64,000 bases of DNA from Macrostomum lignano (taxonomy: Eukaryota), in the NCBI GenBank assembly GCA_002269645.1, contig NIVC01003368.1, positions 1 to 64,000 on the forward strand, given 5' to 3'. The notes under the pieces were generated by a model. That model saw only the letters and a list, made by a program, of their open reading frames with translations, was not told the DNA's origin and searched no databases. This document shows, in pieces, positions 1 to 64,000 of this stretch; position 1 is the first letter of the stretch, and each line of letters starts with the position of its first letter. Made by a program: the position numbers and the translations under genes.

Positions 1-430
1 ATACGGAATCACTAATTGTTAATCTATTTTTAGAAAGGTAAATTGCCACAACAGGGAATCACTAATAGATAATCTATTTTTAGAAACAGTGTACATTACC
101 TTAACCCGGAATTGCTAACTGATAATCTATTTTTAGAAACAGTGTACATTCCCTCAACAGGAATCACTAATTGATAATCTATTTTAGAAACAGTGTACAT
201 TACCTCAACCCGAATTGCTAACTGATAATCTATTTTCAAAACAGTGTACATTACCTCAACCCGGAATTGCTAACTGATAATATATTTTTAGAAACAGTGT
301 ACATTACCTCTGTGTGGCTATCATTGACTACATCAATTAGTCAATTGATAATCGATAATCTACTTTTAGAAAGTGTACATTGCCTCAGCAGGAAATCGCT
401 AATTGATAATCTATTTTAGAAGCTTAACAT
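1..430. repeat. Degenerate ~55-bp tandem repeat
   Basis: Recurrent GGAATCACTAATTGATAATCTATTTTTAGAAACAGTGTACATTACC unit, about 7 copies. Confidence 0.8.
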
Positions 431-1491
431 TGCGCTTCTATGCATATTTTAAGAAACAGAAACCGATTTTCTGAACTATTCTCGAATAACTGAGTAAAAC
501 ATGCCAATATAAAGAAATTGCAAAGCGTGCCAGTGCACCAACAATATTTGCATGATATGCGTCTCTGCAGAGAAATTAAGAGTCAAAAACCTTCCATAAA
601 ACCGCATTCCGTGAGTTGCTGAATGGAATTCGGCGAAAGAATGGTTGAAAAATGTATGCAACATATTTATGGACAAAAAAAACAAACTATGTAAAACCGG
701 GTAGATTGCCCGATAGTCAAGAAGACAATATAACAAAAAATGAAGTCTATTAAATAGCCACACTTAGGCTATGCAGCCGAGAGTATTTATCATTGCTCAA
801 TTGTTATTAACATTGGAACGCACCGAGAATTTTACTTTTGGCAGCAAGTTGACTACTTACAGTAGTAAAGTTTGCTTTTGGAAATATAATAATTTTATAC
901 TTTACTTTGCACGTATTTTCCATATTTTTACTATAAGTAGAGTAGTCGATAAAGTATCAAAGTATTAATTTAATAAAACAATATAGTGTTTTTTCTACTT
1001 AAAGTAGAGAAGAAAGAAGAATTAAGTATGACAATTGTTTTTCGTAGTCTTAATTATTTCTGTCGTACGGTTTTTTGCATAAATTAATTACGCTAATGGC
1101 TAGCAATACAAAAAGGAACCTTCTTGCTCATTAGGATTTTCTACCTCTACAAGGCCCGTACTGTACTCAAATATTATGTACAATGTTATTTGAAGGCTTA
1201 AGACGACCACATGATTGCAAATTGAAGCAATCCAAGAAGCAAAACAAGAGACACTACAATACCTTTGGTCCTCGGCAGTTCCACTGTTAAATAAGCAATT
1301 ATTATAATTATAATATAAAACCACACAAGCATGTAAAAAAGAAGATAAATACAATAAATTGCAGAAAAAATACAACTGAAACAGGATCTTGTCAGAAAAA
1401 AATGAGATTTTGTTTAGCAAATAATAATATTCATAATATAAATAGTCGAACACGGATACTGGCGCTACATCAGCCGCTGCTTGACAGCAGT

Positions 1492-12400
<10,909 letters not shown>

Positions 12401-12836
12401 CTGTGAAAAGGTATGAACAATATGAGTAATTGGGTAATTACTACAAGCCTCAATGGGGCATTTCTTCCTATTTATCAAGTCATCATTTTCACTTCTAGAT
12501 TCATAAAATTTTTTTATAGATTTATAGATTACTTACTGGTGCAGGCTGTTGTGCAAAGTTTTCAGGAACTGTGGCAAGAGTCTTTGTGGTGGAAGACATA
12601 TTGCTGTTTTTTGTTGGACCTTTTTTGTTTGTTACTAAAAAATGCAATTGACAAATTATTAAGAGATAAATTGCTCTTATATAGAGCCTTAGCTGGCTAG
12701 TATTGAGTCAATCTTGTATTTGTAGCATGCAATAAAAACGAGGATTTATAAAATTTGTAGACTTTAGTTGCCCAATAGGAAAAGATAAAGCCTTGAAGTA
12801 TAGACAGGCCATATTTAAAAAAATATTTAAGTATCA

Positions 12837-12927
12837 GATTAAACATGCCTTTTGAGGGAGTTATTTGTATAAATCACGGGGGCCGAGGGATTTATGAAAA
12901 TAACTCCCGAAAAAGGCATGTGTAATC
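12837..12927. other. Long imperfect inverted repeat (hairpin)
   Basis: CATGCCTTTTGAGGGAGTTATTT...ATAAATC / GATTTAT...AAATAACTCCCGAAAAAGGCATG, ~13-nt loop. Confidence 0.7.
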
Positions 12928-14559
12928 TCGTATAAACCATAGACATAAAGACTTTACGGGATATTATTGAATATTACCAAATAAAATCCCGGAGAATGCA
13001 AATATTGTCACGGAGAGTCTTTATTTCTATGGATTATTGTATAATTTAACTCAGAATTATATATTATATTAAAAATAGTAAATAAGTTATATTATTAACA
13101 ACTTAAAGCAAATTTGAAGGTTAAGCCAATATGATAAGGTTTACTATATGATTATTATGTAATAATAGGCATATATTAATGATATTAGTTATAATAAAAT
13201 ACTGTAAGCAAATAAATTTTTATTTGTAATAGCCAAGATGAAATTATCTTGGAAAAATTAAGTAAAATAGCATATTTAAAGTTTTAATAGCATAGCATTA
13301 GAAATAGAATATAGCATAGTCTAATATAATGCTACATATATATATATAATAATAGTAACAATCAGAGAAAAACCTTGCCTTAGTTTAGTAATATATAGAA
13401 TATAGCAATATGCAGAAATAAGCCACTAATACTAACTATGACTATGCCATTTTATGCCACATAAATAGGTTGAAGGTTAATAGGCCTAATGGCCTACTAG
13501 GTAAGCAAAACAAGATCATAGCATGCTTGCACTAGAACAAATCTTATCAAAAAAGTTATTAGGCTCTAGGCCTACACTATAAGCTAAAAATATGCCTTTT
13601 GCAAAAAATACAACCTAGGCCTTAACTTAGGCATACAACCTAGGCATACAACACTAGGCCTCTAAAATCTGTATTTTCCATTTAAAAAATAGGCTTAATG
13701 ATAAAACTTATATTATAATCTGTTTAATAGAAATAGAATGCTAATATATTTTAATTGAAAAATTTTAAATAATATACTAGCAAACAAAAAGTAGGCCTAT
13801 TAGGCCTAATTATGCATTAGACAATACATTATTTATTTTTTTATTTTGCACTTCACAGTATTTTTATATTTTCTATATTGAATTCAATCTTGTTTGACTA
13901 TTCTCAAATTCAAAGCCCATTTTCAAAATTTTGAAAATTTTTCAAAATGACCAATAAAGGCTGTCTCAAAATTTTGAGATTGAGATCAAGATCTCAGTGA
14001 GACTCTAATAGAATATATGAATTGAGAAGTAGAATGTTATAAATGTTTAATGTTTAATGGGTTTAATGTTAAATACTATAAACCCTATGCCTTTGGTAAA
14101 ACTACTAAAAAGCTTCCAAATACAATAATTAAATTAAAAATCAAATACTAATAGAGGCATACTTATAATAGCCTAATTTTTATTACTTATCAACCAATCA
14201 TGGAAATCATTAAAATTGATGACTAGCATTTTAATGTCAAATAAAAATGTACACAGACACAATTAAAGACAAAGTCCAAACCAGAAATTTTGACACTTCT
14301 TTACGACTTTAGTGTATCTTCGGCATTAAAAGAGAAATGCCAGAACACAAGAAATGTACACCGAGACTTAAGTGTAATCATTAAAATTTATATAAAGAAG
14401 TGAATTCATACACAAAATTTATACAAGGTTTATATGCTTGGAAGCTTGGAATTGACAAGTCCATGGGATGGCTAGCTAGTAGATGACGAAATGACTCCCT
14501 GGAGTGTGTATGCCAATTAGGATGACGAAGGGACATAAATTTAAGTTAGGTAATAGACA

Positions 14560-14631
14560 CCCTAGATGACGAAATTTCAGGTGACGAAATAGCAAATGAT
14601 GAAATGGCAAATGACGAAATAACTAGGAACC
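14560..14631. mobile_element. Single transposon end related to element at 46436-46764
   Basis: Tandem GATGACGAAAT subterminal repeats ending in GGAACC; partner end not found. Confidence 0.4.
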
Positions 14632-15960
14632 TAATTACCGACATTACTGCTAGTATAAATAGGCCTACAAGAAGTTCTAAGATGTAACTTTCTTAGGGAC
14701 AATACCTACTTAATAAAAAATATAATAACCAGTAATAAAGTGTAAAATCGAAGTCAGGAGCTATGACACATTAAGCTGCTGCTTCAATTGTGTAAGCACT
14801 GAAATTTTAATTAATTTGTATTATGTAAATCATTCTACAGACTTTCTCATAAATTTATTTTTCGCGCGGTTCTATGAGTACAAGCCATAACAATTTTTTT
14901 TCATTTTTTGTGATAGATTCTTTGAAAATAAAAGCGAAGCCGATTGAGTTCTAACAATTAATTTTTTCTCTTACTTGCACAAGAAATTATCTACCAATAC
15001 AAAAAATCAAACACCGTATTGAGACAGCCCTTCGTTGAAATAGTCTAGATACCTGGGCCTCTAGTGTGGCCCATGTGTTTCCCTCGTTCGTTGAGACATA
15101 TAAATAGGTCCCTGAGTCCCTGAACGAATCCTACTACTAAGTACTAATGTCCAATATACTAAAAATGGTCTGCCGGTATCTATCTATGAGAAATAAAGTC
15201 AAGGAACCTTCTATATAACGTTACCTGCTACCTAACGTTGATTTCAAATGTCAGCATGGTATTGTTTTATTGTCCAAGTGATCACTTGAAACTTAGAGCG
15301 CAGAAGCACCTTAAACCTTTTAATCAGGTATACGCTTGCTTTTAAATTTACATGTGCGTTCGTACAAGCCTTAGAACTGCTTCAAACTAGAATTGAATGA
15401 AAAAACCATTTTCTTCCATTAGTTGACTTCGTCTTATTTTAATTAAGGTATGCTTGTTGTCAATTACGTAATCGTGTACCCTTGTGTAAATATAGATTAT
15501 CCTAATTATCCAGCTATTAGAAGGAACGAGTAGAAAGAGATTTAATTTTCTTACCCACCGACTTTATTGATCGAAATACATGTACTCGTACAAACCAATA
15601 CTTGCACTAGCCGCGACTTCTGGGTTGTATTAAAACTCTGGGAAGTGTGCTTAAGCTTCAAAGAATAAGGCACTCTACTCGAGTACTAGTCGCGGATTAC
15701 TATATAGCTTGATTGAAAGCTTTAAATTGACGGATAATGTACTGACTTTATTGGCAATATTAGTGCCAACTAGGAAATAAAAATAATGACATCAAAACAG
15801 AAGTTCATGACAAAGGCTGAAATATTTTTTTCTTCCAAGAAGACTGGCAGCACGGCCAATATACGAAGCTTAACATCCGACTCAGTTCAAATTTTATTAC
15901 TTAATCCACTCTTGCCATGCAATTTTAACAGATTATTTAATGGTCAGGACAGAGCGCCGT

Positions 15961-16571
15961 TCACTTATGCCCGTAGGACTCGATAATCTTCTGATACTTG
16001 GCCACGCGATCCTTCACCTTCTCGGTCGCTTTGGCGCGCAGCTGACGATCCCGGACCTGACGCTTGTGAAAGTGAGCCGATTTCACTTTACGCCTGCGCT
16101 CCAGGGTGCCAATAACGCCTTGGTATTTCCATCCGACCTCGTGCGACAGGCGGCCGAGCACGCAGAACTTGCGACGGGTCTTCAATCGGAGACACTTGAG
16201 CGCGGACGGCACTACCTGACGCTTGGCCTTGTCGTAGGGGCTCGGAATGCCTTCGAACACTTTCAGACGGTCCAGAGCCTCGGCACCCCTAGCCAGCTTG
16301 TGCGGCAGCATACCGCGCACTGTGCGCCAGAAAATCTTGGACGGCGCACGGAAATGATAGGCCCGCGGCTAGGCTTAGTGTTCAAGCGTTTGCGCAGGAA
16401 CTCGTGGTAGCGAGTTTTGTTGCGAAAGAACGACCCGGAGATGTTGATGCCCTCGCAGCGGACAACCACCACGCGCTGGCCTAGAAGGAGCGTCTTGGCT
16501 ACGACTGCGGCCAGACGGCCTAACAGGTGGCCGCGGGCGTCGATGATCAACGGGCTGGACTTGAATCCCAT
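15961..16571 (-). CDS. RPL13A: 60S ribosomal protein L13a (uL13), CDS intronless, one 1-nt deletion near 16360
   Basis: [18 protein letters not shown]...RCEGINISG...NTKPSRGP[fs][21 protein letters not shown]...[13 protein letters not shown]...[12 protein letters not shown]. Confidence 0.96.
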
Positions 16572-16684
16572 GACTAATTGGCTTGGAGGCCTTGCGACAT
16601 GAAATTGCCGGTTTTTGTGCTAATTTAAAGATCGGTTGGGATATCAGAAAATCTTCTATACTTGACTGACAGCTTCAGGGAGAG

Positions 16685-17025
16685 TGAAGGCCTCAGTGAT
16701 CAGCAATGAGTTTAGATGGAGAGGGTGGAGACCTCAGTGATCAGCAATGAGTTCAGATGGAGAGGGTGGAGACCTCAGTGATCAGCAATGAGTTCAGATG
16801 GAGAGGATAGAGATCTCAGTGATCAGCAATGAGTTCAGATGGAGAGGATAGAGACCTCAGTGATCAGCAATGAGTTTAGATGGAGAGGATAGAGACCTCA
16901 GTGATCAGCAATGAGTTCAGATGGAGAGGATAGAGACCTCAGTGATCAGCAATGAGTTCAGATGGAGAGGATAGAGACCTCAGTGATCAGCAATGAGTTC
17001 AGATGGAGAGGATAGAGACCTCAGT
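16685..17025. repeat. 41-bp minisatellite upstream of RPL13A ATG (probable 5' UTR intron)
   Basis: GATGGAGAGGATAGAGACCTCAGTGATCAGCAATGAGTTCA, about 8 copies. Confidence 0.9.
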
Positions 17026-17244
17026 TTAAACAAACTCATCCTAAATCCTTAACAGCAAAAAAGTAAATAAACAGGAAAATGCAGAGAGAGAATATGAAAT
17101 TAAGACCATTATTGCAACTCAATAGGCCAGGCCATTAAACGTAGATTTTATACTTTACAAGACATCATTCACAACGAGCTAATTATACGATAATGATTGG
17201 CAATAATAACAAATAGTAATTGGCAATTGAATTATAATATTTAC

Positions 17245-17270
17245 CTGAACAATTGTAACGGAGAAAAAAT
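17245..17270 (-). promoter_or_regulatory. Candidate short non-coding first exon of RPL13A with pyrimidine-rich (TOP-like) start
   Basis: TTTTTTCTCCGTTACAATTGTTCAG|GTAAAT donor; AG acceptor at 16574-16575, 2 nt before the ATG. Confidence 0.4.
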
Positions 17271-17296
17271 CAATAAAATGCAAATAACAATACACA

Positions 17297-19130
17297 AGTT
17301 GCTCAATTAGGCTACTGAGCTGGTCAATTAGGCTACTGAGCTACTCAATTAGGCCACTGAGCTGCTCAATTAGGCTACTGAGCTACTCAATTAGGCCACT
17401 GAGCTGCTCAATTAGGCTACTGAGCTACTCAATTAGGCTACTGAGCTACTCAATTAGGCTACTGAGTTGCTCAATTAGGCTACTGAGCTGCTCAATTAGG
17501 CTACTGAGCTACTCAATTAGGCTACTGAGCTGCTTAATTAGGCTACTGAGCTGCTCAATTAGGCTACTGAGCTGCTCAATTAGGCTACACAAGTTGCTAT
17601 ATTAGGCTACTGATCTGCTTAATTAGGCTACTGAATTAGGCTACTGAGCTGCTCAATTAGGCTACTGAGCTACTCAATTAGGCTACTGAGCTGCTCAATT
17701 AGGCTACTGAGCTGCTCAATTAGGCTACTGAGCTGCTCAATTAGGCTACTGAGCTACTCAATTAGGCTACTGAGCTGCTCAATTATGCTACTGAGCTGCT
17801 CAATTAGGCTACTGAGCTGCTCAATTAGGCTACACAAGTTGCTATATTAGGCTACTGATCTGCTTAATTAGGCTACTCAATTAGGCTACTGAGCTGCTCA
17901 ATTAGGCTACTGAGCTGCTAAATTAGGCTACTGAGCTGCTCAATTAGGCTACTGAGCTGCTCAATTAGGCTACTGAGCTACTCAATTAGGCTACTGAGCT
18001 GCTCAATTATGCTACTGAGCTGCTCAATTAGGCTACTGAGCTGCTCAATTAGGCTACACAAGTTGCTATATTAGGCTACTGATCTGCTTAATTAGGCTAC
18101 TCAATTAGGCTACTGAGCTGCTCAATTAGGCTACTGAGCTGCTCAATTAGGCTACTGAGCTGCTCAATTAGGCTACATAAGTTGCTCAATTAGGCTACTG
18201 AGCTGCTTAATTAGGCTACTGAGCTGCTCAATTAGGCTACTGAGCTGCTCAATTAGGCTACTGAGCTGCTCAATTAGGCTACTGAGCTGCTTAATTAGGC
18301 TACTGAGCTGCTCAATTAGGCTACTGAGCTGCTCAATTAGGCTACATAAGTTGCTCAATTAGGCTACTGAGCTGCTCAATTAGGCTACTGAGCTACTCAA
18401 TTAGGCTACTGAGCTGCTCAATTATGCTACTGAGCTGCTCAATTAGGCTACTGAGCTGCTCAATTAGGCTACACAAGTTGCTATATTAGGCTACTGATCT
18501 GCTTAATTAGGCTACTGAATTAGGCTACTGAGCTGCTCAATTAGGCTACTGAGCTACTCAATTAGGCTACTGAGCTGCTCAATTAGGCTACTGAGCTACT
18601 CAATTAGGCTACTGAGCTGCTCAATTATGCTACTGAGCTGCTCAATTAGGCTACTGAGCTGCTCAATTAGGCTACACAAGTTGCTATATTAGGCTACTGA
18701 TCTGCTTAATTAGGCTACTCAATTAGGCTACTGAGCTGCTCAATTAGGCTACTGAGCTGCTCAATTAGGCTACATAAGTTGCTCAATTAGGCTACTGAGC
18801 TGCTTAATTAGGCTACTGAGCTGCTCAATTAGGCTACTGAGCTGCTTAATTAGGCTACTGAGCTGCTCAATTAGGCTACTGAGCTGCTCAATTAGGCTAC
18901 TGAGCTGCTTAATTAGGCTACTGAGCTGCTCAATTAGGCTACTGAGCTGCTTAATTAGGCTACTGAGCTGCTCAATTAGGCTACTGAGCTGCTCAATTAG
19001 GCTACACAAGTTGCTCAATTAGGCTACTGAGCTGCTCAATTAGGCTACTGAGCTGCTCAATTAGGCTACTGAGCTGCTAAATTAGGCTACTGAGCTGCTT
19101 AATTAGGCTACTGAGCTGCTCAATTAGGCT
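17297..19130. repeat. 21-bp minisatellite between INTS13 and RPL13A
   Basis: TCAATTAGGCTACTGAGCTGC, over 80 units with recurring variant blocks. Confidence 0.95.
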
Positions 19131-19168
19131 TACTAAATGGCATAACACAGAAGGTCCAAGAAATTAAT

Positions 19169-22100
19169 TTAGCCCTTTCCGCCAAGAGAAATTCTGGGAT
19201 CTTTGCTGCGAATGTGCTTCTGCTGATGCGGATGCTGTTGTTGCTGCTGCTGTTGCTGCTGCTGCAGGTCAGTGCTGGCTGCGGCAGCGGCAGTCAGATG
19301 CTGGTACAGCGGGTAGATCTCGCCAGCCGGACAGACCAAGCGGCCGTGAAATTCTGGCCGCCGACCGGAAGTGGCCGAACGTACTCGGTCCTCGTACCAG
19401 TCTTGCACAGACTGATTAGATCGAACTGGCGCAGGTGGTGGCGCAGCAGCGCCGCTAGCAACCCGAGACCGCTTACTGACTGGTTCGGTGGCGCTGAGCT
19501 GCTGCTGCTGAGAGTCAGAGTCCAGCTGCTGCAGCCGGATATTGTCTAGGAAATTCAGACCAGTGGGCTGCGAGCTTAGCGGCTCCGGCGGACGAAACCT
19601 TCGCAGATAAGTGAGCACCTGACGAATCAAGGGGCGTCAGTTGACGTACAATATTGCTGACAGATTAGTGGTTAAAGGTACTTTTAATTACACTCACTAA
19701 TAATCATTTCTAATAACTAACAAGCATTAGTAATCTAGCTTGGTGGATGTGTACACTTTAAGCGACATTGTCACACAACCGGCGAGAGGCATTGCTGCCC
19801 ATTCTGCCGACTCCCCTGAGCAGGCACACAAGCGCGCGGATACGTACGCAGTCATACGCACAGGCACACACTCACACAGGAGTGTGCAACAGCCTTAACT
19901 TTATTTATCGTTAGGCATGTACACTTCACTGCGCCTTGGGGGCTGGTCCTCAAGACCGTTAATTGCACGATCAGAGCCAAGCCGAGACTCTCCAAATTAA
20001 TGTGACTGCACTGGGAATCGAGCCTGGGCCGCTGGCACACCAGAGCGCCGCGTCACAAATAATCATTCTTAATAAGCAATAATCAACCCTAGCACCCGCC
20101 AATAGTTGGCACTACCAGCCTTAAAGCGGATTCACGCGCAGACCTGGGCATGGCCATCGGACACCAGGGCATAGCGGCACAGCATGGAATCCAATTCCAT
20201 AAACAGCAGCCGGTACAGATCCTCCCGCCTCGCCGATCTGAGACTCCGATTGCTAACAGTAATAGGCTCGCCGCGAACTTCCATATCAAGAAACTTCTTC
20301 ACCAGATTCTCGCACGCTTTAATCTCTTCATCGTCAAGAGATTCTTCGCTTAATAGGCTGAGCAGCGACTTGGCTGAACTGCTAGCCGACAGCAGAACGC
20401 TATCGTTGATAGTCAACGGCCAGTACAGAGTGCTCCGTTCCAGGTGTCGGACAGCTCTCACCCTGGGCAGGGTGGGATAGTCCCCAGTCTCTCTAGCCGG
20501 AAACAATCTACTACGCTTCATCACGTCGCGAAAATCGCTAGTCCTATAGTCTGTCAGCTTGATAGGGCAGCCGGCCGTGGGCAGGCAGCGGGACTCGGCA
20601 GCTGGCGGCAGCTCTTCTAGAAGCGGCTTGCCCGGCTCCAGCACGTGCAGGTAAATATCCCAGCATGGCTAGCCAGCATGTGGGTGACGCGACGGGTATT
20701 GCTGCTACTATTAGTAGTAGCGCCGGGCGACTGTTGCTTGGACTCCAGCATGACAAACCGGCTCGGTGGGCCGCGGAGAAAGTTGATCAGGCACACGGAG
20801 TGACGCGCGGTCACGTCGGCCGCGGTGACCCGGCAAACTCTGGCGCAGTTCAACAGGTCCACCTGGAAATAATCCCAGAGTCAGTGACACTTTTATCTGC
20901 CAAATCCTGTGTCAGTGACATTTTGAACTCCCAAATCCTGTGTCAGTGACATTTTGAACTCCCAAATCCTATGTGTCAGTGACATTTTGATCTCCCAAAT
21001 CCTATGTGTCAGTGACATTTTGATCTCCCAATTCCCAGAGTCAGTGACATTTTGATCTCCCAATTCCCAGAGTCAGTGACATTTTAAGCTCCCAAATTCC
21101 AGAGTCGGGAAATGCCATCTTTGAAATCCCATAGTGACAAATCACCAGAAATCCCATAGTGACAAATCCACAGAAATCCCACAGTGACAAATCCACAGAA
21201 ATCTCACAGTGACAAATCCACAGAAATCTCACAGTGACAAATCCACAGAAATCTCACAGTGACAAATCCACAGAAATCCCATAGTGACAAATCACCAGAA
21301 ATCCCATAGTGACAAATCCACAGAAATCCCACAGTGACAAATCCACAGAAATCCCACAGTGACAAATCCACAGAAATCCAACAGTGACAAATCCACAGAA
21401 ATCCCATAGTGACAAATCCACAGAAATCCCATAGTTACAAATCCACAGAAATCCCATAGTGACAAATCCACAGAAATCCCATAGTGACAAATCCACAGAA
21501 ATCTCACAGTGACAAATCCAAAGAAATCCCATAGTGACAAATCCCCAGAAATCCCATAGTGACAAATCCACAGAAATCCCACAGTGACAAATCCACAGAA
21601 ATCCAACAGTGACAAATCCACAGAAATCCCATAGTGACAAATCCACAGAAATCCCACAGTGACAAATCCACAGAAATCCCATAGTGACAAATCCACAGAA
21701 ATCCCACAGTGACAAATCCACAGAAATCCCACAGTGACAAATCCACAGAAATCCCATAGTGACAAATCCACAGAAATCCCACAGTGACAAATCCACAGAA
21801 ATCCAACAGTGACAAATCTACAGAAATCCCATAGTGACAAATCCAAAGAAATCCCATAGTGACAAATCCACAGAAATCCCATAGTGACAAATCCACAGAA
21901 ATCCCATAGTGACAAATCCCCAGAAGTCCCATAGTGACAAATCCCCAGAAGTCCCATAGTGACAAATCCACAGAAATCCCAGAGTGACAATTCCACAGAA
22001 ATCTCACAGTGACAAATCCACAGAAATCCGATAGTTACAAATCCACAGAAATCTCAGAGTGACAAATCCACAGAAATCTCACAGTGACAAATCCAGAGAA

Positions 22101-25100
22101 ATCCCATAGTGACAAATCCCCAGAAGTCCCATAGTGACAAATCCACAGAAATCTCACAGTGACAAATCCACAGAAATCTCACAGTGACAAATCCACAGAA
22201 ATCTCACAGTGACAAATCCACAGAAATCTCAGTGACAAATCCACAGAAATCTCACAGTGACAAATTCACAGAAATCTCACAGTGAAAAATCCACAGAAAT
22301 CCCATAGTTACAAATCCACAGAAATCCCATAGTGACAAATCCACAGAAATCTCACACTGACAAATCCACAGAAATCCGATAGTTACAAATCCACAGAAAT
22401 CTCACAGTGACAAATCCACAGAAATCCCATAGTGACAAATCCACAGAAATCCCATAGTGAAAAATCCAAAGAAATCCCATAGTGACAAATCCACAGAAAT
22501 CCCATAGTGACAAATCCACAGAAATCCCATAGTGACAAATCCCCAGAAGTCCCATAGTGACAAATCCCCAGAAGTCCCATAGTGACAAATCCACAGAAAT
22601 CCCATAGTGACAAATCCACAGAAATCTCACAGTGACAAATCCACAGAAATCCGATAGTTACAAATCCACAGAAATCTCAGAGTGACAAATCCACAGAAAT
22701 CTCACAGTGACAAATCCAGAGAAATCCCATAGTGACAAATCCCCAGAAGTCCCATAGTCATACATGCGCAACAGTCGGCCGAGTCGGCCGATCCGGCCGA
22801 CCGATTTGGCAGCCAATCAAGGAAGTCGCAAAAATGCCCACCAGAAAAATACCAAAGTAGTATTACTAAGTAGCTGACGAGGCATTTTGACCTAATAAGA
22901 CAGTCAAAGTTACTCCTGCCGTTTACCCAAAGTTGCGTTAATTTTGATTTATTACATGTAAGTCGCATTTTTGGCCAAAAACTACGTCGCATTTTTGTTA
23001 AAACTAAGTCGCATGGCCGACCGAATTTTGGAGGTTGCGCATGTATGCCCATAGTGACAAATCCACAGAAATCTCACAGTGACAAATCCACAGAAATCTC
23101 ACAGTGACAAATCCACAGAAATCTCACAGTGACAAATTCACAGAAATCTCACAGTGACAAATCCACAGAAATCTCACAGTGACAAATCCACAGAAATCTC
23201 ACAGTGACAAATTCACAGAAATCTCACAGTGACAAATCCACAGAAATCTCACAGTGACAAATCCACAGAAATCTCACAGTGACAAATCCACAGAAATCCC
23301 ATAGTGACAAATCCACAGAAATCTCACAGTGACAAATTCACAGAAATCTCACAGTGACAAATCCACAGAAATCCCACAGTGACAAATCCCCAGAAATCCC
23401 ATAGTGACAAATCCAAAGAAATCCCATAGTGACAAATCCACAGAAATCCCATAGTGACAAATCCACAGAAATCCCATAGTGACAATCCGCAAACTCCATA
23501 TTCTAGAACAGTGAATCCAACTAACCGACTGATTCTTTGGCGTCAGCCATTTCAGCCCGAAACTCTCCGGAAAGATAAGATGCTCTCCAGCCAGAGCCAT
23601 AGATGAGAAGCTGCCCATAGCAACGTAATCAGCATGCGCTGACGCTTCGTGCAACAATTCTACATCGTAGTTCCGATTAGACTGCTGCTGACCAGCCGCG
23701 GGTGTCTCCTCTTTCATTGGAATGTCCTGTACGCAGGTGGAAGCCAGATTATAATGCTGCCGAGTTAAATTGACAAGGCCGCGAGCCAGAGACTCGCCAG
23801 CCTGACAATTGTGCACTGACAGTCGGAGCAGATCGCCAAATCGGACGCTGTCCCGTTCTGTCACTCGAGGTTCTGTGCCCAACGGCCTGACGCACACTAG
23901 CACCAGGTGACAGTGGTGCACCTGAGTGAATGGTTGCAGTGAAATTATGATTGAGACTTGTTACTAATAGTAGTAGAAAATCCAAATATACAAAATAACA
24001 TACTATTTACCGTACAAGAGCTGAAGGGGCGGTTCTTAGGGACGAATTTAGGGTCGATTCTTAGAGGGGAGTTTAGGGGCGATTCTTAGGGGGGAGTTTA
24101 GGGGCGATTCTTAGGGGGGAGTTTAGGGGCGATTCTTAGGGGGGAGTTTAGGGGCGATTCTTAGGGGGGAGTTTAGGGGCGATTCTTAGGGGGGAGTTTA
24201 GGGTCGATTCTTAGGGGGAGTTTAGGGGCGATTCTTAGGGGAGAGTTTAGGGGCGATTCTTAGGGGGGAGTTTAGGGGCGATTCTTAGGGGGGAGTTTAG
24301 GGGCGATTCTTAGGGGAGTTTAGGGCGATTCTTAGGGACGAATTTAGGGGGCGATTCTTAGGGGGGAGTTTAGGGGCGATTCTTAGGGGGGAGTTTAGGG
24401 GCGATTCTTAGGGGGGAGTTTAGGGGCGATTCTTAGGGGGGAGTTTAGGGGCGATTCTTAGGGGGGAGTTTAGGGGCGATTCTTAGGCGGGAGTTTAGGG
24501 CGATTCTTAGGGACGAATTTAGGGGGCGATTCTTAGGGGGAGTTAAGGGGCGATTATTAGGGGGGAATTTAGGGGCGATTCTTAGGGGGAGTTTAGGGGC
24601 GATTCTTAGGGACGAATTTAGGGGGCGATTCTTAGGGGGAGTTTAGGGGCGATTCTTAGGGGGGAGTTTAGGGGCGATTCTTAGGGGGAGTTTAGGGGCG
24701 ATTCTTAGGGGGAGTTTAGGGGCGATTCTTAGGGGGGGGAGTTTAAAGCGATTCTTAGGGGGAGTTTAAAGCGATTCTTATGGGGGAGTTTAAAGCGATT
24801 CTTAGGGGGGAGTTTAAAGCGATTCTTATGGGGGAGTTTAAAGCGATTCTTAGGGGGGGAGTTTAAAGCGATTCTTAGGGGGATTCTTAGGGGAGAGTTT
24901 AGGGCGATTCTTAGGAGGGAGTTTAGGGGCGATTCTTAGGGACGAGTTTAGGGGCGATTCTTAGGGGCGAGTTTAGGGGCGATTCTTAGGGACGAGTTTA
25001 GGGGCGATTCTTAGGGACGAGTTTAGGGGCGATTCTTAGGGACGAGTTTAGGGGCGATTCTTAGGGACGAGTTTAGGGGCGATTCTTAGGGACGAGTTTA

Positions 25101-27049
25101 GGGGCGATTCTTAGGGACGAGTTTAGGGGCGATTCTTAGGGACGAGTTTAGGGGCGATTCTTAGGGACGAGTTTAGGGGCGATTCTTAGGGACGAGTTTA
25201 GAGTAAATTCTTAGGGAGGAGTTAAGGGGTGATTATTAGGGAGGAGTTTAGGGGAAATTCATAGGGAGTTTAGGTGCGATTCTTAGCAACGATTACGATG
25301 TAAAACCAGTTTAAACAAATCAAATAGGGCAAACCTGAAATTCCGAATAGTTATTAGCCAACTTTGCAGCATTTCGAGTTTTTGTCTCTTTAACAAAGCT
25401 CAACGCGAAATCGTTTACAGCCTCGTCGGAATCAAAATGGGTCAGGAATACAACACGGGCTCGATTCCTGAGCTGATCTGGCTTGTCTAGCAGAGCGGCC
25501 TGTTTTGTAGTTAGATACATCAGCATGGTCAGGCACTCGGATATGGCACCGTTTAGACTGAGACTGCTGTCAACAGGAGCACCTTCGTCGCGAAACACTT
25601 TTAACAGTTGGTCGTAGATCTGAAAATTTTTGTTAGAATTGTTCCAGTATGAAGAAATCGTCTGATCCTCACACTGGGAACTGATGACTGAGGGATGTGA
25701 CTTTTCTCAGACAGTGGGATCTGATGACAGGATTGTGACTCTTCTCAGCCCTAACACTGGGAACTGATGACTGAGGGTTGACTCTTCTCAGTACTGACAC
25801 TGGGAACTGATGACTGAGGGTTGTGACTCTTCTCAGTACTGACACTGGGAACTGATGACTGAGGGTTGTGACTCTTCTCAGTACTGACACTGGGAACTGA
25901 TGACTGAGGGTTGTGACTCTTCTCAGTACTGACATAGGGATCTGATGACTGAGGGTTGTGACTCTCAGTCCTGACATAGGGATCTGATGACTGAGGGTTG
26001 TGACTCTCAGTCCTGACATAGGGATCTGATGACTAAGGGTTGTGACTCTCAGTCCTGACATAGGGATCTGATGACTGAGGGTTGTGACTCTCAGTCCTGA
26101 CATAGGGATCTGATGACTAAGGGTTGTGACTCTGAGTACTGACACTGGGAACTGATGACTGAGGGTTGTGACTCTTCTCAGTACTGACACTGGGATCTGC
26201 TGACTGAGGGTTGTGACTCTCAGTCCTGACATAGGGATCTGATGACTGAGGGTTGTGACTCTCAGTCCTGACATAGGGATCTGATGACTGAGGGTTGTGA
26301 CTCTCAGTCCTGACATAGGGATCTGATGACTGAGGGTTGTGACTCTCAGTCCTGACATAGGGATCTGATGACTGAGGGTTGTGACTCTCAGTCCTGACAT
26401 AGGGATCTGATGACTAAGGGTTGTGACTCTGAGTACTGACACTGGGAACTGATGACTGAGGGTTGTGACTATTAGTCCTGACATAGGGATCTGATGACTA
26501 AGGGTTGTGACTCTGAGTACTGACACTGGGAACTGATGACTGAGGGTTGTGACTCTTCTCAGTACTGACACTGGGATCTGATGACTGAGGGTTGTGACTC
26601 TCAGTCCTGACATAGGGATCTGATGACTGAGGGTTGTGACTCAGTCCTGACATAGGGATCTGATGACTAAGGGTTGTGACTCTCGAAGCCAGGAATGCAG
26701 GCTTTAAAATCCTACTAAGTCCAGGTTAACTCACCTGATCCTCGCTAAACCAAGCTGTTAGAACCCTGGCCTCATCGTCCGCTGACACTAATGAGAAAAC
26801 TTTCTCATCGCACGGGAACAGGTCGAGCACAATCCGGCAATACTCTAGCACAGCCTCCACGGCGCAAGTCCATAATGTTTTAGAGAATAATTGGATTCTA
26901 TTACCAGCGGCCGCATGCTTGCTGCCTCCGATACTGTCCAAGTTGATCATCTCGTTACTAGACATGTTGAATGACTGACTGTGATCAATCACAATGACAG
27001 TCTTGTGATTAACTGGGAACATGCGCTCCCATTGCTCCTCTTGAGTCAT
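19169..27049 (-). CDS. INTS13: Integrator subunit 13 / Asunder homologue, 5 coding exons, one 1-nt deletion near 20660
   Basis: GT-AG exons 26735-27049 (HKTVIVIDHS...SKTLWTCAVEAVLEYCRI), 25335-25619, 23526-23921 (YNLASTCVQDIPMKEE...NYDVELLH...LKWLTPK), 20144-20862 (TDYRTSDF...YWPLTI...HAQ), 19169-19618 (VLTYL...RPEFHGRL...LYQHL); motifs match Asunder family. Confidence 0.92.
19769..20057 (-). mobile_element. Possible solo LTR in INTS13 intron 4
   Basis: Minus strand starts TGTGAC and ends GTGACA; internal AATAAA followed by GT-rich tract; no TSD found. Confidence 0.35.
20880..21110. repeat. 31-33-bp minisatellite in INTS13 intron 3
   Basis: GTCAGTGACATTTTGAACTCCCAAATCCTATGT variants. Confidence 0.85.
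22759..23047. mobile_element. 289-bp hAT-like MITE carrying a 28S rRNA fragment
   Basis: Perfect 14-bp TIR CATACATGCGCAAC; perfect 8-bp TSD CCCATAGT (22751-22758, 23048-23055). Confidence 0.9.
22865..22928 (-). pseudogene. 64-nt 28S rRNA-derived fragment (helix 69-71 region)
   Basis: GGGTAAACGGCAGGAGTAACTTTGACTGTCTTATTAGGTCAAAATGCCTCGTCAGCTACTTAGT; 52/64 ungapped identity to the recalled eukaryotic 28S consensus. Confidence 0.8.
24025..25285. repeat. ~24-25-bp G-rich minisatellite with two TTAGGG motifs per unit, INTS13 intron 2
   Basis: GGGGCGATTCTTAGGGGGGAGTTTA and variants. Confidence 0.93.
25672..26685. repeat. 42/45-bp minisatellite in INTS13 intron 1
   Basis: GACATAGGGATCTGATGACTGAGGGTTGTGACTCTCAGTCCT plus a 45-bp variant. 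Confidence 0.93.
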
Positions 27050-27241
27050 TTTTATATTAATTAAAAAATAACAAGTGAGAGGGGGCAGAAAATGAAAGAA
27101 AAATAGTGTTAACTAAATTCTAAACTAAAATGCTTATGTTAAATAAAGTACCTAAATTGGGCCCAATGTGCTACTGACAGCTCAGATGCAGCTATAGCGT
27201 GGCGCATCTGAAGGCTGCATACGGCTGTTCAGTCCAATGAC

Positions 27242-27426
27242 TGGGGGTCGCCACACACACCCTCAATTACCCCAGCTAAAGCTGGCACCCATTTTACAGC
27301 TGGGTGAACTGAAGTAATGCAGAATTAAGTGGCTTGATTAAGAACACAAATTGCTCCAAGTAGGTCAATAACCAAACATCTGACCTCCAGTCATAAGACT
27401 GATGCTTTAACCACTAGGCTATAACT
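27242..27426 (-). mobile_element. tRNA-derived CORE-like SINE, copy 2
   Basis: Reverse complement aligns to 10453-10620 (TAGCCTAGTGGTTA...TTCAGTTCACCCAGCTGTAAAATGG...GGGGTAATTGAGGGTGTGTG). Confidence 0.75.
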
Positions 27427-27523
27427 CTTAGTGGATAAACTATACATGATGCTATAAACATATCTAGCTTGTAAATCCCAGTGTCACAATATATGCCATG
27501 GTATATGCCAATACTAGCTATAA

Positions 27524-28309
27524 GGCTCATTCCATATAAGCATGGTCGTAACATGACAGGTTATTTTTACTTATAAAATGAAATCTAATAATAGAATATA
27601 CTAAACCAATATTTTAAATGAAAGATTATTTTGTCTAGAATATATTTATAGAGTTTCATATAGATATCATCATTAATATAGATGCTATTAAACCTTAAAT
27701 GACACTTATGGTCGTAACGACAGGATTTTTGACATATAGAAACTAAAAGGTAAAAGTCTTATAACATTTTTCATTTTTGATATTTTGCAATACATTTTTA
27801 AAATTTGACTAAGAACATCTTTAGAAATCATACTCTTTTATTAGAATATATAAACTCAAAAGGCAACAAAGATACAAAAGAAAAGGCAGCCTTATGGTCG
27901 TAACATTATGGTCGTAACATATTTTTTTCTGTCAATTCAGTAACTTTGAGGTACTAATACATTAAAAATATAATAGATTATTTGGTCACCAATGCTTTTA
28001 TCTGATGATGCAAGTACTATACTTTTATCTATAGTTTGTTTCAACCTTCAAAAGCTTTCTATTTGTTTTTAAAAGGTACAAAATCTTAATGATGTCTTTT
28101 GCTTCGAAAAATGTCCAAATTTTTACAAAAATGACTTTTTGCCAATTGATAACATACTAATCCAACATTTTATCATTTATTTATTCTTAGATTGTATATA
28201 TTGCACAATATAAACATTTGGTAAAAAAATAGGCTAATTAGGCAATGGCAAGCAAAAATATTGACTTTTTTCTATTTTCCAAATATGTCCATCTTATATG
28301 GAATGAGCC
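27524..28309. mobile_element. 786-bp non-autonomous TIR transposon, copy A
   Basis: 17-bp TIR GGCTCATTCCATATAAG; 4-bp TSD ATAA; AT-rich, no ORF. Confidence 0.9.
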
Positions 28310-29719
28310 ATAAGGCTTGTATACACCAGAAACTCTTTTGGTATTTTAACATGATTGGCAATTTGGTTTAATCATAAAATGTTTTTTAAATTTAAAAATT
28401 GTAACAAGACTATAAAGCAAATATTATTAATGTACTTTATTAAGGCCAGGCTCAAATAGTATATATTGATTTTGAGTATTAACTTTCTGTCTACTAGCAG
28501 ACAAAACAACTTTTTTTCTGGTGGAAAAATAAGATTAAGGTTCTAGTTCCATAGTCCTAGCCTATTAGGTGGACTTAAATGAATTAAGAAAACAATTTAT
28601 TATAAAGTAATTGTATAAATGACATTATTAATCTTTGCAAACATTTATATATAACATAATAAATATTTTAGTGTGCAATCAAAGCACAACTAATATAGCA
28701 TGCATTAGAAAAATAATTTTAAGGATAATCTATACAGTTTCTATGTCTTAATATACACTAGATTAAGAGATTATTATAACAAATTTGACCAAATTTATGC
28801 ACTAAAATATCAATATACCTAATGATTATATGCCAAATGCATCAAGCACTCTTAGCTAATTCCATTTTTTGTACCAAAGAAGAGCTACCTGGTCCACGAC
28901 ACTCAGCTTAACAAATGTTATAAAGTTTCTACCCAAAGCTAGTAGTCAACTAATGATTTATTTATCAGTCAAATAATGAATGAATGAATTAGTTAATTAA
29001 TTATTTATATTATCATTGACTACACACTAATATCAGCATATTTTCATAGCAACTTGATTGCAAAATCAGCCAATATAAGTCCATAGATATAGTATGAATT
29101 ATATCACTTGGGACTGAGATCTAAGGAAAGTTGACCACTGGTTTTGGGGTAGAAACTTTTATATATTGTTGAGTATATACAATTTGTAAATAATAAGGAA
29201 TAAGTAGACATTTTTGAATATATTGGCTATATACCCCAATCCTATAGTAATTTTATAAATACATCTTTTAACAAAATACTGTTGGACAAAATTTTATATC
29301 AAAATGCCTTTAATGCAAAATGCAAAATTATTCTTATGGCACTGTAGCAGGTAGGGATAAGAACTGCCTTAATAGTAACAACAAAAGATAAGCTATAAAC
29401 ATATAAATTACACCTATACTTCAATTACCTTTAGTTATTTTTAACTCATTATCAAAATATAATAAGACAAGCTGTTGAAACCCGCGGATTTTGAACCCGG
29501 GGAATTCCAATACCCGGAACTACTTTTGCATGTATTCTGAAATCTAAGGCCATACACAAATAAAAACTTGTTAATAGTTAGTAGGATAGAGGTAGACATA
29601 AAATGGAGCACATTCGTGTAAAATTAGGGTTTGAGACATTGTTGGCTGGGGTACTGCGCAGAATGTCAGGCAATGTCTGTCTGACTCTAAAACATATATT
29701 GCTAAAATTTTGGTCTCTC

Positions 29720-30990
<1,271 letters not shown>

Positions 30991-31679
30991 TCTGCCCCTC
31001 AGCTATGAGCTGGATTCTTTATCTGGCCTTTGAGGTAAAAGTCTGTCTATCCCTGCTTGGAAAGACAGTTTGTGGGACATAGTACTCTCATGGTTGTTCT
31101 CACGCTTTGATCACGTCATCTTTCTTGCCAATTTGCAGCCCTGAAAGGAATTTGTGTATCTTCAGCTCCACTGCAGTCTGCATCAGTGATCAGTCTAACA
31201 ACCAAGGAAATACGCATCTCTTAGGAGGCCATTTAATATTTACACAGTACCTTTCAAAGAAACCTAAAATTTCCATGGTGTGCCTAATTTAGTAGGGTTG
31301 TATTGCATTGCATTGCCTTATCATAAATCTTTCGCTTTTACAAACCATGCTGGATTCCCTCGATTTGCCATCCACTGTTAAACTGCTGCAGAGTTTGCCA
31401 ATACAGAGGACAGTGGTTAGAATTTCTCACTAAACTGTCATGGCTAAACGTAGCCTCTCCACGCTCGGGGGTACAGAGAAGGCTATTAAAAAGTTATTCC
31501 AAAACACTGTACATTTGCTATGTACATTCAGTCCTATCGCCTGACCCTTCGTCTGGGCTGGGGGAATGAGTGAGTGAGTGGCACAAACCACAGAAAAAGC
31601 AGACAAACTTCACATGCTTACAGTTTCTTTTTCGGTTGAGTTACAGAGTTGAAACTTTACATTTAGATAGAGAATGAGT

Positions 31680-32228
31680 CAATGAAGAATTGTGTCAAGT
31701 TTGAAGTCAATCGCTTTGCGTGGAGCAAACTTATGGCAGCTGAAAATTAGTCAATTTTGAAACCCTTTTACACATCTGGGCCCAGATCGGGAAAGAGAGG
31801 CAGGCGGGCGGAGGTTGGGGTGGTTGCTACGCTGAAAAAAACAGCCTAACTTTAAAAGCGCACAGCACCGCTCAGGATTAACTTTGATACTCGAAATTTT
31901 ACACGATTGTGACAAAATAGTTAAAGATAATCTGTGTCAAATTTGAAGAGAATCGGTAGAAGTGGAGCGGCGCTATGGAGGATTTAGTGAAAAAATCGCG
32001 CATTTTGAGCAGTTTTTTGCACTTTTAGGTAGGAAGACTCAAATTTAGGAAATTAAAAGATAGCCTAAGACATTCTCCGTAGTGAGTTTAGGGTGGGTGT
32101 AAAATTTGGTGTAATTTGGTTGAGTGGTTTGGGAGTCCATAGCGATCAAAATTGTCCACAGACACACAGACAGACAGACAGACAGACAGACACACAGACA
32201 GAGTTTTGATTTTTATAGTTAGAGATAT
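31680..32228 (+). mobile_element. Probable Helentron-associated (HINE/DINE-1-like) element
   Basis: (GACA)n microsatellite at ~32160-32200 just before a TTTTATAGTTAGAGAT end; left boundary uncertain. Confidence 0.4.
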
Positions 32229-32783
32229 CTATATTTTATCAAAAACACGAACAATTAAACTTATTTAAATGAGTTTAGGCCTATATGAATGAATTCCTAT
32301 TTGGTTGATAGATAGTACAAACAATGGTAGATTGTGTAGCGCACTTATGTTTGGCCATTATCTTAGTCCCTTACCTACTATGCAATGTCATTGTCTATAA
32401 AACACATAAAGGCCATTATTTCAGCATAGCAGTCTGGCAGCCATTATTTTAGTTGCTGGAAATGGTCATTATTTCATACTTTTTATCATGCTTTAATTGG
32501 CTGTTTTGAGAGTTATTTTACCCATAGACGACTGAGATGTGAGTCTTAGTTTGACCATAGACAACACTGTGATGAGTGCTGATTTCATTTGCATCTTGCA
32601 AGAAATCAGGAAAGCAGGTAGTATGAGGAAAAGCTTTTTGTCTTGTCAAACAACTATGGCTAGTGCATCTTTTCAAACAGCACCGCTTATTAATTGGAAA
32701 AATCTTCCTGTCAATGACTGAACAAACTGTGCAACCTATGCTTCAGTGGAGATAACACAAGCAATGTGGGTGAAGCATGGTAA

Positions 32784-33569
32784 GGCTCATTCCATATAAG
32801 ATGGACATATTTGGAAAATAGAAAAAAGTCAATATTTTTGCTTGCCATTGCCTAATTAGCCTATTTTTTTACCAAATGTTTATATTGTGCAATATATAGA
32901 ATCTAAGAATAAATAAATGATAAAATGTTAGATTAGTATGTTATCAATTGGCAAAAAGTCATTTTTGTAAAAATTTGGACATTTTTCGAAGCAAAAGACA
33001 TCATTAAGATTTTGTACCTTTTAAAAACAAATAGAAAGCTTTTGAAGGTTGAAACAAACTATAGATAAAAGTATAGTACTTGCATCATCAGATAAAAGCA
33101 TTGGTGACCAAATAATCTATTATATTTTTAATGTATTAGTACCTCAAAGTTACTGAATTGACAGAAAAAAATATGTTACGACCATAATGTTACGACCATA
33201 AGGCTGCCTTTTCTTTTGTATCTTTGTTGCCTTTTGAGTTTATATATTCTAATAAAAGAGTATGATTTCTAAAGATGTTCTTAGTCAAATTTTAAAAATG
33301 TATTGCAAAATATCAAAAATGAAAAATGTTATAAGACTTTTACCTTTTAGTTTCTATATGTCAAAAATCCTGTCGTTACGACCATAAGTGTCATTTAAGG
33401 TTTAATAGCATCTATACTAATGATGATATCTATATGAAACTCTATAAATATATTCTAGACAAAATAATCTTTCATTTAAAATATTGGTTTAGTATATTCT
33501 ATTATTAGATTTCATTTTATAAGTAAAAATAGCCTGTCATGTTACGACCATGCTTATATGGAATGAGCC
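32784..33569. mobile_element. 786-bp non-autonomous TIR transposon, copy B (inverted relative to A)
   Basis: Same TIR; own 4-bp TSD GTAA; near-identical reverse complement of 27524-28309. Confidence 0.9.
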
Positions 33570-34249
33570 GTAAGTATAATATGTCAACATTGTAAATAAA
33601 TTAGTGGCTATACTAATGGTTATATAAAAACTGTGAATTTCTACATTGTCTATTAATCTTCAGGTTGGATAGATTCAGAACATTCAGTTTGCTTCTTTGA
33701 GAATTGCCACTTCAAGGATTGCATGTTCAGTTTTAATGAACAACTTCTGATGAACAGTCCATGACTATTGTATTGTTTTTATGCTTAATGTGCACATTTT
33801 CCACTGTTTATTAGCTAAAATGTCTTGACTATCCCTTTTTCAATGTATTCCAGAATGCCATGTAGACTGTTTGCGATTATTCCCTTATGTTAATTAATAA
33901 ATGCATAGTTAACTAATTGTCTATGGTTCAAATGCCTGCTAAAGCTGAAATAATGGCTAGTTGAGTTTGTCATTAAGCCAGGCTATGTCTTAAAGACAAT
34001 TAATTTACTACAAGGGACAATCAAAAAGTTCTGTCACTGCTTAATTTTTTCTGCATGTGGGGCTTCTTTTGAATTGATTTTAGTTCTTACCATAGATATA
34101 TTATATCCCCTACTTAGGCATAAAGTTTTAAAGTTATTTTTGCTTAGCTCAAGAATCTATAACATTTTTTCTTCACTACCCCTGAGCAATTATGCCCTTT
34201 TCAAGCAAAGCCATACATGCTATCATCCATTATGAGTAGAGGTATGGCA

Positions 34250-35270
34250 TAGCAGCAAAGAAAATTGAAGCTTGTTTGTCAAAGCAACATGGAGAGTCTG
34301 CACCATTATATTGCACCATTATCCACTGGATTCATAGTTTTGAAGGAGGCAAAGGTGACTTCAAAGACAAACCTTGGAGTGGCAGACCTAGGACCTCTAC
34401 CAGTCAGAGTGTCATCAACAGTATTGAGAGCCTCCTTGACGAGGACAGGCAAGTGACTATTGCTAAGATAGCTGAGGCCTATGGTATCAGTTATGGCAGC
34501 ACGCAGTCCATCCTAATGGTCTAGCTGGGAATGTCAAAGGTTTGTGCCAGATGGGTGCCAAAACTCCTGACTGCAGAGATGCAGTGCAATTGGATGCAAA
34601 CATGTCAACACCTGCTCCACCTGATGCAGCATCGCCAAGATGAGTTTCTTGACTCTATTATGATGGGGATGAGTCAATGTTTTCTATGTACAAGCTGGAA
34701 ATTAAAGCTCAAAGCATACACTAGAAGTGCCCCAATGAATGAACCCACTCCAATGAAGGCCAAGACAATGCCATTGATGAAAAAGCAGATGGACACTATC
34801 TTCTGGGATTGGCAATGGGTGCTGCTCATTGAGTGGCTGCCTAAGAAGTCGATGGTCATAGGAGACTCTTACATTGCCACATTGCACCAGCTAAAGCCTA
34901 AAGGAAACAATCAAGGAGAAGAGGTATGGCAAGGTCACCAGGGGTATCTAGCTACTCCATGACAATGTGTCAGCACACACCTATCACAAGGCACAGGTTG
35001 CCATTTACAAGCTGGGGTTCAAACAGCTCTCACTCTGCTCATTTGCCAGACCTGGCCCTATTGGACTTCTGGCTGTTTCTGGTACTATAAAACTTGCTGC
35101 AAGGCTGCCATTAGGCTTCTGTGACTATATTGACATCCTTGGTAAACTAGTTGTGCAAATACCATGGTGAAGACTAGTATGATATGGGCATCTAGAAGCT
35201 ACTAGAGTGTTTGGCCAAATGTGTGTCACTATGTGGGAACTTTGTTGAGAAAGTGCAAGATGATTAACAG
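34250..35270 (+). pseudogene. Decayed mariner transposase
   Basis: SGRP, HTH segment, KVCARWVPKLL motif, TIFWD...LIEWLPK, HDN remnant; stops and frameshifts. Confidence 0.88.
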
Positions 35271-37746
35271 TCACATATTTGTTTGTTTTGTTTCTAGTTA
35301 ACAAAGTTATAGAGGATTACTATCAGTAGGGTAGAGCTGCCACCACTGTAATTATCATATTATGGAATGGAACCCATTAGTCTCAGTCAGCTTCCTTTGA
35401 GATGAAAACTGTTTGGTTAGGCCTATTTTACACCTTGCAGGCAAAGAACTCAAGATAGTTTATGGGCTTGATTAATTAATTGATAAAGATAAATGTGGTT
35501 AATTATTAATATTATTGGCTGAATATTAGGCTAGGGCTTATAAATGGTTGAGCAGGCATATAAATAATTTTAGATGACTGACAAAATTGAGGCTAGCAGA
35601 GCAGCTGTGTGCTAAGACTGGATAAGTTGCGGCGTGGACAGAAAAATTAAAACAACGTAACGATACAGACCAAAAGGGGAGAACATTGCGCTTGTCAAAA
35701 TGGCAGCAGCGTTTAAGGCAATCGTATAAATATTGTTATAAACTAAATTTTCAACAGACGGGGCACGGGGCAAGGCTTGAACGGCGCACCGGGCAAGGGG
35801 TGGGCAGAACGTCGGACAGGAGCATAATTCACACAGAAATAATGTTGAAAAATTAAGTAACCATGCAAGAGCGGGGAAACAAACGGACCACAGGTGGGAA
35901 AATAGAGAAAACAAAACTGGGACGGACGGAGACGGGTCGATAAAAAAAATTCCGAGGGTTGGAGCGCGTAATGATTTCGCAGAAAAAATTAAGTTCTCTA
36001 AAAAAGATTAACAGAAAATAAATGATCAAGGTGGCAACCCGGACCTGCCACAAAAGCTTTTATAGTTTGACCGTGAACAATCAACTCAGAAATAGACGGT
36101 GTGCACAATTTAAAATATATTGTGTGTTTAAACAAAACTTTTTAGTTTTCAAGATATGCTATAACATTTTAAAAGAACAGTTCTTTATCTGAAAGCAACT
36201 TTTGAGGTAAACCTTTTATTTATGGCTCAAAAAACTGTCAGCAAACCTCTTTTCCGTTATATTGTATTGATTGATCAATATTTGTACATGTACTATTTTT
36301 TTCTTTCATTCAGTGTCTGCTTCTTTTAATTCCCTATATAATCGTACTCGTCGTTTAGTTCGTTCGCAGTATCAGACGCCCTTTCAAATACTTACAAGGC
36401 TATTTGCCTGAGCAAAACTTGCTACTACTTCTACCACGTACTACTACATGGAACATAAACTTTAGCAAAGCGTAGAGTAATATTAAAGACCAAAAATGGA
36501 GCTATAGCTAATTGAGATTGCTAGCAATAACTCTACATGCCCGAGCTGAGCTCCTGCCTGTTTGAGGCTCCCATTAAATATTCCAGTTGGGATTTAGGAC
36601 GATCAAATAAGTACTTCAAGCAGGACAGTGGTCCTTGACGTCAAGTTGCATCGCTATACGAGTATGTTCCATCAGCATCAGCAAATCAAGTCTTGTCCTT
36701 GTGAGTACAAGACGTACAAGTATATCGAATATGCTTAGAAAGTCTGTCATGAAGACATTACCACATTAACACACGGATAAAATATAACGTGTTGCTATAT
36801 ACATGTATTACGTACATGCACTTCTAGGCGTGAAACAGTGCAAAAGTAAATACTCATTTGTTTTATTGCATCCTTTGCTCTTTTTGTTAAAATAAATCAA
36901 TAAAATGTTAAGGCTAAACATTTAACGCATAAGTAATAGAGGGTTAATATGATGTAAGCCAAAGCTGGTAAAAGCTGATAAGATAGGAATTATAAACTAG
37001 CTGTGAAAAAATACAGCACAAAATGAGAAAATTTCAAGCGCTAGTTGTGACTGAGATAAAAATAAGTACACGTACAATATAGTGAAAAGGCGATGTTACC
37101 AGAAAAAAAGTAAAAATTCGGGATTTTGGCTGAATTTAGACTAGATAAAGAAGTCTTCGTGATATTCTGCACTGAATGGCCGTACTGGAATAATTTCATA
37201 CAGAATCTCTACCGAGTAAAGTGTAAAAAATGCTTTGGCAAACTTCTAAGTTGAAAAAACACAACAGCAAATTGCAATAGAAAGCGGGCATTACAAGTGT
37301 ACAAAGACTACTAACATTTCTGTGTTCATATAGACGTGGAATTTCATAATAGACAAGAGATGCCTTGTTACAAAATTGACTAATAGGCAGCAATTGTAAT
37401 AAAAAGAATGCTAGATTAGAACAAAAAAATAATCCACTTCTCATTTTATAAATCTGCCAGTTTTAATGAGAAATAATGAGCAACGGGGGTTAGTGTCCAG
37501 GTTACTGTTAGATTGACTATTGGTAAACCTCACAGGGAACAAATAGGCAACAGAATTAAGACACAAGATTACACAAGTCCATGAACAGTAAACAGCTATT
37601 CCTACGGTTAAGGTGATTTTCTCAAGGTAACGTACAAATGTGCCTTTATCTGCTAGCGAGTCATTAAAGATCTTCCCTGGTGTAAAAGTATAGTAATTAA
37701 TCGAAACAAGTAATATTTCTCATTTTAAACTTGAACACAATTGAGT

Positions 37747-40700
37747 CTACTGCACCATCCGCCGCTGCCTCAACTCAGAACATCTGTTTAAACCTGACGT
37801 ACATTTCACAGCTGTTGGCTCCCTGCTGTTTGACTGTCGATCCTCCAAGACTGCGCTGAGTCTTGCAGCAGATGCTAGTCATAATAAAGTACAAATTTAT
37901 GGCTGTTATTACATCGCTTGAAGGTCACGACCCCAGATCAAGGCATCGATTCAAGGTCATAACCCCAGATCAAGGCATCATTTCAAGGTCACAACCCCAG
38001 ATCAAGGCATCATTTCAAGGTCACAACCCCAGATCAAGACATCATTTCAAGGTCACAACCTTAGATCAAGGCATCATTTGAAGGTCACAACCCCAGATCA
38101 AGGCATCATTTCAAGGTCACAACCCCAGATCAAGGCATCATTTTAAGGTCACAACCCCAGATCAAGACATCATTTCAAGGTCACAACCTTAGATCGAGGC
38201 ATCATTTGAAGGTCACAACCCCAGATCAAGGCATCATTTCAAGGTCACAACCCCAGATCAAGGCATCATTTCAAGGTCACAACCTTAGATCAAGGCATCA
38301 TTTGAAGGTCACAACCCCAGATCAAGGCATCATTTCAAGGTCACAACCCCAGATCAAGGCATCATTTCAAGGTCACGACCCCAGATCAAGTCATCATTTC
38401 ATGGTCACAACCCCAGATCAAGGCATCATTTCATGGTCACAACCCCAGATCAAGGCATCATTTCATGGTCACAACCCCAGATCAAGGCATCATTTCAAGG
38501 TCACGACCCCAGATCAAGTCATCATTTCATGGTCACAACCCCAGATCAAGGCATCATTTCAAGGTCACAACCCCAGATCAAGGCATCATTTCAAGGTCAC
38601 AACCCAAGATCAAGGCATCATTTCAAGGTCACGACCCCAGATCAAGGCATCATTTCAAGGTCACGACCCCAGATCAAGGCATCATTTCAAGGTCACGACC
38701 CCAGATCAAGGCATCATTTCAAGGTCACGACCCCAGATCAAGGCATCATTTCAAGGTCACGACCCAAGATCAAGGGATCATGGTAAGACCACGCCACGGA
38801 ATGGCTCTGATGAAAGTTCTCAGATGAAAGAATATTGGGTATTACTAAGATCTCGACCCTAGAGGATGGTACATCATCAAGGCCAGCACACCATTACCAA
38901 AACAGTTTGTATCGACCTGAACTCAAAGGAATAAAAAAAATGGATCTCAAATCTTACGCTTATTATCTTGTCCAATAGATCTAATTAGACATCGTTCATG
39001 ACTGACCACCTGTTGAACGTCGGTGTGCGTTTCTAAGAACTGGCGAGCCTTCCTAACGTGAAACGTAATAAAATTCCACATTAGGTAGCCTTGCAGTAAA
39101 CACACCACAGCCAAACAATTCAGCCTGAAAATTAGAAAAAAAGTAAATGTTGGATCTGGGACGTTAAGTGGCACTGCGACCTCGAGGGCATTCTAGAATC
39201 TACTGCCTTCCAACCTCCACTCTCATAAAACCAGGGATCTGCGACCCCGAGGCGTATCTGAGGCGTACCAGAGTCGCTCTTTATGAATTAGAATCACAAC
39301 TCCATTTAGTCTACTTAAGTTAGTAGAAAGTTATGCGCAAACAAAATGACTCTTCAGCGATTTTTGTCACGACAACATTTTCAACGCGTCACATACTACT
39401 CACCGAATAAACTTAGTATTGAAATTGCCCTCTCGAATAGAAATCCGATCGCGAGAGTTCTTCTCCAGACCCAGAGCAAACGTGAGGCCGGCCAGCGCTA
39501 CGGAGAACAGGCGGACAGCTACAAATACCAGATCCCATAGGGCGAAGCCATACCAAGCTGCTGAACGCCTGCCAGCTAAGCGCAGTAATCTTGAACAATG
39601 AAATATGATTTCAGCTAGATAGTGCAGCACTAGCAGCACTACTGCGATGCGATTCAGGTTTAACAGGTAGGCTCCGGCAATGCATAACAGATTTATGGCG
39701 TAGCGCTGGCCGCGCTCGGGCATTTCAGATGGGCTGACGCGCTGAGGATTAAGTTGAGGTGGTTGAGTCATTTGGATTGGTTTCGAAGTTTGATATGGTA
39801 GATTACAGTCTAAGCTGGTGGATTACAGCCTAGGGTGGTGGATTACTGCTTAAGCTGGATTTACAGCCTGAGTTGGTGGATTTACAGTCTGAGGCGGTGG
39901 ATTTACAGCCTGAGGTGGTGGATTTACAGCATGAGGTGATGGATTTACAGCCTGAGGTGGTGGATTTACAGCCTGAGGTGGTGGATTTACAGCCTGAGGT
40001 GGTGGATTTACAGCCTGAGTTGGTGGATTTACAGCCTGAGTTGGTGGATTTACAGCCTGAGCTGGTGGATTTACAGCCTGAGCTGAGGTGGTGAAGATAA
40101 GAGCCCGATTACTATTGCTTGGTTCCAAAGGACCCGAAGGCCGAAGTTTGCCCAGCCTAAGTGATAAATGAACAAAACAAAAAGCCCAAACAAAACCAGT
40201 AAATTTGATTGACTCACTTGAAAGTAGAGCTCGGGAAAGCAGTGCAACCAGTAGCAGATCTGGCAGATAAAATAGAACTTGAACCAGAATGACAGATACA
40301 GATGAGGATAGCCGGTCCACAGAGTCGAGATAGAGGCTAACAGGCGCTCCTTATAGACAATATTAGCGCCCCACAGGAAGCTGATCAGATAGAATAGAAG
40401 TAGCTGGCTTATTTCACTAATTTTACCATACTGAGACTTAGAAAAATGCAAACGCTTGTAGAGTCGGTCGATAATATATTCTTGAACTACAGCATGAATT
40501 ACAATAGCAATGAGGGTGTAGAATAGACAGGTTAGTAGATCCCGATAGCCAGCCGTGTAGAGAGTGCCAACGCGATTGACAGTGTCTTGCATAGACGCCT
40601 GGTTGCCTAGTCACAAAAGTAAGTATTAAATATTAGAATAATTAGATCTATGGATTTATTTGAAAAGAACAAGATTAAGTGTCAAAGAATAACAATAAAG

Positions 40701-42782
40701 ATAAGGCGACTTACTTCTAATAGTCACATTATGCTGTAGCATAGTAAATAGCTTTGAAACTGGAGCAGTGACCTGAAATAACAAAATTATTTAAAGGCAA
40801 AATTTATAAGCTATAAACAAGAAATGCATTATATTATATACAAATACAGAAGGCTCAGTCCAGTGGTCTAGCATAGCACTTTGATGTGCCAGCAGCCTGG
40901 AATCTTAGCTTACAAAAAGGCTTATGCAATTAATGGTCTTGAGGCCAACTATAAATATAGTTAGGGCTGCTGACACTGGGATACTTTGGACAGAGGGATA
41001 CTCAGACACTGGGATACTTCGGACAGAGGGATACTCAGACACTGAGATACTTCGGACAGAGGGATACTCAGACACTGAGATACTTCAGACAGAGGGATAC
41101 TCAGACACATAAGCTCATGTGAGTATGCCCATGCTATGACTATATATAGTCTATATAACAACTATATAATCACTTACTTTTTCCTAACCCAGACAATCTG
41201 TCTAATCTTGCATTTTGTTATTAGGTGTTCTGCCTCTTTATCCAATTCTCTATTAGATGTCCTATCCTCTATGCCAATATACCCTATTAGCTATTAGAAT
41301 TCCCCATCAGTGTGCCTCATTTCCTAGGCAACTTTGATTTATTATATAGCAATTCTTTCATTTTTTTGGACTGAATTTAAAGTATAGACAATGTCTTGCC
41401 ACTTGGACACTTACACTGCTAGAGGTACCTCTGAAGCATACTCCTTATAGTAACAAATTGAATAATTTTTCCCAATTCCAAGAAATTCTCAAGTCCCCTA
41501 AATCAAATTTACTGACAGTCATGAGATTTATCTCCCTATCCCAAACCATAGTCCAGATTATGCTAGGTGCATGCCTCAACAAAAATTGAATAATTAAAAT
41601 GCATGCCAAAAAAATTGAATGCATGCCCATTCTTAAAACTACTCTGGTTTTGCAACAATAAATGACTTTTTTATGTTATGACAATAAATAACTTCTTTTA
41701 AATTGCATAATGAACCCTTTTTGGCAAGTAATTTGGTTGATTTGTATGCTTTTTTGGCATTACAATTTATACTAAAAAATTGATATGTGCAATGATTTGT
41801 TTCACTATTTTGTTACATGCTAAAAAACTAGAAACCTTGAAATGTATGCTTAAAAATGAACTTTTTTTATCTTTGTCCTATTTTACAATAACTCTTCTAC
41901 ATGATTTTATAGAATGCACGCCATATGAGCATGTATATTATTTTCTTAGAAGCGATGAACACCAACTATGCACATTTACTTTTGGCATGCAAGGCCAATG
42001 TAGGCCCAAATTTTTGGGTATATACTATATGATCCAGAGTGTGGATCCCAAAAAGAATAGAATTTGTAGAATTTTTAGAATTGTAGAATCAGTAGAATTT
42101 CCCAAAAATAACCTCCCATCTACAGCTATAGTTTGGAAAGTGATTATATATATATATATGCTAGGATTTTAGATTTCCTATCATATAATAAAGGTACTTG
42201 CTATTTTCTAGCATATATATCAGTATATATCCTAATCCTAGCATACAAGATACAGTGGAAAATTTTGGTCTTAGATCTATGGCACACTTGCATACATGTT
42301 AGGCCTACCTAGGATCAAATAAAATGACTTTATATAAACAATGAGCACTATATTATATACATGCAATAGGCCAATACTAGGCCCTATCAATATGGATTCA
42401 TGGAACAAGGAATAATAACAAAACAATTTTAAACTTTGTGCCCTAGGGCCTAATAAAACTTTTTTTTAAATTTTTAGCAAATAAAAGTAGGGCCTATTTA
42501 AAACACTTTCTAGAAATTTTTTGTCCCAGCATAGGGCCTACAAATTTATATGTTCATGTAATTTTCCCCTGATTAAAGCAAAATGTTTTAAAAGTGAAAA
42601 GAAAACTATTATAAAACAAAATATTAGGAACAAAACGAGGAATATACCTGGAACATCAATCCAATGACAATCACCATTGCAATAAAGCTGACTATGTCAC
42701 CATGATTTGCAATGATATAATCATGAGAAAAGTAGGATGTATTTTTATATTTCTTCTTTGTACCTTTAGTGTATGACATCAT
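37747..42782 (-). CDS. TRAM1: Translocating chain-associated membrane protein (TRAM1-like, TLC domain), 6 exons
   Basis: Phase-compatible GT-AG exons 42648-42782 (FSHDYIIANHGDIVS...GLMFQ), 40715-40772, 40218-40606 (YWLHCFPELYFQ), 39404-39741 (IAGAYLLNLN...GNFN), 38958-39124 (QGYLMWNFI), 37747-37874 (last exon less certain). Confidence 0.92.
37915..38775. repeat. 32-bp minisatellite in last TRAM intron
   Basis: CAAGGTCACAACCCCAGATCAAGGCATCATTT. Confidence 0.93.
39822..40085. repeat. 21-bp minisatellite in TRAM intron 3
   Basis: GGTGGATTTACAGCCTGAGGT. Confidence 0.9.
40968..41110. repeat. 33-bp minisatellite in TRAM intron 1
   Basis: GACACTGGGATACTTCGGACAGAGGGATACTCA, about 4 copies. Confidence 0.85.
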
Positions 42783-44057
42783 GTTACGATTAACCACTTA
42801 TTGGATACTCGTAACAGCACTAGTTCTGAATGTCGGATATTTATGTACTAATGTCAACAAAACAAAACTTCCTGTTGTACTGCGAAGAGTCATGTCTGGC
42901 GATATCTGAGAAGCTAGCTCGTGATCGTCGCGAAAATCCCAGATTGAATTGTACACAAATCTATAACAAAGGTGAATTTAAAGTAGTTACAGAAGTCTAG
43001 CAAAGTTAAGCTGAAAAGCAATTTTAGCTTAGAATTAAAAAAACCACCCTTAATATCTTGAAATTTTCATCATGACTTAATTATTGTAGGGATGCGATAA
43101 TAAGTGATGAACAAATTTGACGGAAATCGATAGAGAAATGCGCGCTCAAGTTATAAATAAAACTTGTCAATACGAATATAAAAAAGAACAGACTCGTTGG
43201 AGATCTTGAAAAGCAAACTTTACTTTGGAAAGACATAAAATATTCAAGAGCAAAACTATCTGCATATATATCTGCGGTGAACATGCAGTTCCGTATTTTT
43301 CCTTACTTTTTCTGACTTCTGTTTAATTGGTCAGATTAGGTGCAGTTTAAGTGAAATTTAATATTAAATCCAATATAATAAAAATGATTTGCCTTTTTCG
43401 CTAGTTTTCTCGATTAGAGGAAAAAAGCTCAACCGATTTTCATGAGACTTGCACTGTTCATCAGAAATTTTTTCGTGACGGTAAATCTAGTAAGCTTACG
43501 TGTAGTCTAGTAATATAATCTAGTTAGCTAGTAATCAATAATATAGTAAGCTAGTCTGTTAATCGATCATCTAGATCCACGTAAGAGAAAGCAGAATGCA
43601 GCTGGGTGACTTGAAAAATACAGAAACTAAAACAGGATAGGATATAGCGAGTTACCCGCCTCACCTGCTTCTTTAGTGCTTTGCAAGCATATATTTTGGA
43701 ATGAGGCGGGCATTCCTTTCAGCTATTCTTGAATATGGTGACTCGGTAACTCGGCAGAATAGGTAGCATAGAAGCGGCAAAGCTAGGCGAGGCAAAGCAA
43801 GACTAAAGGTATAAGCATGAATAACAATTAAAAGGTATAAGGTATTAATATATGATATCCCTAGAAGACATTGACGACGTTATGATTCTTGACAGATCTT
43901 ATCTATCTTCTTGGGTTGCTGCGCAAGTTTAGCAAGAACGTTCAAGATCTTCGCTATGATAATACTTAGGTAAACTTACCAAAACTGGGCGACTTATTGC
44001 TGCATCGCACAAGATCTTAACTTTATATCTTTTTATAGCTTCCAATCGCATATTTTG

Positions 44058-44118
44058 ATGGGTTTCGACCTTTCGGCCCCCTTGCGGGGAAGCCTTCGGG
44101 CCTCAGGTCTCAGAAATA
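44058..44118 (-). other. Compact structured-RNA-like hairpin cluster
   Basis: TTTCTGAGACCTGAGGCCCGAAGGCTTCCCCGCAAGGGGGCCGAAAGGTCGAAAC: nested stems, GNRA loops. Confidence 0.45.
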
Positions 44119-45319
44119 AATCAATTAGAGTCCTGGCCCCCCACTCCTGTCAGATGGTCAGCCCCATGGTAGCTTGATCGTGTGGCGAGCAGTCTAGCTA
44201 AGAGAGGGACAGCGAGAGACAAGCAGGGAGAATTTTGAAGGTAGAATATAGTTAATCCGCACATTAGCTAACTCGCTGCCACAAGCCAGTGCGTCCTGGC
44301 TCACCACACCGGGACTCTCGAAATCGGGCTTCCGACTAGAAGGGGCTTTGCACTTACCGCCAACTAGTGTCTTTTTGCTGTCAATCTCGAAGTCATAGCC
44401 GATGATAAGGGACACTGCTGGGACTAGATCGCATTGGCCATGCAGGTACAGAGGGGACTTGTGCAGGGGATTCTTGCGGTGGCGAGTCTATGGGGTAGCT
44501 ACATGTACTATTACATTGCTAAAAACGAAGAATTGTACTTTTGGCCTTCAACGCGCCAACTAGCCTCTCATAGCGCTGATGATAGACTAACTCGAACTTC
44601 AGAGACCGCATGATTCATTACCCGAGCCGCTTGGCGATCCTAGAGTGCACAAAGTACATCTCTGGCGCCGATTCTGCACTATTCGCAATTTTGCTCACTG
44701 ATTTGATAGATTGATCGACTGAGAACTGCCTTGCCATTGGTCCACTGTGACCGGCGCCTACTAGCTTAGCAACTCATCTGAGCCATCGGCGAACAAAGAA
44801 ATAAAACCGATGAAAATAACTGTCAGATTTAACCTTCTCCTCAGATCACTTCACACTTCAGATTAAATTGGAGTTTTAGACTACTAGCAGTATTATTGAA
44901 TGACTTCTGCCTCAGCAACAGCACTACTGAACAAAAAGAGCAAAAGTGTGCGCCTAATCCAGCTACTGAAACAGGGGACAGATAAGGAATCACCCAATCA
45001 AGCAAGTCTATAGGCAGCCTCTCACCCAACCAATCAGAAACCCAACAGCCGGAGACCAGGTAATCCACAGTGACCGAATCGGCTAAGTGCTTCGCAGCTG
45101 TAGACCCGGGATGGTGCTGATGTCACGGTCTTCGCAGATAGCTAGCAGGTGATGCTCGTAACTTTGATGTTCGCTGCTGATGACCGGAGGGACTCGTCCT
45201 TGATAATGATGGGGGAGGTCGCAATCCGGGGATCAAGAAACGACGGTCGCGCTCCGGGATGTCTCAATCTAGGCTAAGGTCCCAGCAGGAGTAGTTGGCC
45301 CGAGCGGGCCAAAAACACC

Positions 45320-45700
45320 GGTTTAAATAGCCGCCAACTGGACCGCAGTTTGTTATAATGGAACACGTCGATTCTGATTGGCTGAGCCGATTTGTTAAAA
45401 TGAGCGTCGAATTTTCTGATTGGCTAAGCTGGTTGCTACCCAGAATCATGTGACCGGGAGATCCTATCAGTTCCCTCGGGGTCGTAAAAAGATGACAGGT
45501 GCGGCCATAAATCAATCAAAATCGCAACGAAATGATTTATTATTATCATGATTTGTTAAAATGAGCGTCGAATTTTCTGATTGGCTAAGCTGGTTGCTAC
45601 CCAGAATCATGTGACCGGGAGATCCTATCAGTTCCCTCGGGGTCGTAAAAAGATGACAGGTGCGGCCATAAATCAATCAAAATCGCAACAAAATGATTTA
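45320..45700 (-). promoter_or_regulatory. Promoter/LTR-like segment with CCAAT boxes, TATA-like motif and ~150-bp direct duplication
   Basis: Minus strand CCAATCAG copies upstream of TATTTAAA; 45392-45540 repeated at 45552-45700. Confidence 0.4.
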
Positions 45701-46435
45701 TGACTTTTCGCGTAGGATTGACAGAAATTAATGAAAAATATACATTAGAAAGCTCTTATTAAATAGAAAGTGAAGATAATGAAGAGAAACCACTAATCGC
45801 TAATCCCAAGGTACTTTTAGGGGTAAAACGCATAGCTGTCAAAGCTGTCACACGCTTGAGTGAACACGAACAATAGGCTCTGACCTCATAAATCTTGATG
45901 GCCTGTCAAAATGATGAGAAAAAAGCTACCGCCCGCATCCTCTCAGACCATCTGGCGCCCGCCTCAACACTGAGTGAGGCGCAGGTGGCTGTCAGACCAG
46001 CTTCGAAAGCGATGATTTATGACCCAAAAAGCTGCGCCTATGTTATGACTAAATATGACCAAACATTATATCTAGTATAGATTCTATGACAATTCGCAGA
46101 AAAAGGATAAAAATGCCCATTGCCCACTGTTAGTAGGCTAGTAAGTTTAGAGCCCATGTGCTAGCTTGGGATTTGAAAAAAAGTGCGTCCTCATCAATTT
46201 TATTGAATTTATTGTCCCATTTTGCCATAAAAAAATAATAAAACTAGAAACACTTGGGTCAAATGAATGACAAAACAAATGTAGCCTATACCTTCTTAAA
46301 AGATCCTGCAAGAACCGAGCAGATTGAGAAGATCTCTGCTAAGAATGGCGCAGAGACAAGATCTGCTAAGTTTGAGAAACAGAATGTCCTCTAGGGATGT
46401 AATAGCTAGAAGCCTGAAATCAGACTACAGCAGCC

Positions 46436-46764
46436 GGTGACCGGACATTTCGTCAACCGGCATTTCGTCAACCAGACATTATGGCAACTCAGCAAATTGT
46501 AGCTGATTATTATAGCTGCACCAGCAGCCAGAGAATGTGAGAAGTAGTAATGCGATGTCAAAATTTGTTTAACACTTCTTGGAAGTTAATTTTCGTACAA
46601 ACGTTCGGTCCTCAATGGTGTCGCAATACTTGTACCATGGGACCTGAATACCATGCACATGATTTCAATATTTTCTATTATAAAACTTAAAACTTTAACT
46701 TTAATATGTCTGGTTGACAAAATACCAGATGACAAAATGCCGGTTGACGAAATGTCCTGGAACC
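46436..46764. mobile_element. 329-bp non-autonomous TIR element
   Basis: Imperfect TIR GGT(GACC/TCCA)GGACATTTCGTCAACCGGCATT; 8-bp TSD CAGCAGCC. Confidence 0.82.
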
Positions 46765-46959
46765 CAGCAGCCACTATTCATTCTGGATTTAGGACGATTT
46801 AGGCGAGGCAACCCGCACGAAAGAACCGCAAAAAGACTCAATAACTAAACCTCCTCGAAACGCTCTAACTCGGTCAGCAAACGCGGAGCTACGTGTGGAT
46901 GTAAGAATACATGTAGGTGATCGAAGTTGGCTTGGACGCATTTTGAAATTTACGGAGTT

Positions 46960-47012
46960 CAGGTGGCCGTGATCGTCGTGAGTCCGACGCTCTAACCACT
47001 AGGCTACAACCC
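46960..47012 (-). mobile_element. Truncated head of the tRNA-derived SINE
   Basis: GGGTTGTAGCCTAGTGGTTAGAGCGTCGGACTC matches heads of the two SINE copies. Confidence 0.55.
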
Positions 47013-49109
47013 TTACCCTAGCCTAGGCTATAACCTTTGAAATACTATAAGTAACACATTAAGATACAGACGAAATCAAAAGTACATCCTGCTTCTTGCT
47101 ATTACAATGTCTGAATGGATTGATTGTTTGTTGAAGCCAGGCAATGCAGTGAGCGAAGAGAATAATACACTACCGCGGAAATTGGAATTCGATAGAGGTA
47201 AACCTAATTTCTCTTGCTCAAGTGCTGTGCGGACTGTGGAATCGTAGAAAATAGATGATAGCTTAATTAAAGTCTCAGATGCAATTCGATCTCCCCCTGA
47301 CCTACCCGAAGAAATTGACAGATTTAATAGATTTTGTATATAGAATCTCATCTCTTCTACAAGTACATGTATAGGCAGTCGAGTTCCAGGTGCCAGAATC
47401 TTCACTAACATGCAGGTAATTCCTGGGCGCTAATCAGCTATTAACTTTTAGAATTTCCGAATAGGAATGTACGTACGGCACTACTACGAGTAATGCGTCT
47501 TTTAATTCTTGTCGAATGTGAACTTATTCATTAAAACCAGCGTGTAAATCTGGTATATACACACGCAGTATATAATTATGCTTGTGTGTGTAAGCTAAAG
47601 CAATACGCATTTGAGAAGTGCACTTGTTGAGTTGGCAGGGGAAATGAATGCCAGACGTGGGAATAAAATCATTCTAAGAACAATCAACTCCAGACCGGAG
47701 GGAGCCGCTGTTTGCGCGAGCCTGCATTTCTGTGCCAATGGCAAGATGAAGCATTGAATTATTAATTGAGAGGCAATGGCCAAGTCTTCAGTATAGGGCC
47801 AGCAGACTGAAAATTTTCCACTTTCTGTATTATTCCTGCCCCTCGTTGTTGCTTGTTTCTATTTTGGTTTCTTACTACCAGCTTTTTGCACTGCATGCGC
47901 CAAATTAGCATAAAATTTTTGCATCTAGAATTGCAATTAGTTTATAGAAAGCTGGAGAAAAAAACAGTTTCTAATCATTAAGTCTCTTATTTTATATTCC
48001 AGCTATGTGATTTACTAGTGTAGTATATATGATTATTATGATTATGATTACGTTATTATTATTAGCTATGTGCCATTTTCTCCATATTACTGATTCAAAT
48101 TACTGATTACCGACGTCCTATTATAATGGCCGGCTTTTAATTAGCTATAGCTAGATTTTTAATAGTGAGAAACCAAATCACAAAAGTATCAGCTATCGGT
48201 TTAAAAAACTTTACATGAAATATTGTAGCTACAGTACATCGCATGTCTACCATGTCAGATAAATTAATTACCATCAAGGAACAAGGAAAATTTTACGACG
48301 CAAAACTTCTTTTTTGAACGTCGCCTTACTGGAAGTCTAAAAAAACTGCAAACCAACGCAGTAAATCCATCTACTGTAACTAGATGTAACGGTAAATTTT
48401 CTTTTCCAAGAAAGACTAGCGTGAAAAATGTACATGTACATGTTCGTTTGGAAGGAGAGTTATAACTGCTAATAACTATACATTGGTTCCTACTACCAAC
48501 GCAGCATTCTTCTACTTAATGTGCCCATCGAAGTAGGTGTACGTGCAGACTCCAGCTGAAATATAAATTTATTTAGATAAACATTTGATTTCTAAACTAC
48601 TGCAAAATTATCTCAAGTTGACGTATTATGAATCGAAATTTACTGGCGTACATTGTTTTAGGAAGAAACTATATTTTGTTATTATATGCACTTTTGTGAT
48701 GTAATAAGTAATATATAAGTAATATAATAACAATGCAAGTTACACAGAAAAAGAAAGAAGGTCATTGCTCCTTAATAAATTATAATAAAATTATCGACAG
48801 TTAAATAACAGTTTTGAATATATTGTCTACATATCGAAAATAATATCTGAAAAATATATAATTTCTGAAAAAAATTTGTACGTACGTACACGAACCTCTG
48901 CAGTTCTACCAAAGCCATGTCATGTCAATGGAAGTCGGATTGTTTTACACTGCGTTAGGCTGATCCAATCCGTCACCTTTAAATTAAAGGTACATGTAGT
49001 ACGAGCTGTAATATAACTTGACTATAAATTTGTGTAGGAAATATTTACGTTCTGATTAAAATAAGAATAGCATAAAGCGTAATCTTTTATAGTCTTGTAC
49101 ATGTATATT

Positions 49110-50122
49110 CAGTGGCGTAGCCAGGGTGGGGGGCCGGCCCCCCCCCCCCCCCAATCTTCTGGGGGGGGGTGGGGTTGGGCGCGGCGGGTACCAAAAAACC
49201 ATGAGGCAATTGAGTGCCTGCGGCGCTAAAATGAGTGCCTGTGGAGCCAAAATGAGTGCCTGCGGCGCTAAAATGAGTGCCTCCGGCGCCAAAATGAGTG
49301 CCTCCGGCGCCAAAATGAGTGCCTGCGGCGTCAAAATGAGTGCCTGCGGCGTCAAAATGAGTGCCTCCGGCGCCAAAATGAGTGCCTGCGGCGCTAAAAT
49401 GAGTGCCTGCGGCGCTAAACTGAGTGCCTGCGGCGCCAAAAAGAGTGCCTCCGGCGCCAAAATGAGTGCCTCCGGCGCCAAAATGAGTGCCTGCGGCGTC
49501 AAAATGAGTGCCTGCGGCGCTAAAATGAGTGCCTGTGGAGCCAAAATGAGTGCCTGCGGCGCTAAAATGAGTGCCTGCGGCGCTAAAATGAGTGCCTGCG
49601 GCGCTAAAATGAGTGCCTGCGGCGCCAAAAAGAGTGCCTCCGGCGCCAAAATGAGTGCCTCCGGCGCCAAAATGAGTGCCTGCGGCGTCAAAATGAGTGC
49701 CTGCGGCGTCAAAATGAGTGCCTGCGGCGCCAAAATGAGTGCCTGCGGCGCCAAAATGAGTGCCTGCGGCGCCAAAATGAGTGCCTGCGGCGCCAAAATG
49801 AGTGCCTGCGGCGCCAAAATGAGTGCCTGCGGCGCCAAAATGAGTGCCTGCGGCGCCAAAATGAGTGCCTGCGGCGCCAAAATGAGTGCCTGCGGCGCCA
49901 AAAAGAGTGCCTGCGGCGCCAAAACGAGTGCCTGCGGCGCCAAAATGAGTGCCTGCGGCGCCAAAATGAGTGCCTGCGGCGCCAAAATGAGTGCCTGCGG
50001 CGCCAAAAAGAGTGCCTGCGGCGCCAAAACGAGTGCCTGCGGCGCCAAAATTGGCAATGATAAAAGGCATGGCCAGCCAAGCCAACCCCCCCCCCCAATT
50101 GAAATTCCTGCCTACGCCACTG
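49110..50122. mobile_element. hAT-like non-autonomous element carrying a 21-bp minisatellite
   Basis: TIR CAGTGGCGTAG; 8-bp TSD TGTATATT; internal about 40 x AAAATGAGTGCCTGCGGCGCC. Confidence 0.9.
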
Positions 50123-50143
50123 TGTATATTTCGTGTCACTTTA

Positions 50144-53100
50144 TCAGTAGGTGAAAATGGACGTCAAAGTGGCACTATGAGGCCGTGCAGCATCAAGGGT
50201 TTCTGTACGCGTCCCAAAACTTCTTTCCGCAACGATTTCCTTCTTCTCGGCTGCAGGTCGAACCTGAATCACGGAGCCTGACTGTCCTCGATCGCTAGCT
50301 GTTGCCAGGGAGGAGGCCTTCTGACTGACTGTGTCACGGTCAGCTGCATCGACTTTGCGCTTTGAAACAACAAGGAATACCATTGAGCCGAGCAGCTCAA
50401 TAACCTCCATGACAGTGAGGACCGATGCTCCCATCCATAGACCTGAAAAAATTACAAAAACTGGAGCTTAAATCGTGCGTCAGCTTTTGCTACAGAAGTT
50501 CAGATTGGTAAACGATCAACCCTGTCGAGATTTTACGGCTACATATGTTTTGCTTGCGGAAAATTTTCTACCATGTGTATCTTCTACCAGCTAGCTACAA
50601 AAGCGATGGCAGCAGGACCGATTTCATGAGCAACTGGTAACTTAGCAGTTTCGAGCTAGCAACAGAGGTCCCTGTGACTGTTTTGCTGCTGCTAAAAGGT
50701 GGCTACAACGAGCTGGCCCAAACGGGGTCTATCTTACTAAAATCGCTCTATTTATAGATAAAGATATTTAAGAGAAATGTGCCTTGTCGCAACAAATGCA
50801 CATTTAGTGGATCCCTGTGGTGTAGAGTCTCAGAGACCCAAAGGAACCTTACCGAGCGTCCCGCCTCCTTCCGACAGGAAGCTCTCTGTGGGATATTGCC
50901 AGTCCTCTTCAAACACGACCATGGTTGACGAGGCAAAGAAGACGCTCAACTGTACAACATGCTTCTCGGGGCTAATTCCGGGCAGAAGGGAGCCGGTACT
51001 CGTGTTCAACAGCGCCGGCAGGTACGACGGCTTGGCTGAAGTTGCCTGCCATCGACTTGCTAGAAGGCGTTCGATATCTCTCGACCAAGTAGAGCCAGTA
51101 GGTAGCAGACCTAGCGAAGCGTGAGTCACGATGCTGTCCTCCCGGCAGGCCTTCTGACAGCTGTTGACGTGCTCGCCGTACACGCTTAGATCTTCGTAGC
51201 TTCGCAGGATGGCATTCTGACAGTTGCGATGGATAAAAACTTCGCTCAGATTGCCGATGGTGATATTGTTGGAGCTTCCGGTGCGGTTCCAGTCCAGCCG
51301 CATGCAGCGCGGAGCGGACATCAGGTTCGGCGGCACTGGCAGCAGGTCGGAGACGCAGCCGCAGAGCTTGTAGACGCTCTGACTTAACGACATGTCGACG
51401 CAGTTCACGATATCAAAGTCGAACTCGGTCGGGGAGGCGATTTGATTAACGACCTATCGGGTTGGTTGTGCGAGATAGGTATAAGTAGCTTGTGCCTGCT
51501 TAAGACATGGGGATCGGTTTCAGGTTGAATTTTGATATAAAGCCAGTACAACCGCAGTATTAAGAAGTCTATTCAGAAGTGATATTATACCAGATGTCTC
51601 ATATAATATTTTGGCCCCAAATACTTCGTAATACTCGTACTCCTGACCTACACTTAATGTAACTGTGCATCCAAGCCTTTTTCAAAAAAGCAGAACTGAG
51701 CGTCCAAAAAATGGCACATGAGCGTCCTTTCAAAGATGGTCTTTGAGGTAGGCCAAGTCTTATTTAAAGACGGCTCATTTATTTCCAGTACCCTCGTAAA
51801 AACGGAATTAGAAGTCGAAGCAATTATGAGAAGCCATCAGCCTGCGCTGCATAAACAATCAGTTAGGCTTTGGTGCCTGCCTGCCTGAGGGTTTTTTGGT
51901 CTAAAAAAGCTTTGTAAACGTGAGCAGCAGGTAAACGAGGCTGTAGGAAGGAGAAGGCAGCGTGCACTGTTTGGAGTCGTTGGCAACAATCGATCTGCTC
52001 AGTAAAATGAAAGCTGGTTACTTTACACACTATAGGGAAGAATACATCTCCAGTTAGTTCGTATTAGTTGCTTATGTAGCAATGTTAAATGAAATGGCTG
52101 CAGCCAAAACAGGCGCCAATATGTGGTGCCTTGGTGGGCGCACCTACTTGTCTCTTGGTGAGTGCCCCTGTCTCTTGGTGAGTGCCCCTGTCTCTTGGTG
52201 GGCGCCCCTGTTTCTTGATAGGCACCCCCTGTCTTTTGGTAGGCACCCTTGTCTCTTGGTGGGCGCCCCTGTCTCTTCGTAGGCACCCCTCCCTGTATGT
52301 TGGAGGGCGCCCCTGACTCTTGTTGGGCGCCCCTGTCTTTTGGTAGGCACCCCTGTCTTTTGGTAGGCACCCCTGTCTTTTGGTAGGCACCCCTGTCTTT
52401 TGGTAGGCACCCCTGTATTTTGGTAGGCACCCCTGTCTTTTGGTAGGCACCCCTGTCTTTTGGTAGGCACCCCTGTCTCTTGTCGGGCGCCCCCTGTCTC
52501 TTGGTGGGCGCATAAACCCGAAATATCACAACTCCAAAAGTGCTAACAACACCCAATGCTATTTTGGTTTCCGAAGTTATGGTATTTCCAGTTTGTAATA
52601 ATTCGGTATTATGATGGGGAAGTGCTTTCTGAGTTGTGATAAAACGGCATTATGCATCGCGTGTCTTAAAAAACGAAAAGAGAAGCTGAGGTCTTTAGCA
52701 GTGACTCTTGTTGGGATTTAAGATGGGATTTAAGATTACAGAATAAAAATGCTGTAAAGAGTCAAGGCTAGCATTGCTCGCATTGAAAGAACATGTAACC
52801 TTGGGATCGAATCTTCATGCCACAGCAATATGTAAAACGTCTATACATGTACCTTATTAAAAACATACCAGATGCCGATTGCTACACGGATCTTTTGGAC
52901 TAGTCAGGCGGTTGGTACGCTGGAGCAGCAGCGATATATCCGTTCGAAATCCAACTGCTGCAGCCACGGGAGCGGCACGGAAAAAGTTAATGAACTTGTC
53001 GTAGGCGCTGACTAGAATGACGTAACCGCGACTGTAACGCAGCGTCTGAGTTAGGTAAGCTTCCTGGCTGCCTTCATAGGCGAGTGTCATTGTCAGTCCG

Positions 53101-54899
53101 CTATCGTAGCCACCGTAAATCATTCGCGATGTCGGTTTGAATAAGTAGCAAAATCCATACCTAAAGAATCAGTGACAGTTTTTTGAAAATTTTCATTTAT
53201 TAAAGATATATGGACATCAAGCTAACTTGAAATACGATGCTGAACTCAGGCGCGTTGCCACCGGGGGGACAGGGGGGACATGTCCCCCACCAGTAAAAGC
53301 TATGGGGGTATGTTAATGCTTTGTCCCCCCACCCCACCTTGTGACCCGTTGTGGTAATCAATAAGTTTTTTCCGGGCGCCAAAATGAGTACTTGCGGCGC
53401 TAAAAAGAGTGCCTGCGGTGCTAAAATGAGTGCATGCGGCGCTAAAATGAGTGCCTGCGGTGCTAAAATGAGTGCATGCGGCGCTAAAATGAGTGCATGC
53501 GGCGCTAAAATGAGTGCCTGCGGCGCTAAAAAGAGTGCCTGTGGTGCTAAAATGAGTGCCTATAGTTCTAAAAAGAGTGCCTGCGGCGCTAAAATGAGTG
53601 CATGCGGCGCTCAACTGAGTGCCTGTGGTGCTAAAATGAGTGCCTGCGACCGCTAAAATGAGTGCCTGCGGCGCTAAAATGAGTGCCTGTGGTGCTAAAA
53701 TGAGTGCCTGTGGTGCTAAAATAAGTGCCTATAGTTCTAAAAAGAGTGCCTGCGGCGCTAAAATGAGTGCATGCGGCGCTAAAATGAGTGCCTGTGGCAC
53801 TAAAATGAGTGCATGCGGCGCTCAACTGAGTGCCTGTGGTGCTAAAATGAGTGCCTGTGGCGCTAAAAAGAGTCCATGCGGCGCTAAAATGAGTGCCTGC
53901 GGCGCTAAAAAGAGTGCATGCGGCGCTAAAATGAGTGCCTGCGGCGCTAAAAAGAGTGCATGCGGCGCTAAAATGAGTGCCTGCGGCGCTAAAAAGAGTG
54001 CATGCGGCGCTAAAATGAGTGCCTGCGGCGCTAAAATGAGTACCTGTGGCGCTAAAATGAGCGCTGACAACACCAATTCTCAAAATAATGGACATGTAGG
54101 AATTTAGTCATGTACATGTACATGTTGAATTCTTGGCATTGCCCCCCCCCCCACCACCATAAAATCCATGGCGGCGCCCCTGGCTGAACTGCTTCGACTT
54201 TGACACAAACAGCAGCTCAAAATCTTAAAAGCAGCTACCGACGTCGATGACAGATATGTACTTTTAAGTGTACTTCGACGTTCAGCCGACGTCGGACTGC
54301 ATTAGTGTTAAACAATGTACAGGCTAAAAATCAACGTACCTATCAGACAGGATTTTGGTAAAGTTAACCGCGCTGCAGTTACCGTGATTGAAGCTGCACG
54401 AAAGCAGAAATGACTCCAATGGTGCTGTGACATTGTCCAGCTCGGGCAGCTTGCCTTCTGCGTAAGTGTCTAACAGCATCTTGTCCACATCTGCCTCGCG
54501 TTCCGCCTCTTGGCCTGGTGCATAAAACACGGCAGAATCGTTAAATAGTCGATCGTGCAGTTTCCGAACAATTTCCGCAGCACCCGACTGTGACAGGAGG
54601 TAGTCGGACCAGTAATGTGTGGGGCACAGCACCACCTTGGGATAGGGCATCGGCTGCAGGCGGTGATGCGTCAGAACGCGCTTGTCGTAGGCAAAAAACT
54701 GCGAAGCCAACAGGTAGATGTGGAATCCGAGACCAGCCAGGGCGCCTAAAAGGCAAAACAGCCACAAAAAGGAAGCAGCAGAGCTTCCACTACCGCTAGG
54801 CTGCAGCAGCTTCTTATAGCCGTGTCCGCTGGTGTTGGCAGCGAACTCCGCTGCTCGCAGTCGAACTTTTGCAGTCTTAGAGACCGTCCCACTAGCCAT
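50144..54899 (-). CDS. DEG/ENaC family amiloride-sensitive channel subunit (FaNaC-like TM2), 4 exons
   Basis: Phase-compatible exons 54340-54899 (NTSGHG, TM1, YPKVVLC, SCSFNHGNCS), 52869-53160 (YGFCYLF), 50853-51453 (Cys-rich, YPTESFLSEGGGTLG), 50144-50442 (LWMGASVLTVMEVIEL). Confidence 0.9.
52130..52510. repeat. 20-bp minisatellite in channel intron 2
   Basis: GGCACCCCTGTCTTTTGGTA and variants. Confidence 0.88.
53247..54182. mobile_element. Second hAT-like element carrying the same 21-bp minisatellite, channel intron 1
   Basis: Imperfect TIR CAGGCGCGTTGCCA / CAGGGGCGCCGCCA; 8-bp TSD GCTGAACT; about 33 x AAAATGAGTGCCTGCGGCGCT. Confidence 0.87.
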
Positions 54900-56919
54900 T
54901 TTTATATTGCGAGGAAGCAAATAATTGCCTTGTACTGTATCTATTCTCGACAATCTGACTTGTCTCGTTTTTACGGTAAATTACCAGAGCGATTGCATTG
55001 ATTCTTTATTGACTGACATATTCAAGTTCTTAGTCTGTTAAAAGGATTTGAGACAAAGGAAGGAGGCAAAGTATTTGCCTATCCCGCAAGAGAGAAATAT
55101 AGAGAGGGAATGAGGCTGAGAGTTGGCTAGCCGATGATGTGACTGGTTGAGAAGCTGTGAGGGAGAAAAAATACGTAGCCCCTTATGCCCTTGTCGAGCC
55201 AGTTGGAACCAATCTGGACCTGCTTGCTTCAGCTCAGATCCCGCTTCCGATAGGCTCTCCAAACACTCTCGACAGAAAAAACTACCAGCCACAGTAGCTC
55301 CCAACTATTGAATTAGTCACCATGGCCACAGTTGTAAACAATGGGAATTATTACTATAGTACTCTGAAAAATTGGGGCTTTCGTAGATCCAATGCATTTT
55401 TCCTCAGCCACTCACACTCCTCTGTAACAGCTAATCACAATAAGAGTGCAATCAAAGTTGTACTTATTGTAATTATATACGTTTCCGAGTGTATTTAATC
55501 TGTGCCCTATAACCTTCTAGTTTTAATCTAAATAAGGTTAACACGTGTGTATGCTAGATGTCGCTATGGATTGGCAACATCCAATGAGAATTATCAACTG
55601 GTATTTTAACATCTAAATATATTATCAATGCTTTTGTTCTAGGTCCTGCTTTCAGCTCAAACTCGTTTGAAGTTCTTCTTTCGAGTGCTACCTTGCCACA
55701 GTTTATACAGTTGCTAGTACGAGTAGTTGTACCAATAGACAAAAAACAAATACTTGTAACTGCTGCAAAAAGAGACATTTTTTCTTACAAAAATTTAAGC
55801 TTTCTAGCAAAATTTATGAAGTCTTTTGTTATGTATATTATGTTACAGGAATATTAATAAATCAAAAAAGCAACTGCAGTCTGTTCTCTTCTGTCCTTAC
55901 CAAACAGATTCAGTGGATAATCTTTGTGAGTTGAAGCGATTAGACAAAATAGTAAAACAATCAATCAAAATAAAACACAGGCAAAGCGGCATGGCATGTC
56001 TTTACAGTAAATCAATGTGGATGGATTGTGTAAACCGATCACGACAGGTACTGCCCTCATTTGGTGTATAAATAATGCTATAAATATGACGGAACAATGG
56101 ACAGAACAGGGCTTGAACTATTTTTATTTATATTCTGCTTTTTAAAGCTTTAACTTGAAAAATCAAAAGTAGAAAAATTTTAGAATTCATAACAACACCG
56201 ATTTATAGGCGAGCGGTATAGCTAGCCGAAACTGAACTCAGCTGCGGCGATGCAGTGAGAAAAATCAAAGAACACCCAGCTATTAAGCAATTAAAGCACA
56301 TAGGGTATGTAAGTGTGAAAGTGACAAAATCATACAAATACTGAGCGACATAAAGGTGGCTATACTGTAGTCTTTTATTAAACTGTTGCAGACCCACTGC
56401 AACACTGATTGATATTTAGAAAAAATAATTCAACAAGCAGTCAATGAAAATGCAATGGATTTTTATTAACTGAAATTTACAAACTTCTATTTGAAGACAT
56501 TAAATTCGCATCGAAATGCGCGGGATTTTTGAAACTTAGCCCTAATAAAATTTGTTAATTTCTTGCCGCATTAAAATCGATAAAAATTGACCAATAAAAA
56601 TCTATTTTACAAATTCACAAGCAAAGTTAGGCTTTCAAATGAATTTTTGAATGAATGAAAGTTAGGCCTCCTAAAATTTTTCTAGAACGAGATTTTCGAT
56701 CCTTCTAGTTGTGGAGTCCTTGGTAAAATTGTCGAGATTGAAATGGTACAGTTAGTCAATGATGTCGATGCTCGGCTTTTGCCTTTTGGGTGCGCAGCGT
56801 CTCTCCATTGACTGGCTTCTAATAATTCACTCCTTTATTTTATCTACACGCATTGTGTACAATTTTAATGCATATAAACACAAAAACGCTAAGGATACTA
56901 CTTACAGTGGAATCCACTA

Positions 56920-58425
56920 CTACTGCTGTCGATAATTAGTCACAGCATTGCCAGCACGATCGACAGCGCCCAGCATCAACTTGGCAGCTTCATCGTTGGC
57001 AATATCCGGCGCTGACGCAATGACCCAGCTGTCAGCCGAGACCAAACTGCGACAGATTGGGCAGGTGGCATCTGACTGGCGACCGGCGATTGGCAGGTTG
57101 CCAATTGTCTCGCGTCTAGGCGGGCCAACGTCAATCCAGTGCTGGATGCAGCTTTGACAATAGGCGTGAGCGCACTGCAGAAGCACGTCAGCCTGCCTGT
57201 CCATGCAAATGCAGCACTCTTCAATGTCTGCGGCTGGAGAAATGCAACGATATTGATAGCCAGACAGAATTAGAAAGTTCTCCAACTTGCACTTGTCATG
57301 ACGACACATCAAATTGGAATTTTGGCATGATGACTTTGGACCCCGGACGCCAAATTGGCACCCGGTTGTTTCCGAGCAGGAGGAAACTTAAATGAATTTC
57401 TACTATATTTTTGTTTATACATGTCCTCCACAACAAACAAATAAATGTGTTTAACGCCTCGCTTTAGCATTAGGTAATTTCACTTTCTACACTGTAAAAT
57501 AACGAAGAAAGCAATCATGTGTCACAACTCCCAGCAGCTTTTTGACTCTATGAAACGGCCAGACGCGATCCCCACAGTAATTTTAGAACTCGTCCGCCAA
57601 ATTAGTCCAAGGCCGGACATGCAATGAGGACCAACCTCCTAGGTCATGGGTTGGCAAACTAGAAGAGACGAGAGGAGAGGAGAGAGGAAGAGCGCTGAGA
57701 AGAGATAAAAAGTATAAAAATTGAGCGGGCCAAATTGTTATTGTGAAGTTTCAAAGGATCCGAGGGCAGGATAAAGAGGCTAAGCAACCCCTGTCCGAGA
57801 CGCAGTTCCTCACTTGCTGTGATTATGTGCTGTCTGCTGCCTTGATTTGCAGGAGAGGCAAAACCCAAAAGCAACCCTTGCGAATTATGAACTTATTAAC
57901 TTTCCGACATGAGTCGCGAAAGGCGGAATTAAAATTTCCATCTCACCTTTAGCACTTGGTTTCAAAGCTGCGGCGTCAGCAGAAGCAGCAGCAGAAGAAG
58001 CAGCAGACTCAATGGCATCATCTGGTAACAGTCCAAGCACAACAGATGCAGTAAACTGGGATTCAGACTCAGGGCCAGTCCTGACGCCTGCACAGGCTGC
58101 ACTGCCGCCAACAACAGATAACTGACTTAACGATCGCAGGTCTTTACGAAGCGACATCAGTTGACGAAGGCTCAGTAGCCTCATCGACAAGGTTCGACCA
58201 GTAGATGCTTCAACTTTTCGACACTCAATCCGGACGAGCGCCTTCCACAGCAGACTCAGATGATGTGGCGGCATCTGCTGGACAGTGAATTTTAACCGAG
58301 TTGGTTGCGATGCCAATTCGCGCTCACAGAGATTATTCAACTGAGCTACCTGAGCAGCCAGGCGTTCCTGTGTCAGACTGCCCATCTCAAATAGTGTGTT
58401 GAATTCATTTTGCAGTCGATGCATA
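56920..58425 (-). CDS. RNF141: RING finger protein 141-like E3 ligase (two confident exons)
   Basis: Exons 57947-58425 (GSLT...LWKALVRIECRK...LSLRQ) and 56920-57233 (EECCICMDRQADVLLQCAHAYCQSCI...CPICR...SWVI); phase-compatible GT-AG intron. Confidence 0.88.
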
Positions 58426-60207
58426 CTTTTACAAAAAAACTTGCTTTAAGCAGCAGTTGCTGGTGCAAGAATGAAATAGAACAGAAAAGGTGTTTGTAAT
58501 GAATCAAAAGCAAAAGGTACTTCACACTTCAACATATTGGCTTTTTGCTAAAATTAAAAAAAAAGTTTTGTATGTTAAGTCAATAATTAAAAGATAATTA
58601 TATTTTACTTTTTATTTAAAATATGTTCTATTTTATGTTTAAGCATCCAACTAGGCACTTAAATAAATCTATTATATTCTTTTACTTTAAAAATTATTTT
58701 TTTTTATTTCTATTTTTTATTTATTTATTAGCTTTAGCTAATAAATTTAGAATTTAGCTTTTTAAGAGAAGAGTTTAAAAGTAGATTTCATAGAATTGTA
58801 TATTTAAAGGGCTAGACAAAAATGCATATTCTAATATTATAAGTGAAAGTTATTCACTATAATTGCTTAATAAAGGTACTATTATTGCTTTTAAGGTCTT
58901 TCTAAGAAAGCAAACAAAATGTACACTTAAATTTTAATAGCTATTGTTGAATATTTATATCTAGATTAAGCTATGCAAAAGGTGTAAGACCAAGATGGCC
59001 ACACACCAAGATGGCCACAGCTGGGATGGGGGTCACGGAAAATGACAACTAGTTTTCTATTGGATATCTTTGGGTGGAGAGATGTGGGGTTGCAATGGGG
59101 GGGTTTAGAAAGGCAGTCAAAATTTTATTAGTATATTGCAGGGTTAGAGACAAAATGGTTACAAGTCTTAATTTCCTACTTATAGTAGGCCCCTAAGAGT
59201 TGTAAACATATTTAGTATTAAACAAATCTCTTCTTCATATAAAATCAAGTGTGGCTTTTTCAGTGTCTTGTATTGGTCGAGACTAATTTACTTGTTTAAA
59301 GGGATAAAAACTGGGTAAATTTCATGCCCTGTTAAAAATTCAGCTGTTTCATTCACTGACAGCAGTCTAAGCACTTGATACAAAATGGCAGGCGCATATC
59401 CATGTGTGGTCTGTCTGCAGCCAGTTTGCAATGGACAAAAACAAGAAATCAAACTGAAATGTGCTAATTTTAACAGTCCCAGACTTCTATTGTTCCTACA
59501 AAATTTTAAACAGCGGGGCAGGACCTCCTGCAAAGCAGACCCATAGAATTTTTGAACATAATGGAAAGTGTACGTAAATAAGCAAAAAGCGGTATCTAAC
59601 AGGGCAACACAAGCAAACTTTCAATATGCTAATCGGGAGGGGATTAAGCAATCACAGGCTGACTACCATTCTGCCACTCAGCGAGGGTCGAATGGGAGAC
59701 TAACTCCTAATAAATAAACTTTCTTAGACCTATCTATAATGGCATGAGTGCTAGCTAGAAAGGTGCTAACCAGAAGTGACACTGCCATCAAATTGCCAAC
59801 AATTTCTATCTTGGGAGCTAAGGGTACAAGCTGGAGCAAGATGGCACCGTTGCTATCCACACCCTAAAGATCAATGTAGATGTAAGAATAAAGAATGTAC
59901 AGTGGCCAGTGGGCAGTAAGGGTTTCCACATTGCTTGTACTCCCTTCCTCATGAGCCTTATTCCTTTCTTCTTTCTTTGCCCCTGTCACTGCTTGGTTGT
60001 ATAGGTGCTGTCAACCTCAATCGGGTATGTGGACATACAATAGTTCACATTGTTCTCAACCCCATTCCACTACAGTTTTTATCTAATGTGACTAAGCCAG
60101 GTGCTTTTAGTGCAGGGTTTGGCAAACTTTTTACTTTGATTGAGAACCTAGCTCATGACTTCCCTTCTAGATCCACTTTGTTGGCCCCTAAGCGAAGCAC
60201 ACCACTG

Positions 60208-61010
60208 CCCATGTTCAACCCGCTGACAAAACAGCAGTCAATGCAATGGGGCCCCAAGGGACGTCATCCACACATGAAGGCAATGAAATCGGCATGGACA
60301 CAGAACATCATGTGCACTGTGGTTCGATGCAGGAGGTGTGCTGCTTGTTGACTATCTGCCGCAGGGTCAGATGATCAATGCCAACTACATCATGAACTAG
60401 CTTAATCTTCTGCGCACTGCCGTTCTGTCCAAGCATCGCATCATGCATCAGAGGCTTTTTATTCTCTGGGACAATGCGCATCTGCATGCTTCCGCTCGCA
60501 CTTGTGCCAAGGTGGAAGAGCTTGGCTTCCGTCGGCTGAACCACCTGGCTTACAGTCCCGACCTTGCCATTGCTGATTTCCACCTGTTTGGTCTGATGAA
60601 GATGCCAATGCGTGGCAAGGTCTTCACGACTCGGCAGGAAGTCATCAATGCCACCAATGCATCATTGCAACAGTTCGATGCCAAGTTCTGGGAGATAGGC
60701 TTTGAAAAGCTGATCAAACGATACCGGAAGTGCATTGCCTTGGATAGAGAATATGTGGAACGCGCAAGTCCCAAGCCGGTTGATTCCTCAGAAGAGAACA
60801 GCGAGAGTGAGAGCGATTGATGGTGCAGAAGCAATTGATTTTGCTCGAGACACTGATGCTACAGTTGTTTGTTTTGTTTGTTTTGCTGATTCTGTAGTTG
60901 CTGTTCAGTTTGTTCAGTTAGAGGTTTATCCATAAAATAAAAAAATTAGGGATCCTAGTTTATTAATATCCCGTGGCAAACTCCGGAAACTTTTGCTAGT
61001 CACCTCTGCA
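60208..61010 (+). pseudogene. 5'-truncated decayed mariner transposase with 3' end
   Basis: PLTKQQSMQW, WDNA, HLAYSPDLAIADFHLF motifs; CCGGAAACTTTTG...CACCTC mariner-like end. Confidence 0.88.
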
Positions 61011-61482
61011 TGAGGAGGATTTTTTCATCTTTTCATTTTCGTCGCTAGTTTGGTGAGAAATTGTAAATGCTAGTTGAGAAAATAAAACTCATTATGGCTC
61101 TAGCGCCCACTGTGGTTCATGGACATGCTTGAAATTTTAACACAACATTCATCCTGGGCTAATGTTTCAATGAGTCAAATGTCACTCAGCTCCGATAAAA
61201 AGTGCCATGTTAGGAACACCAGTCTGGAAACTTTTGCAGCACCCTGAGTACGAGCATAGGATAAAAGAAAGGCAAAGGAATAAAGGAGAAGAGAGTTGAG
61301 AGGAGAGATTAAATACGAGCGGAGAGAGAGGAGAAGGGAGATTAATGGAAAGGAGAAAGGAGGGAAGGGAGAAGAGAATGAAGAGGAAAAGGGAGATGAG
61401 AGGAAAGAGGTGAGGAGAGATGAGAGGATAGAGGTGAGGAGAGAAAAGAGGAGAGAGGTGAGGAGAGGATAGAAGAGAGGGC

Positions 61483-61760
61483 CCTATTGCAGCGCATGGC
61501 TTAAGTACGCCAGACGCCTACACAACCTGCGCCACGCTGTGAAATGACTTACCTGTGAAAGAAACCCTAAAGCAAAATTAACGCAGTTTTGGGTAAACGG
61601 CAGGAGTAACTATGACTGTCTTATCAAGCTTAAAAGCCTCGGCATCTAATTAGTTCCGCGCCGCGCCGTACTAATCGCTGCGCACCGTATGCGCCGCGCC
61701 GCGCCGTATTAGATCCGCGCCGGACGCCGTCCGCCAAAATGCCCATGCGCTGCAATCAGG
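61483..61760. mobile_element. 278-bp MULE-like MITE carrying a 28S rRNA fragment
   Basis: TIR CCT(G)ATTGCAGCGCATGG; 9-bp TSD AGAGAGGGC; inserted in a GA-rich tract. Confidence 0.85.
61591..61654 (+). pseudogene. 64-nt 28S rRNA-derived fragment (helix 69-71 region)
   Basis: GGGTAAACGGCAGGAGTAACTATGACTGTCTTATCAAGCTTAAAAGCCTCGGCATCTAATTAGT; 52/64 ungapped identity to recalled 28S consensus. Confidence 0.82.
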
Positions 61761-63184
61761 AGAGAGGGCAGAGATGAAAGAGAGAAAAGATAAGGGACGA
61801 GACGAGAGGGCAGAGACAAGAAAGAGAACAGATTAGAGACGAGAGTGCAGAGATGAGAGAAAAGATAAGAGACAAGAGGGCACTCCAATTTTTGCTTACT
61901 TTATCATAACTAATACCTTTACCCTCTACCTTTAACTTTTAACATATACAAACAACACCTCAGTTTTGGTATATTGAGATAGGTTTGAAACTATTATCCA
62001 TGATACAAAAATCACATTTCTTGTGCTAGTAGTGCTACTAGCTTTAGTTGGTAGTAATACCTGCTATAAAGGGAAGTGTTTTTTGTTTTACTAAAATCTG
62101 TCTTTTCTAAGACTTGAAGCTAGGTCATACCCCACCCCAATCACAGCCAATAGGAAATAAGGAAATATATAGACCTATTCCTATCCAAGCAGCCATTTAG
62201 AGCTGTGGCCATCTTAGTATGTGGCCATCTTGGTCATGCACTAGGCCTATGCAAAATGCCCATTGAATGAAGCAAAAACTAAAAGCTGACAGAAATATGA
62301 TATTTAATGTATAACAGTTATAAAAACAAGAATTCTTTCTTATTATATTAAAATAAAATATAATCTAAGACTAGACCTAAGACTAAGAGTTACACTTTTT
62401 CATTGTATTTAAATCTGTTAATTGATATAAAATTTTCCTTGTTTGGCAAATTGTAAGATTTAAATTTGCAGTTATTTTATATAAAGACTACAAAATAAAA
62501 AGCAAAATTCCATCAGGAAAGTCAAATTTAGCCTGCTAAGTAAAGCAAGCGGCGAATAAATACAGTAATGTCAAGTGTGAAAGTGTCAATGTTTATTGTC
62601 AACAATATTTTTTTATCTATCTGCATCTTGATGAAATTTTTGACTTTCACATCTAATTTCAAATTGAGGGTAGGATTTTCAAAATTTGGACATTATATTG
62701 TGTAAAATCTAATATTCATTTAAGTTACAAAAACATAGTCATAACTTTAATACTTCATAAGAAAGTGTACAGTACAGACTAAAACGCACAAATTACACAG
62801 AAACAGGTTTAACGTTAGAAAAAATCTTTTAGACTACTATGACAATGGTAAAATAACGTACTGTAGTATTAATGGAAGGAATACTTTTAATAAATATTGT
62901 TGTCTTGCTGTGTAGCTCGTACGTCTTACTGGCGTACTCGTATGCTCAAGCTTAAGGAAAAATTAACCAAGTGTTCTTATAAAATAACACAGTTAAAAGC
63001 CTAAGCATACAGAAAGTGACAGAATATAGTTTTATTTGTTAACCCTTTCAAAGCGTTCTAAATTTTTTAGAAGATGTCTTGTTGTAGAACTATTTAAAAT
63101 TTTATAGCAGTAATATCAAGCATTAAATAATTTGTTTTTCTAGTTTTTTAGTGAGATCTTGCAGTTTTTCCGGGTTGACTTTAC

Positions 63185-63207
63185 CTATATTGATCGCTGT
63201 AGCTCAT
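63185..63207 (-). CDS. Candidate first coding exon of RNF141-like gene (MSYSDQY-S)
   Basis: ATG...TATAG|GTAAAG donor, phase 2 matches the acceptor at 58425; SDQ resembles RNF141 N-terminus. Confidence 0.4.
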
Positions 63208-64000
63208 GTCCGTTGACCGCGACTGAAAGGCAAGAATTACTTGGAAGTTCAACCTACAGACACTAGTACAAACTATGACATGTGAGACACAGCAATCCTC
63301 AGTCAGCATTTTTTGTATGTATTTTATGGCTCTAAGTCAATTAAATTAGGCATACACCATAACAACTGCTCTGCTGCTTAGGCCTAGTTCCTAGGCCTAA
63401 ATCCTTGCCTAGGCTAGGTAGGCCTATTCTTTGCTTTGACTTCTAGCCATCTTTGTTGCTAAACTTCGGCTTAAGCCTTAGTAGGAACTCAAGAGCTTAC
63501 CATATAAGCTCTTTGCATTTAAAAATTAAACCATTCAATTATATCTTGGCTTTACCCTTTAGACTTTAGCTAGGCTACAGCTCTGAGCTACCTAGGCTAG
63601 GCTAGGCCTAGGCCTAAGGCCTACTCTAACCTAACTCTAACCACAAAATGTGCACATGCAGCACATGGCATTATTTATTGCTTATTGCAACATTAGTGCA
63701 CATTAGGCCTATTGCTTTATTAAAAATCCAAGCAAGTAGGCCTAGGGCCTACTAAAAAACTCAGGATAAAGAACTTGAACTTAGTTAGGCCTAGTAGGAA
63801 TTTTTCAAGGCCTATCTGAAAGCATTCTCTAGGCTTAGTAAAAAGTGTATACTAGATAGCAACTAGGCCTAGATAGCAATTTTATGTGAATTTAACATTT
63901 AAAGTTTAGTAGGCCTACCTGTAAATAGGAAAGTAGGCCTATGAGTTAGGCCTAGGCCTAGGCCAAAATTAAATTTTGATTCAATTTGATTCAATTTAAA

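Follow-up and report, generated by a model that had tools for sequence, protein, structure and literature searches.

Two short elements bounded by inverted repeats, found in a 64-kb stretch of the genome of the free-living flatworm Macrostomum lignano, share a core derived from 28S rRNA. We assign a probability of about 0.68 to the reading that both are non-autonomous cut-and-paste MITEs whose common core would go back to one old 28S capture, followed by amplification and then by the formation of a chimeric derivative. That derivative would be the element at 61482/3-61760, here called e1. The element at 22759-23047, here called e2, belongs to a genuine, diversified multi-copy MITE family with 8-bp TSDs. 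Both elements lie where the first-pass annotation had placed them, and the inverted ends and flanking duplications by which it had recognized them as TIR/TSD elements were confirmed in each case.

The window, as we call the whole stretch of 64,000 bp that was analyzed, comprises positions 1-64000 of contig NIVC01003368.1 (assembly GCA_002269645.1); NIVC00000000 is the Mlig_3_7 assembly of M. lignano (PMC5730564). Its GC content is 42%, and minisatellites are dense. About twenty distinct arrays, with units of 20-53 bp and lengths of up to 2.4 kb each, give it an unusually high tandem-repeat density and are interspersed with ordinary genes for a MARK kinase, ribosomal protein L13a (RPL13A), a TLC-domain protein, an ASIC/ENaC-like channel, and a RING-finger protein. 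This crowding is consistent with the published account of a repeat-rich assembly, 15% of which consists of simple and tandem repeats (PMC5730564). The published repeat annotation of M. lignano applied a 200-bp minimum to its repeat models and dropped those that RepeatClassifier left unclassified (PMC5730564), so MITEs such as e1 and e2 are probably absent from it.

The MARK-kinase gene is represented by the following feature.

5284-5721, minus strand: MARK-kinase exon

The RPL13A gene (15964-16619, minus strand) is intact except for one T missing in CCT(T)ATCATTTCC, where the frame shifts between SRGP and YHFRAPSK; this is probably a PacBio homopolymer assembly error, and otherwise a very recent pseudogene. 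Two degraded remnants of mariner/Tc1-type transposases are also present, at 34240-34959 and 59920-60817 (both plus strand), with an HTH-like N-terminal part and a DDE C-terminal part containing WDNAHLH...YSPDLAIADFHLF; the second remnant lies 700 bp upstream of e1. Two more inverted-repeat structures, at 46436-46764 and 12836-12928, may be other MITE families. One of them consists of arms of 35-43 nt that contain CGTCAACCGGCATTTCGTCA-type subrepeats and are separated by 226-259 bp, and the other is a hairpin-like pair of 40 nt with a spacing of 13 nt.

The family search was carried out through protein space, with a query that joined every stop-free piece from the six-frame translations of e1, e2, and a third MITE. 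This chimeric query matched one protein, P0114 (M. lignano BOX15_Mlig018981g1), encoded in locus L002, a 27.8-kb part of contig NIVC01003072.1. The window and L002 together make up the 92 kb of DNA that were compared, and they contain five copies of the core: e1, e2, and copies A, B, and C. Since L002 was reached through one of its own cores, the density of five cores in 92 kb is biased upward, and the copy-number and conservation statistics, which rest on five copies, are provisional and partly post hoc. The 28S reference was the Rfam eukaryotic consensus, which may differ from the 28S of M. lignano itself. The assembly is PacBio-based, with at least one possible indel error nearby, so small indels in the copies may be artifacts.

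Searches in other material were negative. Two diagnostic DNA patterns gave no match in an exact scan of metagenome, prokaryote-genome, and viral collections, which do not hold the flatworm genome, and the core was absent from the contig of P0107, a 90%-identical MARK-kinase fragment from an unrelated eukaryote of 28% GC. The 116-aa ORF of e2 had no homologue in the protein-space search, and a search of 1.84 billion protein representatives returned only an unrelated repetitive protein, P0115. The ORF at 57885-58424 of the window had no database entry. The literature search yielded no description of the core or element sequence, or of M. lignano MITEs.

The members of the e2 family, and a related MITE that lacks the core, are as follows.

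22759-23047, minus strand: e2, a 289-bp MITE with TIR CATACATGCGCAAC and subterminal repeats of the TAAGTCGC type; its core lies on the minus strand
22751-22758: left TSD of e2, CCCATAGT, 8 bp
23048-23055: right TSD of e2, CCCATAGT, 8 bp
L002 17707-18004: copy A, 298 bp, 90.6% identity to e2, TSD CACAGATT
L002 20567-20834: copy B, 268 bp, 73% identity to e2, TSD ATCTAGGC
Ending at L002 12594: copy C, truncated, with the left part missing and the right TIR present
7806-7987, minus strand: related MITE without the core, with the terminal 16 bp CATACATGCGCAACCT as in e2 and with TAAGTCGC motifs

The TIR of e2 is perfect over 14 bp (22759-22772 and 23034-23047), and the element lies in a 25-bp satellite (21123-23485). 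Excision of e2 together with one copy of its TSD restores the 25-bp register of the satellite exactly, evidence on a par with an empty site. The first-pass annotation had the module from two loci; L002 adds three e2-type copies, two complete (A and B) and one truncated (C), and with them a family context. All four e2-family members carry the 28S-like core at the same internal position and in the same orientation. The complete copies (e2, A, and B) have the same CATACATGCGCAAC ends with zero to two mismatches, their 8-bp TSDs are all different, and the insertion sites of e2-type copies comprise a satellite, an intron, and the 3' end of a gene. Family members are about 270-300 bp long (268-298 bp for the complete copies), and CAAAAATGCGAC/TAAGTCGC motifs recur in subterminal position. 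Matches to the TIR pattern are confined to element ends and number six in the window and five in L002, against 0.38 and 0.17, respectively, expected from shuffles. Neither an autonomous partner nor a transposase gene with e2-family ends was found in the 92 kb.

A coding role for the element was rejected, as no frame is open in all copies; the frame that e2 keeps open from end to end does not stay open in A, B, or e1. In P0114, the final 34 residues are translated from the left end of an e2-type element. In BOX15_Mlig018981g1, a protein of 1063 aa with CARD plus Ras/Roc domains, the last 34 codons and the stop come from the left arm of copy A (L002 17707-17800), and this C terminus reflects either exonization or an annotation artifact.

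The MITE without the core is present in four copies, ending at 7987, 8551, 9145, and 9712. This sister MITE has the same ends and lacks the core, so recognition by the CATACATGCGCAAC transposase does not depend on the core. Within 7806-10115, some 13 units of a 30-bp minisatellite (AATGAGCCTACTAAATGACAACAAATGTGT) follow each 180-bp core-less MITE, in a higher-order arrangement that repeats about every 570 bp; this region looks like a MITE-plus-satellite unit that was amplified in tandem.

The structure of e1 is more ambiguous at its left boundary, as reflected in the alternative coordinates below.

61482-61760 (or from 61483), plus strand: e1, a 278/279-bp non-coding TIR element with the 28S-like core in sense orientation
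61474-61481 (8 bp) or 61474-61482 (9 bp): left TSD AGAGAGGG
61482-61499, plus strand: left TIR CCCTATTGCAGCGCATGG, 16/18 matches, ungapped, against the right end
61732-61745, minus strand: subterminal motif, reverse complement TGGGCATTTTGGCG, matching the e2-family TGGGCATTTTTGCG
61743-61760, minus strand: right TIR, reverse complement CCTGATTGCAGCGCATGG, with a 14-nt perfect arm by blastn
61761-61768 (8 bp) or 61761-61769 (9 bp): right TSD AGAGAGGG

The left end of e1 reads CC(C)TATTGCAGCGCATGG and the right end CCATGCGCTGCAATCAGG, and AGAGAGGGC flanks the element on both sides (61474-61482 and 61761-61769). The 9-bp TSD proposed at first pass is possible, and a TIR starting at 61483 matches at 17/18 positions with one indel; an 8-bp TSD, AGAGAGGG, together with an 18-bp TIR containing two mismatches (61482-61760), fits equally well. 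The length hinges on the C at 61482, which leaves 8 bp if it is a TIR base and 9 bp if it is a TSD base. Assigned to the element, it makes the TSD of e1 equal in length to those of the e2 family. This TSD sits in a GA-rich low-complexity repeat and is weaker evidence than the TSD of e2. No second e1-type copy or end was found in the 92 kb, and the mobility and family status of e1 rest on its TIR and a low-complexity TSD.

Outside the core, e1 and the e2 family have a 14-nt subterminal motif (TGGGCATTTTKGCG) in common, with 13/14 matches in local alignment and a shuffle P of about 0.008; the e1 copy lies in the right arm, in inverted orientation. The non-core parts of e1 gave no global alignment to the e2 family, and the TIRs of e1 and e2 share only GCGCATG, which we judged too short to count. 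Given the shared core, the shared motif, and the possible 8-bp TSD, the best reading of e1 is that of a relative of the e2 family, chimeric or rearranged, that has acquired new termini, rather than a member of an unrelated superfamily. The right arm of e1 at 61656-61722 has a GC content of 70% and is built of CCGCGCCGCGCCGTAYTA-type direct repeats.

The core itself was delimited as follows.

61546-61654, plus strand: core of e1 shared with the e2 family, 109 bp; 87-89% identity by blastn to copies A and B over e1 positions 64-172, with nhmmer in agreement
61588-61610 in e1, plus strand: invariant 23-mer TTTGGGTAAACGGCAGGAGTAAC, identical in five of five copies
61591-61654, plus strand: 28S-like 64-mer of e1, helices 69-71, at about 2246-2309 of the Rfam LSU model
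22865-22963, minus strand: core of e2, with the 28S-like 64-mer at 22865-22928 and the invariant 23-mer at 22909-22931

Within the window, e1 and e2 share a module of 87 bp (61568-61654, plus strand, and 22951-22865, minus strand) with 85% identity and an E value of about 1e-20; no further copies were found in the 64 kb. The module noticed at first pass is thus real, and it is longer than had been described, extending over 109 bp by BLASTN and possibly up to 115 bp by alignment. Its 28S piece is exactly the segment that R2, Pokey, and I-PpoI target.

Its derivation from 28S, as originally proposed, is supported both by blastn and by alignment to the Rfam model LSU_rRNA_eukarya. The 64-mer aligns to the 28S consensus without gaps, with 12/64 mismatches in e1 and the same number in e2 (about 81% identity; blastn E of about 1e-13), and the consensus printed by Rfam is the same 28S sequence that the first-pass annotation had quoted. 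In the Rfam search, e1 61546-61661 aligned to model positions 2200-2314 with 19.2 bits and an E value of 0.018, below the gathering score, and copy B scored 27.9 bits (E = 6.5e-5). No match was obtained at gathering thresholds anywhere in the window, where LSU appeared only at E-value thresholds. Homology to 28S upstream of the 64-mer (model positions 2199-2245) is insignificant on its own (P of 0.04-0.2). Just after the core, the e1 sequence TTAGT-TCCGCGC resembles the 28S continuation TTAGT-GACGCGC; judging by this very short match, e1 may have kept slightly more of the 28S than members of the e2 family.

According to the Rfam structure line, the helix-69 hairpin and the hairpin after it both fall within this stretch. 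The substitution G12A creates an A-C mismatch in helix 69 in all copies, and C28G creates a G-G mismatch in e1, e2, and A. Because helix-69 pairs are broken with no compensating changes, the core is not kept as an rRNA-like fold, and we rejected a functional 28S segment or helix-69 RNA fold as its role.

Comparison of the five copies gives some indication of the history of the core. Every 64-mer is exactly 64 nt long, carries G12A, and is altered at positions 34-38. The first-pass annotation had treated G12A and C28G as joint marks of the module; G12A keeps this status (5/5 copies), but C28G, present in e1, e2, and A only (3/5), marks a subfamily, with copy B retaining C and copy C having T. 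The earlier proposal that the cores of e1 and e2 come from one already-diverged ancestor is borne out by the shared G12A and by the shared upstream 45 nt, which are not 28S-like and reach 93% identity to copy B in e1. Mismatches cluster at positions 34-41, as had been noticed, with eight of the 12 in e1 and seven of the 12 in e2 falling there. Copy B is closest to 28S, with nine mismatches; its CTCTT-TT-AAGG-GCT corresponds to CTCTT-AAGG-TA-GCC in 28S. The comparison suggests a single balanced change in the ancestor, in which two T were gained before AAGG and TA was lost after it, with further decay in the other copies. From these patterns, all copies appear to descend from a single 28S capture that had already been modified, and not from separate captures.

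No part of the element is better conserved than the core. Between subfamilies, the 64-mer shows 80-86% identity, against 64-75% for arms and flanks, and the 23-mer is an invariant run in an alignment with 36 variable columns out of 96 (permutation P = 1.4e-4, a post hoc value for five related sequences). The distribution of changes suggests that the 5' part of the core has been kept by the element lineage for some reason. Since the core is best conserved even though the CATACATGCGCAAC transposase does not need it, we take this to mean that it probably has some cis value to the element lineage, for example, by binding a protein, and is more than mere filler.

One candidate for such a protein can be considered in terms of published target requirements. 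Cryo-EM and biochemical work on the silkworm R2 (R2Bm) defined an upstream motif, RUM, at -34 to -22 with the consensus A(-31)WWWGCNNNA(-22), which reads AACGGCGGGA in wild-type 28S, and a cleavage motif, RASIN, T(-6)TNANNT(+1), whose spacing to RUM tolerates at most one extra base (PMC10499050). On the 64-mer, RUM corresponds to positions 3-15 and RASIN to positions 31-37. The RUM equivalent in e1, GTAAACGGCAGGA at 61593-61605, lies inside the invariant 23-mer, which overhangs it on both sides. All five copies contain AACGGCAGGA, in which A-31, G-27, C-26, and A-22 are kept; G12A falls at -25, a position where any base is allowed, so the RUM of the MITEs is as good as wild type under the R2Bm rules, which come from silkworm and a distant R2 clade. 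In RASIN, T(+1) is absent from 5/5 copies and A(-3) is also lost in e1, e2, and A. The spacing between RASIN and RUM, judged by TTAAGG, is displaced by +2 in B and by +3 in C, beyond the R2Bm tolerance. The first-pass annotation had suggested that the nuclease site was specifically lost. The loss holds, with positions 33-41 the most altered in all five copies and T(+1) gone, and it fits the idea that a part able to bind protein was retained; that the loss was specific does not follow, as one inherited +2/-2 rearrangement plus chance, with no selection involved, explains the pattern equally well.

These observations bear on several other accounts of the elements. Similarity to 28S alone would also be expected of a dispersed 28S pseudogene fragment (an rDNA orphon) flanked by chance inverted repeats, with no transposon involved; however, three complete copies with one 14-bp TIR and three different 8-bp TSDs, the exact satellite register once e2 is removed, and the strong enrichment of the TIR over shuffles leave this account with almost no credibility, and for e2 it is effectively refuted. 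The first-pass annotation favored the shuffling of an rRNA cassette between two unrelated DNA transposon superfamilies; by TSD length, these would be Mutator-like for e1 (9 bp) and hAT-like for e2 (8 bp). The terminal sequences of e1 and e2 do differ, and the failure of e1 to align globally to the e2 family outside the core would fit such a history. The difference in TSD length, however, vanishes if the e1 TSD is 8 bp, which fits equally, and the 9-11 bp TSDs of Mutator/MULE elements would agree with e1 only under its 9-bp reading; the subterminal motif is shared by e1 and the e2 family; and only one e1-type copy is present in the 92 kb. The hAT signature consists of termini 5'-YARNG and a TSD pattern nTnnnnAn. 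The 8-bp TSDs of e2, A, and B have a length that fits hAT, P, and others, but the e2-family terminus is CATAC and TSD positions 2/7 are C/G, A/T, and T/G in the three copies; neither e1 nor e2 shows the hAT terminal signature, and no transposase was identified. The claim of two unrelated superfamilies is not upheld, and we regard cassette shuffling as quite improbable. It is unlikely, too, that the core goes back to a third mobile element (a small repeat, SINE-like or otherwise, with a 28S body), a fragment of which inserted separately into e1-type and e2-type MITEs. The stretch shared by e1 and the e2 family starts and stops roughly where the Rfam LSU alignment does, as if it were a unit, and a MITE with a conserved SINE domain provides a precedent (PMC6887750). 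But no copy has a poly(A), an A-rich tail, or an internal TSD around the core, no free copy of the core occurs in the 92 kb, the subterminal motif common to e1 and the e2 family lies outside the core, and the upstream 28S homology that defines the supposed unit is insignificant alone.

A further account concerns why the core was kept, namely, as an R2-type target mimic that cannot be cut and that acts as a decoy, a sponge, a protected docking site, or a means of hitch-hiking. In its favor, the invariant 23-mer covers 28S positions -34 to -22 with the critical RUM bases intact in 5/5 copies, the RASIN consensus is violated in 5/5, and B and C have a spacing shift that R2Bm does not tolerate. 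Yet the loss of RASIN can be a single inherited event, the rules come from the R2-D element of silkworm and may not be those of any M. lignano R2, the 23-mer reaches past RUM at both sides, and only five copies were compared. Selection on single MITE copies for a host-level decoy effect would, moreover, be weak. We therefore give mimicry a slim chance. If it were true, a high-copy MITE would scatter thousands of binding sites for an rDNA-retrotransposon protein across the genome; we know of no described class II/class I interaction of this decoy, sponge, or hitch-hiking kind. An intact recognition motif combined with a broken cleavage motif is a concrete and cheaply testable hypothesis, and transgenesis exists in M. 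lignano.

Two known kinds of rDNA-carrying element were ruled out as the identity of these sequences. An rRNA-derived SINE, SINE28 or other, is incompatible with the TIRs, the fixed 8-bp TSDs, and the lack of an A-rich tail. Pokey/mPok (piggyBac) elements are excluded because the TSDs are 8 bp and not TTAA and the insertions lie outside the 28S TTAA site.

The preferred reading, a single old 28S capture by a MITE lineage, can be set out as a series of steps. A piece of 28S would have entered an ancestral element once, as foreign DNA captured during transposon repair, by transduplication or filler-DNA synthesis. The captured piece would then have gained G12A and the balanced rearrangement at positions 33-41 and been amplified within the element. 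In e1, the 109-bp core of the family, nearest to subfamily B upstream of the 64-mer, and the inverted subterminal motif would have come to lie between different termini, possibly through template switching or recombination; the alternative is that e1 diverged far from an ancestral MITE that it shares with the family. The subterminal motifs probably serve as binding sites for the transposase.

Several known systems resemble parts of this arrangement. Pack-MULEs carry gene fragments captured between transposon ends and are mostly low-copy, unique captures. The acquisition proposed here is likewise a capture of host DNA between the ends of an element, but here one capture would have become the core of a high-copy family. 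MER6/MER6A, a mammalian Tc1/mariner MITE, carries the V-SINE highly conserved domain (PMC6887750); it, too, is a short TIR element with a central, foreign, conserved module that was spread by MITE amplification and is shared across different ends. The M. lignano module differs in being 28S rDNA rather than a SINE, in its 8-bp TSDs rather than TA, in its flatworm host, and in that retroposition is not indicated. The core is best conserved and shared with an element of different ends, and in this it resembles the highly conserved domains of SINEs, the function of which has long been puzzling.

Ribosomal sequences in mobile elements are known mainly from retroelements and from the spacer repeats of Pokey, and a MITE family with a 28S core would add a class II example. 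Among the entries considered here from Table 2 of a 2024 review of rDNA-derived transposable element sequences are SINE28 (28S), the 5S-derived SINE3/AmnSINE1, the Cassandra and Ajax TRIMs, and the IGS repeats of Pokey/mPok (PMC10946416). In these, as in M. lignano, ribosomal DNA was incorporated into and amplified with a mobile element; unlike the M. lignano MITEs, the entries considered are retroelements or piggyBac elements with spacer (IGS) repeats, and none of them is a class II MITE with a core from the 28S coding region. SINE28, which lacks TIRs, derives from another part of 28S. Kojima et al. described in 2016 R2 lineages whose 3' UTR contains 28S-like sequence; there, too, a mobile element holds a diverged version of the 28S segment surrounding the R2 site, but these lineages are autonomous non-LTR retrotransposons residing in rDNA, and the homology has been proposed to help them pair with the target (PMC5035012). 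The carrier in M. lignano, in contrast, is a DNA transposon that is dispersed and does not target rDNA. We conclude that the M. lignano case is a new combination of known ingredients.
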